Source: Candidatus Obscuribacterales bacterium
GTDB lineage: Bacteria > Cyanobacteriota > Vampirovibrionia > Obscuribacterales > Obscuribacteraceae
Direction: 5' to 3'
Assembly (NCBI GenBank): GCA_965228855.1
Contig: CBDDIJ010000002.1
Span: forward strand, 1-64,000
DNA: 64,000 bases
Translations under genes and position numbers: made by a program
The notes under the pieces: generated by a model
What the model was told of the DNA's origin: nothing
Database searches by the model: none
What the model saw: the letters and a program-made list of their open reading frames with translations, nothing else
Shown here: positions 1 through 64,000 of the stretch, piece by piece
Numbering within the stretch: position 1 is the stretch's first letter
Layout: each line of letters opens with the position of its first letter

Positions 1-113
1 TGAAGATCGTCTCGGGAGCCGGCGTCGAGGAATGGCCGGAACTCTCCAAGGACGAGGTCGCGGCGCGCCTCGCCGTGCTGGTCGCCGAGCGGCTGAAGAC
101 GGTGACCGTCTGA
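1..113 (+). CDS. coaBC: 3' end of bifunctional phosphopantothenoylcysteine decarboxylase/synthase (partial)
   Basis: Frame from base 3 reads KIVSGAGVEEWPELSKDEVAARLAVLVAERLKTVTV*, resembling the CoaBC C-terminus (W-P-x-L-S-K-x-x-V-A); dut, often linked to coaBC, lies further along. Confidence 0.7.
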   Translation, partial: KIVSGAGVEEWPELSKDEVAARLAVLVAERLKTVTV

Positions 114-135
114 CCTTTCGCGAGCAGGAAACATC

Positions 136-678
136 ATGACCGCCGAGCTTGCCAACGCCACGCCGCCGACGCTCGAGACCGAGCGGCTTGTTCTCAGGCC
201 CGCCCGCCTCGACGATTTCGACGGCTACGCCGCGATGTGGGCGGATCCCGACGTCACCCGCTTCATCGGCGGCAAGCCGTTCTCGCGGGAAGCATCGTGG
301 ACCCGGTTCCTGCGCCAGCTCGGCATGTGGCGCGCCTATGGCTTCGGCTTCTTCATCGTCGAGGAGAAGGTGACCGGCCGCTTCCTCGGCGAGGCCGGTT
401 TTCATGATCTGAAGCGCGAGATCACGCCCTCGCTTGAGGGCACGATGGAGACCGGCTGGGGACTGGTTCCGGCGGCGCACGGCAGGGGTTACGCCACCGA
501 GGCGGTGACCGCGCTGCTCGCCTGGCGCGCCGCGACGTTTCCCGGAATGCGCGTCACCTGCATCATCGATCCAGACAACGCGCAGTCCATTCGTGTGGCC
601 GGGAAGCTCGGCTTCCGCGAGGTCGCGCGGACGACCTATCACGGTGCGCCGAGCATCATGTTCGAACTGGCGGGCTAG
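136..678 (+). CDS. GNAT family N-acetyltransferase (RimJ/RimL-like)
   Basis: TLETERLVLRP N-terminus, HGRGYATEA acetyl-CoA motif, N-x-x-S-x-R-V-A-x-K-L-G-F. Confidence 0.9.
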   Translation: MTAELANATPPTLETERLVLRPARLDDFDGYAAMWADPDVTRFIGGKPFSREASWTRFLRQLGMWRAYGFGFFIVEEKVTGRFLGEAGFHDLKREITPSLEGTMETGWGLVPAAHGRGYATEAVTALLAWRAATFPGMRVTCIIDPDNAQSIRVAGKLGFREVARTTYHGAPSIMFELAG

Positions 679-1220
679 CCGCCCAGCCGTTCGGCATACT
701 CCCCTTCGAGCTTCAGCACGTTCGTCCAGAACCCCTTGGGCTTGCCGCCGGCGAGCACGTCGGCCAGCGCGTCGACATGCGCGTGCCAGCCGCTGGAGAC
801 GCTGGCCATCTCTTCCGTGTCCTTCAGGCGGCGGTGGGTGATGACGAGACGCACATCCTTGCCGGCGGGGAACAGCTCGAACGTCACTTCGCTTTCATGT
901 TCGCCGTTCGGCCAGGTGTAGGACAGGAGCCGTGGCGGATCGAACGCCTTGACCTCCACCAGCGCGGTGACGCCGCCGCCATCCATCTCCTTGTACTTCT
1001 CAGGCGTCGGCTCGTCGGCGAAGTCGGAATGGCGGAACAGCAGCGTGCCCTTGCCGCCCTTCTGCAGCGTGTCGCCGCCGGAGAACCACTGGCTGCGCTT
1101 GTCGGCGTCGACGAGGTAGCTCCACAGGCGCTCGGCCGGGCCCGGCAGCACCCGCTCCAGCCGCACGGTGGTGGGCGCGGTTGCGGTCGCGTAGGTCTTG
1201 TCGGCTACGGTCATGTTCAT
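675..1220 (-). CDS. SRPBCC/AHSA1 (START-like) domain protein
   Basis: VRLERVLPGPAERLWSYL, FDPPRLLSYTW, GWHAH motifs; start MNMTVADK overlaps the ArsR stop. Confidence 0.85.
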   Translation of the reverse strand: MNMTVADKTYATATAPTTVRLERVLPGPAERLWSYLVDADKRSQWFSGGDTLQKGGKGTLLFRHSDFADEPTPEKYKEMDGGGVTALVEVKAFDPPRLLSYTWPNGEHESEVTFELFPAGKDVRLVITHRRLKDTEEMASVSSGWHAHVDALADVLAGGKPKGFWTNVLKLEGEYAERLGG

Positions 1221-1573
1221 TGTCCTGCTCCTTTTTCCTTTGCCTTGTCTTCTTCCCTGAGCAGGCCTTCGAGGACGTCGAGACGCCCGGTCCAGAACCG
1301 CTCGTAGCGGGCAATCCATGATTGTGCGTCCTTCAGCGTGTCCGCCTGCAGCCGGCAGCGATGCGTGCGGCCCTCGATCGAGCGCCGCACCAGCCCGGCT
1401 CCTTCCAGCACCTTCACGTGCTTGGAGGCGCCGGCGAACGACATCTCGAACGGTCGGGCGAGATCGCCGATCGTCGCCTCGCCGTCGGCGAGGCGGTTGA
1501 GCATGGCCCGCCTTGTGGGGTCGGCGAGGGCGTGGAAGACGGCGTCGAGCCGGGAGGACTGAAGTTCAACCAT
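1217..1573 (-). CDS. ArsR/SmtB family transcriptional regulator
   Basis: LDAVFHALADPTRRAML, SKHVKVLEGAGLV; typical ArsR-SRPBCC pair. Confidence 0.92.
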   Translation of the reverse strand: MVELQSSRLDAVFHALADPTRRAMLNRLADGEATIGDLARPFEMSFAGASKHVKVLEGAGLVRRSIEGRTHRCRLQADTLKDAQSWIARYERFWTGRLDVLEGLLREEDKAKEKGAGQ

Positions 1574-1620
1574 ATGGTTTAGTTAGGCCTCGCCATGCTG
1601 ATTGTCAACCATTTGGTTGA
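1566..1620. promoter_or_regulatory. Two palindromic operators, likely ArsR autoregulation
   Basis: TCAACCATATGGTTTA (1566-1581, over the start codon) and TCAACCATTTGGTTGA (1605-1620). Confidence 0.65.
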
Positions 1621-1630
1621 ATGATCCCGC

Positions 1631-1665
1631 AAAAAAGAACCGCGGCTGCTTTGCGGCCGCGGTTC
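1631..1665 (-). terminator. Rho-independent terminator of the peroxiredoxin gene
   Basis: Minus strand GAACCGCGGC-CGCAAAGCA-GCCGCGGTTC followed by TTTTTT. Confidence 0.8.
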
Positions 1666-1676
1666 CGTCGTCGAGA

Positions 1677-2336
1677 TCAGGCCGATGGCTGCTTGGTCTT
1701 GCGCAGGTAAGGCAGGATGGTGTCGAACGCGCCGAAGCGCTTGATCGCGTCCTCGTTCGACACCGCCGCGGTGATGATCACGTCATCGCCCTGCTGCCAG
1801 TTGGCCGGCGTCGCCACCTGGTGCTTGGCGGTGAGCTGGATGGAATCGATGGCGCGCAGGATCTCGTTGAAGTTGCGGCCGGTGGTCATCGGATAGGTGA
1901 GGATCAGCTTGATCTTCTTGTCCGGGCCGATGACATAGACCGAGCGCACCGTGGCGTTGTCGGCCGGCGTGCGTCCGGCGGCGCTGTCGCCGGCATCTTC
2001 CGGCAGCATGTCGTAGAGCTTGGCGACCTTGAGGTCCTTGTCGCCGATCAGCGGATAGTCGACCTTGTGGCCGGTCGCCTTTTCGATGTCGCCCTTCCAC
2101 TTGTCGTGGTCGGACACCGGGTCGACCGAGATGCCGATGATCTTGGCGTTGCGCTTCCTGAACTCGCCTTCCAGCCCGGCCATGGTGCCGAGTTCGGTGG
2201 TGCAGACCGGCGTGAAGTTTTTCGGATGCGAGAACAGCACGGCCCAGCCGTCGCCGATCCAGTCGTGGAAACTGACCGCTCCGTGGGTGGTTTCGGCGGT
2301 GAAATCCGGCGCGGTCTGGTTGATGCGAAGGCCCAT
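1677..2336 (-). CDS. 1-Cys peroxiredoxin (Prx6 family)
   Basis: FSHPKNFTPVCTTE active site; YPMTTGRNFNEILR; ATPANW. Confidence 0.95.
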   Translation of the reverse strand: MGLRINQTAPDFTAETTHGAVSFHDWIGDGWAVLFSHPKNFTPVCTTELGTMAGLEGEFRKRNAKIIGISVDPVSDHDKWKGDIEKATGHKVDYPLIGDKDLKVAKLYDMLPEDAGDSAAGRTPADNATVRSVYVIGPDKKIKLILTYPMTTGRNFNEILRAIDSIQLTAKHQVATPANWQQGDDVIITAAVSNEDAIKRFGAFDTILPYLRKTKQPSA

Positions 2337-2677
2337 GGTGGTCTCTCCTTGTTCGCTGCCAAATAGCTAAGGCTTCGGACGGTCTGCGGCGAGGAAAAAC
2401 AATGCGCCGCACGATGAAATCACGCAACCGCATTCCTGAACCGGGGCGCTATCCGGAATGGCTTTGTGCGCTGGCGCGCCCGGGCCCGGCGGACGCGGCC
2501 AATTGAGGCAGAGATCTTCCACAAGCGCTTGGAAGGCTGGGATTTGTCTCAGGAGGCGCGGGACCCGTCCCGCGGGTTTGAGAGTGGAGAGGGTAACGAG
2601 ACAAGCCCCTCTCTTGCGAGATCGTTGGCACCGCTCCTCGCCGCGCAGCCCGCTCGGAGGCGGTGGCGCTCGACGTT

Positions 2678-2833
2678 GCCCCCCTCTGTCCTGCCGGACA
2701 TCTCCCCCGCAAGGGGGAGATGTGCAGCTTCGGCCTATTCGCCAACCTTCAACGGCGCAGGCGCGGGCGGAGCGCTTGTGACGGCGTGATCTCCCCCCTT
2801 GCGGGGGAGATGTCCGGCAGGACAGAGGGGGGC
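2678..2833. repeat. Inverted pair of REP-like palindromic repeats (family B)
   Basis: GCCCCCCTCTGTCCTGCCGGACATCTCCCCCGCAAGGGGGAGAT (2678-2721) and its near-exact reverse complement (2789-2833). Confidence 0.9.
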
Positions 2834-3097
2834 GCTGTCCCGCGGACGCTGGAAGGCGTGCCGGGTAGGGTGATCGGCGGTCACCTTTGCGCACCCCCCT
2901 CTCCGTCTCCGCCCTCGGCGCAGTGGGGGCGCGGCGCAGACGGTGTGGATAGAACGGCACAAAAAAGGGCGAGGCGGGGAAAATCGGCAAGCTTTCCGAA
3001 GCAAGCAACGCAAGCGCGCGCTTGCGTCATCTCGATCTTATCCACCCAATTCGACCTCGGAATAAATTCCTATCCAGTTTTTTTGCTGGAGATGGAC

Positions 3098-4274
3098 ATG
3101 ACGCAAAACAGGACTTTCGGAGACCTTCGCTCGACCCTCGCCTTTGCCGACGTCCGGCTGAAACTTCTCAGGCTGCGGCTCAAGGCGGGCTTCCGCCCGG
3201 ATCAACCACGGGTGCCGCGAGGCGACGACGAAGGCGGGCAATGGACGGACGGGGGTGGTGGCCGGGGCAGCAGCGGTGGTTCGCCATCCGGCCATCGGCC
3301 ACCGGAGAAGGTTTCGTCACCCACAGGGCCGAAATCGCGGCGGCGCACAATCGAGACGGACACGACCGGCGAGAAAGCCCTGGCGTACCTTGTCCGCCGT
3401 CTATCGGACGGACGGCACCCTGCTCTCGCAGACTGCGAGAAACCGGGACGGCAGCCGCATCCATTCCGAATTCGGCCAGGGTTCGAAAGGCGTTCTGGAA
3501 CGGAATGCCGTCACACTTCCCGACGGCAAAAAACTCACTTTCGAGACCGACCCGACCGGGCAATCCGTCTATGACCGACGCGGCCGGCTCGTGCAGCAGG
3601 TCCTCTTCGATCCGACCAAAGGTCAATACAAGATCGAACTCTACCGGCCGTCGGACCTGGAGCCCGATCCGAGACGCGGGCGACTCGAAGATGACGGAAT
3701 GGGACTTGTCCTGCTGGGCGCGGCGCTGGTCCTCTACAGCCATTGGCTCGGCACGCGACAGGCGAATGAAGAAATCGTCCTCGCATTCAAGGCGGAGGAA
3801 TTCGAAGTCGGGGCTGATAGCCCGGTATGGGTAAGCAAGCGCACCCGGGAAGAAGTCATAAAAATGTGCGGCGAAAAATTCAATGAACTACAAGATCTGG
3901 CGAATTCCATAGCGGCTTCAACAAGCCGACGCGATTTTCCAGATCCGGCGGACTTTGGCAAAAAAGTCCATACCAAGATGAAGAACGAAATCCATGGCCC
4001 GGACGAGACGCCAAAGGATCCTAATCTGCGAGCGGAAATATCTCTGCAGGAGAAAGAGGATGGCTCCGGAACCGAGGAAGCTCGATATGGTGCGAAAGAC
4101 ACCACGCGGCTCGATATCTACCACGATCTCGGGAATGGCACGGTGTGTGTCTACGACGTAAAGACGGGCAAGAGCGGGCTCGGCAAGAAGCAGATTTCCA
4201 AGATCGCGAAGAGGGTCAACCGATTCCGCAAGCCGAAACGCTTCGTGGTGGTGGAGATCAGGACCGGACGCTAG
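3098..4274 (+). CDS. Polymorphic-toxin-like protein: N-terminal DQPRVP..GGQWT motif, C-terminal PD-(D/E)xK nuclease-like domain; one frameshift near 3374
   Basis: First frame: LRLKAGFRPDQPRVPRGDDEGGQWT...ETDTTGEK; continues in the next frame as KPWRTLSAVYRTDG...RLDIYHDLGNGTVCVYDVKTGK*. Confidence 0.6.
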
Positions 4275-5928
4275 CCGGTCCATCCTCCCGCCAGTTACCA
4301 TACCCGCAAGCGCGAAGTGCTTCGACAGCGGCATCCAACCAGGACCTAACGGTGAAGGGGCCGATTTCGGCCAGACGATTGGAAGCAGGATCGTAATCCT
4401 GCTTCCGATAGGTTCCGTCAGCCTCCCATATGTTAATCTGTCGGTCGTCGGAATCGAGGAAGATCGCGGTTTTCCTTTCATCGACCCGCAACTCCACGGA
4501 CAACAAATATGTGTCGACGCCGGTCGCCGCCGGCCTCTCCCGGAATTTGGCATAAAGCTTGCCACCCGAAGGCATCTCCACGGAGAGGCCGTGGCTGGAA
4601 TAGGTCGACTGATACTCCTCCTTCAATTCGTGCTTGCTCCGGTGCTCGATGTGGCTGATCGTCAGCAGCGCGCCGTCCTCCATCCGCCGCGCCAGCACAT
4701 AGCCTTCGAAAGCGGCGGCGCGTCGTTGTGCCTCCTCGGCGGAGATCTCGCCGACAAGGAAGCGCCCTTCGTCACCGCTCCAGATCTTTTCGGCGAACTT
4801 CGTTTCTCCCGGTTGCCGCGGCATCTCCGAGCGCCAGCCCGGATCGAATGCGACCCACGGGCTGGTGTCGAACGCCGGGTCGACCGCCGCAGCCCGCTCA
4901 TCCGGCGCAAGCTCACCTGGAAACGGCGACTTCTGCCAGCCCGGATCGACTTCGAAGCCACCGACGCTGCGCGCCTCCCGTTCGTGATAGGGCCGGAACA
5001 CAGCCTCTGGACCCTCCGCCTGCGCGGCGCGGTATTCCGCCACCCAGTCGGGCGGCGGCGCGTCGCGCGGCAAGGTGGCGTCGAGATAGGCATCCGCCGC
5101 GGCCTGCCCTTCGCCGAGCAGGATCGCCGCGAAGGTTTCCCGGTCACAGCGATCCGCTTCGCCTAGGGCCCGGCGATAGTCGTCGAAGCCCGTCACCCGG
5201 CCGACCTTGCCCAGCACCTCCCTCAACTCGTGATGCAACAGCTGCAGGAAATGCGGGTCGGTCACGTAGAGCGTGGCCGACCGATCCTGATCGATACTGT
5301 CGTAGGCCAGCGGCTGCACGAACCAGTACAGATAGAAACAGGTGTGGTCGGACGGCGACGGATCGAACCACACGCCGCGCAGCAGATGCCGGCACGGCGT
5401 GATGCAGAGCCGGCGGCCGTCCAGCACGAGGTCCGGTCGTTCGTCGAGCAGCGGCTTGAGGTAACGCCTGAAGTCCGCCTTGCGGGTGCCGACACGCTTG
5501 ATCACCGCCGGCTGCAGCGTTTCCATCAGCGCGCGGGCCATTGTCGCGGCCGTGTCGGCGTCGACCAGCCGGTCCTCGAACTCGTCGAGCACCACGCCGC
5601 CGGTCAGCGCCGCGATCGCCGCGGCGCAGCTCATGCCGGCCGCGCCTTCGACCGCGTCGCCACCCCAGCGGAAAGAGGCGACGCGGTCGAGCGCCATGTC
5701 GCCGCCGGGATCGTCTTCCGGCTCGAACACCTCCGAACGATCGTCTACCGAAAATTCGACGCCGGTGTCGGCGCGCCGGTAGCGCATCGGCATGTAGCCG
5801 TCCTGATCTTCGAGCGAACCGGTGACAGGGGCGAAGGTGAAGGGCAGGCCGATCTCGCGCAGCTTCGCCTGGATGGCGCGTTTGCCCGGAAGCCTGCCGC
5901 GAAACAACACATGCGTTTCCATCGCCAT
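4258..5928 (-). CDS. Hypothetical protein (about 556 aa), SOS box upstream
   Basis: Long ORF with protein-like composition; start MAMETHV; family not recognised. Confidence 0.65.
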   Translation of the reverse strand: MAMETHVLFRGRLPGKRAIQAKLREIGLPFTFAPVTGSLEDQDGYMPMRYRRADTGVEFSVDDRSEVFEPEDDPGGDMALDRVASFRWGGDAVEGAAGMSCAAAIAALTGGVVLDEFEDRLVDADTAATMARALMETLQPAVIKRVGTRKADFRRYLKPLLDERPDLVLDGRRLCITPCRHLLRGVWFDPSPSDHTCFYLYWFVQPLAYDSIDQDRSATLYVTDPHFLQLLHHELREVLGKVGRVTGFDDYRRALGEADRCDRETFAAILLGEGQAAADAYLDATLPRDAPPPDWVAEYRAAQAEGPEAVFRPYHEREARSVGGFEVDPGWQKSPFPGELAPDERAAAVDPAFDTSPWVAFDPGWRSEMPRQPGETKFAEKIWSGDEGRFLVGEISAEEAQRRAAAFEGYVLARRMEDGALLTISHIEHRSKHELKEEYQSTYSSHGLSVEMPSGGKLYAKFRERPAATGVDTYLLSVELRVDERKTAIFLDSDDRQINIWEADGTYRKQDYDPASNRLAEIGPFTVRSWLDAAVEALRACGYGNWREDGPASVRS

Positions 5929-5965
5929 GGACAAATTCCGCCAGGTTTCGTGCCGATCTACTTGA

Positions 5966-5980
5966 GAACATAAAGTGAAC
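5966..5980 (-). promoter_or_regulatory. Alphaproteobacterial LexA (SOS) box
   Basis: GAAC-ATAAAGT-GAAC (GTTC-N7-GTTC on the minus strand), 37 bp upstream of the 5928 start. Confidence 0.7.
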
Positions 5981-6089
5981 ATGATAGAGACGTCAAGACG
6001 CCAAAGAAATTCCGCCAGTTCAACTCGCCATATGCTGGTGGATAGGCAGCAACGGCTTGAGTTGCGGGGCCGCGGTAAGGGGTGAGGCA

Positions 6090-7463
6090 ATGTCGTTCGC
6101 CGACAAACTCGAGCGGCTGGTCCGGGACGATGCCGGACAAGGCGGCGCTCCTCTGCTGATGCTGGCGATCGCGCGGCGCGCCGGGCTGGAGCGCGCCGCG
6201 GTGTCGTGGATGGCCGGCGATCATCGGAGAGACGAGGAGGCCAGGATCAGCTTCGGCTGGTTCGGCAGTCGTCCGATCGACGCCGCGCTCGGGCTGTGGC
6301 GGGCGCTGTGCACCGGCTCGGCCACCGAAATCGGCGACCGGATCGTTTCACTCGCCGCCGACGACGGCGAGCCGGACACCTCCGCAACTGCCGAACTCGC
6401 GCTGAACAGCGTGGTGGCGCCGCTCGTCATCCTCGAGCGCGGCGCGGTGCTGGTCGAACTGGCCGCGGTGAACAATCGGGGCGAAGCCTGGCGGAACGAT
6501 TCGTTCGCGGAAACGGCGGCGATGGATCTGGCGAAAGCCGGCGGCTGGGACAACGCGCTGGATATCCTCGGGCGCGCAAGCCGGCTTTCACCCCGGCCGC
6601 ATATCAACATAGCGACCCAGATGTCGCTCTGGAAACATGCCTACCGGCAAAAACGGATCGACGACGTGCTGCCACGACTGGCGGCGATACCGATGCATGC
6701 CGAACGCGCGCATCCGCCCGGGTCGAGCCCCGGGTCCCGGACCGACCCCTCGCACTGGCGGGTGATTGGCCATCGCCTGCGCAACGGCGCGTCCGGCATG
6801 CTGGTGCCAGCGATCCCGCCGGCCGACCAGACACCCGGCTATGCCGAAGCAGCCATCGCGCAGATCGCCATCCTGGCCTATCGCCGCGACAATGACGATG
6901 CCCTGGCCGCGTTGCTGGGCGTCCTGCAGCCGGCCGGGACGAGCATGGAAATCATCGGGAGCGGGGTCGCGCTGCATCTGGACCAGACCACGGACGCCCT
7001 GTTCGTCGCCGAGATGCAGGTCGCCGCGCGTTACGGCGACGTCGACAGGATCGAAAGGCTGATCGCCGAAGCCGGCGGCGATCTTTTCATCGATCCGGCC
7101 GACGCTGCCATCGATGCGCTGATCGAGGAAGGCGACTGGCGCAACGCGGCGTCGATCGCGGCCGGACACGATCCGCTGGAGCGGCCGGTGTCGCCGCCTT
7201 TCGACGACACCCGCCAGGAAGATTCGGCGCTGCTGCATGCCGTACTGGCCGCCGTCGCGGCACTCGGCGGCGACGACCGCGCCGCCGCGGCCCATCTCGC
7301 CATCCACAAGGCGCGGCTGGCAGGACTGACCGGTGAAGACGGCGAGCCGCTGCCGCCAGACGTTTCGCTGTGGCTGGAAATGAACCTCGATGGCGCAGCC
7401 GAGGGGCTGCTGCCGCGCCAGATGCTGCCGGTGACGCTCCGGACATTTCGCGATGCGTGGTGA
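6090..7463 (+). CDS. Hypothetical alpha-helical protein
   Basis: About 457-aa ORF with GAGG RBS before ATG 6090; family not recognised. Confidence 0.6.
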   Translation: MSFADKLERLVRDDAGQGGAPLLMLAIARRAGLERAAVSWMAGDHRRDEEARISFGWFGSRPIDAALGLWRALCTGSATEIGDRIVSLAADDGEPDTSATAELALNSVVAPLVILERGAVLVELAAVNNRGEAWRNDSFAETAAMDLAKAGGWDNALDILGRASRLSPRPHINIATQMSLWKHAYRQKRIDDVLPRLAAIPMHAERAHPPGSSPGSRTDPSHWRVIGHRLRNGASGMLVPAIPPADQTPGYAEAAIAQIAILAYRRDNDDALAALLGVLQPAGTSMEIIGSGVALHLDQTTDALFVAEMQVAARYGDVDRIERLIAEAGGDLFIDPADAAIDALIEEGDWRNAASIAAGHDPLERPVSPPFDDTRQEDSALLHAVLAAVAALGGDDRAAAAHLAIHKARLAGLTGEDGEPLPPDVSLWLEMNLDGAAEGLLPRQMLPVTLRTFRDAW

Positions 7464-7615
7464 CCATCAGCGGCATCCCGGCGCCTTTCCAGGCGGCCGC
7501 AGCGGAACGCGCGAGGCAGGCCGGCGTTGATGAAACGGGCGGGCGTGGCGAAGACCGGAGTGCCAAAGAGATGCCTTGCCGAACGACGCCCGACAGAACG
7601 ATGCCCGAGAGAACA

Positions 7616-8614
7616 ATGATCGTCCGTATCATGTCCGTCCTGCTTTTCCTCCTTTCGCCGTTCTCCGCCCTTGCCGACGACGCCACCATGGCCGACGGCC
7701 GTGCGCGCTCCGCGGCTTTCCTGAAAGGTGACATCACGTCGATCTGGCAGGACATGACGGCGGAAATGCACGCCGCGCTGGGTTCGCAGGACAAGCTTGC
7801 GGCCTTCCGGACCGAGCTGACGGAAGGGCTGGGCACGGAAGAGCAAGTGATCGACGAGAAGACCGGCTCGGAGGCGGGCTTCGACATCTACCTGCGCACC
7901 GGCCGCTGGTCGAAGACGGAAACGCCGATGCTGATGCAGTGGACCTTCGACAGGCAGCGGAAGATCGCCGGCTTCTTCGTGCGGCCGGCGCCGCAGGCCG
8001 CCGACAGCCGCTTCCTCGATTACGAGACGAAGGCCACCCTCCGCCTGCCCTTCGACGGCGAATGGTATGTCTTCTGGGGCGGCCGCACGCTGGAGCAGAA
8101 CTACCACGCCTCGAACCAGGCGCAGCGCTTCGCCTACGATCTGGTGGTGCGCGAGAACGGCGCGACGCATCGCGGCGACTCAGCCGTGCTGGAGAACTAT
8201 TTCTGCTGGGACCGGCCGATCCTGTCGCCGGCCGACGGAACGGTGGCGGCGGCGATGGCCGACCTGCCCGACCAGCCGATCGGCGGCAGCGACCCGCAGC
8301 GCCCGGCCGGCAACCATGTCGTGCTCGATCTCGGCGGCGGCGAGTTCGCCTTCCTCGCCCACATGCGCCAGGGCAGCGTCACTGTGAAGGCCGGAGACAC
8401 GGTCAGGGCGGGGCAGGAACTCGGCCGCTGCGGCAATTCCGGCAACACCAGCGAGCCGCACCTGCACGTCCACCTGCAGACCAGTGCCGACCTTGCGACC
8501 GGCGAAGGCCTGCCGGCGATGTTCGAGAACTACCTGGCCGACGGGCAGCCGGTGGCGAGAGGCGAGCCGGTGCAGGGCCAGACGGTGGCGCCGGCAGACG
8601 GCAAGGCGCGATAG
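7616..8614 (+). CDS. Secreted M23 family metallopeptidase with N-terminal accessory domain
   Basis: Signal peptide, H...FAYDL, GNHVVL, AHMRQGS, GNSGNTSEPHLHVHLQ (HxH). Confidence 0.88.
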   Translation: MIVRIMSVLLFLLSPFSALADDATMADGRARSAAFLKGDITSIWQDMTAEMHAALGSQDKLAAFRTELTEGLGTEEQVIDEKTGSEAGFDIYLRTGRWSKTETPMLMQWTFDRQRKIAGFFVRPAPQAADSRFLDYETKATLRLPFDGEWYVFWGGRTLEQNYHASNQAQRFAYDLVVRENGATHRGDSAVLENYFCWDRPILSPADGTVAAAMADLPDQPIGGSDPQRPAGNHVVLDLGGGEFAFLAHMRQGSVTVKAGDTVRAGQELGRCGNSGNTSEPHLHVHLQTSADLATGEGLPAMFENYLADGQPVARGEPVQGQTVAPADGKAR

Positions 8615-8670
8615 CGGGCACGCTTCCCGCCGCGCAGCGAGCGGCGGCAGTCGTTCGCACCGAGACGCCG

Positions 8671-8770
8671 CGAGGCGGCTTGGCCCTTATCTCCCCCTTT
8701 GCGGGGAGAAAGCGATTTCAACATCTTAGCCGCAGGCTAAGTGTTAGAAATCGCAAGAGAGGGGCTTGCC
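8671..8770 (+). repeat. Family A structured repeat, copy 1
   Basis: CCCTTATCTCCCCCTTTGCGGGGAGAAAGCGATTTCAACATCTTAGCCGCAGGCTAAGTGTTAGAAATCGCAAGAGAGGGGC. Confidence 0.95.
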
Positions 8771-8771
8771 G

Positions 8772-9108
8772 CTACTTGCGATGACACTGAGAACAGGCCG
8801 CCACCCACCATCGATGTTCGTCTTCACCTCGTCGCTTCAGAAGCGCAGCGTTCGAAATCCCTGGCTCTCGAACAGGCCCCTCTCGGCATCCGACCGCGAC
8901 CCCGGAGTGCAGCCCGCCATCGACGTCGCCGATGAGCTTCAAGCAGAAGAAGGATGTAGCCGCCAAGCGGAACCTGCCGCTTGAACTTCATGCCTTCGAG
9001 CTGCCTGTTGCGCAGAGCTCGGCACAGCACATTCTCTGCCAGCGTCGCGTCGGCGCGCGAAGGGTGGGGGAAGGTGCTATGACGTTCCGGAACAAGACGG
9101 TGGACCAT
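8772..9108 (-). pseudogene. Degenerate DUF559 (Vsr-like) endonuclease gene
   Basis: MVHRLVPERH..ADATLAENVLCRALRNRQLEGMKFKRQVPLGGYI, then a deletion/frameshift, KLIGDVDGGLH in another frame; aligns with 12889-13239. Confidence 0.88.
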
Positions 9109-9112
9109 GGAT

Positions 9113-9191
9113 AGCCCCTCTCTTGCGATTTCCAGCACTTAGCCTGCGGCTAAGATGCTGAAATCGCTTTCTCCCCCGCAAGGGGGGAGAT
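9113..9191 (-). repeat. Family A structured repeat, copy 2 (inverted)
   Basis: AGCCCCTCTCTTGCGATTTCCAGCACTTAGCCTGCGGCTAAGATGCTGAAATCGCTTTCTCCCCCGCAAGGGGGGAGAT. Confidence 0.95.
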
Positions 9192-9316
9192 GGGCGACTG
9201 CATCGCGTGCACCTAGCGATGAACTGGTGTTTCTCGCCACGCCTACCTTCAGGCTGGGCTACGAGACAGGCCCGCTGGGGGCATCAACACCCATGCGAGA
9301 AAGATCATAAGTTGCG

Positions 9317-9418
9317 CAAGGCGACTTGGCCCTTATCTCCCCCCTTGCGGGGGAGATAGCGATTTCAACATCTTAGCCGCAGGCTAAGTGTTAGAAATCG
9401 CAAGAGAGGGGCTTGCCG
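9317..9418 (+). repeat. Family A structured repeat, copy 3
   Basis: Near-identical to copy 1, including the upstream AGGCG(G/A)CTTGGCCCTTATC. Confidence 0.95.
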
Positions 9419-9475
9419 CGCAGCGCGCCCCGGGCGCAGTTCCAATCTCCCGGAACAGGAAGGGATGTCGGACAG

Positions 9476-11470
<1,995 letters not shown>

Positions 11471-11560
11471 GGCAAGCAGACCTTTCGCGTTACCGCGCCT
11501 TTGCGGGCGTCATAGTCGGTTGGGCGCGGAAAGCGAAGGGAAAGTGCGTGGGGCGCTGCC

Positions 11561-11617
11561 TTGATCCTCCCCTGCGAAGCGGGGGAGGGGGACCACACGA
11601 AGTGTGGTGGAGGGGGC
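11561..11617 (+). repeat. Family C REP-like repeat
   Basis: TTGATCCTCCCCTGCGAAGCGGGGGAGGGGGACCACACGAAGTGTGGTGGAGGGGGC; near-identical copy at 14286. Confidence 0.9.
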
Positions 11618-11727
11618 GGCCCGAGCCGCCGCAGCTATTTTCTTGGCGGCGAGCAGACCACCGGACCGATAAGGAGGAGTCCCAACGCCGTGGCTGATAT
11701 CCGGTGCGCTTAACTGTGGATGTTCGG

Positions 11728-12732
11728 CTATTTCGTTTTCAGCGGGCCATCACCTATTACTGCGCCAATGCGATTACGAAGCTTATCGCGCAGTTCTTCG
11801 GGGTTACTCCAAGTGATATGATTGAACTGCCGAGTGTCAAAGTGGACATGCTTGATATGATCGCTTCTGCAAGCCCATATGACCGGAATGCCAAGGCCCT
11901 GCGCGAACCCAGCCTCATAGTATACCCCGCCGCGGGGGATGGCTGTGTCCTCTCCGCCCGAGTTCACGATTCCACAGGTAAAATCTGCCACCACAAACCG
12001 TGATCGGCGAATTTCGGCTATGATCTCATCATCAATTTTGTTGTTGTGTTCCTTTCGATCGAGGCGCATCGGCTTATACCCAGCGGCGGCGATGGCGGGC
12101 TCAATGCCATTGTCGTAGGCTTCTCGCACCTCTTCGGAGAACCACATTGCGACAAACCCTTGCGAGGACGACGTGGGTTTTGCTCGCAATGACTCGATGT
12201 AAGAGTGACCTGCAAAAGTCAGAGACAGGCTGCCATAGCTGTCCTCAATAAGCTTCTGCTCGACCGAAAAATCGATAAGGGCCTTCACCTCCTTAAAGTC
12301 TATGGATTCTGTGGCTGCCAGTAGATAATCCACCTCGGCCCATTGCGGGTTTTGCCGCGATGCATCTGTAGCTATTCTTACAGTTCCTGCTTCACGGTAT
12401 TGCATCCGGGTTCCTAAAGAAGGCGCGTAGCTGGAGACCGTCAAAAGCAGCTTGTCACGCCTTTCTGACACTATATGTGCCGGGCGCTCGACAGCGCGTC
12501 GGACTATTTCTTGAGTAATTAGAGGCCACTCAGTACCCATACTTCTTTGATCTATCAACCACGAGGTCAGGCGTGCTTTTTCTTCGTTTTTTAAGTTGGA
12601 AATCACTACTTTTGCAGAACCAGTTACTTCATACCGGCCGCCCGCTCTTGGGGACTCGTATTGAAAAAGGTCGCCCTTACCGTGGCCGCTGTCGTAAGTT
12701 CTACTTTGCCAAATTGCGCAGGGAGCCGACAT
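11728..12732 (-). CDS. Lower-GC hypothetical protein with C-terminal nucleoside 2-deoxyribosyltransferase/TIR-like domain
   Basis: GFVAMWF...IEPAI..AGY...IDDEIIAEIRRSRFVVADFT...RGGVYYEAGFAQGLGIPVIW..HFDTRQFNHITW; AT-richer codons than flanks. Confidence 0.75.
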   Translation of the reverse strand: MSAPCAIWQSRTYDSGHGKGDLFQYESPRAGGRYEVTGSAKVVISNLKNEEKARLTSWLIDQRSMGTEWPLITQEIVRRAVERPAHIVSERRDKLLLTVSSYAPSLGTRMQYREAGTVRIATDASRQNPQWAEVDYLLAATESIDFKEVKALIDFSVEQKLIEDSYGSLSLTFAGHSYIESLRAKPTSSSQGFVAMWFSEEVREAYDNGIEPAIAAAGYKPMRLDRKEHNNKIDDEIIAEIRRSRFVVADFTCGIVNSGGEDTAIPRGGVYYEAGFAQGLGIPVIWACRSDHIKHVHFDTRQFNHITWSNPEELRDKLRNRIGAVIGDGPLKTK

Positions 12733-12888
12733 TGGTAGTATCGCCTAAGCAGGTGTTATTTAGCATATATTGCCTCGCTCCGATCGCGAAAAGAAGTCGC
12801 TTGTTCGCCACCGCAAACTAGTCGACTGCGCTCCGCAGCACTCGATGATCGCGAGGTAAGGTGTAGAGAACTGCCGCAAAGGCTGTCC

Positions 12889-13239
12889 ATGGTCCACCGT
12901 CTCGCACCGGATCGTCATCGCAGGTTTGCCCGCGCCATGCGCGCCGACGCGACGCGGGCAGAGAATCTGCTGTGGCAGGCGCTGCGGAACCGGCAGCTCG
13001 AAGGGCTGAAGTTCAAGCGGCAGGTTCCGCTTGGCGGCTACATAGTCGATTTCGTCTGCTTCGACGGGAAGCTCATCGTCGAAGTCGATGGCGGCCAGCA
13101 CGCCGGGTCGCAGCCGGACGCGGAGAGAGACGCGTATTTCGAGAGCCAGGGATTTCGCACGCTGCGCTTCTGGAACGACGATGTGGAGAAGAACATCGAT
13201 GGCGTGTGCCGGCATATTCTCAGCGTTGCGCGCGGGTAG
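12889..13239 (+). CDS. DUF559 domain (Vsr-like) endonuclease
   Basis: ARAMRADATRAENLLWQALRNRQLEGLKFKRQVPLGGYIVDFVC..KLIVEVDGGQH..DAERDAYFESQGFRTLRFWN. Confidence 0.93.
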   Translation: MVHRLAPDRHRRFARAMRADATRAENLLWQALRNRQLEGLKFKRQVPLGGYIVDFVCFDGKLIVEVDGGQHAGSQPDAERDAYFESQGFRTLRFWNDDVEKNIDGVCRHILSVARG

Positions 13240-13318
13240 CCCCTCTCTTGCGATTTCTAACACTTAGCCTGCGGCTAAGATGTTGAAATCGCTTTCTCCC
13301 CCGCAAAGGGGGAGATAA
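13238..13318 (-). repeat. Family A structured repeat, copy 4 (abuts the DUF559 stop codon)
   Basis: AGCCCCTCTCTTGCGATTTCTAACACTTAGCCTGCGGCTAAGATGTTGAAATCGCTTTCTCCCCCGCAAAGGGGGAGATAA. Confidence 0.95.
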
Positions 13319-13410
13319 CTGCGTCTCGCGCTATCGCAACGCCCCCACCCCGACGTTTCGCGCCAATCCTCCACGCCGACCCTCCCTGCAGGAGGGATCG
13401 AACCGCAGCG

Positions 13411-13533
13411 CTATACGGCATCCCTGACCTCATAGTCCTTGGATCGCGGTGAAGCTGATCTGCTTCCGGCGGTCCCGCCTCACAACGGTCCGCCTCCTAG
13501 TTGAAGCCGAATTCGTGCGGGGCGAGGAAACCG
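13411..13533 (-). pseudogene. Diverged duplicate of the prfC 3' end
   Basis: Aligns to 14473-14580: ends KDYEVRDAV* versus KDYQVRDAA*, shares GGTGAAGCTGATCTGCTTCC; contains indels and a stop. Confidence 0.85.
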
Positions 13534-13545
13534 AGGCGCGATGCC

Positions 13546-13632
13546 GCCCTTATCTCCCCCCTTGCGGGGGAGAAAGCGATTTCAGCATCTTAGCGGAGCT
13601 AAGTGCTAGAAATCGCAAGAGAGGGGCTTGCC
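13546..13632 (+). repeat. Family A structured repeat, copy 5
   Basis: GCCCTTATCTCCCCCCTTGCGGGGGAGAAAGCGATTTCAGCATCTTAGCGGAGCTAAGTGCTAGAAATCGCAAGAGAGGGGCTTGCC. Confidence 0.95.
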
Positions 13633-13888
13633 GTGGTTCCCTGTGTCGCACGGGACCGTCATCGACGTTCTACCGTTCCCGCAAGGGGGAAATCGGCGCG
13701 CACAACTCTCTCCGCTAAAACTGTTTCGCCTCGCCCGGTGTGAACAAAATCGCGTGGGCGTCTCGGCGCGAGAGAAACAATCCCCGTCATTTCAATCGCT
13801 TGGCGTAGTCCGACGAAATTTCCCGGATCGTTTTTGTCCCCACCTTCCCGACCCGCCCGATACTTCCCCAACCGAAACGGGAGTGACG

Positions 13889-14281
13889 ATGGACAGGCAA
13901 GGCAAGGAGGACGGGCAGGTTCTGGCGCGCATCGTCGTGCTGCTGCTGTCGCTCGCCGCGCTCGCCGCCGCGGCCGGCGCGCTGCCGGCTTCGCGCCGCG
14001 TCCTGCTGCTTGGCGTGTTGCGCCATGCCGCCGCCGTGGCCTCGGCCTTTGCCGCGTGCATCCACGCGCCGGTCGACGGCCGCTGGTGGCCGGCATCCGA
14101 CGAGAGCGAGGCGGCGCAGCTGACGAAAATCTTCGCCGCGCTTGCCCGCGCCCTGGCCGTGCCGGCGCGTCAGGCCATCCGCGCGGCGCGCTGGCTGGCC
14201 CATGGCGCGTTCGCGCTCACCGAGACAACGGCCGGTCGTGAAAGCATCGCGCCGCGTCCGCGCTTTGCCGACACCTCGTGA
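13889..14281 (+). CDS. Hypothetical Ala/Leu-rich protein
   Basis: GGGAG RBS before ATG; MDRQGKEDGQVLARIVVLLLSLAALA... Confidence 0.5.
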   Translation: MDRQGKEDGQVLARIVVLLLSLAALAAAAGALPASRRVLLLGVLRHAAAVASAFAACIHAPVDGRWWPASDESEAAQLTKIFAALARALAVPARQAIRAARWLAHGAFALTETTAGRESIAPRPRFADTS

Positions 14282-14285
14282 GACG

Positions 14286-14461
14286 TTGATCCTCCCCTGC
14301 GAAGCGGGGGGGACCACACGAAGTGTGGTGGAGGGGGCCGCCGGGCTTTGCCGCGGGCAGAAGGGGACTGAGCACGAAACGAACGGAGGCAGCATCAAGT
14401 CGCCCCCTCCGCCTCGCACGGCTGCGCCGGCTCGGCACCTCCCCCGCTGCGCAGGGGAGGA
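14286..14461. repeat. Inverted pair of family C repeats
   Basis: Forward copy 14286-14338; diverged inverted copy 14402-14461 (CACCTCCCCCGCTGCGCAGGGGAGGA). Confidence 0.8.
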
Positions 14462-14472
14462 ACCGGTCGGCG

Positions 14473-16059
14473 CTACGCCGCATCCCTGACCTGGTAATCC
14501 TTGATGGCGGTGAAGCTGATCTGCTTCCAGCGCTCCGCCTCGTAGTTGAGGCCGAACTCATGCGGCGCGAGGAACACCGGGTCGCCGTCGAGGTCGCGGG
14601 CAATGTCGCCGCGGTGGCTCTCGATGAAACGGTGGAGCTCGGTCTTGTCGCCGGCGATCCAGCGGCAGACGGAAAACCGCGCCATCTCGAAATCGACCGG
14701 CAGGCTGTATTCGATGTTGAGGCGTTCCTTCAGCACGTCGAGCTGCAGTGCGCCGACGACGCCGACGATGGCCGGCGAGCCGTCCTCCGGCTGGAACAAT
14801 TGCACCACGCCTTCCTCGGCCATCTGCTGCAGCGCTTCCTTCAGCTTCTTCGCCTTCATGGCGTCGCCGAGGCGGACGCGGCGCAGGATTTCCGGCGCGA
14901 AATTGGGCACGCCGCGGAACAGGATGTCCTCGCCCTCGGTCAGCGTGTCGCCGATCCTGAGCGTGCCGTGGTTGGGGATGCCGACGACGTCGCCGGCGAA
15001 CGCCTCGTCGGCGGTGATGCGCGAGCGGGCGAAGAAGAATTGCGGCGCCGACAGGCTCATCTGCTTGCCGGTGCGCACCAGCTTGGCCTTCATGCCGCGC
15101 TCCAGCGTGCCCGAGCACACACGCACGAAGGCGATGCGGTCGCGGTGGTTGGGGTCCATGTTGGCCTGGATCTTGAAGACGAAGGCGGTCATGTCCGCCT
15201 CGGTCGCCTCGACCTTGCGGGTGTCGGCCTCCTGGGCGCGCGGCGCCGGGCCGAAGGCGCCGAGCGCCTCGATCAGGTCGCGGACGCCGAAATTGCGCAA
15301 GGCAGAGCCGAAGAACACCGGCGTCAAATGGCCCTCGCGGAACGCCTTCGCGTCGAACGGCTTGCAGGCCTCGCGCGCCAGCTCCAGCTCCTCGATGAAG
15401 GCGGGGCGGTCGTTCTCGGGCAAGAGCCCGGCGACGCGGTTGGAATCGGGCCGTTGACCGGCGTCCGCTCGGCCTCGGTGTCGGAGCGGCGCACGGCGTT
15501 GTCGGCGAGATGATAGGTGCCGGCGAACGTCTTGCCCTGGCCGATCGGCCAGGTGATCGGCGCGGTGTCGAGCGCCAGCTTCTGCTCCACCTCGTCGAGG
15601 ATCTCGAACGGTGTCGCGCGCCTCGCGGTCCATCTTGTTGACGAAGGTGATGATCGGGATGTCGCGCAGCCGGCAGACCTCGAACAGCTTCAGCGTGCGC
15701 GGCTCGATGCCCTTGGCGGCGTCGATGACCATGACGGCGCTGTCGACCGCGGTCAGCGTGCGGTAGGTGTCGTCGGCAAAATCCTCGTGGCCCGGCGTGT
15801 CCAGGAGGTTGAAGACGTGGTCGCCATATTCGAACGTCATCACCGAGGTGACGACGGAGATACCGCGCTCGCGCTCGATCTTCATCCAGTCGGAGCGGGT
15901 CTGGATGCGATCCTTCTTGGGCCTTGACCTCGCCGGCCAGCTGGATGGCGCCGCCGAACAGCAGCAGCTTCTCGGTCAGCGTGGTCTTGCCGGCGTCCGG
16001 TGCGCGATGATCGCGAAAGTGCGGCGGCGCGCGACGGCGCGTTCGATGTCTTCGGCCAT
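14473..16059 (-). CDS. prfC: Peptide chain release factor 3, with about four single-base frameshifts (probably sequencing indels)
   Basis: [83 protein letters not shown]. Confidence 0.95.
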
Positions 16060-16210
16060 GAAGGGGTTCCGTTCGGTTGCCGGGCTTATAGCGGCGGTTT
16101 TCCGGCCTGTCGAACGGATTTGGCCCGAGGCCTGACCGGCGATTTGGCCGACCTGGCCCTGGCATGGCGCGATGCGGGATGGCATGCCTCGCCGAGAGAG
16201 GAGCACGGGT

Positions 16211-17290
16211 ATGGCGGCACGCAAGGAAATACTGGTCGTCGGCGCCGGCATCATCGGCGCGTCGATCGGCTGGCACCTGGCAAGCGCCGGGGCGCGGGTG
16301 ACCATCGTCGAGGCCGGCAGCGAGGGCGGCGTGGCGACGCCGGCCTCGTTCGCCTGGCTCAATGCGAGCGCGGGCAACCCCGAACCCTATTTCCGGCTGC
16401 GCAGGCGCTCGATGCGGGAGTGGACGCGGCTGGCCGCCGAGGTGCCCGGCATTCCGCTCGCCTGGTCGGGCGGCCTGTGCTGGGATCTTCCCGCCGCCGA
16501 GATGGAACGGTACGCGGCGGAACATGGCGGCTGGGGATACGGCATCCGCGTCGTCGGACGCGACGAGGCGGCGTGGATCGAACCCGGCCTGGCCAACCCA
16601 CCCGAACGCGCCGTGCACGTCGCCGAGGAAGGCATGGTCGAGCCGGTGGCCGCGACGCTGGCGCTGCTCGCCGACGCGGCGAAGCGCGGCGCAGTGCTGC
16701 GCACGGGGTTGCGGGTCGCTGCGGTGGAGCGCATGACCGATGGACGGCCGACGGTGGTCGCGGGCGGCGAAAGGATCGCGGCCGACGCCATCGTGATCGC
16801 CGCCGGCGCCGGAACCCCGGCACTGGCCGCGACCGCCGGCATCACGGTGCCGCTGACGACGCCGCCCGGCCTGATCGTGCATTCGCGGCCGCTGGCCGAA
16901 AGACTGCTCAACGGGCTGGTGCTCTCCGACGGGCCGCATGTGCGCCAGACCGCCGAGGGCCGGATCATCGCCGGCGGCGATTTCGGCGGCTCCGACCCCG
17001 GCGAGGACGCGAGCGGAACGGCCGCCGCGCTGTTCGCCGCGGTGAAGGCGATGCTCAGACGCGGCAACGCGCTGGAGATGGATTTCCACACGATCGGCTG
17101 GCGGCCGACTCCGGCAGACGGTTTCCCCGTGATCGGGCCGGCCGGGACGGGAGCGCCGGGCGTCTACCTCGCGGTCATGCATTCCGGCATCACGCTGGCG
17201 CCGGCGGTCGGGCTGTTCGCGGCCGAGGAGATATTGACCGGCCGCCGCGACCCGCTGCTCGCTCCATACGGGATCGGTCGGTTCGGATAA
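16211..17290 (+). CDS. FAD-dependent oxidoreductase (DAO/DadA family)
   Basis: [34 protein letters not shown]. Confidence 0.9.
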
Positions 17291-17330
17291 ACGGATGCGA
17301 AGAGGCGCTCCGCACCTTTCCCGGAAAGCT

Positions 17331-18125
17331 CTAGACGGCGACGGCCAGCTTCGCCGTTTCCGGCGCGAAGGGCCTTATTGTGACGCCGTCGCGCGTCATG
17401 GCGACGAAGCTCGATGGCGGCACGGCCTGCCAGGCGTCGGCCTCGCGGTCGAACGGCTCCGAGACGAGGCAGCGGCCGGTGGGCATCCCGGCGGTGTAGA
17501 GGGTCGGCGCCGCAGCGTCTGTCGAATACCGCACCGCGTAGAGGGTCTCGCCATCGGAGAAGGCGGCGGTCAGCTTGAAAGAGGGTTCAATGCCGGCGCG
17601 GCGCTGCACGTCGAGCACCTCCGCGGCGGCGCGGGTGGCTGCCGCCTGCGGGTCATGCTCCAGCCCCTCGTCCAGCATCATCAGGAAGAACAGCTCGGAA
17701 TCGGTGGTGCCTTCCATCTGGTCGTAGAGTCGGTCGGCGATGCGCGCTTCCAGCTTGCGGCGGATATTCTCGAACGAGCCGATCTGGCCGTTGTGCATGA
17801 AGCTCCAGCGGCCGGAGGCAAAAGGATGGCAGTTGGCGCGGCTGGTGGCGCCGCCGGTCGAGGCGCGCACATGCGCGAGGAACAGGCCGGAGCGGATCTG
17901 CCGGCAGATGCTCTTCAGGTTCGGATCGGACCAGGCCGGCAGGATGTCGCGGTAGATGCCGGGCTCGGGCCGCGCGCCATACCAGGCGACGCCGAAACCG
18001 TCGGCATTGGTGGCGGTCTTGGCCTGCTCGGCGCAATGGCTCTGGGCGATCAGCGAATGGCACGGCGCCGAGACGATGTCCTCGAGGAACACCTCGTCAC
18101 CGAGATAGGCGGCCCAGCGGCACAT
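17331..18125 (-). CDS. Class II glutamine amidotransferase (EgtC/YafJ-like)
   Basis: N-terminal MCRWAAY, NADGFG, AHVRAST, NCHPF, FMHNG, GTTDSE. Confidence 0.92.
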
Positions 18126-18365
18126 TCTTTCCCTCCATCCAGCTGCCCGCCCGCGGAACCGGCGGACACCCGCGTCCGACTCGAGCTTAAGACGCAAACG
18201 GCAAGAAACCGTGAACATGCGCCATCCATCACGGCATGGGTAGCGCGGCAACCGCTTCCGGTTCAACAGCGGCCGCGCGATCGGCGGCGCCCGGCCGCAA
18301 AACCGGTTGATAAAGCGCCGCCGGAGATTGACGGCGGGCAGGCGGCGCCCGATACGGATCGCTTC

Positions 18366-18840
18366 ATGCACATCGTCTCCAATTCCGCGCCAGTTCTTGG
18401 CGTCGTCCGCCTGCAGCACGCCGACGGCCTGCCGCTTCCCGCCTACGAGACCCGCCGGAGCAGCCGGCATGGACCTGCGCGCCGCGGTGCCGGAGGACCG
18501 GCCGCTGCTGATCCTGCCCGGCAGGCGCGCGCTGGTGCCGACCGGGCTGATCTTCGAAATCCCGGACGGGTTCGAGGGCCAGGTCAGGCCGCGTTCGGGG
18601 CTCGCCTTCAAGCACGGCATCACCTGCCTCAACACGCCAGGCACGATCGACAGCGACTATCGCGGCGAGGTGAAGGTGCTGCTGGTCAATCTCGGCGACG
18701 AGGATTTCGCCGTCACCCGCGGCATGCGTATCGCCCAGCTGGTCATGGCCGCGGTCAGCCGCGCATCGGTGGTGGAGAAGGACATGGCCGGCGACACCCT
18801 GCGCGGCGCCGGCGGCTTCGGCTCGACCGGCACAGGCTGA
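18366..18840 (+). CDS. dut: dUTP diphosphatase (frameshift near 18451)
   Basis: [57 protein letters not shown]. Confidence 0.95.
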
Positions 18841-19493
18841 TGCGGCCCGGGCTGGTCATCTTCGACTGCGACGGGGTGCTGGTCGACACCGAGGTTCTCG
18901 GCAACCGGCGGCTGTCGCAATGGCTGACCGATGCCGGCTATCCGGTGGCCTATGAAGATTGCCGCAGGCGGTTCGTCGGGCGGAGCATGGCTTCGGTGCG
19001 CACCGAACTGCTGGCCGAAGGCTTCGACCTCGGCGCCGACTTTCCCGACCGCTGGAACCTGGCGCTGCCGGAGCTGTTCGCCAAGGGCGTCGAGGCGATC
19101 CCGCACGTGCGCGGCTTCATCGACGCCGTCATCGCGGCGGGCATACCCTATTGCGTCGCCTCGTCGGCGCGCGTCTCCAAGATGCACATCACGCTCGGTG
19201 TCACCGGCATGCTGCCGCTGTTCGAACATGCGATGTTCAGCTCGACCATGGTGGCGAACGGCAAGCCGGCGCCGGACCTCTTCCTGCATGCCGCCAGCAC
19301 CATGGGCCATGCGCCGGCGGACTGCATCGTCGTCGAGGACAGCGTCGCCGGCACCATCGCGGGGGTCGCTGCCGGGATGCGGGTCTACTCCTACTGCGGC
19401 GACCCGATGGCCGACCGCGACGGCCTCGCCGCTGCCGGCGGGACACTGTTCGACGACATGCGCGACCTGGCTCGGCTGGCGGCGATCGCCTGA
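18840..19493 (+). CDS. HAD-IA family hydrolase/phosphatase
   Basis: IFDCDGVLVDTE, KPAPDLF, VVEDS. Confidence 0.92.
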   Translation: MRPGLVIFDCDGVLVDTEVLGNRRLSQWLTDAGYPVAYEDCRRRFVGRSMASVRTELLAEGFDLGADFPDRWNLALPELFAKGVEAIPHVRGFIDAVIAAGIPYCVASSARVSKMHITLGVTGMLPLFEHAMFSSTMVANGKPAPDLFLHAASTMGHAPADCIVVEDSVAGTIAGVAAGMRVYSYCGDPMADRDGLAAAGGTLFDDMRDLARLAAIA

Positions 19494-19552
19494 CGCCGAC
19501 GGAAGCTGTCGCCTTCGCCGCCGCGCTGTGCAAGACTCGCCAAGGTCTGGCG

Positions 19553-20414
19553 GTGAAGGTCCCGGTGATCCTGGTGGTTCGTGTCCTGCTTCTTGTCTGC
19601 GTCATGCTCGCCGCCACCGGTTCGGTGCGGGCCGAAGGCATCTATTTCGAGAAGTTCGAGACGCCGGCGCCAGGTTTCGCAGGGCGGACCTATCTGGACC
19701 TGGCGCGTCAGATCGTGCCCGACCTGAAGCCTGACGGACAGGAACTCGTCGGAGGGCCGCCGATCACCGCGCGCCGGATCGCGACCGAGCCGCGCGACCT
19801 GCCGGCGAAGATGCGGATGCGGAGCGTCAAGGTGGTGTCGTTCGACGTCAAAGGAAAACCGAGGCTGGCGCTGCTGGTCGCCAACGAGCCCGACTATTAC
19901 GCCAGGACCGGCTGGTACGCGGCGCTGGCGCTCTTCGATCCCGCCAAAGGATCGCAACCGATCGACGTGGTCGACGTCACGTTCGGCGTTTTCAGCGAAT
20001 TCGACGCGCGTGAGCAACTCGAGCTCGGCGGCGACATTACCGCGATCTTCATCTCGAGCATGAAACCGTACCACTGGGATGCGAGGACCACGGCGCTGCT
20101 GTTCGTACGTGAGGACCGTCTGTTCTTCATTGACACGGTGGAGATCCTCACCGCCATCCCCTGCTCGCATATGTTCTGGCAAAATGTCGACTTCGAGAGC
20201 GTCGACGCGGAGGGCCCCTGTGCGCTCCATCCGGGCGACGATCTCCGAAGGCAGCATAGCCAGCAACGCCGTCTATTGCGACGGCGACTGGCCGCCGGAG
20301 AACGGCACGCGTGACGTTTCCGTGCGCTACGACTGGAACGCCGCGGCAAAGAGCTTCAGGCGCGATTCCGACGCGCTCGTCGAACTCCAGGAAGCGACGT
20401 TCGCGAAATATTGA
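19553..20414 (+). CDS. Exported hypothetical protein (frameshift near 20215); paralog of the next gene
   Basis: Signal peptide; TYLDL, ALALFDP, VRYDWNAAAKSFRRDSDAL shared with 20415-21287. Confidence 0.7.
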
Positions 20415-21287
20415 ATGCAGCAGGGACGGACTGGACCATTGAGACAGATCGCACGACTGGCATTGGTGCTGCTGGCCCTGATCGCTCCCGGCAGAGTGCA
20501 GGCGCAGGAGGTGACGTTCCCCGCGATCACCGAAGCGGTGCCGGGCGCGGAGGAACTCACCTACCTCGATCTCGTCAAGGAAATCGTTGCCGACGGCACG
20601 GTCGGCGCGGATGGCTGGCTCACCGGCCGCGACGTCAAGGCGTTGCGGCACATCGCCGGCGACGACGCGAAGAAAGCGCCGCCGGCGCAAGCCAAGCTCG
20701 ACACCGGCATCAGCGCGCTGGAACTCGCCGGCGGCAAACGGCTGCTGCTGATGTTCGAACTCGGCCAGCCCGAAGGCGACACGGCCAACTACACGGTGCT
20801 GGCGCTCTATGACCCGGCCGCGACGCCGCGGCTGCTCGACGCGGTTGACGTCGGGCACGACCTCAGCAATTTCTTCCTCAACCCGGCCGTCCTTCCGCTC
20901 GGCGGCGGCGACCTGATCCTGACGATGAGCCTGCATTTCAACTCCAGCCAGGCCTACCAGGTCTCCGGCATGACACTGCTGCGCGGCGACCGCTTCGAGT
21001 TCGTCGACGCGGTGTCGACGTTCGACGACAAGCACTGCGCCTTCGAGCGCTCCCAGCGCATCGCCTACGACGTCCAGCCCTCCGATACCCCGTTCGCGGA
21101 CATCTACGCCGCGGTGACGGAAACCGTGGCGCCGACCGACGGCGAATGCGGCGCGGACGCGCAAAAGCTGCCGGCCGGCGAACGCACCATCGCGGTGCGC
21201 TACGCTTGGGATGCAACGGCACAACGTTACGTGGCGGACTCCGACGCTTTCAAGCGGCTCGCGGCGGAGAACTCCGAACGTTTCTGA
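20415..21287 (+). CDS. Exported hypothetical protein
   Basis: Signal peptide (VQA-QE); TYLDL, VLALYDP, VRYAWDATAQRYVADSDAF. Confidence 0.75.
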   Translation: MQQGRTGPLRQIARLALVLLALIAPGRVQAQEVTFPAITEAVPGAEELTYLDLVKEIVADGTVGADGWLTGRDVKALRHIAGDDAKKAPPAQAKLDTGISALELAGGKRLLLMFELGQPEGDTANYTVLALYDPAATPRLLDAVDVGHDLSNFFLNPAVLPLGGGDLILTMSLHFNSSQAYQVSGMTLLRGDRFEFVDAVSTFDDKHCAFERSQRIAYDVQPSDTPFADIYAAVTETVAPTDGECGADAQKLPAGERTIAVRYAWDATAQRYVADSDAFKRLAAENSERF

Positions 21288-21396
21288 AGCATGCCAGCCC
21301 GACGTGTCAGCAGCGTTCCGTGGCATCATCGGAAGCAATTGCCGGACCAGCGCCGCGCCGCTAGATTTCGCCTCCTCTGATGTGGAGAACGCGGCA

Positions 21397-22212
21397 ATGG
21401 CTTCGACGGACAAGGGCAAGATCTTCCGCGCGCTGCACACCGGGCGCAGCGCCTTCATCATTCCCAACCCGTGGGACATCGGCACCGCGAAGCTGCTGGC
21501 TTCCTTCGGGTTCAAGGCGCTGGCGACCACCAGCGCCGGCTTCGCCTTCTCGCGCGGCCTGCAGGATGGCGGCGTGGGCTTCGAGGCGATGATCCATCAC
21601 TGCCGCGAGGTCGCCGGCGCGACCGACCTGCCGGTTTCGGCGGACCTCGAAAAAGGCAAGGGCGACAGCGCCGAGAGCGCCGCCGAGACGATCTTCGCGG
21701 CGGAAGCGGCGGGGCTGGCCGGCTGTTCGATCGAAGACCACTCCGGCGACCCGGACGATCCGATCTACGATTTTTCCCACGCGGTCGAGCGGGTTGCGGC
21801 GGCGGTCGAGGCGGCGCGCTCGCTGAAGCGCGATTTCGTGTTCACGGCGCGGGCCGAAAACTTCCTGTGGGGACGCAACGACATCGACGACACGATCAAG
21901 CGCCTGCGCGCGTTCGAGGAAGCCGGCGCCGACGTGCTCTACGCGCCGGGCCTGACCGACGTCGAGACGGTGCGCATCATCTGCGACGCGGTCGGCAAGC
22001 CGGTCAACGTGCTGGCCGTGCCGGGCTTCACCGTCGCCGACCTGGCCCAGGCCGGCGCCAAGCGCATCTCGCTCGGCTCCAAGCTCACCACCTTCGCTTT
22101 CGGCATGCTGCAGACCGCCGCCCGGGAAATGCTGGAGGACGGCACCTTCGGCTTCTCGCGCGCCGGCATGCCGTTCGCCAAGGCGCAGGCGCTGTTCGGC
22201 AAGAAAGACTAG
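21397..22212 (+). CDS. Isocitrate lyase/PEP mutase family protein
   Basis: PNPWDIGTA, ALATTSAG, LPVSADLE, GCSIED, TARAE, AGADVLYAPG. Confidence 0.92.
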   Translation: MASTDKGKIFRALHTGRSAFIIPNPWDIGTAKLLASFGFKALATTSAGFAFSRGLQDGGVGFEAMIHHCREVAGATDLPVSADLEKGKGDSAESAAETIFAAEAAGLAGCSIEDHSGDPDDPIYDFSHAVERVAAAVEAARSLKRDFVFTARAENFLWGRNDIDDTIKRLRAFEEAGADVLYAPGLTDVETVRIICDAVGKPVNVLAVPGFTVADLAQAGAKRISLGSKLTTFAFGMLQTAAREMLEDGTFGFSRAGMPFAKAQALFGKKD

Positions 22213-23220
22213 ATGTCCGACAGCTTGACCGTCATCGACATGCACACCGGCGGCGAGCCGGTGCGCATCGTCACCGGCGGCTATCCGCCGATCCCCAAGG
22301 GCACGATCCTCGAAAAACGCGCCTGGGTGCGCGACAATCTCGACCACCTGCGCAAGCTGCTGATGTTCGAGCCGCGCGGCCATTACGACATGTACGGCGC
22401 GCTGCTGGTCGAGCCGGACCTGCCCGGCGCCGACCTCGCCGTGCTGTTCATGCACAATGAGGGCTATTCGACGATGTGCGGCCATGCGGTGATCGCGCTC
22501 GGCCGCTACGCCGTCGACCAGGGCATGGTGGCGGCGGCCGAACCGGTCACCACGGTCAACATCGAATGCCCGTGCGGCATGGTCGTCGCCTCGGTCGCGG
22601 TGAAGGACTGCAAGGCCGGCGCGGTGTCGTTCGAGAGCGTGCCGTCTTTCCTGTTCGCGCGCGACCGGCAGGTGGACCTGCCTGGCTACGGCCGAATAAT
22701 GTTCGATGTAGCTTACGGAGGCGCCTTCTACGCGCTGGCCGACTGCGGGCAGTTCGGGCTGGCGTTCGGCCGCGACCGGGCGCGCGACTTCGTCGATGCC
22801 GCGACCGCGCTGACCGAGCTGCTGAAGCGCGAGATGCCGCTGTCGCATCCCGACGCCGCGGATCTTGGCTTTCTCTACGGCACCATCCTGACCGACGGCG
22901 GAAATGGAAGCGGTGGCTTACCGACAAAAAACGTCTGCGTCTTCGCCGATGCCGAGGTGGACCGTTCGCCGACCGGCTCTGGTGTCACCGCGCGGCTCGC
23001 CGCGATGTTCGCGAAGGGCCAGGCCGCGGTCGGCGAGGAGCGGTTGTTCGAGAGCATCGTCGGCTCGCGTTTCACCGGATCGGTGGCGCGGCGGGTGACG
23101 CTGGCCGACGGCCGCGACGGCATCGTCGCCCGCATCGGCGGCCGCGCCTACTACAGTGGCAAGGCGGAATACTGGCTTGAGGACGGCGACGAACTCGGCC
23201 GGGGATTCCTGGTGCGATGA
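22213..23220 (+). CDS. Proline racemase family protein, trans-3-hydroxy-L-proline dehydratase type (Cys/Thr)
   Basis: VIDMHTGGEP, EPRGH, MCGH and DRSPTGSG (Thr replaces the second Cys). Confidence 0.85.
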   Translation: MSDSLTVIDMHTGGEPVRIVTGGYPPIPKGTILEKRAWVRDNLDHLRKLLMFEPRGHYDMYGALLVEPDLPGADLAVLFMHNEGYSTMCGHAVIALGRYAVDQGMVAAAEPVTTVNIECPCGMVVASVAVKDCKAGAVSFESVPSFLFARDRQVDLPGYGRIMFDVAYGGAFYALADCGQFGLAFGRDRARDFVDAATALTELLKREMPLSHPDAADLGFLYGTILTDGGNGSGGLPTKNVCVFADAEVDRSPTGSGVTARLAAMFAKGQAAVGEERLFESIVGSRFTGSVARRVTLADGRDGIVARIGGRAYYSGKAEYWLEDGDELGRGFLVR

Positions 23221-23476
23221 GGCGTCGAGCCCACGCGAGGTCCATGCGTACCGGCGTCTTTGCCGGGAGATCCGCAGTGCTTTCGCCGGAGCGCCGGTTG
23301 GACCTATTCTGAACTTTGACGGGTGTTCTAAGGTCGACGACAGTGAGCCATCCAGTTGACGGTGCGCCATCGCGAATGACAACCGATCACGAATTTTGAT
23401 CAATCCGATCTCCAAAGTGAACTTTTCCGATGGTCCACCGGTGCGCTACAAGCACCCCGACACGGAAAGACCGACC

Positions 23477-24094
23477 ATGACGCTTGCAGGCTTCATTGCA
23501 TACAGCGGCGCGCTGGCGCTGGCCGCGGCCATTCCCGGCCCCGGCATCACGGCGCTGGTGGCGCGGGCGTTGGGTTCGGGTTTCCGCTCGTCGCTGTTCA
23601 TGGCGCTCGGCCTTGTCGTCGGCGACCTGACCTACCTGACCGCGGTGGTGCTTGGCCTCGCCTTCGTCGCGCAGACCTTCGGCACGGTCTTCCTGGTGAT
23701 CAAATGGGTCGGCGTTGGCTACCTCGCCTGGCTGGCATGGACGTTCTGGAGCTCCGGCATCACGGCGGAGAACGTCGAGGCACGCAAGGCCAGGGGCGGA
23801 CTGTTCGCCAGCTTCCTCTCGGGCCTGACCGTAACGCTCGGCAACCCGAAGACGATGATCTTCTACATGGCGATCACGCCGACCATCGTCGACCTGGCGG
23901 CGATCACGCCGGGCGACTACGGACTGCTGGTCGTCTGCACCGTGCTGGTTTTGCTGATCGTGCTGATCCCCTACCTGGTGCTCGCGGCAAAGGCGCGCTG
24001 GTTCCTGAAGACGCCGCGCGCCCTGAAGGCACTCAACCGCACCGCTGCGGTTTTCCTGGCGGGCGCGGCGGCGGCGATCGCGGCGCGCCAGTAG
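23477..24094 (+). CDS. LysE family translocator
   Basis: IPGPG, LGNPK, hydrophobic helices. Confidence 0.92.
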   Translation: MTLAGFIAYSGALALAAAIPGPGITALVARALGSGFRSSLFMALGLVVGDLTYLTAVVLGLAFVAQTFGTVFLVIKWVGVGYLAWLAWTFWSSGITAENVEARKARGGLFASFLSGLTVTLGNPKTMIFYMAITPTIVDLAAITPGDYGLLVVCTVLVLLIVLIPYLVLAAKARWFLKTPRALKALNRTAAVFLAGAAAAIAARQ

Positions 24095-24107
24095 GCGAAG
24101 CGCGACC

Positions 24108-25511
24108 TCAGAGCTGGGATTCGATCGGTAGCCAGCGGATCACGCTGGCGACGAGCCGGCGATAGATGCCGGCCTCCGGCTCGCTGGAGAACTGTTCGAC
24201 CGCATCGTCCAGAGCTCCTTCCCAACGCAGCCGGTTCCGCTTGAGGAACAGGCGATAGCTCGTCTGCGGACTTATCTCCTTGCGGAAGCGGCGATGCATC
24301 TCCGCGGCGAGGTGTACATCGTCGAAGATGATTCCCATCTCGGCGTTGAGCGAGGCGGATCGCGGGTCGAAGTTGAACGATCCGACGAAACCTTTCGCAC
24401 CGTCAACGACGAAAGCTTTGGTGTGCAGGCTGGCGCCCTTCGAGCCGAAGACCGAAATGCGCTGCTTGCCGCCGAAAGGCTGCAGTTCGAACAACTTCAC
24501 GCCGGCCTTCAGCAGCGCCACGCGGTAGTTGGCGTATGCGCCATGCACGGCGGCGACATCGGTGGCGGCGAGCGAATTGGTGAGCACTGTGACGTCGACC
24601 CCGTGGCCGATGAGGTCGACCAGCGCGGCCAGCCCCTTGCGGCCGGGGATGAAGTAGGGCGAGACAATCTCGACGCTGGTCCTGCTGTCGCGGATGATCG
24701 GCAGCAGCTCCTTGGTGAGCCAGTTGCGCCGGCGCCTGCCGAGCACCTTTTCCGGCGGATCGGCGACCACGCGGGCAGATCCGATCCAGTGGATGTCGCC
24801 GGCGGCGATGAACTCGTCGATCGACTGTTTGCCGCGCAGCCGCTCGACAGTGTCCTCGCCGTCCGCTGGCGGGTCGATCACGACCGGAAGCCGCCTCGCC
24901 CGCTTCGGGTGGAGGCGATGGACCGGCCAGGCGGCCTTGCAGTTCCAGTAGGCTTCGAAGATGGCCGAGGTCTCATCGACGCCCTGGCCCAGCAGAAGCA
25001 CGTCGAGATCGCGAAAATTGGTATCGGCGGCGTCGAAATAGGCGTCGCCGATGTTGCGGCCGCCGACGATGGCCAGCCTGCCGTCGGCGATCCACGCCTT
25101 GGTGTGCATGCGGCGCGTCATGGCGAACATCCGCGCCACCAGTTCGAGACCGCGGAACAGGCTGCCGTTGCGCATGCCGCTCGGGTTGAACAGGCGAAGC
25201 TCGATGTTCGGATGGCTGTTCAGCGACAGGTAGACCCGGTCGCTCGACTGCGGGTTGATGTCGTCGATCAGCATCCTGACGCGGACGCCGCGCTCCGCCG
25301 CCGCCAGCACCTCGCGCATCAGCAGCCTGCCGGTGCGGTCGTCGTGCCAGAGGTAATACATGAGGTCGAGGGTGCGTTCGGCGGCGCGCGCCGACAGCAC
25401 CCGCGCGGCGAACGCGTCATTGTTGTCGGCGATCAGCAGCAACCCGTGCTGCCCCGCCCTCAACTGGTCCTTCGTCGCCAGCGTGACCGCTGCGTCCATC
25501 CCGAATCCCAA
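24108..25511 (-). CDS. Phospholipase D family protein (ClsC-like)
   Basis: RRMHTKAWIAD..GGRNIG and SLHTKAFVVD..GSFNFDPRS HKD motifs; true start may be ATG 25499. Confidence 0.92.
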   Translation of the reverse strand: MGFGMDAAVTLATKDQLRAGQHGLLLIADNNDAFAARVLSARAAERTLDLMYYLWHDDRTGRLLMREVLAAAERGVRVRMLIDDINPQSSDRVYLSLNSHPNIELRLFNPSGMRNGSLFRGLELVARMFAMTRRMHTKAWIADGRLAIVGGRNIGDAYFDAADTNFRDLDVLLLGQGVDETSAIFEAYWNCKAAWPVHRLHPKRARRLPVVIDPPADGEDTVERLRGKQSIDEFIAAGDIHWIGSARVVADPPEKVLGRRRRNWLTKELLPIIRDSRTSVEIVSPYFIPGRKGLAALVDLIGHGVDVTVLTNSLAATDVAAVHGAYANYRVALLKAGVKLFELQPFGGKQRISVFGSKGASLHTKAFVVDGAKGFVGSFNFDPRSASLNAEMGIIFDDVHLAAEMHRRFRKEISPQTSYRLFLKRNRLRWEGALDDAVEQFSSEPEAGIYRRLVASVIRWLPIESQL

Positions 25512-25553
25512 CGGCTTCCCGCCGCGAAGCGGCGGATCGATACCAATAACTGT

Positions 25554-26375
25554 TCAGGCGAAATCCGGTTGCGCGCCGATGTGATGAATTCTTTCCATGT
25601 TGAGGCGGGCCTTGATCGGCAGATGGTCGGAAGCGATGCGCGCCAGTGGCGTCTGGTGGACCTCGATCGACGAGATCAGGCTGGGCGGCCGGGCGAGGAT
25701 GCGGTCGAGCGCGAACAGCGGGAAGCGTGACGGAAAACTCGGCACCACGGCGTGCACCGGCCCGAAATGCGGCAGCAGATCCAGCAGCGACGAGCGGTTG
25801 CTCACCCGCCATTCGTTGAGGTCGCCAAGCAGGATGGTGGGCTTCAGCACGGATTTCGCGGCATCGAGCAGCGTCTTGGCCTGCTGCGAGCGCGACCGGC
25901 GGAAAAGCCCGAAATGCGCGGCAATGATGCGCAACGGCGCACCTTTCAATTCGAGGTCGACGATGAGGGCGCCGCGTGGCTCTAGCCCGGGCAACTGGAG
26001 CTGCCGGACGTCCTGGACGATGCCGTTGCGGGCGAGGATGATGTTGCCGTGCCAGCCATGGCTGCGGCTGTTCTGCGGCGTGTGGACGCTGACCAGATTT
26101 GTCGCCTTCTCCAGAGCGGCAAGATCGAGCAGGCCCTGCCGTTCGCCCAGCCGCTCGTCGGCCTCCTGCAACGCGATCAGATCGGCATCGATCTCGCCCA
26201 CCACCCGCGCGATGCGATCCGGGTCGAATCGGCCGTCGGTGCCGACACATTTGTGGACGTTGTACGAAGCGATCGTCGTGCACGTCGCCTCGTCGTGGAA
26301 ATGAATGGACTTCGGGGCTTCCTTGCGCAGCGCGGCGATGAGCGACTTCGGAAGGGTCTCGGTTCTGCTTCGCAT
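25554..26375 (-). CDS. Endonuclease/exonuclease/phosphatase family protein
   Basis: SYNVH, LIALQEAD, GDLNEW, LDRI, ASDHLP. Confidence 0.92.
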   Translation of the reverse strand: MRSRTETLPKSLIAALRKEAPKSIHFHDEATCTTIASYNVHKCVGTDGRFDPDRIARVVGEIDADLIALQEADERLGERQGLLDLAALEKATNLVSVHTPQNSRSHGWHGNIILARNGIVQDVRQLQLPGLEPRGALIVDLELKGAPLRIIAAHFGLFRRSRSQQAKTLLDAAKSVLKPTILLGDLNEWRVSNRSSLLDLLPHFGPVHAVVPSFPSRFPLFALDRILARPPSLISSIEVHQTPLARIASDHLPIKARLNMERIHHIGAQPDFA

Positions 26376-26410
26376 CGTGTCCGGGAGATAATGAGGCAGC
26401 GGCTGAAATC

Positions 26411-26435
26411 AACGGAGAAGGTCGGTCGGAGTTCC
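26411..26435 (-). promoter_or_regulatory. Sigma-EcfG (general stress) promoter for the EEP-PLD operon
   Basis: Minus strand GGAAC-TCCGACCGACCTTCTC-CGTT (N16). Confidence 0.75.
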
Positions 26436-26503
26436 ATTGGCCGTCGGCAATCGACGCGTTCGGCCATCCGGGAGCACCAAGGTACAAATTTCTGCCGTCG
26501 AGA

Positions 26504-26528
26504 GGAACACGTTTGATGTGACGGAGTT
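26504..26528 (+). promoter_or_regulatory. Sigma-EcfG-type promoter
   Basis: GGAAC-N16-AGTT upstream of the small protein and membrane protein. Confidence 0.6.
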
Positions 26529-26657
26529 GTGACCCGTCAACACCCCTTTCCGAAACGCGTCCAGCGGAGCCGGCCATGACCGAGAAAACCCATCCACGAC
26601 CATCCAACCATCCCGCCGCGGCCACGACCGCGCCAAACCGCTACCGGGGAGGCTGAA

Positions 26658-26735
26658 ATGGGACGCGGCATCCTCCTCTGGCTGCTCGGGATTCCGATCC
26701 CGATCATCATCCTCATCCTGCTTTTCGTACGATAG
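26658..26735 (+). CDS. 25-aa small membrane protein
   Basis: GGAGG RBS; MGRGILLWLLGIPIPIIILILLFVR*; stop overlaps the next gene's RBS. Confidence 0.75.
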   Translation: MGRGILLWLLGIPIPIIILILLFVR

Positions 26736-26744
26736 GAGGCCGTC

Positions 26745-27629
26745 ATGGCATCTACAGACGCCGTCGTGATATCTCCAACCGTCGTTCCCGAGGAATCCCG
26801 CTCGACCGGGGTATCATGGGGCCCGATCATCGCCGGGGCGCTGGTCGCCTCCACCGCTACCGTCATCCTGATGCTGGTCGGTTCGGGCCTCGGCCTGACG
26901 ATGGTTTCGCCATGGTCGGGGGAGAGCGCGTCGCTGACCACCTTCGCCGCCACCACCGCGGTATGGCTGGTCGTCGTGCAATGGCTTTCGTCGGGGCTCG
27001 GCGGCTACATCGCCGGCCGGATGCGGACCAAATGGGTGGCGCTGCGCACCGACGAGGTGTTCTTCCGTGATACCGCGCACGGCCTGCTGGCCTGGGCGCT
27101 CGCTACCCTGCTTGTCGCTGGCGTGTTCGCCTCGACGATCAGCACCGCGATCGGCACCGGCGTGCAGGCAGCTTCGACCGTGGCATCGGGCGCCGCAGTC
27201 GGTGCCGCGGCAAATGCAGGCGACGCAGGCGGCGCGGACATGTATTTCGTCGACGCACTGTTCCGCGCGCCTGCCGGAGCTTCGGTCCCCGACGACGGCG
27301 AAACCGCAGCCGCGCAAGCTTCGCGCATCCTCGTCGCCAGCGCAGCCACCGGCTCGGTGGCGGCCGACGACCAGGCCTATCTGGCGCAGCTGGTCAGCGC
27401 CCGCACCGGCCTCTCCGAAGCCGATGCCCAGGCACGGGTGACGGAGGTGCTGACCCGCGTTGAAGCCGCAAAGGTCGAGGCCCAGAAAGCTGCCGACACG
27501 GCTCGCAAGGCCGGCGCGACAGCGGCACTGGTCGGCGCGCTCGCCATGCTGATCGGCGCGTTCATAGCCAGCGCCAGCGCGGCGATGGGCGGCCGGTTGC
27601 GCGACGACCTCGACGCGCTGCCAGGCTGA
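26745..27629 (+). CDS. Conserved membrane protein
   Basis: GVSWGPIIAGA, GGYIAGRMRTKW, DEVFFRDTAHGLLAWA; several TM helices. Confidence 0.85.
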   Translation: MASTDAVVISPTVVPEESRSTGVSWGPIIAGALVASTATVILMLVGSGLGLTMVSPWSGESASLTTFAATTAVWLVVVQWLSSGLGGYIAGRMRTKWVALRTDEVFFRDTAHGLLAWALATLLVAGVFASTISTAIGTGVQAASTVASGAAVGAAANAGDAGGADMYFVDALFRAPAGASVPDDGETAAAQASRILVASAATGSVAADDQAYLAQLVSARTGLSEADAQARVTEVLTRVEAAKVEAQKAADTARKAGATAALVGALAMLIGAFIASASAAMGGRLRDDLDALPG

Positions 27630-27664
27630 CGGAGGGGCTCGTTTTCGGCCGCGCGAAAAGGATT

Positions 27665-27688
27665 GAACCGTTCGCGCCGCCGCACGTT
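27665..27688 (+). promoter_or_regulatory. Sigma-EcfG-type promoter of csbD
   Basis: (T)GAAC-N16-CGTT, 32 bp upstream of the csbD ATG. Confidence 0.65.
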
Positions 27689-27720
27689 AACCCATCATCA
27701 CGACAACACAGGAGACCACC

Positions 27721-27924
27721 ATGGATTGGAACCGCGTTGAAGGTAACTGGAAGCAGGTCAAGGGCAAGGTCAAGGAACAGTGGGGCAAGCTCACCGACGA
27801 CGACCTCGACGTGATTTCCGGCAAGCGCGACCAGCTGGAAGGCAAGATCCAGGAGCGTTACGGCATCGAGAAGGACCGCGTCCGCCGCGATGTCGACGAC
27901 TGGTACGGCCGCCAGGGCTGGTAA
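27721..27924 (+). CDS. csbD: CsbD family general stress protein
   Basis: MDWNRVEGNWKQVKGKVKEQWGKLTDDDL..GKRDQLEGKIQERYG. Confidence 0.95.
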   Translation: MDWNRVEGNWKQVKGKVKEQWGKLTDDDLDVISGKRDQLEGKIQERYGIEKDRVRRDVDDWYGRQGW

Positions 27925-27940
27925 CACAGTTTGCATGGAA

Positions 27941-27969
27941 CAGAAGGCCCGCCATCGGCGGGCCTTCTG
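27941..27969 (+). terminator. Hairpin downstream of csbD
   Basis: CAGAAGGCCCGCC-ATC-GGCGGGCCTTCTG perfect 13-bp stem; no clear U-tract. Confidence 0.55.
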
Positions 27970-28007
27970 CCGTTGGATTGCCGCGCCCTTCCCTCCACGA
28001 GGTTGCC

Positions 28008-28718
28008 ATGGACGAACCCGTCGTCGCCTTCGATCTCGGCCGCATGCTGCTTGGCCGGGAACCGCCGCTGTTCCTGCTCGAGATCGCGCTTCGCACCATC
28101 ATCATCTACGGCTACACGCTGTTCCTGATCCGCTGGCTCGGCAGCCGCTCGATCGGCCAGCTGTCGCTGGTGGAGTTCCTGCTGGTCATCGCACTCGGCT
28201 CGGCCGTAGGCGATGCGATGTTCTATCCGAATGTTCCGCTCCTCCACGCGATGGTCGTGATTACCGTGGTGGTGGTGCTCGACAAGGTGCTGAGCTACGT
28301 GGTGTCGCGCAACAGCACGATGGAGGACACGATCGAGGGCGAAAGCGTCGCGGTGGTCAGGGACGGGCTGATCGACTGGCGCCAGCTCGAAAAGATGAAT
28401 GTCGGCCACGACGAACTGTTCGAGCAACTGCGGCTGAAAAAGATCGAACATCTCGGCCAGGTACGGGCTGCCTATTTCGAGACCAACGGCCTGCTGTCGG
28501 TGTTCACCCGCCCCGAGAAAAAGCAGGTTCCCGGACTGTCGATAGAACCACCATGGGACGTCGCCAAACCAGCCAGGCTGAAAGCCGGCGAGGCGGTTTC
28601 AGTGGCCGGCAGACTGGCTTGCGCCCGGTGCGCGGAAGTCATCGACGTGGGCGACAAGGGCGTGGTGCCGGAGTGTCCGCGCTGTGGCGACGGAAAATGG
28701 CACCGGCTCGGGGACTAG
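28008..28718 (+). CDS. DUF421 (YetF-like) membrane protein with C-terminal Zn-ribbon
   Basis: GSRSIGQLS, IALGSAVGDAMFY, AYFETNG; CARC...CPRCG. Confidence 0.85.
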   Translation: MDEPVVAFDLGRMLLGREPPLFLLEIALRTIIIYGYTLFLIRWLGSRSIGQLSLVEFLLVIALGSAVGDAMFYPNVPLLHAMVVITVVVVLDKVLSYVVSRNSTMEDTIEGESVAVVRDGLIDWRQLEKMNVGHDELFEQLRLKKIEHLGQVRAAYFETNGLLSVFTRPEKKQVPGLSIEPPWDVAKPARLKAGEAVSVAGRLACARCAEVIDVGDKGVVPECPRCGDGKWHRLGD

Positions 28719-28772
28719 ATGCACCTGAAACATGTCCGGCACCGCTGTCGCGGAAAGATGAGGATATACCTC

Positions 28773-28875
28773 GCCGTCATTCTCGGCCCTGTGCCGAGAA
28801 TCTGCCGCCATCGCACATGTGGCGAAACCACCCTTTGAACTCGCAGATCCCTGGGACGAGCCCAAGGATGACGGC
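28773..28875. repeat. Inverted REP-like doublet (family D)
   Basis: GCCGTCATTCTCGGCCCTGTGCCGAGAATCTGC ... GCAGATCCCTGGGACGAGCCCAAGGATGACGGC. Confidence 0.7.
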
Positions 28876-28986
28876 CGCGCACATATGCGCCTGCCCCGCA
28901 TCGGCGTGAAACGCTTGCCCGCCATGCGCGCATCGGCGCATAAAAGGCGGCTCGGCAACGCCGCCGGGCGAGAGCGGACCACCCGC

Positions 28987-31398
28987 ATGGACGCGACCCA
29001 CGCACCTGTCACCCTGCTGCGCGCTGCCCGGCCGGAGGTGGCGCGCGACCGTCTGGTCGAGGCCGTGCTTTCCTGCATCGAACCGCTGATCATCGTCGAA
29101 GCCGCCGCGGGAACCGGAAAGTCGACGCTGCTGCGCCAGGTGGCGCGGCGTGCCGGGGCGCCGCTGCATGTCGGCGCCGAAGCGCCGCCGCTGCCCGACC
29201 GGCGGATGCCGGTGCTGTGGGATATCCCGCCCGGCTCGGAACCGGCCGCGCTGCCGGAAGCCTACATCCATGGCGGCGGCAGGATCATCATCGCCAAGCG
29301 GCGCGAGACGCTGGTGCCTGGCCTGTCGCGGGCCCAGCTCTACGGGCGGTCGCGGCTGTTCCGCACCAGCGACCTGATGCTGGGCAAGGAAGAACTGGCG
29401 CGCCATGCCGGCGCGACGGCGGCCGAGCGCATCCTGCGCGGCACCGGCGGCTGGGCGCTGCTGCTCGGGCTCAACGAGGGCCGGCCGATCGGCGAAGATG
29501 CGCTGCGCGGCTTCCTGGCGGACGAATTGCTGCGCGCCCTGCCGAGCGCCGAACTCGTCGGCCTCAAGGCCCTGCTCGACGGCGAGGCTGCGGTTTCCGA
29601 CAGCGAGGAGATGATGCCGTTCGTGCGCCGCGATGGCGGCGGACAGCTGGCCTTCACCGCGGAAGCGGTGCGCGCGCCGCTGACCGCGGCGATCGCCACC
29701 GAGCTGCGCGACAGACTGACCGTGCCGGCCGACGCCAAGGAGATCGCCGAGGCGTTCTTCGCCCGCGGCAACGTGGTCGAGGCGATCGAAACCTACCAGG
29801 CCGCCGGTTTTCACGAACTGGCGCTGCGGACCTTCACGGCGGCGCATGGCCGGTTCTTCATCTACTACCACGGTCCCGAGGCGTTCGACCGGGTGCTGTC
29901 GGGATTCCCGAGCGGCTTCGCGGCACAGAGCGAGATCATCGTGATGAGCCTCGCCATGCAGTCGTGCAAACGCGGCGATGTGGCGCTGGCGCGGCGGCTG
30001 CTCTCGGACCGGTTCGGCGACGCCGCCAACGATCCGGCCGAGGTGTTCTCGCCACGTTCGGTGTTCTCGCGCGACTTCCGGGCATTCCGGCTGGTGATGC
30101 TGATCTACGAGGACGTGTTCTTCTCCGACGCGCTGCTGGAAGACATCTTCGCGCTGCTGCCGGAATATCCGGCCGATGCGCACCTCCTGCGCGGCAGCTT
30201 CTACAATTCGGTGCTCGAATATTACATGCGCAGCCGCCGCTTCGCCGAGGCGGAGGATGTCGCGGCGCGGGCGCATTTCCACTACGAAAAGGCGAAGTCG
30301 CCGATCCTGTCGTTCTACATCAGCCTGCACCAGGCGATCATGCGGCTGATCATGGGGGACGCGGTGACGGCGCGGCGGCACGCCGTCAAGGCGGCGCAGC
30401 ATTTCGCCAGCGTGTCCTTCGACAGCCCCAACGACCAGCGCCTGCTCGATCTCCTCAATGCCTGCATCGAATATGAGGGCGGCAAGGCCGAGCCGCTGGC
30501 GCGCTTCCTCAGCCTCGAGCTCGACGAGTTCTCGCATGGCGAGATCTGGCCGAGCCTGATCGAGTTCGCGCTGCAATATGGCAGCCAGGCGCTGTCGGAG
30601 CATTTCTCGACCATCGCGGCGCGCAGCTTCCTCGACCGCTGGCGCATCTACCAGATCCGCAACCGCCAGTTCCGCAACATGATCGAGATCCGCGAGGCTG
30701 CGGTGCTGCAGAACGGCAATCGCTGGCAGGAAGCGGCGGAACGGCTGGCGACGGTGCAGTCGCGCATCGGCAAGGCCTGGGTCATGGCTCAGACCGACGA
30801 GCTGACGCGCCTGCACGACCGCGACGAGCTTGCCCTGTCGATCATCTGGCTGCGCCACCTGGTGTACGAGACGCCGACGCGGCCCGGCCTCGACGAGCAA
30901 CTCGCGGCGATGCGCAACAACCTGCACGTTACGGAACGCCAGCAGATCGGCATCGATATCTGGCAGGCCCATGTCCACAAGCGCCAGCGCAACCTCTCGA
31001 AAGCCCGCTCGGTGCTGCAGAAGACGTTCGAGAACGTCGCCCGGCTCGGCGCGGTCGGCGCGCTGGCGGAGGAACGGTTCTTCCTCGCCGACATGATAGA
31101 CAACCGCCGGATCAGCGAATTCCTGGACACTTCAGCGGCGGCCCGCCAGATCCTGAAGAAACTGCGCGATACCGGACTGACCGCAAAGGGAGCGATCACC
31201 GCCGCCGGGCTGTCGCGGCGCGAGACGAAGATCCTGCTGATGATCGCCGAGGGCGGCTCCAACAAGTTCATCGCCAACGCGCTCGGGCTGAGCGAAGCGA
31301 CGGTCAAGTTCCACCTCGGCAACGTCTACCGCAAGCTCGGCTGCCGCAAACGCCGCGAGGCCATCGCCGCCGCGCGGGCCCTGGCGCTGGTGAACTGA
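28987..31398 (+). CDS. MalT-like large LuxR-family transcriptional regulator
   Basis: N-terminal AAAGTGKS P-loop; C-terminal LSRRETKILLMIAEGGSNKFIANALGLSEATVKFHLGNVYRKLG HTH. Confidence 0.9.
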   Translation: MDATHAPVTLLRAARPEVARDRLVEAVLSCIEPLIIVEAAAGTGKSTLLRQVARRAGAPLHVGAEAPPLPDRRMPVLWDIPPGSEPAALPEAYIHGGGRIIIAKRRETLVPGLSRAQLYGRSRLFRTSDLMLGKEELARHAGATAAERILRGTGGWALLLGLNEGRPIGEDALRGFLADELLRALPSAELVGLKALLDGEAAVSDSEEMMPFVRRDGGGQLAFTAEAVRAPLTAAIATELRDRLTVPADAKEIAEAFFARGNVVEAIETYQAAGFHELALRTFTAAHGRFFIYYHGPEAFDRVLSGFPSGFAAQSEIIVMSLAMQSCKRGDVALARRLLSDRFGDAANDPAEVFSPRSVFSRDFRAFRLVMLIYEDVFFSDALLEDIFALLPEYPADAHLLRGSFYNSVLEYYMRSRRFAEAEDVAARAHFHYEKAKSPILSFYISLHQAIMRLIMGDAVTARRHAVKAAQHFASVSFDSPNDQRLLDLLNACIEYEGGKAEPLARFLSLELDEFSHGEIWPSLIEFALQYGSQALSEHFSTIAARSFLDRWRIYQIRNRQFRNMIEIREAAVLQNGNRWQEAAERLATVQSRIGKAWVMAQTDELTRLHDRDELALSIIWLRHLVYETPTRPGLDEQLAAMRNNLHVTERQQIGIDIWQAHVHKRQRNLSKARSVLQKTFENVARLGAVGALAEERFFLADMIDNRRISEFLDTSAAARQILKKLRDTGLTAKGAITAAGLSRRETKILLMIAEGGSNKFIANALGLSEATVKFHLGNVYRKLGCRKRREAIAAARALALVN

Positions 31399-31428
31399 TC
31401 GCTTGGCAGGCTGATTTCATCCCCGTCC

Positions 31429-31480
31429 AAACCTGTCCGAACCGTGGTAAAACCTAGCCTATTTTATCAAAAACCTATCC
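31429..31480 (+). promoter_or_regulatory. Three phased direct repeats (21-bp period)
   Basis: AAACCTGTCC 31429, AAACCTAGCC 31450, AAACCTATCC 31471. Confidence 0.6.
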
Positions 31481-31667
31481 CTTTGACGTCTTGTGAGAGA
31501 CCTTCCGCTGCGCGAAGCTGATCGTCGAGCCAGCGGGAAAGGGAACACCGCGGCGCATCGGAAATGACGGTGAATAGACACTACCGGCCCGCGTCGCCGC
31601 GCGCCGGACGGCTGTTGTGCGTCCGCACGCCGGCATCCGGAAGAGCTTCGAGCGACAGGGAGTTACA

Positions 31668-33230
31668 ATGAAAACACGTCTTTGGGCCTCAACCGCAGCA
31701 GCGGCACTCGCAGCATCGATCGCGAGTGCCGCGCCCGCTTTCGCCGACACCGTGGTGACCATGAACACGGTGCAGATCTTCGGCACGATCGATCCCGCCA
31801 AGATATCCGACTACACCGACTACATGGCCGGCGTGAACCTCTATGACGGTCTCGTCAGCGTCGACGGCAAGGGCAACCTGATTCCCGAGCTCGCCGAGAG
31901 CTGGGAAGTCTCCGCCGATGCCAAGGAAGTCGTCTTCAAGCTGCGCGCCGACGCCAGGTTCAGCGACGGCTCGCCGGTCGAAGCCAGCGACGTGGTCTAT
32001 TCGGTCGAGCGCTTGCTGCGGATCAACCAGGGCCCCGCCAACCTCTTCGCCGACGTGCTGGCGCCCGGCGCTGTCGCGGCGGTCGATGCCAAGACGGTGA
32101 AGTTCACGCTGTCGAAGACGTTCGCGCCGTTCCTGGCGACCGTGCCGGCGGTGTTCATCCTCAACGAGGAAGTGGTGAAGGCCAACGAAGGTTCGGACGA
32201 CGGCCAGACCTACCTCGCGACCAACGTGGCCGGCGCCGGCGCCTACACGCTGAAGAGCTGGGACCGCGGCGCGCAGATGACCATCGTGCGCAACAAGGAC
32301 TACTACAAGGGCTTCGGCGAAGGCCCGATCGACGAGGTGCGCTGGATCGTCACCAATGACGAAGCCACGGTGCGCTCGCTCGCCGCTTCCGGCGAACTGA
32401 CGATGACCAGCCAGTACCAGTCGCCGGAGACGTACAAGGCGCTGCTCGACATGGGCCGCTTCAATCTGGCCAAGGAAGAGACCTCGACTGCGTTCTACCT
32501 GAAGCTCAACACCAAGGTCGCGCCGACCGACGACATCCACATCCGGCGCGCCATCGCGCTGGCGACCGACTACCAGACGATCCGCGACGTGATCTTCCCG
32601 GGCGGCGTGCTGTCGACGCCGCTGCCCAAGGCATTCGCCGACTTCCACGCCGACGACGTGCCGGAGCCGAAGTTCGACATGGAAGCCGCCAAGGCGGAGG
32701 TCGCGCAATCGAAATATGCCGGCGCGCCGATCCCGATCACGCTGGGCTACGTCGCCGGCACCAAGTTCGAGGAAGAGATCAGCCTGCTGATGCAGGCCAA
32801 CCTCGAACAGCTGGGCTTCGTCATCACCCAGCAGGCCGACCCGTGGAACCGCATCACCGAGCTGACCACCAAGGTGGAGACCACGCCGGCGGTGAACCAG
32901 ATCTTCTTCGGCCCGACCTACCCGTCGCCGGATTCGATGTTCTTCACCCAGTATCACTCGAAGGCCGCAGGCACCTGGTCCTCGGCGGAATGGCTGCAGA
33001 ATCCCGAGATCGACGCGATGATCGACGAGGCGCGTGGCACCGGCGACGCCGCCAAGCAGGCCGAGATCTACAAGAACCTGCAGCGCAAGCTGGTCGAGCT
33101 GCAGCCGGACGTGTTCCTGCTCACCCAGACCGTGCAGCATGCGATGGACAAGTGCCTGACCGGCTTCGCGGCGGTGCCAATGCAGTCGTTCGACTACGAC
33201 TTCGTCCGCTACAGCTGGACCTGCAAATAA
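31668..33230 (+). CDS. Peptide/nickel ABC transporter substrate-binding protein (family 5)
   Basis: Signal peptide, LYDGLV, PELAESW, FKLRADARFSDG, DVVYS. Confidence 0.93.
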   Translation: MKTRLWASTAAAALAASIASAAPAFADTVVTMNTVQIFGTIDPAKISDYTDYMAGVNLYDGLVSVDGKGNLIPELAESWEVSADAKEVVFKLRADARFSDGSPVEASDVVYSVERLLRINQGPANLFADVLAPGAVAAVDAKTVKFTLSKTFAPFLATVPAVFILNEEVVKANEGSDDGQTYLATNVAGAGAYTLKSWDRGAQMTIVRNKDYYKGFGEGPIDEVRWIVTNDEATVRSLAASGELTMTSQYQSPETYKALLDMGRFNLAKEETSTAFYLKLNTKVAPTDDIHIRRAIALATDYQTIRDVIFPGGVLSTPLPKAFADFHADDVPEPKFDMEAAKAEVAQSKYAGAPIPITLGYVAGTKFEEEISLLMQANLEQLGFVITQQADPWNRITELTTKVETTPAVNQIFFGPTYPSPDSMFFTQYHSKAAGTWSSAEWLQNPEIDAMIDEARGTGDAAKQAEIYKNLQRKLVELQPDVFLLTQTVQHAMDKCLTGFAAVPMQSFDYDFVRYSWTCK

Positions 33231-33355
33231 CCACGCGACCGCGGCGGCGCATGACCTGCGCCGCCCGTTCGGAGACCCTGGCGCGGCGGCGCATACCGTC
33301 CTGCGGACGATCGCTGCCGCGCTAACCCACCCAAACCTGACGACGGGACAGGCCC

Positions 33356-34378
33356 TTGGAATTCCTGCTCTTCCTCCTGAGGCGCGTGCTGTGGTCGCTG
33401 CTGGTCCTGTTCGGGCTGTCGGTGGTGATCTTCGGCATCGCGCGCGGCATACCCGGCGATCCGGCGCGGCTGGCGCTCGGCCCGCGGGCAAGCCCCGAGC
33501 AGGTCGAGCAGTTGCAGGAGAAACTCGGGCTCAACCGGCCGATCATCGAACAATACGGCCTGTTCATCGCTGGCCTTGCACGCGGCGACCTCGGCCGCTC
33601 GCTGCTGACCGAGCGGCCGGTGAACGACGACATCCGCGACACCTTCGCGGCGACGTTCGAGCTGGTGCTGTCGACGATCACCATCGCCTTCCTGATCGGC
33701 GTGCCGCTCGGCGTCGCCGCGGCGCGGTGGAAGGACCGCTGGCCCGACAATCTGGTGCGGCTGATCGCCATCTTCTCGGCGGTGACGCCAAGCTTCTTCC
33801 TGGCGCTGCTGCTGCAGATCCTCGCCGGATACGTGCTGCACATCCTGCCGACCACCGGGCGGCTGCCGCCGAGCATGGTGTTCACCGCCGACATCACCGG
33901 CCTGCTGACGATCGACTCGCTGCTCCGGGCGCGCTTCGACGTGTTCGTGGAATCGCTGCGCTACCTGCTGCTGCCGTCGCTGGCGCTGGCCGCCGCGACG
34001 CTCGGCCAGATCGCCCGCATCACCCGCTCGTCGATGATCGACGTGTCGAGCCAGGATTACATCGAGGCAAGCCGCGCCTTCGGCGTGCCGGAGCCGGTGC
34101 GGCTGTTCAAATACATGCTGCGGCCGAGCTTCGTGCCACCGCTCACCATTCTCGGCCTCGAATTCGCGTCGCTGATCGGCAACGCCTTCGTCGTCGAGCT
34201 GGTGTTCGCCTGGCCCGGCATGGCTGCCTACGGCATCCGCACCATCCTGCAGAAGGACCTCAACGCGGTGATGGGCGTGGTCATGGTGTCCGGCGTGTTC
34301 TTCGTGATGGTGAACCTCGTCATCGACGTTCTGGTCGGCTTCGTCGACCCGCGCGTGCGCATCCGGGGGAGCCGCTGA
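33356..34378 (+). CDS. ABC transporter permease (DppB-like)
   Basis: IPGDPA, GLNRP, GDLGRS, ATFEL, VELVFAWPG. Confidence 0.93.
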   Translation: MEFLLFLLRRVLWSLLVLFGLSVVIFGIARGIPGDPARLALGPRASPEQVEQLQEKLGLNRPIIEQYGLFIAGLARGDLGRSLLTERPVNDDIRDTFAATFELVLSTITIAFLIGVPLGVAAARWKDRWPDNLVRLIAIFSAVTPSFFLALLLQILAGYVLHILPTTGRLPPSMVFTADITGLLTIDSLLRARFDVFVESLRYLLLPSLALAAATLGQIARITRSSMIDVSSQDYIEASRAFGVPEPVRLFKYMLRPSFVPPLTILGLEFASLIGNAFVVELVFAWPGMAAYGIRTILQKDLNAVMGVVMVSGVFFVMVNLVIDVLVGFVDPRVRIRGSR

Positions 34379-35262
34379 TGGTCGACATCGCTCCCGAAGC
34401 CGAACCGCGCCGGCTCTCCAACGCTTACCAGAACTGGTACCGCTTCTCGCGCAACCCGACGGCCGTCATCGGCGCGGCGATCGTCATCATCTGCGTGCTG
34501 GCGGCGATCTTCGCGCCGCTGATCACCCCCTACCCCGAACATGTCGGCGCGGTGGTGAATTTCCGCGCCCGCCACCTGCCGCCCTCGGCGGAATACTGGT
34601 TCGGCACCGACAATGTCGGGCGCGACATCTTCACCCGCGTGGTGTTCGGCATGCGCGTGTCGCTGCTGCTGGCGCTGGTGGTGCTCGGAACCGCCATCCC
34701 GGTCGGCACCATCCTCGGGCTGCTGGCCGGCTACTATGGCGGCTGGGTCGAGATCGTCATCATGCGCATCACCGACATCGCGCTCGCCATCCCGCCGCTG
34801 GTGATGGCGCTGGCGGTCGCGGCGGTGCTGTCGCCCGACCTGATCAACTCGATGATGGCGATCGCGGCGCTGTGGTGGACCTGGCACACACGGCTGATCT
34901 ACTCGATCACCCGGCAATTGCGCGGCCAGGAATTCGTCGAGGCGGCCGAGACGCTCGGCGCCTCGAAGTTCCACATCCTGTTCCGCGAGATCCTGCCGAA
35001 CTGCGTCTCGGCGCTGGCGGTGAAGACCTCGCTCGACTGCGGCTTCGTCATCCTCGTCGGCGCCTCGCTGTCGTTCCTCGGCCTCGGTATCCAGCCGCCG
35101 ACACCCGACCTCGGCACCATGGTGTCTTCGGGTTCGGCGTTCCTGCCCGACTACTGGTGGGAATCGGTGCTGCCCGGCTGCGCCATACTGTTCGTCGCGC
35201 TCGGCTTCAACCTGCTCGGCGACGGGCTGCGCGACCTCTTCGACGTGCAGGAGGTCCGGTGA
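34378..35262 (+). CDS. ABC transporter permease (DppC-like)
   Basis: FGTDNVGRDIF, EFVEAA, ILPN, LSFLGLG, FNLLGDGLRD. Confidence 0.93.
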   Translation: MVDIAPEAEPRRLSNAYQNWYRFSRNPTAVIGAAIVIICVLAAIFAPLITPYPEHVGAVVNFRARHLPPSAEYWFGTDNVGRDIFTRVVFGMRVSLLLALVVLGTAIPVGTILGLLAGYYGGWVEIVIMRITDIALAIPPLVMALAVAAVLSPDLINSMMAIAALWWTWHTRLIYSITRQLRGQEFVEAAETLGASKFHILFREILPNCVSALAVKTSLDCGFVILVGASLSFLGLGIQPPTPDLGTMVSSGSAFLPDYWWESVLPGCAILFVALGFNLLGDGLRDLFDVQEVR

Positions 35263-36104
35263 GCCAGGCCCTGCTCAGCGTCCGCGACCTGTCGGTCGAG
35301 TTCACCACCTACGGGCGCACCAACCCGGTGCTGAAGCAGGTGTCGCTCGACGTGCCGGCGCATTCGCAGATCGCGCTGGTCGGTGAAAGCGGCTCCGGCA
35401 AGACGGTGACCATGAAGGCGATCATGGGACTGCTGCGGCAGCCGCCGGCAGCGATCACCGGCGGCCAGATCTTCTACGACGGCCGCGACCTTCTGACGAT
35501 GCCGGCGGCCGAGCGCATGAAGCTGCGCGGCACGGCGATGTCGATGGTGTTCCAGGACCCGATGAGCTCGCTCAACCCGGTGTTCACCATCGGCGACCAA
35601 CTGGGCACCATCCTGAAATACGCCGACCGCCGGCTCGGCCGCAGCCGCGGCCGCCGCGAACGCATGGCGCGCGTGTACGAGGTGCTGGCGCAGGTGCGGA
35701 TGCGCGAGCCGGAGCGGGTCTCGGCCTCCTATCCGATCATGCTGTCCGGTGGCATGCGGCAGCGCGTGCTGATCGCCATGGCGCTGCTCAGCGAACCCAA
35801 GCTGCTGATCGCCGACGAGCCCGGCACGGCGCTCGACGTGACGACGCAGGCGCAGATCCTCAAGCTGCTGAAGGACCTGGTCGAAGCGCGCGGGCTGGCG
35901 CTGCTGATGATCACCCACAATCTCGGCGTGGTGCGCGAGACCTCGAGCTACGTCTACGTGATGAACAAGGGCACGGTGGTCGAGCACCGGCCGACGGCCG
36001 AGCTGTTCGCGGCGCCGCGCGAGGACTACACCAAGGCGCTGATCGCCGCCGTGCCGCGGCTGACCGGCGGCATGCGGTTCGGCTCGGCGGAGGCGGCGTC
36101 ATGA
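35259..36104 (+). CDS. ABC transporter ATP-binding protein (DppD-like)
   Basis: GESGSGKT, FQDPMSSLNP, LSGGMRQR, IADEP. Confidence 0.93.
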   Translation: MSQALLSVRDLSVEFTTYGRTNPVLKQVSLDVPAHSQIALVGESGSGKTVTMKAIMGLLRQPPAAITGGQIFYDGRDLLTMPAAERMKLRGTAMSMVFQDPMSSLNPVFTIGDQLGTILKYADRRLGRSRGRRERMARVYEVLAQVRMREPERVSASYPIMLSGGMRQRVLIAMALLSEPKLLIADEPGTALDVTTQAQILKLLKDLVEARGLALLMITHNLGVVRETSSYVYVMNKGTVVEHRPTAELFAAPREDYTKALIAAVPRLTGGMRFGSAEAAS

Positions 36105-37006
36105 GCCGGCCGATGCTCGAAATAACCAATCTCGTGAAGACGTTCCCGGTGCGCAACGCGTTCGGACGCCAGAGCGGCGAGGTAAAGGCCGTCAATGACG
36201 TATCGTTCTCGATCGAGCGCGGCCATGTCTACGGGCTGGCCGGCGAGAGCGGCTCGGGCAAGTCGACCATCGCCCGGATGATCATGGGGCTGACGCTCCC
36301 GACCGCCGGCGAGATCCTGCTCGACGGCCAGAACATCGCCGGCGCGGTCGGCTCGCGCGAGCATGGCCGCAAGGTGCAGATGGTGTTCCAGAACCCCGGC
36401 TCCTCGCTCAACCCGCGGCGCACGGTCGGCCAGTCGATCACGGTGCCGCTGGCCGCCCACGGACATGCCCGGAACGACCGCCAGCGGCGCATCGGCGAAC
36501 TGCTGGAGATGGTGCAGCTGCCGGCCGATTTCGCGCAGCGTTTCCCGCACGAACTGTCGGGCGGCCAGAAGCAGCGGGTGGCGATCGCCAGGGCGCTGGC
36601 GGTTGCGCCGAAGCTGCTGGTGCTCGACGAGCCGACTTCAGCCCTCGACGTCTCGGTGCAGGCGCGGGTCATCGACCTGCTGGTCGATCTCGGCCGCCAG
36701 TTCGACCTCACTTTCCTGTTCATATCGCACGACCTCAGCCTGATGCGGAACTTCGCGCAGAAGGTCGGCGTGCTCTATCTCGGCGAGATCGTGGAAACCG
36801 GTCCGACGGCCGAAGTCTTCGAGCGGCCCCGACACGACTACACCAGGCTGCTTCTCGCATCCGTCCCGGTGGTCTCGGCGGAAGAAGAGGCGATGCGGCC
36901 CGTCATTCCGCTGATCGACGGTGAAATCCCGACGGCGGACAAGCTCATCGCCCTGCGCAAGGCAGGGAAACTCCAGCAAACGTCCCAAGAGGTTCAGACA
37001 AAATGA
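36101..37006 (+). CDS. ABC transporter ATP-binding protein (DppF-like)
   Basis: GESGSGKS, FPHELSGGQKQR, LDEPTSALD. Confidence 0.93.
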   Translation: MSRPMLEITNLVKTFPVRNAFGRQSGEVKAVNDVSFSIERGHVYGLAGESGSGKSTIARMIMGLTLPTAGEILLDGQNIAGAVGSREHGRKVQMVFQNPGSSLNPRRTVGQSITVPLAAHGHARNDRQRRIGELLEMVQLPADFAQRFPHELSGGQKQRVAIARALAVAPKLLVLDEPTSALDVSVQARVIDLLVDLGRQFDLTFLFISHDLSLMRNFAQKVGVLYLGEIVETGPTAEVFERPRHDYTRLLLASVPVVSAEEEAMRPVIPLIDGEIPTADKLIALRKAGKLQQTSQEVQTK

Positions 37007-38547
37007 TCAGGATAGGCATCGACGTGGGCGGCACAAACACCGACGCGGTGGTCATGGACGGCGCGAAGGTCATCGCCGGCGTGAAGTCAGCGACGACATC
37101 CGACGTGATGAGCGGCGTCGTCAACGCGCTGAAGGCCGTGCTGGAGGCGTCGAAGATGAAGGCGTCGAGCGTCGACGTGGTGATGGTCGGCACCACCCAC
37201 TTCACCAACGCCGTGGTGCAGCGGCGCGACCTGGCGCAGACCGCCGCGGTGCGGCTCGGCCTGCCGGCCACCGCCTCGCTGCCGCCGATGGTGGACTGGC
37301 CGGAAGACCTGAAGCTGTCGATCGGCAACCACGCCTATCTGGCGCATGGCGGCAACGAGTTCGACGGCCGGGTGATCTCGCCACTCGACGAGAAGGAACT
37401 GCTCGACATTGCCGCCGACATCAAGGCGAAGGGCATCAAAACGATCGCCATCACCTCGGTGTTCTCGCCGGTGAGCAACGAGTTCGAGAAGCAGGCCGGC
37501 GCGATCTTCGAGAAGGCGCTGCCCGGCGCGCATGTCACGCTGTCCAGCGAGATCGGCCGCATCGGCCTCCTGGAGCGCGAGAACGCGGCGATCATGAACG
37601 CCTGCCTGCGCGACCTCTCGGCGCATGTCATCGCGGCCTTCCGCAAGGCGATCAGCGAGGCCGGCATCAAGGGACGCTTCTACCTGACGCAGAACGACGG
37701 CACGCTGATGGACGCGGCATTCGCCGAAAAATTCCCGGTGCTGACCTTCGCCTCCGGCCCGACCAACTCGATGCGCGGCGCCGCCTTCCTGTCGGGCGTC
37801 TCGGACGCCATCGTCGTCGACATCGGCGGCACCACATCGGATGTCGGCTCGCTGCACAAGGGCTTCCCGCGCCAGGCGACGGTGGCCGTCGAGGTGGGCG
37901 GCGTGCGCACCAATTTCCGCATGCCGGACGTGTTTTCGATCGGGCTCGGCGGCGGCTCGCACGTGGTCGAGACGGACAAGGGCATCAAGGTCGGCCCGAC
38001 CTCGGTCGGCTACCGGCTGGTGACCGAGGCGCTGATCTTCGGCGGCTCGACGCTGACCACCTCCGATGTGATGGCGGCGGCCGGGCGCACCGATTTCGGC
38101 GACAGGGCCAAGGTCGCACATCTCGGCCAGGATTTCGTCAAGCGTACCCAGGCACGGATCATGGAGATGCTCGAGGATTGCGTCGAGCGGTCGCGGCTGT
38201 CGCCGGAACCGCTGCCGGTGATCGTCGTCGGCGGCGGCTCGATCCTCGTCGACGGACCGATCGGCGGGCTGGACGTGATCAAGCCGAACCACTTCGCCGT
38301 GGCCAACGCGGTCGGGGCGGCGATCGCACAGGTTTCGGGCGAGATCGACCGGGTTTACGCGCTGGCCGAGATGGGCCGCGACAATGCCCTGGCGGACGCC
38401 AAGCAGCGCGCCGTCGATGCGGCGGTGGCCGCGGGCGCATCGCGGGACTCGATCGAGATCGTCGATGTCGAGGACGTGCCGCTGGCCTACCTGCCCGGCA
38501 ATGCGACGCGCGTCCGCGTCAAGGCGGTGGGAGAGCTCCATGTCTAA
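37003..38547 (+). CDS. Hydantoinase/oxoprolinase family protein
   Basis: IGIDVGGTNTD, GTTHFTNA, SGPTNS, VDIGGTT, GLGGGS, ANAVGAA. Confidence 0.92.
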   Translation: MIRIGIDVGGTNTDAVVMDGAKVIAGVKSATTSDVMSGVVNALKAVLEASKMKASSVDVVMVGTTHFTNAVVQRRDLAQTAAVRLGLPATASLPPMVDWPEDLKLSIGNHAYLAHGGNEFDGRVISPLDEKELLDIAADIKAKGIKTIAITSVFSPVSNEFEKQAGAIFEKALPGAHVTLSSEIGRIGLLERENAAIMNACLRDLSAHVIAAFRKAISEAGIKGRFYLTQNDGTLMDAAFAEKFPVLTFASGPTNSMRGAAFLSGVSDAIVVDIGGTTSDVGSLHKGFPRQATVAVEVGGVRTNFRMPDVFSIGLGGGSHVVETDKGIKVGPTSVGYRLVTEALIFGGSTLTTSDVMAAAGRTDFGDRAKVAHLGQDFVKRTQARIMEMLEDCVERSRLSPEPLPVIVVGGGSILVDGPIGGLDVIKPNHFAVANAVGAAIAQVSGEIDRVYALAEMGRDNALADAKQRAVDAAVAAGASRDSIEIVDVEDVPLAYLPGNATRVRVKAVGELHV

Positions 38548-39640
38548 GGGCTACGTGCTCAAGGAAGCCGACCTGCTGCCGCTGTCGATCGGCGCGGCGC
38601 TGCTCGGCACCGGCGGCGGCGGCAATCCGTATGTCGGTATGCTGCGGACGCGCGAGCTGATGCGCAAGGGCGCCAGCGTGACGATCCTGCCGCTCGACGC
38701 GCTGCCCGACGACGCATGGATCAGCGAAGTCGGCGGCATCGGCGCGCCGGTCGTCGGCGTCGAGAAGATCGAGGAAGGCGGCGAATGCTACCGCGCCATG
38801 CGCGCGGTGGAGGAAGCGACCGGCGTCAGGATGTCGGCGATGATCTCGGCCGAGATCGGCGGTTCCAACTCGATGGAGCCGATCATCGCCGCGGCGATCG
38901 CCGGGCTGCCGGTGATCGACGGCGACGGCATGGGCCGCGCCTTTCCCGAAGTGCAGATGACGACGTTCTTCATCTACGGCGCCCAGGCCGCCCCCGCGGC
39001 GATCGCCGACGAAAAGGGCAACGTCGTGGTGTTCCAGAAGGTCATCGACATGTACTGGCTGGAGCGCTTCGCGCGGTCGACGGCGGTCGACATGGGCGCC
39101 GGCGCCGGCCTTGCCATCGCGCCGATGTCGATGGAGTTCGTGCGACGCACCGCGGTTCCCGGCACGGTGACTCTCGCGCTGGAGATCGGCCAGACCGTTC
39201 TCGATGCACGCGCCAAGCGGCAGAACGTGGTCGAGCGGGTGATCCGCAAGGCCAACGGCAAGCTGTTCTTCACCGGCAAGATCATCGACATCCGCCGCGA
39301 ACTGACCGGCGGGTTCGCCCGCGGCCACGCCATCGTGTCGGGCATCGATGACTGGACCGGGTCGGAAGCACGCATCGCCATCCAGAACGAGAACCTGGTG
39401 CTGTGGATCGACGGCCAGCCGGCGATCATGGTGCCCGACCTGATCATGAACCTCGAGCTCGACACCGGCGAGCCGATCACCACCGAGATGCTGCGCTACG
39501 GCCAGCGCGTCGCCATCATCGGGCTGCCGGCGCACGACCTCCTGAAGACGCCCAAGGCGCTGGAAGTCGTCGGACCGAAGGCATTCGGCTACCCCGAGCT
39601 CACCTTCGAACCGCTATCCGTGAAACCGCTCGCCGCTTGA
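38540..39640 (+). CDS. DUF917 family protein
   Basis: GAALLGTGGGGNPY, EIGGSN, DGDGMGRAFPEVQM, IQNENL, VPDLI. Confidence 0.9.
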   Translation: MSKGYVLKEADLLPLSIGAALLGTGGGGNPYVGMLRTRELMRKGASVTILPLDALPDDAWISEVGGIGAPVVGVEKIEEGGECYRAMRAVEEATGVRMSAMISAEIGGSNSMEPIIAAAIAGLPVIDGDGMGRAFPEVQMTTFFIYGAQAAPAAIADEKGNVVVFQKVIDMYWLERFARSTAVDMGAGAGLAIAPMSMEFVRRTAVPGTVTLALEIGQTVLDARAKRQNVVERVIRKANGKLFFTGKIIDIRRELTGGFARGHAIVSGIDDWTGSEARIAIQNENLVLWIDGQPAIMVPDLIMNLELDTGEPITTEMLRYGQRVAIIGLPAHDLLKTPKALEVVGPKAFGYPELTFEPLSVKPLAA

Positions 39641-39651
39641 GAGAGGCTGCC

Positions 39652-40728
39652 ATGAAAATCCTGCGCACGATCCACGCCGAGGACCTCGAAGACATCGCCA
39701 TCGGCGGCGCCATCCTCGGCACCGGCGGCGGTGGCGATCCCTATGTCGGCAAGCTGATGGCCCAGCAGGCGATCAAGAAGCACGGCCCGGTTCGGCTGAT
39801 CGACGTCGAGCAACTGCCCGACGGCGCGCTGGTCGTGCCGGTGTGCATGATGGGCGCGCCGACGGTGATGACCGAGAAGCTGCCGCAGGGCGACGAGTTG
39901 ATGAACGCCTTCCGCCAGCTCGAACAGCTGCTCGGCCGCAAGATCGACGCGGTGCTGTGCGGCGAGGCCGGTGGAGTCAACTCGACGACGCCGTTCGTGG
40001 TCGCCGCTGCCAGCGGCCTGCCGCTGGTCGACGGCGACGGCATGGGCCGCGCCTATCCCGAATTGCAGATGGTGACGTTCACCATGCACGGCGTGTCGGC
40101 GACGCCGATGGTGCTGTGCGACGACAAGGGCAACTCGATCGTGCTGGAGACAGTGAGCAACGCCTGGACCGAAAGGCTGGCGCGCGCCGCGACCGTCGAG
40201 ATGGGCGGATCGGCGCTGCTCGCCTTCTATGCCATGAGCGGCGCGGTGGCCAAGAAGGCGGTGGTGCGCGGCACGCTGTCTCTGTGCTCCAAGCTCGGAC
40301 AGACCTTGCGGGAAAGCCGCGCCGCCCATGGCGACCCGGTGGCGGCGGTCGCCGAACTGCTCGACGCCAAGGTGATCTTTCACGGCCGCGTCAAGGACAT
40401 CGACCGGCGCACGGTCGGCGGCTTCGCACGCGGCACCGCCAGCTTCGACGGCGTCGAGGAATGGAAAGGACACAGCTTCAAGCTGGAGTTCCAGAACGAA
40501 TTCCTGATCGCCCATCGCGACGGCAAGGTGCTGGTGACGACGCCCGACCTGATCACGCTGGTCGAGGCCGAGAGCGGCAATCCGGTGACGGCTGATTCTA
40601 TCCGCTACGGGCTGCGCCTCGTCGCGCTGGCCTTCCCGTGCAACCCGCAATGGCAGAGCGAGGCGGGCATCAGGCTGGTCGGCCCGCGCTACTTCGGCTA
40701 CGACGTGGACTATACGCCCTACGTCTGA
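39652..40728 (+). CDS. DUF917 family protein (second paralog)
   Basis: GGAILGTGGGGDPY, EAGGVN, DGDGMGRAYPELQM, FQNEF, TPDLI. Confidence 0.9.
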   Translation: MKILRTIHAEDLEDIAIGGAILGTGGGGDPYVGKLMAQQAIKKHGPVRLIDVEQLPDGALVVPVCMMGAPTVMTEKLPQGDELMNAFRQLEQLLGRKIDAVLCGEAGGVNSTTPFVVAAASGLPLVDGDGMGRAYPELQMVTFTMHGVSATPMVLCDDKGNSIVLETVSNAWTERLARAATVEMGGSALLAFYAMSGAVAKKAVVRGTLSLCSKLGQTLRESRAAHGDPVAAVAELLDAKVIFHGRVKDIDRRTVGGFARGTASFDGVEEWKGHSFKLEFQNEFLIAHRDGKVLVTTPDLITLVEAESGNPVTADSIRYGLRLVALAFPCNPQWQSEAGIRLVGPRYFGYDVDYTPYV

Positions 40729-40899
40729 ACTCCACCACTGGCCCCGCCCGAGGCGTGATGCAACCGCGCCGGGAAAATGCTTTCCTCGGCAACAACTGAT
40801 GCCTTTCCGGCATCACCCCTGATCATAATCTGTTCCAGCGTGCAGCAATAAATCGCGTTAACGTTGCTTCCAACCGAAGCATCTTTGGGCGAGGCTGCA

Positions 40900-42564
40900 A
40901 TGCAGTTATTGTCGTCGAGAACTTTTGTTTACGGTTTTTTTACCACGTTATTCGTGGGAGTGAACCCGATCCCGGCCATAGCCGACGGCTGCTTCTCGGC
41001 GCCGTATTCATGCTATCCGCCCGGTGACATCTCTCCGCAGACACCGCGCCAGTACGCACCGCTGGCGAGCGCCTACGCCGACATGGCGTGGCTCGATTTC
41101 CTGGCGCTGAACTCTCCGGCGGCGACCGACGCGTCGGGCAACTACCTGCCGCAGCCGAGCACCGTGAACGGCCTCAACTACAATGCCGGCAACTACGTCG
41201 CGGTATGGCAGACCTGGACCGAGGCGCGCGAGCTGTTCCTGCCCAACGGCGCGAAACCCGACCCGTTCGGCTCCGGCCACGACCTGCCGGCCGCCTGCCA
41301 ATCGCTCGGACGGCCCGATGTCACCATGCTGCTCAGCCGGTCGTCGAAGGCCGGCGAAGTGGCCGCGCACGACACAACCAAGGACAAGGTCGGCGCGCCG
41401 AAGACACAGGCGCAGGTACTGGACGAATATGTGCAGGCGCTGCGCATGGGACCGGTCGTCGATCAGAACGGCCAGTACGTCCGCTTCGGCCTCAACTTCA
41501 ACGGCACGATGTACGATTATGTCGTCGACAACGTGCTGTACAACAAGGAAGGCCAGGAAGCCTTCGACAGAGACGATCCCAACCGCGACAAGAACCCGGT
41601 CGACTGGCCGCGCGGGCAGTATCAGGGCGCGGTCGGCTCGATATTCGTCAAATCGTCGTGGAAGATCCTCGGCAATGGCGACAATCCGGCGCTGTTCTCG
41701 CGGGTCACCGCCTACATCTACGACGAGGCGGGCGGGCCGTTCGGCGACGAGCCGACCGTCATCGAGAAGTGCGAGGTCAAGGAGGTCGGGCTTGTCGGCT
41801 TCCACATCGTCCATCGCAGCAACTCGGCGCCGCAATGGGTGTGGTCGACCTTCGAGCATTACTACAACGCGCCCTGGCTGGTCGACTTCCGAGCCGGCAC
41901 GCCGCCGTGGAAATACAGCTTCTTCAACCAGGCCACCTGCCCGCCGGTCGGCGGCTTGCCGTCATGCGCCTACAATTCGGTGCCGGCACAGCCGTGGAAC
42001 CCGCAGCGGCCCGGCCAGGCGCCGACCCAGATCGTGCGGATCGCCGCGCCCGGCGAATACGCCGAGAGCGCCAACAGCGTCTACCAGAACGCCTTGCGCA
42101 TGTCGTTCGGCGGCACGGTGTGGGAGAACTACTTCCTCGTCGACGTGCAGTTCCCGACGGTGGTGGACGTGGTCAATCCGGGGACCGGGCTCGCCAACGA
42201 GAACCCTGCCTATCCCGACGGCGTGCCGTCGCCGTCCTTCCTCGCCAACTCGACGCTGGAGACCTACATCCAGGGCGTCGGCGAGGGCGCCGTGACGACC
42301 AACGGCAACGCCGTTCCCTATGACGACCAGATGCAGAACATCATCGTCAGAGGTCCCGTCGTGAATCCGTTCCAGCCCAGCATCTTCAACCAGTCCGGCG
42401 GTTCCGAAAGGCTGACGTCGAGTTGCGTCAGCTGCCACTACGACGCCGCCATGACCACCGGCACCAACGCGAACTTCGTGTTCTCGCTGAGCCGCGCGCA
42501 GAGCACCCAGACCAGCGCGACCGAGCCGACGGCCGAACCCGCCGCCGACAAGCCCGCGCAATAG
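40900..42564 (+). CDS. Exported protein with a single C-terminal CxxCH (putative c-type cytochrome)
   Basis: Signal peptide; GLVGFHIVH, WVWSTFEH, LANSTLETY, SSCVSCH. Confidence 0.7.
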   Translation: MQLLSSRTFVYGFFTTLFVGVNPIPAIADGCFSAPYSCYPPGDISPQTPRQYAPLASAYADMAWLDFLALNSPAATDASGNYLPQPSTVNGLNYNAGNYVAVWQTWTEARELFLPNGAKPDPFGSGHDLPAACQSLGRPDVTMLLSRSSKAGEVAAHDTTKDKVGAPKTQAQVLDEYVQALRMGPVVDQNGQYVRFGLNFNGTMYDYVVDNVLYNKEGQEAFDRDDPNRDKNPVDWPRGQYQGAVGSIFVKSSWKILGNGDNPALFSRVTAYIYDEAGGPFGDEPTVIEKCEVKEVGLVGFHIVHRSNSAPQWVWSTFEHYYNAPWLVDFRAGTPPWKYSFFNQATCPPVGGLPSCAYNSVPAQPWNPQRPGQAPTQIVRIAAPGEYAESANSVYQNALRMSFGGTVWENYFLVDVQFPTVVDVVNPGTGLANENPAYPDGVPSPSFLANSTLETYIQGVGEGAVTTNGNAVPYDDQMQNIIVRGPVVNPFQPSIFNQSGGSERLTSSCVSCHYDAAMTTGTNANFVFSLSRAQSTQTSATEPTAEPAADKPAQ

Positions 42565-42596
42565 ACGTCGCAGCAAGCGTTCGAGGAGCGCACGCC

Positions 42597-43217
42597 ATGA
42601 CCTTAGACCGCCGCCAGATCATCAAGGGTGCCGGAACGCTGGGCGGGGTGCTGCTGGCGCAGAACCTGCCGCTCTGGGCCCATGCCGACGTGCGGCCGAC
42701 GGCGGCCGCCCCGGGCACCTTCATCATGATGTGCTCGGCGCTGACCGGCATCCCGCCGGGCTCGCTGCAGCCGGTCGTGTCGGAAGACAACCTGCCGATC
42801 GCCGACGTCTATTTCTACGCCCTGCAGTCCGGCAGCCCGGCCTATTGGTCGCAGTTGCTGACCGCCTACAACACATACGCCAACCAGGGCATGAGCCCGC
42901 AGCAGATCGCCCAGGCGATGCTGGCGGTCAACAACCAGATGCGCGTCGACTATGTCGGCACGCTGTCGCGGCTGACGGCGATGATGTGGATGTTCGGCGG
43001 CTGGTACGGCGCGCTGGAGAACAGCAACAATTCGAAATACGCGCCGGCCTGGCTGGCGCCCGGCTACCTGACCGACATGGTGCTGTCGTCGCGCGCCTAC
43101 AAGACCGGCTGGGTCTGGCGCGTCGCTCAGGCCCATCCGATGGGCTTCAGCCAGTTCGCCTTCGGCAGCTGGGCCGACGAGCCACCCACCCTTTCCGACT
43201 ACGGCGTCATCTCCTGA
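42597..43217 (+). CDS. Tat-exported small subunit of an FAD sugar dehydrogenase (putative)
   Basis: DRRQIIKG twin-arginine signal, SALTG, HPMGFS...FGSWADEP C-terminus typical of sorbitol/glucose dehydrogenase small subunits. Confidence 0.7.
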   Translation: MTLDRRQIIKGAGTLGGVLLAQNLPLWAHADVRPTAAAPGTFIMMCSALTGIPPGSLQPVVSEDNLPIADVYFYALQSGSPAYWSQLLTAYNTYANQGMSPQQIAQAMLAVNNQMRVDYVGTLSRLTAMMWMFGGWYGALENSNNSKYAPAWLAPGYLTDMVLSSRAYKTGWVWRVAQAHPMGFSQFAFGSWADEPPTLSDYGVIS

Positions 43218-43261
43218 CGCCAGCGACCATCCGACCGTACCCGGCTCAACGGAGCTCAGCC

Positions 43262-45082
43262 ATGGCAAATTCGGGTCCCTACGACATCGTCATCGTCGGC
43301 GCAGGCTATGCCGGCGCCAACCTCGCCTATCTGCTGGCGCTGGCGAAGAAGCGCGTGCTGATCGTCGAATCCGGCCCGGAAGCACCGCACAGCCGCGAAG
43401 ACTACATGGAGAACTTCTACCTCAACACGTTCAAGTCGCCGTCGTCACCCTACCCGCCGAACGACAACGCGCTCGACCCGTCGCACACCAACCTGCCGCG
43501 ACCGACCATCCAGGCGCTGGTCGAAGCCTGGAACGATCCCTCGAAATCCTATTTCGAATACACATCCGGTTCAGATGCGTTCGCCAGTACTTACGAAAGA
43601 CTGTCCGGCGGCACCGGCAACCACTGGATGGGCACCTGCCTGCGCATGCTGTCCAACGACATGAAGCTGAACACGCTTTACAAGCAGGGCCGCGACTGGC
43701 CGATCGACTATTCCGACCTGATGGACGCCTATGGCCAGGCCGAATACCTGATCGGCGTGTCGGCCGATGTCGACGAGCAGCAGAAGGTCGGAACGGTCTT
43801 CCCGCCCGACTACCAGTATCCGATGCCGGCGCTGCCGAAGTCGGTCAACGACAAGGTGTTCGACAAGATCGTCGGACCGCCGCTCACCTCCGAGCAATAT
43901 TCGATCAACGCGACGCTGGTGACGGCGACACCAGCCGGGCGCAATTCCCGGCCCTACCAGAACCGGCGCGTCTGCCACGGCAACACCAATTGCACGCCGA
44001 TGTGCCCGATCCAGGCGAAGTACGACCCGACGATCACACTCAGCCTGGCGCTGGACACCGGCTATGTCGACGTCATCTACAAGAGCGTGGTCGACTACAT
44101 CACCGTGGACGGCGGCGGCAACGTCAACGGCGTGCACTACAAGACCTTCACCGACATGAACGTGCCAGCGACGAGCGGCCAGACCGGCGAGGGCTGGGCC
44201 TACGGCACGATCTACGCGCTGGCCGCCCATTCGGTCGAGAACGCCAAGATCCTGCTCAACTCGGCGCGCGTCACCGGCGTTCGCATCGCCAACAAGAGCG
44301 ATCAGGTCGGCCGCAACCTGATGGACCACCCGGTCTACCTGGCGTGGGGCCTGATGCCGTCGAGCAGCCGCAACTACCCCTATCGCGGGCCGATCTCCAC
44401 CTCGGGCGTCGAGTCGCTGCGGGACGGGCCGTTCCGCGTCAACCGCGCAGCCTGGCGCATCGAGATCGGCAATGAAGGATGGAACTGGCCGACGACCGAT
44501 CCCTACACCACCGCGCAGGACTATCTCTACGGCACCAACAATGGCGGTCTCAACGAGGTCAGCAGCATCTACGGCAACGTCAAATACCTGGCGACGCTGA
44601 ACGACCTTTTCACCCGGCAGTTCCGCGTCGGCTACCTGGTCGAGCAGGACGCTCAGCCCGGCAACCGCGTGCAATTGTCGACCACGCTGACCGACAATCT
44701 CGGCATTCCCCGCCCGCTGGTGACCTACAATCTGTCGAACTACACAAAGGCCGGTTTCCAGCAGGCGCGCGCCGCAACCTCGGAGTTGATCAACCGCCTG
44801 GACGCCGTCGAATACACCAGCAAGAAACCCGCTTCGGGAACCAACTTCGACTACAACGGCCAGAACTACAATTTCCAGGGCGCCGGCCATCTCTGTGGCA
44901 CGCATGTGATGGGCACGGATTCGTTCACCTCCGTGGTGAATTCATTCCAGCGCTGCTGGGACCACCAGAACCTCTATCTGGTGGGCTGCGGCTCGATGCC
45001 GAGCATCGGCACGGAAAACCCGACGCTCACCATGGTGGCGCTGACCTGGCGCACGGCGCAGGAGATGATCGCGCGGCTGTAG
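43262..45082 (+). CDS. GMC family FAD oxidoreductase (dehydrogenase large subunit)
   Basis: IVGAGYAG, GGTGNHWMG, CHGNTNCTPMCP Cys cluster, VGRNLMDHP, GHLCGTHVMG, NPTLT. Confidence 0.9.
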   Translation: MANSGPYDIVIVGAGYAGANLAYLLALAKKRVLIVESGPEAPHSREDYMENFYLNTFKSPSSPYPPNDNALDPSHTNLPRPTIQALVEAWNDPSKSYFEYTSGSDAFASTYERLSGGTGNHWMGTCLRMLSNDMKLNTLYKQGRDWPIDYSDLMDAYGQAEYLIGVSADVDEQQKVGTVFPPDYQYPMPALPKSVNDKVFDKIVGPPLTSEQYSINATLVTATPAGRNSRPYQNRRVCHGNTNCTPMCPIQAKYDPTITLSLALDTGYVDVIYKSVVDYITVDGGGNVNGVHYKTFTDMNVPATSGQTGEGWAYGTIYALAAHSVENAKILLNSARVTGVRIANKSDQVGRNLMDHPVYLAWGLMPSSSRNYPYRGPISTSGVESLRDGPFRVNRAAWRIEIGNEGWNWPTTDPYTTAQDYLYGTNNGGLNEVSSIYGNVKYLATLNDLFTRQFRVGYLVEQDAQPGNRVQLSTTLTDNLGIPRPLVTYNLSNYTKAGFQQARAATSELINRLDAVEYTSKKPASGTNFDYNGQNYNFQGAGHLCGTHVMGTDSFTSVVNSFQRCWDHQNLYLVGCGSMPSIGTENPTLTMVALTWRTAQEMIARL

Positions 45083-45142
45083 GCTCGCAGAGCTGGCGGG
45101 CGACGGTATCGCGTCGCTCCGAACGCTGCTCAGGGATGCGGC

Positions 45143-46075
45143 TCAGGCGGTGCGCCGTGCCGCTTCCGTCGCCGATCCCTGTCCCGAAAGGCCGGCGTCG
45201 GCCAGCGATGCGGCAAGCGCTTGCGCATCGGCCGCGCCAAGCGGCGACAGCGGCGGCATGGTGCGCGACCAGCCGGCCTTGCCGGAACTCCAGGCGAGCG
45301 CGGCCTTCACCGAAGCGACCAGCGGGAACTTCGCGATCAGGCCGCGCAGTTCGACAGCTTTCGCCAGCCCGGCAGGCTGCGCCTCGCCCGACCCGCTCCA
45401 AGCGGCCTGCGCGAACGGGCCGGTGAGGTTGGCAGTGGCCGAAATGCAGCCGGCGAAACCGAGTTCCTTTGCCCGGCCGAGTGCGCCCTCGGCGCTTGGG
45501 AATACCGCGAAACCAGGCAGCGCCGAAGCCAGCCCGGCGGAGTAGTCGAGGTCGCCCGAACTGTCCTTCAGGCCAAGCACCGTGTCGGGGAAAGTTTCGC
45601 GCAAACGCCTCACGACATCCGGCGCGAACGGCACGCCGGAATTGGCCGGGAAGTGGTAGAGATAAAGCGGCAGGCCGGCGGCGCCGACGCGGCCGATCAG
45701 CGCTGCCAGATAGGCGTAGAGCCCCTCGGCATCGAGCCCCTTGTAGTAGAAGGGCGGCAGGACGAGCGCGCCGGCGAAGCCGAGCGATTTCGCCTCCGCC
45801 GTCAGCCGCGCTGTATCATCCAGCGCGGCCGTGCCGGTGCCAACCATGAAACGCCGCAGGTCGAGACCCGACCGCGCCACCGCGCGCATCGCGGCGATGC
45901 GTTGGTCGACGCCGAAGGACGTCGCCTCCCCGGTCGTGCCGAGGAGGTTGATGCCGTCGCAGCCGCCGTCGCCCAGCAGATATCCGCAATGCTCGACCAG
46001 ACCTTCGAGATCGATCGACAGGTCGTCGCGGAGCGGCGTGGCGGCGGCGGCGATCACGCCGTGCAATGCGGTCAT
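45143..46075 (-). CDS. Dihydrodipicolinate synthase family lyase/dehydratase
   Basis: LGTTGE, LPPFYYK, YLYHFP, GLKDSSGD. Confidence 0.9.
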   Translation of the reverse strand: MTALHGVIAAAATPLRDDLSIDLEGLVEHCGYLLGDGGCDGINLLGTTGEATSFGVDQRIAAMRAVARSGLDLRRFMVGTGTAALDDTARLTAEAKSLGFAGALVLPPFYYKGLDAEGLYAYLAALIGRVGAAGLPLYLYHFPANSGVPFAPDVVRRLRETFPDTVLGLKDSSGDLDYSAGLASALPGFAVFPSAEGALGRAKELGFAGCISATANLTGPFAQAAWSGSGEAQPAGLAKAVELRGLIAKFPLVASVKAALAWSSGKAGWSRTMPPLSPLGAADAQALAASLADAGLSGQGSATEAARRTA

Positions 46076-46101
46076 GGCTGTGGAGTCCTTCTGGTCAGTG
46101 G

Positions 46102-47538
46102 TCAGGGCAGCGTGTAGGCCGTCTTGACCGTCGTGTAGAATTCGGCGGCGTAGCGCCCTTGCTCGCGCGGTCCGTAGGACGAGCCTTTGCGGCCCCCGAA
46201 CGGCACGTGGTAGTCGACACCGGCGGTCGGCAGATTGACCATCACCATGCCGGCCTGGGCGTTGCGCCGGAAATGGCTGGCGTGCTTCAGGCTGGTGGTG
46301 CAGATGCCGGCCGACAGGCCGAAGGCGGTGTCGTTGGCGGCGGCGAGGGCCTCGTCATAGCCGGAGACGCGCTGCACGCCGGCCACCGGCCCGAAGATTT
46401 CCTCGCGGTTGATGCGCATGTCGGCGGTAACGTCGGTGAACAACGCCGGCTGCAGGTAGAAACCCTGCTTGTCCTTGCCGAGGCGTTCGCCACCCCAGGC
46501 GAGGTTCGCACCTTCCTTCTTGCCGATCTCGACATAGGAAAGATCCTGGTCGAGCTGAGACTGGTCGACGACCGGGCCGATGTGGGTACCGGCCTTCAGC
46601 GCGTCGTCGATGACGAGGCCTGACAGGCGCTCCTTCATTGCTGCCACGAAACGATCGTGGACACCATCCTCGACGATCAGGCGCGACGACGCGGTGCAGC
46701 GCTGGCCGGTAGAGAAAAACGCACCGTTCACGCAGGCTTCGACCGCGGTCTTCAGATCCGCGTCGGCGAGCACCACCATCGGATTCTTGCCGCCCATTTC
46801 GAGCTGGACCTTGCGCATATGGTCGATGCTGGCGACGGCGACCTTCCGGCCGGTCGCGACCGAGCCGGTGAAGGTGATGGCGTCGATGTCAGGGCTGTTC
46901 AGCATGGCGTCGCCGACGACCGAGCCGCGGCCCATGACGAGGTTGAACACGCCAGCGGGGACGCCGGAACGCGCGATGATGTCGGCCAGCGCCCAGGCGG
47001 AGCCCGGTACCAGATCGGCGGGCTTGAACACAACGGTGTTGCCGTAGGCGAGCGCCGGCGCGATCTTCCATGCGGGGATGGCGATCGGGAAGTTCCACGG
47101 GGTGATGATGCCGACGACGCCGACCGGCTCGCGCGTCACCTCGACCTCGATGCCGGGACGCGTCGACGGCAGCTTCTCGCCAGCCAGCCGAAGGGTCTCA
47201 CCGGAGAAGAAGCCGAAGATCTGGCCGGCGCGCACGACCTCGCCGATCGCCTCGGGAAGGGCCTTGCCCTCCTCGCGCGCCAGCAGGCGGCCGAGCTCGT
47301 CGCGGCGGGCGAGAATCTCGTCGCCGATCTTCTTCAGGACGTCATGACGCTCCTGGATGCCGGAGCGCGACCAAGAAGGCAGCGCCGCCTTGGCGGCGGC
47401 GATCGCCTCCAACGCATCCTCGCGCGAGGCGCGGACATAGGCGCCGACCACGTCGCTGGTGTCGGAGGGGTTGATGTTGTCGGCGGCGTCGGCCGCCTCG
47501 GTCCAGCGGCCGGCGATGAAATTCTGATGAACTGTCAT
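46102..47538 (-). CDS. Aldehyde dehydrogenase (alpha-ketoglutarate semialdehyde dehydrogenase-like)
   Basis: ITPWNFP, FTGS, LEMGGKNP, GQRCTA, EEIFGP. Confidence 0.92.
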   Translation of the reverse strand: MTVHQNFIAGRWTEAADAADNINPSDTSDVVGAYVRASREDALEAIAAAKAALPSWSRSGIQERHDVLKKIGDEILARRDELGRLLAREEGKALPEAIGEVVRAGQIFGFFSGETLRLAGEKLPSTRPGIEVEVTREPVGVVGIITPWNFPIAIPAWKIAPALAYGNTVVFKPADLVPGSAWALADIIARSGVPAGVFNLVMGRGSVVGDAMLNSPDIDAITFTGSVATGRKVAVASIDHMRKVQLEMGGKNPMVVLADADLKTAVEACVNGAFFSTGQRCTASSRLIVEDGVHDRFVAAMKERLSGLVIDDALKAGTHIGPVVDQSQLDQDLSYVEIGKKEGANLAWGGERLGKDKQGFYLQPALFTDVTADMRINREEIFGPVAGVQRVSGYDEALAAANDTAFGLSAGICTTSLKHASHFRRNAQAGMVMVNLPTAGVDYHVPFGGRKGSSYGPREQGRYAAEFYTTVKTAYTLP

Positions 47539-47876
47539 TTTTGTGCTGCACTTTTCCCTTCGACCGCGGCCACTTCGGCATGGTCGCGATCGGTTCGATA
47601 GACGGCACTGGCGCCGCCGGGCTCACCCCAGTTGGTCACCTGCGGGCCGAAGAATTCCGCGTTGATGCGCTGGAACTCTATCTCAGGCGGCGGCAGGTCG
47701 TCCTCGGAAAAGATGGCAGCCACCGGGCAGATCGATAGGCACAGGCCGCAGGAGATGCATTCCGTGGGGTGGATGTACATCATCCGCCCACCCTCGTAGA
47801 TGCATTCGACCGGGCAGACGTCCTGGCAGGCGCCATCCTTCACGTCGATGCAGGCTGAGGCGATGACGTAGACCAC
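47535..47876 (-). CDS. Dicluster (7Fe-type) ferredoxin
   Basis: CIDVKDGACQDVCPVECIY..IHPTECISCGLCLSICP. Confidence 0.88.
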   Translation of the reverse strand: MVYVIASACIDVKDGACQDVCPVECIYEGGRMMYIHPTECISCGLCLSICPVAAIFSEDDLPPPEIEFQRINAEFFGPQVTNWGEPGGASAVYRTDRDHAEVAAVEGKSAAQK

Positions 47877-47885
47877 GCTGCACCC

Positions 47886-48665
47886 TCAACGGCCGCGCCA
47901 GACCGGCGGCCGCTTTTCCTGGAAAGCCTGGACCCCCTCGTTCTGGTCCTCGGAGGCCAGTGCCTCGACCAGCTCGGGCAGCCGAAGCATCTGTGCCTCG
48001 CGCGGCGACATGCCGGCACCGGCGCGCAGCATTGCCTTGATGGCGCGGACCGATAACGGCGCGCAGGCAAGGATGTCGGCGACCCAGCGGTCGACCGCGG
48101 CGTCGAGGTCGGCGAGCGGCACGACCTCGTTGACGAGCCCGAACCCATGCGCCTGCGCGGCCGAAATGCGCTTGCCGGTGAGCAGCATGCCCATGGCGTG
48201 GACATGCGGGATGCGCCGCGCCAGTTGGGCGATGCCGCCGTCCAGCGCCAGCCGGCCGACGCGCGGCTCGGGCAGGCCGATGGTGGCGTTCTCGGACGCC
48301 ACGACGATGTCGCAGCCGAGCATCATCTCCATGCCGCCGCCGAGTGCATGGCCGTTGACACGGCCGATGACCGGCACGTTGAGGGTTTCGCGCAGCGAGA
48401 TGCCGCCGAAACCACCCGGCCTGGGTGCTGCCCAGTATTCGAGGCCGGACAGGCTCTTGCCACCACCCTTCATGTCGGCGCCGGTGCAGAAAGCGCGTTC
48501 GCCGGCGCCGGTCAGAACGACGACGCGAACGTCGCGATCCTTCTCGATCTCCTCCCAGATGCGGATGAGCTCGGCTTCGGTGGCGAGATCGACGGCGTTC
48601 ATGCGGTCGGCGCGGTCGATCGTCACGCGCGCGACGTTGTCCCGCCTGGTGAAGAGGACGCTCAT
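47886..48665 (-). CDS. Enoyl-CoA hydratase/isomerase family protein (CaiD-like)
   Basis: AFCTGADMK, VNGHALGGGME, GLPE, AFQEKRPP. Confidence 0.92.
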   Translation of the reverse strand: MSVLFTRRDNVARVTIDRADRMNAVDLATEAELIRIWEEIEKDRDVRVVVLTGAGERAFCTGADMKGGGKSLSGLEYWAAPRPGGFGGISLRETLNVPVIGRVNGHALGGGMEMMLGCDIVVASENATIGLPEPRVGRLALDGGIAQLARRIPHVHAMGMLLTGKRISAAQAHGFGLVNEVVPLADLDAAVDRWVADILACAPLSVRAIKAMLRAGAGMSPREAQMLRLPELVEALASEDQNEGVQAFQEKRPPVWRGR

Positions 48666-49870
48666 GCCGCGGCGCCGCGCCTGTCGCCGGCGACGATGCC
48701 GGCATCGATGAGCGCCTGGATGCGCTCCGACGAATACCCCGCCTCGGCCAGCACGGCGCGACCGTCGCCACCGAGCACCGGCGGCAGGTGCCGCATGCGG
48801 AAGGCGGACGGGTCCATCGTCAATGGCGAGCGCAACAATTGCCGCGGCTTGCCGTCGACGTCGATCACCGAGCCATTGGCCTCGGTCTGGCCGTGTTCAA
48901 GCGCCTCGGCTAGGGTCAGCACGGGCGCGCAGAGCAGGTCCTGCTCCTCGAGCTTCGCCAGCCAGTGGGCGGTGCTGCCGGAGGCGAATTTCTCGCGGAA
49001 GATGGAATGCAACGCCGCCTTGTTCTCCATCTGGGTGGCGAAAGACGAGAAGCGCGGCTCGAGCGACAGGTCGTCGATGCCGAGCGCGGCCGAGATGTCC
49101 TTCAGCGGGTTGGCCTTGAATGCGCCGACCAGCACGATGGCGCCGTCGGTGGTCTCGAACACGCCGGTGAGCGGGAATGCCGCCCAATTGAGGTTGGCGT
49201 CGCGCTGCAGCAGCATCGCGGCTTCCTGCACCTGCATGGCCAGCATCGATTCGAACAGCGACACCGACACCGCCTGGCCCTTGCCGGTCTTCTCGCGCTG
49301 GAACAGCGCCAGCAGGATAGCCTGCACGAGGTGCATACCCGCGGTGTAGTCGGCCAGCGCGGTGGGGTAGATCGTCATCGGCGTGGACTCGTCTGCCCGC
49401 CGCGACATCACGCCGGACAGAGCCTGGGCGAGGATGTCCTGCCCACCCTTGTGGGACAGCGGCCCGACCGTGCCGAAACCCGAACCGAAAGCCCAGATGA
49501 TGCGCGGGTTGACCGCCGACAGGGCGTCGTAGCCGAAACCCATACGTTCCATGACCCCGGCGCGGAAGTTGCTCACCACCACGTCGGCGTCACGGACGAG
49601 ATCGAGCACCACCGCTTTGGCCTCTTCCTTGCGCAGGTCGAGCGCGATCGAGCGCTTGTTGCGGTTGAGGCTCTGAAAGACCGGGTTCTGCGGGCCGGCA
49701 GGATCGTCGGCGATCGAGGTGCGCGACAGGTCACCGGCGCCCGGACGTTCGATCTTGATGACGTCAGCACCGTAGTCGGCCAGCGTCTGGGTGCAGACCG
49801 GTCCCAGCATGACCTGGGTGAAATCGACGACCTTGATGCCCGAAAGCGGTTGAGTCTCGGATGCTTGCAT
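48662..49870 (-). CDS. CoA-transferase family III (CaiB/BaiF)
   Basis: LSGIKVVDF, GADVIKIE, NRNKRSIALDL, NFRAG, ALAD. Confidence 0.93.
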   Translation of the reverse strand: MQASETQPLSGIKVVDFTQVMLGPVCTQTLADYGADVIKIERPGAGDLSRTSIADDPAGPQNPVFQSLNRNKRSIALDLRKEEAKAVVLDLVRDADVVVSNFRAGVMERMGFGYDALSAVNPRIIWAFGSGFGTVGPLSHKGGQDILAQALSGVMSRRADESTPMTIYPTALADYTAGMHLVQAILLALFQREKTGKGQAVSVSLFESMLAMQVQEAAMLLQRDANLNWAAFPLTGVFETTDGAIVLVGAFKANPLKDISAALGIDDLSLEPRFSSFATQMENKAALHSIFREKFASGSTAHWLAKLEEQDLLCAPVLTLAEALEHGQTEANGSVIDVDGKPRQLLRSPLTMDPSAFRMRHLPPVLGGDGRAVLAEAGYSSERIQALIDAGIVAGDRRGAAA

Positions 49871-49882
49871 GTTCTCGCTGCC

Positions 49883-51235
49883 TTATTCCGCCGCTACGGG
49901 AAGTGTTGCGTTCGCTGCCGGCTGGTCACCCGGGTCAGCACCTTGAGCCCGCAGCGTCGCCTGCAACTTTGCCACGTCGACGCGGTTGAGGGGAACGTTT
50001 TCGTTGATCGCCAAAGCGGCCGCCACACCGGTCGCCTCGCCCATCGCCATGCAGGGCGGGATTTCACGGGAGATGCGCTGCGCCGCCGCCGTCGAGGAAT
50101 AATGCCGGCCGGCGACCAGCATCTGCGACAGGCCCTTTGGCAGCATGGTGCGGTAGGGATAATAATAGTCGCGGCCGCGCGCGACGCTGTCGGGGAAATG
50201 CCGGCGCAGCGCGACGTCATCCTTGGTCAACACGTACTCGCCCTCGAGCAGACGGCTCTGCCGCACGCCGACCTGCGGCGCGACATCGACGATGAAGGCG
50301 TTCTCGAAGCCGGGCATCTTGGCGCGGGCGAAAGCCAGCAGCTCGGCGATGCGTTCGCGGCCCTTGAAGTCGGCCTTGGTCAGGTCCTCGACCGAGGTGC
50401 CGTTCAGTCCGGCCATGTGCGGGCAGTTGCACCAGACGATGCCGGGCAGCGGCGTCTTCAACCACCAGCGCTCCCACGAGCCGCCCATGATGCGCTTGGC
50501 CTCGCGGTCGAGCGCGGCGAAGGTTTCCGGCTCGCCATATTCGAAGCGCTCGGCCGCCTCGGTGTCGACACCGCCGAGGCGGAACACCGTGGTGACGATG
50601 AACGACCCCTGCGAATAGGCCGCACCAGCCGACACCGCCACGTCGAGGTCGCCGGTCGCGTCGATGACGACCGAACCGAGGATTGCCTGGCGTCCGCCCT
50701 TGGTGTCGCAGATCACGCCCTTGACCACGCCGTCCTCGACGATGGCGCGCGAGAACCAGCTGTGCAGCCGCAAATTGACCTTGGCTTCCGCCACCATGTC
50801 GTTCGAGGCGCGCTTGAAGCCGTCCGGATCGAACGCCGAGGCGTAGCAGACCGGTTGCGGCTTCTGGTGCGAATGGAAGTTGTAGACGCCCCAGCGCGCC
50901 CATTGCTGGAACTTCACGGTGTCGGAGACCCAGTCCTGCTCGGGCGGCGTCACGCACAGGCCGAGCCGGGTCATGCGTTCGATCAGCTCGCTGCACAGTC
51001 CGCGCACAGTCACTTCCGGCCCGTCGCACATGTCGTCGAGCACCAGCACCATGCCGCCGGAAGCGAGGCCGCCGAGATAGGCGTAACGTTCGAGCAAGGT
51101 GACCGACAGGCCGTTGCGCGCGCCGGCAACCGCGGCTGCGATGCCGGCGGGGCCGCCTCCCACCACGACGAGGTCGGTCTCCGCGACGACCGGCACCTTG
51201 CCTGCCGGCTCGTCGATCATGCGTATCGCGGTCAT
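49883..51235 (-). CDS. FAD-dependent oxidoreductase
   Basis: VVGGGPAGIAAA, LGGLASGG, IDATGDLD, PYRTMLP, CMAMGEA. Confidence 0.9.
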   Translation of the reverse strand: MTAIRMIDEPAGKVPVVAETDLVVVGGGPAGIAAAVAGARNGLSVTLLERYAYLGGLASGGMVLVLDDMCDGPEVTVRGLCSELIERMTRLGLCVTPPEQDWVSDTVKFQQWARWGVYNFHSHQKPQPVCYASAFDPDGFKRASNDMVAEAKVNLRLHSWFSRAIVEDGVVKGVICDTKGGRQAILGSVVIDATGDLDVAVSAGAAYSQGSFIVTTVFRLGGVDTEAAERFEYGEPETFAALDREAKRIMGGSWERWWLKTPLPGIVWCNCPHMAGLNGTSVEDLTKADFKGRERIAELLAFARAKMPGFENAFIVDVAPQVGVRQSRLLEGEYVLTKDDVALRRHFPDSVARGRDYYYPYRTMLPKGLSQMLVAGRHYSSTAAAQRISREIPPCMAMGEATGVAAALAINENVPLNRVDVAKLQATLRAQGADPGDQPAANATLPVAAE

Positions 51236-51268
51236 GCTAAGGACTCCAGATTTCTCAGGTTTGCGTGG

Positions 51269-52123
51269 TCAGCCCGTACGGCCGACGTTCCAGGTGAGCA
51301 CCCGGCCTTCGATCCAGGTGATGATCCCGAAGAAGGTGGCCGAGAACACCGAACCGACGACGATGGTGGCGTAGAGCAGCGGTGAATCGAATGCGTAGGT
51401 GGCCTGGATGATCAGCGCGCCGATGCCGGCGGTCGAGCCGATCCATTCGCCGACGATGGCGCCGATGACGGCGGTCGAAGCGGCGATCTTCAGCGCCGAG
51501 AACAGATAGGGCAGCGAGTTCTTGAGCCGCACCTTCTGGAACACCTCGCGCGGCGAGGCCGACAGCACGTGCATCAGCTCCAGCTGCTGCGGGTTCACGT
51601 CGCGCAGGCCGCGCGTCATGTTGACCAGCGTCGGGAAGAAGCAGATCAGCGCGGCGATGGCGATCTTCGGCTCCATGCCGTTGCCGAGCAGCAGCACCAG
51701 GATCGGCGCCTTGGCGACCACCGGGATGGTGTTGACCATGACGGCGATCGGGAAGAACGCTTCCTCCAGCGTGTCCTTGTAGGCGAAGGCAATGGCGATG
51801 GTGATGGCCGCGACGTTGCCGATGATGAAGCCGGCGATCGCCTCGATGGCGGTCGGCAGCAGGTTTGCCATCAGCATCGGGAACTTGCTCACCAGCACGG
51901 TGAAGATGGCGCTCGGCGCCGGGGCGATGAACGGCTTGATGTCGAAGACATGGACCGAGACCTCCCAGACGACCAGCAACACGAGAAGGGCGGCCAGCGG
52001 CAGCAGGCGGCGGCGCCATTTCAGCCGGCGCTTGTTGGCGATGTATTTGGCCTGGGCGTCGCCATCGGTGGCGAAGGCACCGCCCATTGCGACCGCGTCG
52101 TTCACGGCGATGGACATCAGCAT
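51269..52123 (-). CDS. ABC transporter permease (NitT/TauT family)
   Basis: IPVVAKAP, FFPTLVN, SLPYLFSALK, GAIVGEW. Confidence 0.92.
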   Translation of the reverse strand: MLMSIAVNDAVAMGGAFATDGDAQAKYIANKRRLKWRRRLLPLAALLVLLVVWEVSVHVFDIKPFIAPAPSAIFTVLVSKFPMLMANLLPTAIEAIAGFIIGNVAAITIAIAFAYKDTLEEAFFPIAVMVNTIPVVAKAPILVLLLGNGMEPKIAIAALICFFPTLVNMTRGLRDVNPQQLELMHVLSASPREVFQKVRLKNSLPYLFSALKIAASTAVIGAIVGEWIGSTAGIGALIIQATYAFDSPLLYATIVVGSVFSATFFGIITWIEGRVLTWNVGRTG

Positions 52124-52932
52124 GTCTCCAGGACACGGCGCAGATGCGAAACCAGCGCGACGAATTCCGGCGTCTCGCGCATCGCGATCTTGCGGGGGTG
52201 GGGCAGGTTGACGGGGACACGTTCACGCACCCGGCCGGGGCGTGCGGCGAGCAGCAGCACCTCCTGGCCGAGGAACGCCGCCTCGTAGATCGAGTGGGTG
52301 ACGAACAGGATCGTCGTGCCGGTGCGCTCCCACACCGCCAGAAGCTCTTCATTGAGCCGGTCGCGGGTGATCTCGTCGAGGGCGCCGAAGGGCTCGTCCA
52401 TGAACAGCAGCTTCGGCGCCGACACCAGAGCGCGGGCGATCGAAACACGCTGCCGCATGCCGCCGGAGAGTTCGTGCGGGAACGCTTTCTCCCATCCCGA
52501 CAGTCCGACGAGCTGCAGCAGTTCGCGCGGGTCGCGGGCACGCCCGTCCGGCGCACCGCCGCCGACTTCCAGCGGCAGCATCACGTTCTCGATGACGTTG
52601 CGCCACGGCAGCAGCGCCGCATCCTGGAAGACGAAACCGATGTCACGGCGCGACCGCGCCGCCGACGGCGTGCCTCCGAGAACCCTGGCTGTCCCGGAAC
52701 TCGGCGGGACAATGTCGGCGGCGACACGCAGCAAGGTGGACTTGCCGCAGCCGGACGGACCGAGCAGCGTCAGAAACCCGCCCTTCGGAACGACGAGGTC
52801 GATCCCGTCGAGCGCGGTGACCGTGCCGCGCTCGGTGGTGAAGCGGACGGACACCTGATGGAGATCGACCGCGCTCGCAGCCTCGTCCCCGGTGGGGGAC
52901 TCGGCCACGCGCTTTTCGAATGCCAGCGCCAT
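52117..52932 (-). CDS. ABC transporter ATP-binding protein (NitT/TauT family)
   Basis: GPSGCGKS, LSGGMRQR, MDEPFGALD, FVTHS. Confidence 0.93.
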   Translation of the reverse strand: MALAFEKRVAESPTGDEAASAVDLHQVSVRFTTERGTVTALDGIDLVVPKGGFLTLLGPSGCGKSTLLRVAADIVPPSSGTARVLGGTPSAARSRRDIGFVFQDAALLPWRNVIENVMLPLEVGGGAPDGRARDPRELLQLVGLSGWEKAFPHELSGGMRQRVSIARALVSAPKLLFMDEPFGALDEITRDRLNEELLAVWERTGTTILFVTHSIYEAAFLGQEVLLLAARPGRVRERVPVNLPHPRKIAMRETPEFVALVSHLRRVLETC

Positions 52933-52942
52933 CGTCTTAGCC

Positions 52943-53977
52943 TCAGCCGAGTTTCGGGCGGTCGGCGGCAGTCGCATCGAGGATGGCTGTGGAGATCACC
53001 GCGTCGATCTTCGGCGCTCCCGCCGAGAACTGTCCGAGCTGGTCGTAGAGATCGATCTGGGCCTGCCAGACCGCCGGGTCGAACGTGCCCCAGCCATTGG
53101 CGGCCGTTGTCGCGGTGAAGACGTGCGGGAGCAGAACGCCTGCGGCAGCGACTTCATCGGCCTTCACCAGGTTCGGGAAGTCCTTGAGCAGCAGGTCGAC
53201 CGCGGCTTCCGGATTGGCCTTGGCGTATTCCCAGCCACGGCCCGCCGCCTTGAGGAAGCCGGCCAGCACTTCCGGGCTCTTCTCGATGAAGTCGGTGGTG
53301 GCATAATACGGATTGGCGTAGAGCTGCACGCCCTGGTCCCACAGCTTCATCGCGATGCGATCCGGCCCGAGCACCGACAATGCCGTGGTGTTGGTCAGCC
53401 AGCCGGTGACCGCGTCGACCTGGCCGGTCAGCAGCGGCGCCATGTCGGCGCCGATGACGATGACCTCGACGTCGCTTTCCGGGATGTTGTGCTTCTTGAG
53501 CAGCGCCGACAGCAGGATCTTGCCGGTCGCCTGGATGCCGATCTTCTTGCCGACCATGTCCTGCGGCGTGTTGATCGGCTTGGCCGGCAGCGACACGAAG
53601 GCATAGGGGTGCTGCTGGGCGCAGACCGCGAACGACTTGACCGGGATGCTCTGCGAGGCCGCCAGCATGAGCGACGGGCTGGACGACACCTGGCCGATCT
53701 CGAAACGGCCGGACGCCACGATGGCGACGCCGTCGATGCTCGGACCACCCGGCTGGATCACGAAGTCGAGTTTTTCCTCCTCGAAATAGCCGAGGTGCTT
53801 GGCCGCGACTTCACCGAGCTGGTTACCGCCGCCCAGCCATCCGAGCTGCATGTTGATGGTCTTGGTACCCGACTGCGCGAACACGCCGCGCGTCAGGATG
53901 GTCGGCGTCGCAAGTGCGCCGGCGAGCGCGGCGCCGGATTTCAACAGGCTGCGGCGCGAGAAAGGTGCTGTCATCAT
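52943..53977 (-). CDS. ABC substrate-binding protein (NMT1/THI5-like), Tat signal
   Basis: SRRSLLK, QLGW, GYFEEE, PGGP, GKKIG. Confidence 0.88.
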   Translation of the reverse strand: MMTAPFSRRSLLKSGAALAGALATPTILTRGVFAQSGTKTINMQLGWLGGGNQLGEVAAKHLGYFEEEKLDFVIQPGGPSIDGVAIVASGRFEIGQVSSSPSLMLAASQSIPVKSFAVCAQQHPYAFVSLPAKPINTPQDMVGKKIGIQATGKILLSALLKKHNIPESDVEVIVIGADMAPLLTGQVDAVTGWLTNTTALSVLGPDRIAMKLWDQGVQLYANPYYATTDFIEKSPEVLAGFLKAAGRGWEYAKANPEAAVDLLLKDFPNLVKADEVAAAGVLLPHVFTATTAANGWGTFDPAVWQAQIDLYDQLGQFSAGAPKIDAVISTAILDATAADRPKLG

Positions 53978-54142
53978 CGGAGTTCCCCTGAATGGCCGAC
54001 CAACTTCGGCTCGTTGCTTCGGATCAAGCATTCGTTGGCCTGCAGTTCACCATCCGGCGTGCAGGCAATAGCCATTTTCCGAAGATCGGAGTTGAGTTTA
54101 TGAGCGAGCGGCCGCACTCTGGAAGAACAAAATTTCGATAGT

Positions 54143-54165
54143 GGTGATGCCAATCCAGCATCACC
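54143..54165. promoter_or_regulatory. LysR recognition site (T-N11-A palindrome)
   Basis: GGTGATGC-CAATCCA-GCATCACC in the divergent intergenic region. Confidence 0.6.
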
Positions 54166-54184
54166 CACGGGAGGCCGTCACCCA

Positions 54185-55111
54185 ATGCATGCCGTCGTTC
54201 TGCGCTACATCGACCAGGTCGCCCGCCTGGGCTCCATCCGCCGCGCCGCAGGCGCACTCAACGTCGCATCGTCGGCGGTAAACCGGCAGATCCTCAAGCT
54301 GGAGGCGGAAATCGGTACGCCGCTTTTCGAGCGCGTCGGCAATGGCGTCAGGCCGACGGCGGCGGGCGACTTCGTCATCCGCCACGCCCGCGACACGCTC
54401 GCAAAATGGCAGAACGTGCGCACCGACATCTCGGCGCTTGCCGGCGATGTCCACGGCGAGGTCCGCATCGTTTCGATCCCGGCGCCGATCGTCTCGATGA
54501 TCCCGCGCGCCATACAGGCAGCTTCGCGCAGCCATCCGCATATCGTCTTCCACGTCATCGACGCGGCGCCGAACCAGCATGCCGAGGAACTGCGCGCGGG
54601 CAGGCCCGACATCGCGCTGCAGTTCATCGACAAGCGCCAGAAGGGTTATCAGGTGATCGCCCGCATCAAGCTGAGGCTCGGCGCGGTGATGCGGCCAGAG
54701 CACCCGCTGGCCCGCCGCAAGGAACTGACGCTCACCGAATGCGCCGCCTATCCGGTGTGCATGCTGAGCGACCCGTGGATCCTCAACGCCACGGCCGAGG
54801 CGGAATTCACCCACAGCGGGGCGCAGTTCCGCACCGTTCTGCTCAGCAACTCGCTGGCGATGACGCGCGAAAGTCTGCTCGCCGGGCTCGGCATCGGCTT
54901 CTTCACGCCGACCGGTTTCGTCGAGGAACTGAAATCGGGGGAACTGGTGCATGTGCCGCTGGCCGAGCCGGAACTGTCGGCCAGCGAAATCGGACTGCTG
55001 ATCCATCGCGAACGGCAGTCGTCGCCGGCCGTGCGGGTGCTGGGCCAGCGCCTGATGGAGGAGTTCGAGTCGCTGCAGCGCGACATCGACCACATCGGCC
55101 AGCGCTCTTGA
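54185..55111 (+). CDS. LysR family transcriptional regulator
   Basis: GSIRRAAGALNVASSAVNRQILKLEAEIGTPLFER. Confidence 0.95.
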   Translation: MHAVVLRYIDQVARLGSIRRAAGALNVASSAVNRQILKLEAEIGTPLFERVGNGVRPTAAGDFVIRHARDTLAKWQNVRTDISALAGDVHGEVRIVSIPAPIVSMIPRAIQAASRSHPHIVFHVIDAAPNQHAEELRAGRPDIALQFIDKRQKGYQVIARIKLRLGAVMRPEHPLARRKELTLTECAAYPVCMLSDPWILNATAEAEFTHSGAQFRTVLLSNSLAMTRESLLAGLGIGFFTPTGFVEELKSGELVHVPLAEPELSASEIGLLIHRERQSSPAVRVLGQRLMEEFESLQRDIDHIGQRS

Positions 55112-55118
55112 GCCAGTC

Positions 55119-56108
55119 CTATCCGAGCCTGACCGGCTTGCCGGAAAAACAGGACTCGGTCGCGGCGTCGGCCAGCATCTGGGCGCGCAGCCCATCGTGT
55201 CCGGACGGCGACGGCGCCTTGCCGTTCTCGACCGCGTCGATGAACGCCTCGACCTCGTTGCGGTAGGCGGCGGCATAGCGTTCGAGGAAGAAGTTCTGCA
55301 CCGGATCGGCCGACACGCCGCCGGCGCCGGCAAAGGTGACCGTCGTCTCGAACACGTTTCCAGCCGACAGCATGCCCTTCGAGCCATGCACCTCGATGCG
55401 CTGGTCGTAGCCATAGGTGGCGCGGCGCGAGTTGGATATCTGGCATATCCTGCCGCTGGCGGTCTTCAGCAGCACCGCGGCGGTGTCGACGTCACCGGCC
55501 TGGCCGATCTCGGGGTCGACCAGCGACGAACCGACGGCGTGCACCTCCACCGGCTCCTCGCCGAGCAGGAACCGCGCCATGTCGAGATCGTGGATCATCA
55601 TGTCGCGGAACAGCCCGCCCGAACGCGCGACGTAGGAGGCCGGCGGCGGGGCCGGGTCGCGCGACAGGATGGTGACGAGTTCGACGTTGCCGGCCAGCCC
55701 GTCGTCGAGGCGTTTCTTCAGCGCCGCAAAATTGGGGTCGAAGCGGCGGTTGAAGCCGATCATCAGCGGCACGCCGGCCTTGGTGACGCGCGTCAGCGTC
55801 TTTTCGATGCGCTCCGAACTGAGGTCGACCGGTTTTTCGCACAGGATCGCCTTGCCGGCTGCGGCCGCCTTGTCGATGAAATCCGCATGGGTGTCGGTCG
55901 GCGTGGCGATCAGCACGGCATCGATACCCTCGTCGGAGAGCAGATCGTCGACCTCGCGCACCGGCGCTCCGGTGGCAGCCGACAGCGCCCGCGCGCCGTC
56001 GGGCAGCGGGTCGGCGATGCCGGCCAGCCTGGCGCGCGGCGACGCGGCGATGGCGCGGCCATGGATCTGCCCGATGCGGCCAGCGCCGAGCAATGCGATC
56101 GAAATCAT
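55119..56108 (-). CDS. iolG: myo-Inositol 2-dehydrogenase
   Basis: LGAGRIG, CEKP, GFNRRFDP, SRDP, SGGLFRDMMIHD, YGYDQR. Confidence 0.93.
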   Translation of the reverse strand: MISIALLGAGRIGQIHGRAIAASPRARLAGIADPLPDGARALSAATGAPVREVDDLLSDEGIDAVLIATPTDTHADFIDKAAAAGKAILCEKPVDLSSERIEKTLTRVTKAGVPLMIGFNRRFDPNFAALKKRLDDGLAGNVELVTILSRDPAPPPASYVARSGGLFRDMMIHDLDMARFLLGEEPVEVHAVGSSLVDPEIGQAGDVDTAAVLLKTASGRICQISNSRRATYGYDQRIEVHGSKGMLSAGNVFETTVTFAGAGGVSADPVQNFFLERYAAAYRNEVEAFIDAVENGKAPSPSGHDGLRAQMLADAATESCFSGKPVRLG

Positions 56109-56147
56109 CTCTACATTCCCTTCCCGAAACAGGCACGATTCAAAACA

Positions 56148-56191
56148 GAATAAACATTCCAGATTGACCAATCAATGGAATTTGTGTTTCA
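56148..56191. promoter_or_regulatory. Possible IolR operators between divergent iolG and iolC
   Basis: GAATAAACATTCC and GGAATTTGTGTTTC resemble the rhizobial GGAA-Nx-TTCC motif. Confidence 0.4.
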
Positions 56192-56263
56192 TTCTTGAGC
56201 CCGAAGCCGCACCGTGCGAAGTCTTCAATCACAGCTTCACGAGCCCGCACATAGAGGGGCCGC

Positions 56264-58186
56264 ATGTCAAGGGAGGACCCCGTGCTCGACGTCATCACCA
56301 TGGGGCGCGCTTCCGTCGACCTCTACGGCCAGCAAATCGGCAGTCGGCTCGAGGATGTCACCTCCTTTGCCAAGTCTGTGGGCGGGTGCCCGGCCAACAT
56401 CGCCATCGGCACCGCGCGTCTCGGTCTGAAGTCGGCTATCATCACCCGCGTCGGCGACGAACAGATGGGCCGGTTCATCCGCGAGCAGATGTTGCGCGAA
56501 GGCGTCTCCGACCGGGGTATCGTAACCGACCGGGAAAGGCTGACCGCATTGGCCATCCTGTCCGTCGAGAGCGACCGCAGCTTTCCGCTGCTCTTTTACC
56601 GTGAGAACTGCGCCGACATGGCCCTGTGCGAGACAGATGTCGACGCGGCATTCGTGGCTTCGGCGCGCGCGCTGGTGGTCACAGGCACGCACTTCTCGCG
56701 ACCCGGCACCGACGCGGCGCAGCGCAAGGCGATACGGCTCATCAAGGCTGCCGGTGGGAAGGTCGTCCTCGACATCGACTACCGGCCGAACCTCTGGGGA
56801 CTGGCCGGCCACGCGGCCGGCGACAGTCGCTACATCGCGTCCGAGACCGTTTCCAACCACATGAAGACCGTGCTCGCCGACTGCGACCTCATCGTCGGCA
56901 CCGAGGAAGAGGTGCTGATCGCATCCGGTGAAAGCGATCTTTTGCCGGCTCTGAAGACGATCCGGGCTCTGTCCACCGCGACCATCGTGCTGAAGCGCGG
57001 TCCGATGGGCTGCATCGTCTATGACGGCGCGATCTCCGACGACCTGGAGGACGGCATCGTCGGCACCGGTTTCCCGATCGAAGTCTACAACGTGCTCGGC
57101 GCCGGCGATGCCTTCATGTCGGGTTTCCTGCGCGGCTGGCTGGGCGGCGAGAGCCTGCGGACGGCGGCGACCTTCGCCAACGCGTCGGGAGCCTTCGCGG
57201 TTTCGCGCCTGCTCTGCTCGCCCGAGATCCCGACCTTCGAGGAACTGCAGTTCTTCCTGAAGAACGGTAGCCCGCACCATGCGCTGCGCAAGGACGAGGC
57301 GATCAACCATGTCCATTGGGCAACCACGCGCCGGCGCGCCGTCCCCTCGCTGATGGCGCTCGCCGTGGACCATCGTGGGCAACTGGAAGAGATCGCCGCC
57401 CGCGTGGGCGCGCCGGCAGGCCGGATCGGCGACTTCAAGGTGCTGGCGGTGAAGGCGGCGGCGCGCATCGCCGGCGGCCGCGACGGCTACGGCATGCTCA
57501 TCGACGAAAAATACGGCCGCGCCGCGATGTTCGAATACGCCCGTCATTCCTTCGCCTGGCTGGGCCGGCCAGTCGAATTGCCGGGCTCGCGCCCGCTGCG
57601 TTTCGAGTTCGGCCAGGACATCGGCTCGCAACTCGCCGAGTGGCCGGTGGATCATTGCATCAAATGCCTGTGCTTCTACCATCCCGACGACCCGCCGGCG
57701 CTGAAGCAACAACAGCAGGAAAAGCTTCGGGCGCTTTTCGAAGCAGCCCGCAAGGTCGGCCGCGAATTGCTGATCGAGATCATCGCCGGCAAGCACGGGA
57801 CGCTAGCCGAGGACACCATCCCACGCGCCCTGGAAGAGCTCTATGCACTCGGCATCAGGCCCGACTGGTGGAAGCTCGAGCCGCAGGCCTCGGCCGCGGC
57901 ATGGCGCGAGATCGAGACGGTGATCGCCCGCAACGACCCGTGGTGCCGGGGCGTCGTGCTGCTCGGCCTCGAAGCGCCGCATGACGAACTGGAAGCGGCA
58001 TTCGCCGCCACCGCCGACGCGCCGATCGTCAAGGGATTCGCCGTCGGCCGGACGATCTTCATGGACGCGGCGGAAGCCTGGCTCGCCGGCAGGATCGGCG
58101 ACGACCCCGCGGTCGACGCCATGGCCGAGCGTTTCGGCCGGCTGACCGAGGCCTGGCTTGCAGCGCGCGGGCGCAAGGCGGCATAG
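56264..58186 (+). CDS. iolC: 5-dehydro-2-deoxygluconokinase with C-terminal aldolase-like (DUF2090) domain
   Basis: GRASVDLYGQQ, GGCPANIA, DIDYRP, LGAGDAF, PDWWKLEP, GFAVGRTIF. Confidence 0.95.
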   Translation: MSREDPVLDVITMGRASVDLYGQQIGSRLEDVTSFAKSVGGCPANIAIGTARLGLKSAIITRVGDEQMGRFIREQMLREGVSDRGIVTDRERLTALAILSVESDRSFPLLFYRENCADMALCETDVDAAFVASARALVVTGTHFSRPGTDAAQRKAIRLIKAAGGKVVLDIDYRPNLWGLAGHAAGDSRYIASETVSNHMKTVLADCDLIVGTEEEVLIASGESDLLPALKTIRALSTATIVLKRGPMGCIVYDGAISDDLEDGIVGTGFPIEVYNVLGAGDAFMSGFLRGWLGGESLRTAATFANASGAFAVSRLLCSPEIPTFEELQFFLKNGSPHHALRKDEAINHVHWATTRRRAVPSLMALAVDHRGQLEEIAARVGAPAGRIGDFKVLAVKAAARIAGGRDGYGMLIDEKYGRAAMFEYARHSFAWLGRPVELPGSRPLRFEFGQDIGSQLAEWPVDHCIKCLCFYHPDDPPALKQQQQEKLRALFEAARKVGRELLIEIIAGKHGTLAEDTIPRALEELYALGIRPDWWKLEPQASAAAWREIETVIARNDPWCRGVVLLGLEAPHDELEAAFAATADAPIVKGFAVGRTIFMDAAEAWLAGRIGDDPAVDAMAERFGRLTEAWLAARGRKAA

Positions 58187-58208
58187 TCCAGCGCGGAGGA
58201 GCAGAAAA

Positions 58209-60059
58209 ATGACCACCACGATCCGCCTGACCATGGCGCAGGCGCTGACCCGCTACCTGTCGCGCCAGATGACCGAGATCGACGGCGAACGCGTGCCGCT
58301 GTTCGGCGGCGTCTGGGCGATCTTCGGCCACGGCAACGTCGCCGGCATCGGCGAGGCGCTGTACCAGGTGCGCGACGAACTGCCGACCTTCCGCGCCCAC
58401 AACGAGCAAGGCATGGCGCATGCGGCAATCGCCTACGCCAAGGCACATTTCCGCCGCCGGATGATGGCGGCGACGACCTCGATCGGACCAGGCGCGGTGA
58501 ACATGGTCACGGCGGCGGCGCTGGCGCATGTCAACCGGCTGCCGGTGCTGCTGCTGCCCGGCGACGTGTTCGCCAACAGGGTTCCCGACCCGGTGCTGCA
58601 GCAGGTGGAAAGCTTCGGCGACGGCACCGTCTCGGTGAACGACTGCTTCCGCCCGGTGTCGCGCTATTTCGACCGCATCACCCGACCCGAGCAGATCATC
58701 CCGGCGCTGGCGCGGGCGATGCAGGTGCTGACCGATCCTGCCGAATGCGGGCCGGTGACGCTGGCGCTGTGCCAGGACGTACAGGCGGAGGCCTGGGACT
58801 ACCCGGCAAGTTTCTTCGACGAGGCGGTCCACACGATCCGCCGGCCACGGCCGGATCTTGCCGAGCTGAAGCGCACGGCGACGCTGCTGAAGAAGGCGAA
58901 GAAGCCGCTGATCGTCGCCGGCGGCGGCGTGCTCTATTCCGGCGCGTCCGCCGTGCTGGCGAAATTCTCGGCCGCGACCGGCATCCCGGTGGCGGAGACG
59001 CAGGGCGGCAAGTCCTCCCTGCCCGACGACGACGCGCTCAACATGGCGGCGATCGGCGTGACCGGCACTTCCGCCGCCAACCGGCTGGCCGAGGAGGCCG
59101 ATCTGGTGCTCGCCGTCGGCACACGGCTGCAAGACTTTACCACCGGTTCGTGGGCGCTGTTCAAGAACGAGGGCAAGACGATCGTCGGCCTCAACGTCCA
59201 GCCCTTCGATGCCGGCAAGCACAAGGCGGTGACGCTGGTCGCAGACGCGCGCGAGGGGCTGAAAGAACTCGCCGCCGCCATCGATGGCTGGACGGCGCCG
59301 GCGGCGTGGACCGCCAATGCGAAAAAGGGCAAGGCGGAGTGGCGCAAGGCAGCGGCGCAGGCCACCGCCGCGACCAATGCGGCGCTGCCTTCCGACGCGC
59401 AGGTGATCGGCGCGGTGCAGCGGGCGACGGGCAGCGGCGTGACGTTGCTCAACGCCGCCGGCGGGTTGCCCGGCGAGTTGCACAAGCTCTGGCAGGCCAG
59501 GTCGCCCGGCTCCTATCATGCAGAATACGGCTTCTCGACCATGGGCTACGAGATCGCCGGCGGGCTCGGGGTCAAGATGGCAAAGCCCGACCGCGACGTC
59601 ATCGTCATGGTCGGCGACGGCTCGTACCTGATGCTCAACTCGGAGCTGGCGACCTCGGTGATGCTCGGACTGAAGCTCACCATCGTGCTGCTCGACAATC
59701 GCGGTTACGGCTGCATCAACCGGCTGCAGATGGCGACCGGCGGCGCCAGCTTCAACAACCTGCTGAAGGACACCCGCCACGCGACCTTGCCGGAGATCGA
59801 CTTCGTCGCCCATGCCCGGAGCCTCGGCGCGATCGCCGAGAAGGCGGCATCCATCGCCGACCTCGAAGCCGCGCTGAAGAAGGCAAGGACGAACGACCGC
59901 ACGACGCTGATCCTCATCGACACAGACCCGCTGGCCTCGACAGATGCCGGCGGCCACTGGTGGGACGTCGCGGTGCCGGCGGTGAGTTCCCGCAAGCAGG
60001 TCAAGGCGGCGCGCAGGGAGTATGAGCGTAAGCTGAAGCTGCAGCGGGTGGGAGACTAG
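58209..60059 (+). CDS. iolD: 3D-(3,5/4)-trihydroxycyclohexane-1,2-dione acylhydrolase
   Basis: RLTMAQAL, IFGHGNVAG, HNEQGMAH, EYGFSTMGYEIAG, GDGSYLM. Confidence 0.95.
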   Translation: MTTTIRLTMAQALTRYLSRQMTEIDGERVPLFGGVWAIFGHGNVAGIGEALYQVRDELPTFRAHNEQGMAHAAIAYAKAHFRRRMMAATTSIGPGAVNMVTAAALAHVNRLPVLLLPGDVFANRVPDPVLQQVESFGDGTVSVNDCFRPVSRYFDRITRPEQIIPALARAMQVLTDPAECGPVTLALCQDVQAEAWDYPASFFDEAVHTIRRPRPDLAELKRTATLLKKAKKPLIVAGGGVLYSGASAVLAKFSAATGIPVAETQGGKSSLPDDDALNMAAIGVTGTSAANRLAEEADLVLAVGTRLQDFTTGSWALFKNEGKTIVGLNVQPFDAGKHKAVTLVADAREGLKELAAAIDGWTAPAAWTANAKKGKAEWRKAAAQATAATNAALPSDAQVIGAVQRATGSGVTLLNAAGGLPGELHKLWQARSPGSYHAEYGFSTMGYEIAGGLGVKMAKPDRDVIVMVGDGSYLMLNSELATSVMLGLKLTIVLLDNRGYGCINRLQMATGGASFNNLLKDTRHATLPEIDFVAHARSLGAIAEKAASIADLEAALKKARTNDRTTLILIDTDPLASTDAGGHWWDVAVPAVSSRKQVKAARREYERKLKLQRVGD

Positions 60060-60075
60060 CATTGTCGCCTTTCGT

Positions 60076-60204
60076 CCCCTCCACCACGCTTCGCGTGATC
60101 CCCCTCCCCCGCTTCGCAGGGGAGGATCCAGTTCGCGGCCGGCCGCTTCGCGGGTCCTCCCCCGTTTACGGGGGAGGGGGACCGCCGGAGGCGGTGGAGG
60201 GGGC
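60076..60204. repeat. Inverted pair of family C-like repeats
   Basis: CCCCTCCACCACGCTTCGCGTGATCCCCCTCCCCCGCTTCGCAGGGGAGGATC (60076-60128) and TCCTCCCCCGTTTACGGGGGAGGGGGACCGCCGGAGGCGGTGGAGGGGGC (60155-60204). Confidence 0.85.
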
Positions 60205-60227
60205 ATGACGGCGCGAAGGAGAGCAGC

Positions 60228-61145
60228 TTGAAAGCAAAACTCGGCATGTCCCCCATCGCGTGGTGGAACGACGATCTCGCCGAACTTTCCGACGACGTCT
60301 CGCTGGAAGAATGCCTACGGCAATCGCGCTCGGCGGGTTTCACCGGCATGGAGATGGGCCGGCGCTTCCCGAGCGACCCTGCAGTGATGCTGCCGATTCT
60401 CAAGGCGGCCGACGTGACGCTGTGCGGCGGCTGGTTCTCCGGAACGCTGGTGAACGAGGACCTCGCCGCCAACAAGGACCGCATCCAGCCGATGATCGAG
60501 CTGTTCAAGTCGGTCGACGCGCCGTGCATCGTCTATGGCGAGGTCGGGCGGTCGATCCAGGGCGACCGCTCGAAACCACTCGCCACCAAGCCGAAACTCG
60601 CCGACGACGAGATGAAGGCCTATGCGCGCAAGGCGACCGAGTTCGGCGAATGGTGCGCGGAACAGGGCATGCCGCTCGCTTACCACCACCACATGGCCGC
60701 GGTGGTCGAGACCGAGCCGGAGCTCGACGCGTTCATGCGCCATTCCGGCGACGGCATCCCGCTGCTGCTCGACGCCGGCCACCTGGCGTTCGCCGGCGGC
60801 GACGTGCTGGCGGCGATCGACAAGCATCACAAGCGCATCAATCATGTGCATGTTAAGGACATCCGCCGCGCGGTGATCCACGGCCTCGACCACTCGAAGC
60901 AATCCTTCCTCGACGCCGTGGCGCTGGGAGCCTTCACCGTGCCGGGCGACGGCTCGCTCGATTTCGGCGCCATCGTCCAGCGCTTCGCCGACCACGGCTA
61001 CGAAGGCTGGTTCGTGGTCGAGGCCGAGCAGGACCCGCGCAAGAACCCGCCGCTCCGGATGGCCGAGGTCGGCCACAAGGAACTGATGCGGGTGATGACC
61101 GCCGCAGGCTATACCGTCGAGACCCAGGGGTTCCCCGCGACGTGA
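60228..61145 (+). CDS. iolE: myo-Inosose-2 dehydratase
   Basis: PIAWWNDD, AYHHHM, LLDAGH, HVHVKD, FTVPGDG, VVEAEQDP; TTG start. Confidence 0.95.
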   Translation: MKAKLGMSPIAWWNDDLAELSDDVSLEECLRQSRSAGFTGMEMGRRFPSDPAVMLPILKAADVTLCGGWFSGTLVNEDLAANKDRIQPMIELFKSVDAPCIVYGEVGRSIQGDRSKPLATKPKLADDEMKAYARKATEFGEWCAEQGMPLAYHHHMAAVVETEPELDAFMRHSGDGIPLLLDAGHLAFAGGDVLAAIDKHHKRINHVHVKDIRRAVIHGLDHSKQSFLDAVALGAFTVPGDGSLDFGAIVQRFADHGYEGWFVVEAEQDPRKNPPLRMAEVGHKELMRVMTAAGYTVETQGFPAT

Positions 61146-61152
61146 GGCCGAA

Positions 61153-61371
61153 ATGACCCCCGACAACGAAAATCCGTTCTTCCAGCCATTGTGGCGGCGC
61201 ATCGCCATCGTGGCGGTGTGTTTCGGCTGGGCGATTTTCGAATTTTCCACCAACGCACCGTTCTGGGGAACGATTGCGCTGGGTTTCGGCGCCTATGGCA
61301 TCTGGCAGTTCTTCATCGCCTGGAAACCACGGGCCGACAACGCCGCGCCGAACGATCCCGGTAAGGAGTGA
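61153..61371 (+). CDS. Small membrane protein (DUF3329-like, tentative)
   Basis: PFFQPLWRRIAIVAVCFGWA; two TM helices. Confidence 0.7.
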   Translation: MTPDNENPFFQPLWRRIAIVAVCFGWAIFEFSTNAPFWGTIALGFGAYGIWQFFIAWKPRADNAAPNDPGKE

Positions 61372-61376
61372 GAAAC

Positions 61377-61509
61377 ATGTCGAAACTGCTGGTGAAACCG
61401 AGCGGCAGGCATGGCCGCGTCAACCATGTGACGCCGCAAAGCGCCGGCTGGACCTATGTCGGCTTCGACCTGCATCGCCTCAGGCCCGGCGAGACGGCGG
61501 CATCGGAAA
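61377..61509 (+). pseudogene. iolB: 5' fragment of 5-deoxy-glucuronate isomerase, cut at the junction
   Basis: MSKLLVKPSGRHGRVNHVTPQSAGWTYVGFDLHRLRPGETAASE, after which similarity ends and a stop soon follows. Confidence 0.85.
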
Positions 61510-62277
61510 TCATTCACGATTGGACGCGCAAACCCTGACCCCAACTGGAATTGGCCGGAACCACCCATGCTGTTCCACTGGCAAAAGGTTCCATCATCCA
61601 TCGGCGAAACAGCCGCGACCTTGCTCTGGCTGCGGCAGTACGACGAAGCGTTCAAGTATGCGACCGGTAAAGTTCCGCAAGAAATCAAAGCCTGGGTCCT
61701 GTTGAAACAAGGTCAGACTCTCAAAGCCAACGCCAACGCATCCGTCAATCTTGAGGGGCACCCGCAACAGACACCTCGCTGGAGGTTCGCATTCCCACTG
61801 GCATACGGCAATATCATCGAGCGCGAAGCACGCAAAAACAATCTCGATCCGCTTCTGATTCATGGACTCATCCGCCAGGAGTCTCGTTACGATTACAAGG
61901 CGCTGAGCCGATCCAACGCGATGGGTTTAATGCAATTATTGAAGGGCACCGCCTATGGTGTCGCCAAACATAATGGCATCACGCTCAACGCAACCGAAGA
62001 TATCTTCACACCCGACATCAACATCCGGCTCGGAACCGCCTATGTTGCCTCGGTCTTGAAGCGAGCCAACAATAACGCCATGCTCGCAGTGGCGAGCTAC
62101 AACGGCGGTCCAAACGCCGTCGCCAGGTGGCTTAAACAGCACCAGGCGCAGGGCATCTCAGACATGGACGTCTACGTCGAAAACATCCCGTACGATGAGA
62201 CACGCGATTACGTTCGCAAAGTGTTCTCGCATTACTGGAACTACGAACAGCTCTACCTGCATCAACACAAAAACTAA
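61510..62277 (+). CDS. Soluble lytic murein transglycosylase (Slt-like), 5' truncated
   Basis: LIRQESRY, AMGLMQL, NIRLGTAY, ASYNGGP, ENIPYDETRDYVRKV; lower GC. Confidence 0.88.
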   Translation, partial: SFTIGRANPDPNWNWPEPPMLFHWQKVPSSIGETAATLLWLRQYDEAFKYATGKVPQEIKAWVLLKQGQTLKANANASVNLEGHPQQTPRWRFAFPLAYGNIIEREARKNNLDPLLIHGLIRQESRYDYKALSRSNAMGLMQLLKGTAYGVAKHNGITLNATEDIFTPDINIRLGTAYVASVLKRANNNAMLAVASYNGGPNAVARWLKQHQAQGISDMDVYVENIPYDETRDYVRKVFSHYWNYEQLYLHQHKN

Positions 62278-62291
62278 CTCGCCCGCCCCGA

Positions 62292-62387
62292 GACCGGCAC
62301 TATCAGCTCCGCCTCGCGGCCGCAACTGCCTAGCTCAGCGACCGGCACTATCAGCTCCGCTCCGCGACAGCCACGGCCTAGCGCTAT
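62292..62387. repeat. Imperfect 48-bp tandem repeat (two units)
   Basis: GACCGGCACTATCAGCTCCGC at 62292 and 62340. Confidence 0.7.
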
Positions 62388-62497
62388 CGCTTTGCGCAGA
62401 AAATCTAACCCACAGCAGTCCAGCAAACAAAAAACGCGGCATCTAATGAACCGCGTTTCGAGTGCCACCACGGGCGGGGCACGAACATTTGTATAAA

Positions 62498-62710
62498 CTA
62501 GCTTAGAGCTGGGTTCTCATCGCGCTTCGTGTCATTTTGACTGAAGCCAAGTACCTTCGCCCAAACATTGCCCTTACGGTTCAATGACTTCGACTCTTGC
62601 TCCACAGGCGCACTGGCAGCCGATTTCGGCACTTCATACCCGCACGTGTGGCAAGTTCTGCGATTGCCTGGGACTTTAAAATTACAACGCGGGCATAGAA
62701 AGTACTGCAT
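62498..62710 (-). CDS. Small Zn-ribbon protein (hypothetical)
   Basis: CPRC...CHTC; GAGAGG RBS upstream on the minus strand. Confidence 0.55.
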   Translation of the reverse strand: MQYFLCPRCNFKVPGNRRTCHTCGYEVPKSAASAPVEQESKSLNRKGNVWAKVLGFSQNDTKRDENPALS

Positions 62711-62895
62711 AGTAAACCTCTCATTCTATTCGCAGTATAACACCGGAAAATCAAGCAGGGAAGCGAGCTCTCACAAATCTATCGGGATTTCGAAAATTTT
62801 TTACCTGTAGCTAACTTTCCCAAAAACCGTCCGATAAAATCCCCTGACATGCTATTTTGTTCAACAATTTCAGAAACAACGAAGGTCCGCAGCGC

Positions 62896-63132
62896 ATGCG
62901 AATTATCATCACTTTTGAAACGACGCACAAAGTGCTTGCCGCCGAAAAGGCGCTGAAGTCGGCGAAAGAAATGAACTTTCGTTTTCGTCCAACTCCCACT
63001 CCGCCTGGTCTGACAGACTCGGTTTGCGGAATGGCTCTCGAAGTTCTGAACAAGGAGCAGAAACAAGTCATCGTCGACTTCCTGACGTCTCAACAAATTT
63101 CGCCTCAGGGTGTCTTCGAAGTCGAGCGCTGA
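62896..63132 (+). CDS. DUF3343-like small protein
   Basis: ITFETTHKVLAAEKALK..PTPPGLTDSVCGMAL. Confidence 0.65.
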   Translation: MRIIITFETTHKVLAAEKALKSAKEMNFRFRPTPTPPGLTDSVCGMALEVLNKEQKQVIVDFLTSQQISPQGVFEVER

Positions 63133-63883
63133 AAGGCGCAAACGGTTTCGTTCAAAAACGGCTTGAAGCGGCTCCGCATAAACCCACCGGGTGGACACGA
63201 TCGCTCTATCACAGTGCTTCGCTGCCACTTAAGAGTTCATGCGGCTTTTGGAATACAGCAAAAACTGCAAACCACACTTCCGAAGATTCGGAACCGCCTG
63301 AACCGCAACGTCGGCTTGCGTCCGCAGTCTCAGTCTAAATCTTCCTCCATCACAGGGTCTTTGCTATCTACGGCAAGCTCACAAGTTTTAGGAGACTTGC
63401 CGAACACTCGCTTGTCAAGAGATCTTTGACGGCAGAAATTTTTGAAACGACGACCTGCCTAGCGCGACATGACGCGAGCAAAAACACCATTCCGCATCCT
63501 CTTGCAAACCCTCGCCCCCACACACGCTTCGCGTGCGCTTCCGCGCTCCGACAATCGAACCACTGCATAAGTTGAAATGAGATTTAGATTTGAAATTGAG
63601 AATAAACGGCTTTAAACCTTGCTTGGCAACTTAGCTAATTCCTATTCTCCCCTTATACATCTTCTTCTGTTCTTAAACTCACCGCGACAGCCTAGTTTCA
63701 TCTCACAAGCCTTACAGATCTCCCAGCGCGTCTATTTTGTGCGTCTGGAAGAGAGTCGGATTTGGTCGTCGCGCGTGAGTCTCTACGGCGTGGTGCGGTC
63801 GTGACCCGATTTGCAGCCTCCGCCGATTTCATGTACCCCGCTCACCACGCGGGTTCTCGCTAACTCAATAGAGAGGACATGAT

Positions 63884-64000
63884 TTGAGCAACACTCAAAC
63901 CGAAGCCGGTTCGGGCGATACCATCGCCGCAAGCCGGCAGCGCGTTCTTGTCGTCGTGAAACAGCCGCTCAAAGCGCTGGCTGAAGCATCCGACGATCAG
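63884..64000 (+). CDS. Possible start of a CDS running off the window
   Basis: GAGGA RBS then TTG; open frame SNTQTEAGSGDTIAASRQRVLVVVKQ... Confidence 0.35.
   Translation, partial: MSNTQTEAGSGDTIAASRQRVLVVVKQPLKALAEASDDQ

Follow-up and report, generated by a model that had tools for sequence, protein, structure and literature searches.

The closest described systems to the block discussed here include REP/RAYT systems, on which Nunvar reportedly wrote in 2010, and the elements known as MITEs and MICs. A MITE is a short gene-less element with terminal inverted repeats and a MIC carries a passenger gene and no transposase; both are insertion-polymorphic. I-Bth0305I is a small Vsr-fold (EDxHD) homing nuclease, encoded in a phage intron and fitted with an added DNA-binding region; it cuts DNA, and repair of the cut then copies its gene in, which is how the gene spreads. 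Nucleases of the PD-(D/E)xK type are, to our knowledge, able to cut DNA and not known to join it, and we know of no description of Vsr genes as framed by repeats. RAYTs are described, in the sections of the papers cited here, as single-copy and vertically inherited (Bertels & Rainey 2011, PMC3116915; PMC3337134). The DUF559 nucleases form a large family of solved structure to which only one study, in Caulobacter, has assigned a role: according to the cited part of that study, VsrA, a protein with a DUF559 domain, has a Vsr-like cellular role and causes DNA damage in vivo (PMC12907096), so members of the family are active nucleases. BoxC/PIT-type and rhizobial structured repeats have, for their part, been catalogued for decades without an enzyme partner. 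RIME and Sm-repeats are rhizobial intergenic repeats for which the available portion of the source mentions no link to DUF559 (PMC2573895). For BoxC/PIT/TMECO (also treated by Hoyne et al. 2000, as named in PMC4666352), the available text of Holder et al. 2015 (PMC4666352) gives no mobility genes near the E. coli copies and does not contain the words 'endonuclease', 'DUF559' or 'Vsr'. Here, we describe a cassette in which a DUF559 gene lies between inverted copies of a structured repeat and which is likely a small selfish DNA element of a kind that we have not found described in print; the openly accessible article texts searched contain no description of this pairing of gene and repeat.

The DNA analysed, a stretch of 64,000 nucleotides (hereafter the window), contains five 88–91-bp copies of one structured repeat family (Table 1), which were recovered with a five-copy profile in an nhmmer search of the whole 8,218,057-base assembly (E 1.9e-26 to 2.2e-29) and again in a repeat search of the window. 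Four of the five are 92–96% identical pairwise, and nhmmer gave no further full-length copy anywhere in the assembly. Within the assembly, repeat and gene are confined to the window because the assembly is mixed in composition, and no holder of the repeat was found among 40 'relatives' of the assembly (0/40). No Rfam family reached its gathering score over positions 8000–15000, the best being whalefall-1 (22 bits vs 37). A shorter related repeat, family C, has the first hairpin and G-rich tail of the 88–91-bp repeat and a short middle hairpin; its motif also lies upstream of DUF559 paralogues in three other genera (loci L134, L137 and L138).

Table 1. Repeats and DUF559 genes in the window (positions in nucleotides).
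Feature	Position	Strand	Description and evidence
Family C, inverted pair of a shorter related repeat	2678..2832	.	Inverted-repeat search and sequence
Solitary tail fragment of the 88–91-bp repeat, 18 nt	2602..2619	-	Inverted-repeat search and sequence
Repeat copy 1	8683..8772	+	Arm downstream of decayed DUF559 gene; tail (GAGAGGGGC) points gene-ward; nhmmer E 3.7e-28; direct and inverted repeat search
Decayed DUF559 pseudogene	8772..9108	-	tblastn matches in two frames (74% and 62% identity)
Repeat copy 2	9107..9197	-	Arm upstream of decayed gene; nhmmer E 1.2e-27
Repeat copy 3	9329..9419	+	Gene-less; head-to-head with copy 2, spacer 131 bp; nhmmer E 2.2e-29
Probable remnant, tail of a putative lost upstream arm	12875..12888	+	14 nt directly before ATG of intact gene; comparison by eye with upstream junction of decayed copy
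Intact DUF559 gene, 116 aa	12889..13239	+	Pfam PF04480, E 1.6e-40, 137.8 bits vs cut-off 20.6
Repeat copy 4	13232..13322	-	Arm downstream of intact gene, overlaps its stop codon; nhmmer E 8.2e-29
Repeat copy 5	13546..13634	+	Gene-less; head-to-head with copy 4, spacer 223 bp; nhmmer E 1.9e-26

Both DUF559 genes of the window end at a repeat in the same relative orientation: the stop codon of the intact gene (TAG, 13237–13239) overlaps the first bases of copy 4, and the homologous stop of the decayed gene lies 7 nt from copy 1. The decayed gene sits exactly between two inverted copies, the tail of copy 2 stopping 5 nt short of its ATG and the GAGAGGGG of that copy occupying the expected position of its ribosome-binding site, and the intact gene has a downstream copy and the 14-nt upstream trace. 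This trace suggests that the intact cassette probably once had both arms, one of which would have been lost to the low-GC island (11.7–12.85 kb) that begins just upstream of the trace. The decayed gene is 84.5% identical to the intact one at the nucleotide level (335 aligned bases in ten blocks split by indels), has in-frame stops in all three frames and has lost the stretch with the catalytic D54. An earlier note on this DNA had described much of this arrangement: Pfam, tblastn and alignment place the two homologous genes where it put them, the inverted repeat before the decayed ATG is copy 2, nhmmer confirms the two stand-alone copies (3 and 5), and the 18-nt tail fragment is real. The repeat that it saw near both stops is there in the orientation given, its length being 88–91 bp instead of about 85 bp.

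Pfam finds DUF559 and a weak REase_MTES_1575 match in the intact protein, and nothing else. The PD-(D/E)xK-type catalytic residues D54, E65, D67 and H71 (D ... E-x-D ... H) are all present. Across 39 sequences, W29, D54, E65, D67, G68 and R93 do not vary, and H71 is conserved in at least 90%. Purifying selection acts on the cassette gene (dN/dS 0.06–0.17 in seven pairs), and the catalytic residues are kept. The solved but uncharacterised family member 3HRL in the PDB is matched both by sequence (phmmer E 8.3e-24) and by the predicted fold (AlphaFold2 model, pLDDT 87.8; Foldseek E 3.6e-9, TM 0.73/0.89), and the next-best match of the predicted fold is the catalytic domain of I-Bth0305I (3R3P; Foldseek E 1.1e-4, probability 1.00, TM 0.60/0.70). 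The match to Vsr is weaker (1CW0, Foldseek E 0.1, TM 0.59/0.46; 1VSR, E 0.19), and a sequence search of the PDB with the intact protein gave no Vsr match at E up to 1. PADLOC returned only a marginal DpdF match for the nuclease (E 5.8e-4). The ORF list for 7.5–15.5 kb contains no cytosine methyltransferase gene beside either DUF559 copy, the neighbours in the window being genes for an M23 peptidase and a DEAD-box helicase, a TIR-like gene and prfC; an unlinked methyltransferase partner, as in Caulobacter, may exist.

Outside the window, all 18 related genes with both flanks examinable (seven genes in four complete genomes, four pattern-scan loci, L012, L057, L061 and L078, and seven Phyllobacterium loci, L178–L184) have the same repeat on either side in inverted orientation, in Mesorhizobium, Phyllobacterium, Oricola, Chelativorans and other hosts; with the decayed copy of the window included, the count of two-flank cassettes is 19/19. 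The block measures about 530–540 bp and consists of a repeat, a 116-aa DUF559 gene and an inverted repeat. Its arms are 88–110 bp long and 85–96% complementary, and in most cassettes the tail GAGAGGGG precedes the start codon by 5–40 nt. Cassettes cease to resemble one another beyond the outer arm ends. Each arm contains two hairpins maintained by compensatory changes, as seen in hairpin 2 among 152 copies (e.g. GC 82 / AT 64 and CG 86 / GC 60). Adjacent repeats are inverted in 109 of 111 pairs, 56 of them tail-to-tail and 53 head-to-head (overlapping loci included), and tail-to-tail spacers measure either ≤152 bp or 359–406 bp, every long one containing a DUF559 gene. One genome (G041) has three copies, another (G456) two and the window two (one intact, one decayed); the three G041 cassettes have arms that are 92–96% identical and genes that differ at 47–57% of synonymous sites. 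These observations support the gene and its inverted arms as a real, discrete and recurrent unit with defined ends.

The layout of a gene with inverted arms is general for small DUF559 genes. Across 30 alphaproteobacterial genomes, an inverted repeat (>26 bits) directly flanks the ORF in 22/29 DUF559 loci versus 0/56 shifted controls, and in metagenomes 50/62 DUF559 loci lie between matched inverted hairpin repeats of their own versus 0/94 (controls combined, 0/150); the earlier note would have been refuted had DUF559 genes been flanked no more often than random genes, and measured against shifted positions they are flanked far more often. It had also anticipated that the repeat variant co-varies with the gene, and the two arms of one cassette are indeed more alike than arms taken from different cassettes: in 23/46 the best match of the upstream arm is its own downstream arm, and one genome (G559) holds ten diverged gene copies, each with its own matched arm variant. 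Other DUF559 paralogues occupy conserved syntenic positions with a repeat upstream only and are not cassette-like. In two other paralogue groups the gene is single-copy and keeps its synteny from genus to genus, and each group has a repeat variant of its own upstream. The only DUF559 gene of E. coli K-12 is ycjD, and a BoxC-type motif lies about 170 nt downstream of it; the fabI-ycjD-sapF stretch is present in 3346/5426 complete genomes. Since the remaining genomes have the eefRABCD operon in its place, according to the cited part of PMC12817139, the ycjD difference is not a clean cassette-only indel, and the locus was rejected as such.

At three sites the whole block is either there or missing: 35 orthologous loci in other Phyllobacterium species (17, 13 and 5 for the three cassette sites) are without any repeat copy, so that the comparison of filled and empty sites in relatives, put forward in the earlier note, shows the block to be missing together with its repeats. 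None of the 35 holds an orthologous empty repeat pair (0/35), which argues against homing into pre-existing pairs as the usual route. Neither a target-site duplication nor a clean insertion edge was recognised in filled and empty sites, which are too diverged or rearranged, and at the best-resolved site the cassette stands in place of 100–140 bp of other sequence. One Phyllobacterium cassette, L179, is 90% identical to L181 yet lies at a non-orthologous site, and identity falls to 77% for the orthologous L180. All metagenome relatives have unrelated flanks, and the closest of these (L245–L253) share no synteny with the window beyond the cassette. In gene-less Mesorhizobium pairs with mid-size spacers (82–152 bp) only the arms align; the spacers contain no recognisable gene sequence, and the idea that they are deletion remnants of the gene was rejected. 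For the window itself, the closest relative among 400 genomes of the family reaches a best match of 78% identity, in the helicase gene, and with no closer relative there is no filled/empty comparison at its two sites. Contigs from three public runs (X1, X2 and X3) carry sequence identical to that of the window and break at the repeats; they contain no cassette-lacking form and none joins across a cassette. Joints in X5, with sides of 20–29 letters, were not trusted. The public runs listed as holding the window sequence include no RNA run. A plasmid collection yielded eight matching records, only one of which, a Rhizobium plasmid, matched in the repeat portion, with no gene there.

The pairing of gene and arms in many genomes, the purifying selection and the homing-endonuclease fold together make a selfish nuclease cassette likely. 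In the reading that we prefer, which is plausible and a little short of probable, the block is a discrete cassette found at different sites in different genomes; cleavage by its nuclease would fall on the block's own structure-forming arms, and host recombination or repair would then copy the block to a new place. Copying would be recombination-dependent and homing-like, not transposase-like, and the gene-less repeats may be non-autonomous relatives that persist on their own. A wider version, in which DUF559 genes with matched hairpin/triplex-type arms are unrecognised and very widespread autonomous mini-elements driven by a Vsr-fold nuclease, with BoxC/PIT/triplex-motif repeats and the rhizobial 88-bp family as their non-autonomous offspring, is a possibility that we regard as doubtful. 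That nothing moves at all, the repeats being regulatory or structural signals (terminator, donor of the ribosome-binding site, insulator) of an ordinary small gene that recurs by common descent, would fit the usual position of GAGAGGGG just before the start codon and hairpins that could stop read-through transcription on both sides. This is highly improbable: the presence/absence data at three sites already contradict it, near-identical cassettes lie at non-orthologous sites, the metagenome relatives all have unrelated flanks, and most repeat copies have no gene beside them.

The repeats could instead be miniature mobile or recombinogenic elements, moved by an unlinked transposase or by host recombination, with DUF559 as cargo, carried between two of them in the manner of a mobile insertion cassette and serving the cell, for instance in Vsr-like mismatch nicking or in defence. 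A chromosomal role is documented for the DUF559 protein VsrA in the cited part of PMC12907096, five or more mutually unrelated repeat families have entered one intergenic site in different species, so that repeat-inserting activity is general in these genomes, and gene-less pairs are commoner than filled ones (6/56 tail-to-tail pairs filled, overlapping loci included). The repeats are also equally numerous and conserved without the gene: eight Phyllobacterium genomes lacking a clade-A gene hold 12–53 copies that are 93–96% identical, four of these repeat-rich genomes (G445, G395, G464 and G465) having no DUF559 match at E 1e-5 with this query, and eight with the gene (one broken) hold 8–34. 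We nevertheless consider a passenger role rather unlikely, given that no cargo other than DUF559 was seen between these arms, that the pairing is found again, with arms of quite unlike sequence, across a class and in metagenomes, that random capture does not predict the matching of arms within a cassette, and that a non-systematic look saw no transposase beside any examined cassette. The counts without the gene bear equally on the proposal of the earlier note, that a resident DUF559 gene spreads or maintains dispersed repeats in trans, as in RAYT/REPIN systems, the gene-side repeats marking the partnership. Repeats do outnumber genes by far (22–57 BLAST matches versus one to three clade-A genes in each complete genome), two paralogue groups behave as single-copy residents with an upstream repeat, and the single ycjD of E. 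coli K-12 accompanies 23 BoxC-type motifs in all, as given in the cited part of PMC4666352. All eight gene-bearing Phyllobacterium genomes are repeat-rich and none of 15 repeat-poor ones has the gene, an association that is statistically weak because the genomes are few and related, and the gene is missing from half of the repeat-rich genomes, including the two richest (53 and 48 copies). A gene that maintains the repeats is therefore unsupported, and so is a dependence of copy number on a cognate intact gene; of the claim, it is the unit of DUF559 and flanking repeats that stands, with 18/18 bracketed and homology ending at the outer edges of the arms. With a clade that is multi-copy, at non-orthologous sites and decaying, and an enzyme without HUH/tyrosine chemistry for strand transfer, partnership in trans is unlikely.

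Through their consistent physical pairing, DUF559 and the repeats each acquire a function that can be tested. Should the nuclease act on the arms, the cassette would be a second, chemically different solution to the job that RAYTs do for REPs, and the smallest kind of gene-carrying mobile cassette. In rhizobia, cassettes also interrupt intergenic regions and operons, fragment assemblies and mislead the prediction of sRNAs and terminators.

Among known systems, RIME and Sm-repeats are likewise structured intergenic repeats of the same bacterial group, set beside the window family by description and not by sequence. Like MITEs and MICs, the cassette is short, has terminal inverted repeats and is insertion-polymorphic; unlike them, it has 88-bp arms with two conserved hairpins each, its cargo is always the same nuclease family and no target-site duplication was recognised at the sites compared. 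Vsr and VsrA belong to the same superfamily as the cassette protein, whereas the fold match to Vsr is weak (E 0.1) and no cytosine methyltransferase gene adjoins the window copies. Among characterised structures, I-Bth0305I matches the predicted protein best; the cassette gene differs in being free-standing and intergenic, with long structured inverted arms and an empty repeat-pair target at 0/35 sites. BoxC/PIT/TMECO intrastrand-triplex repeats are, as far as described in the cited part of PMC4666352, intergenic, widespread and of unexplained origin, like the repeats studied here, and consist of a pyrimidine block, a short loop, a complementary purine block, a second loop and a G-rich block, an order that can be seen in most DUF559 cassette arms and in the first hairpin plus tail of the window repeat, although the second loop of the window family contains an extra hairpin of 45–65 nt. 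In a triplex motif the G-rich third block would mirror the purine block; a crude mirror test of 20 arms caught by pattern gave a weak difference, with such a third block on the gene side in 15/20 and on the outer side in 7/20. REP/REPIN–RAYT systems (REPtrons), to which the earlier note likened the unit, fit it in layout: both have a nuclease-type gene flanked by inverted copies of a short dispersed hairpin repeat, with repeats that occur mostly as inverted pairs and far outnumber the genes. The likeness holds for layout and not for life style, as the cassette encodes a PD-(D/E)xK / Vsr-fold nuclease in place of an HUH tyrosine transposase, its clade is multi-copy, decaying and found at different sites in sister species, and its repeats thrive in genomes without the gene.

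The repeats of the window were mapped by sequence reading of positions 8400-14800, a repeat listing and a profile search across the whole assembly. One repeat family of 88-91 bp is present in five full copies, numbered 1 to 5 from left to right, and the profile search found no sixth full copy in the 8.2 Mb of the assembly. Copies 1 and 2, which are mutually inverted, exactly bracket the decayed DUF559 gene; the G-rich tail (GAGAGGGGC) of each faces the gene, and the tail of the upstream copy, or arm, stops 5 nt short of the ATG. The decayed gene carries indels and stops, and its segment with the catalytic D54 is gone. At the intact gene, copy 4 overlaps the stop codon, and the upstream side shows only a tail-like stretch of 14 nt, followed by a low-GC island (11.7-12.85 kb). 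Since only this stretch is left and the island begins there, we infer that the upstream arm was removed by the island. The earlier note had described two DUF559 genes with associated repeats, and every particular of that observation was borne out.

Repeat copies and DUF559 genes of the window, with the family B repeats
Feature	Position	Strand	Remarks
Repeat copy 1	8683-8772	+	profile search; all five copies E 2e-26 to 2e-29
Repeat copy 2	9107-9197	-	profile search
Repeat copy 3	9329-9419	+	profile search
Repeat copy 4	13232-13322	-	profile search
Repeat copy 5	13546-13634	+	profile search
Intact DUF559 ORF	12889-13239		Pfam E 1.6e-40
Decayed DUF559 copy	8772-9108	-	84.5% identity to intact gene over 335 bases
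Family B repeat	11560-11625, 14285-14342, 14438-14473, about 60155-60260		hairpin TCCTCCCCTGCGAAGCGGGGGAGG, then GGGACCACACGAAGTGTGGTGGAGGGGGC

The low-GC island (about 11700-12850; 58% in its 2-kb bin, 66-69% around it) adjoins the intact DUF559 gene upstream, at the expected position of the missing arm, and carries a gene of 334 aa on the minus strand (11728-12732) with a TIR-effector-like C-terminal part (PADLOC PDLC00733, E 4e-7) and a weak Pfam match to nucleoside 2-deoxyribosyltransferase; this gene may serve in defence. Part of the release-factor-3 gene is duplicated: some 115 bp of its 3' end recur at 82-91% identity (13408-13525 and 14470-14590), the copy lying 1,061 bp ahead of the true end of the gene. 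Repeat copy 5, a 130-aa ORF (13889-14281) and family B repeats separate the two, an arrangement that looks like an insertion into the gene end healed by duplication. Family B follows the block logic of the main repeat: a pyrimidine/purine hairpin, a small hairpin and a G-rich block.

The 88-bp repeat is composed of two hairpins and the tail, which comes last. The first hairpin has a pyrimidine block ATCTCCCCCC, a 4-nt loop and a purine block GGGGGAGA, and the second is long and imperfect (GCGATTTC...CTTAGCC / GGCTAAG...GAAATCGC). Compensatory changes preserve both in 152 length-matched copies, selected among 214 distinct copies gathered from other genomes: pair swaps include GC 82 / AT 64, CG 86 / GC 60 and AT 109 / GC 33 in the second hairpin and TA 82 / CG 52 in the first, and at every hairpin position pair but one 91-100% of the cells are paired. 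Rfam holds no family for this repeat.

A pattern scan of species-representative genomes with the 19-nt core of the repeat located it in at least 123 places, the genera among the matches listed being Mesorhizobium, Phyllobacterium, Neorhizobium, Chelativorans, Oricola, Nitratireductor, Rhizobium, Ensifer and relatives. It was found in none of 40 genomes counted as relatives of the assembly, and within the assembly neither the repeat nor the gene was found outside the window. The first 62 kb of the window therefore derive from a bacterium of this Mesorhizobium/Phyllobacterium-type (rhizobial) group. The G+C content is 66% to about 62 kb, then 52%, and 50-58% in the rest of the contig (C2). Another contig of the assembly (C4) has 25-31% for 55 kb, then 60-68%, and the window sequence recurs unchanged in public sequencing runs that are labelled as two different organisms (X1/X2 and X3). 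The mixed composition and the double labelling point to a contig that is chimeric or to an associate that was co-assembled.

In the pattern-scan loci the repeat nearly always forms an inverted pair, usually with a second subtype whose second hairpin is different and still self-complementary. The 111 adjacent pairs include 56 in tail-to-tail and 53 in head-to-head arrangement, with a few pairs entering the count twice owing to overlapping loci. Tail-to-tail spacers measure 9-85 bp, with one of 152 bp, or else 359-406 bp, and every one of these long spacers contains a DUF559 gene. Such a gene between two inverted arms is here called a cassette, and the window-type genes clade A. The window protein as query gave 19 matches in five complete genomes. 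Seven of these genes, from four genomes, have a plus copy to their left and a minus copy to their right, both with the tail turned towards the gene: the six best matches (E up to 1e-45) and a further one with 52% identity. Framing by this repeat family is absent around two other genes at 53% identity and around all weaker matches in these genomes. The pattern-scan loci L012, L057, L061 and L078 supply four further framed genes, and 31 Phyllobacterium genomes include seven with an intact clade-A gene, one of them with two copies, and one with a broken gene, all eight copies retrieved being framed. In total, 19 of 19 cassettes with both flanks readable are framed, the window's decayed copy included. 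The expectation of such framing by chance is negligible, because these genomes, of 4-6 Mb, hold only a few dozen repeat copies. One metagenome relative at 68% identity (L252) departs from the otherwise constant layout, as the repeat copies beside its gene face it with their heads. In a 6.3-Mb Mesorhizobium genome (G041), 21 of the 22 repeat matches found by BLAST cluster in some 115 kb (about 4.41-4.52 Mb) around three DUF559 cassettes, and the window's five copies likewise lie within 5 kb, which suggests local spread or a repeat-rich region.

The gene is under purifying selection: for seven gene pairs, including the three copies within G041, dN/dS is 0.06-0.17, and 39 sequences all share W29, D54, E65, D67, G68 and R93. 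The arms of the three G041 cassettes are mutually 92-96% identical, against a synonymous divergence of 47-57% between the genes; the arms are therefore either strongly sequence-constrained or homogenised with other copies in the genome. A confident AlphaFold2 model of the window protein (pLDDT 87.8) best matches an uncharacterised Neisseria DUF559 protein (3HRL), followed by the catalytic domain of the Vsr-fold homing endonuclease I-Bth0305I (E 1.1e-4, TM 0.60/0.70), with Vsr far behind the latter (E 0.1). All eight Phyllobacterium cassettes (L132, L178-L184) have ATC, ATT or ATA at the position of the Mesorhizobium start ATG, and in L132, the single copy traced by hand, the few codons open upstream include no ATG, GTG or TTG; translation starts either at a rare start codon or at a conserved internal Met17. 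In L209, L212, L215, L219, L226 and L237 the DUF559 ORF continues through the downstream arm, giving Pro/Gly-rich tails (e.g. ...PHPPL... or ...SPSRGEG...), and in L216 the domain lies in-frame in a 369-aa ORF whose remainder resembles, by eye, a restriction specificity subunit.

The layout extends well beyond clade A. Of 121 alphaproteobacterial genomes searched with Pfam, 31 have DUF559, and 30 loci were taken, one per genome. Among the 29 testable loci, 22 have inverted repeats directly flanking the ORF at more than 26 bits, and 14 reach 40 bits or more; one of the 22 is a cassette already in the clade-A count. Control brackets shifted by 800 bp exceeded 25.6 bits in 0 of 56 cases. An independent metagenome set of 80 loci gave 50 of 62 framed against 0 of 94 controls, so the association proposed earlier between DUF559 genes and flanking repeats holds in both sets. 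Here the arms consist of CCCTCTCCC-loop-GGGAGAGGG hairpins and then, gene-ward, a G-rich block such as GGGTGAGGGG. The expected co-variation of repeat variant and gene was also seen: when compared with all downstream arms, the upstream arm found its best partner in its own cassette in 23 of 46 cases, and in one genome with ten diverged DUF559 copies (G559) the arm variant differs per copy and matches across both sides. The gene-plus-matched-arms layout is thus general for small DUF559 genes. Two more distant paralogue groups (L134, L137, L138 and L139, L141, L142) occupy conserved positions in several genera, one followed by a GFA-like gene and the other by a hydantoinase-like gene, and each group carries a hairpin-plus-G-tail repeat of its own upstream of the gene but not downstream, that of the first group being the family found at window positions 2678-2832.

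Gene and arms come and go together. Whether Phyllobacterium cassettes are compared with one another or the window with its closest metagenome relatives, similarity ends at the outer arm ends. L180/L181 and L182/L183 are orthologous pairs, the remaining Phyllobacterium cassettes being in unrelated contexts; L179 and L181, at different sites, are 90% identical, and L180, the true orthologue of L181, is only 77% identical to it. The comparison of filled and empty sites suggested in the earlier note was made with the orthologous intergenic regions of other species at three cassette sites: the block, repeats included, is absent, with no full copy of the repeat in 17, 13 and 5 loci, where only 18-39 bp or quite different repeat families are found. 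No intermediate 'empty pair' of repeats was seen at these sites, nor was a target-site duplication found at the filled and empty sites compared; at the best-aligned site, 100-140 bp are replaced by the cassette. The cassette, a nuclease gene with two matched structured arms, is therefore shown to be a discrete, selected and insertion-polymorphic unit. One Phyllobacterium intergenic site (L162-L177) is a hot spot, at which at least five unrelated small-repeat families, or nothing, alternate among species.

The further proposal that the gene maintains the repeats is not supported. Counted for one repeat subtype and as lower bounds, copies number at least 8-34 in eight Phyllobacterium genomes with the gene (one broken) and at least 12-53 in eight without a clade-A gene; a further 15 gene-less genomes have at least 0-4. 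The repeat copies of gene-less genomes match the query at 93-96% identity, as do those of gene-bearing ones, and four repeat-rich gene-less draft genomes gave no DUF559 match to the window query at E 1e-5. Thus, the gene is limited to genomes in which the repeat is abundant and the repeat can do without the gene, at least at present. An unlikely reading is that the DUF559 gene is a passenger carried between independently mobile repeats. Slightly less probable still is a RAYT-like role for the gene as trans-acting partner of the repeats, as first proposed, which fits the two syntenic, single-copy paralogue groups and fits the window's clade less well. Plain regulation with no mobility is very improbable.

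The most economical idea is that the nuclease would work on its arms, given that the pairing is exclusive even among very distant sequences, that the arms are matched and that the fold is like that of a homing endonuclease. We tentatively favour, with somewhat less than even confidence, the view that the cassette is selfish: its nuclease would cut at the cassette's own arms, after which host recombination or repair would copy the cassette.

A search that covered literature outside subscription journals and supplements found no published account of the pairing of DUF559 genes with repeats. The DUF559 arms share their block order with the BoxC, PIT or 'intrastrand triplex motif' repeats, as far as these are set out in the available part of Holder et al. 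(2015; PMC4666352), where 23 copies are described in E. coli K-12, mobility genes are said never to be found near them and the words endonuclease, DUF559 and Vsr are absent. The window family looks like a triplex-type motif whose second loop has taken up a long hairpin; in a weak test of mirror symmetry on 20 arms, the third block was gene-side in 15 of 20 against 7 of 20 for the outer side. In E. coli K-12 the single DUF559 gene, ycjD, has a BoxC-type motif on its downstream side, at a distance of about 170 nt. The fabI-sapF gap of E. coli is occupied either by ycjD or by the efflux operon eefRABCD, and of 5426 complete genomes 3346 have the ycjD form; the available part of PMC12817139 infers that eefRABCD was lost at least twice, each time with ycjD left in its place. 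Closest in kind to the DUF559 cassette are REP/RAYT systems, with the HUH nuclease TnpA-REP, and free-standing homing endonuclease genes, and from both it differs in its enzyme and its repeats.
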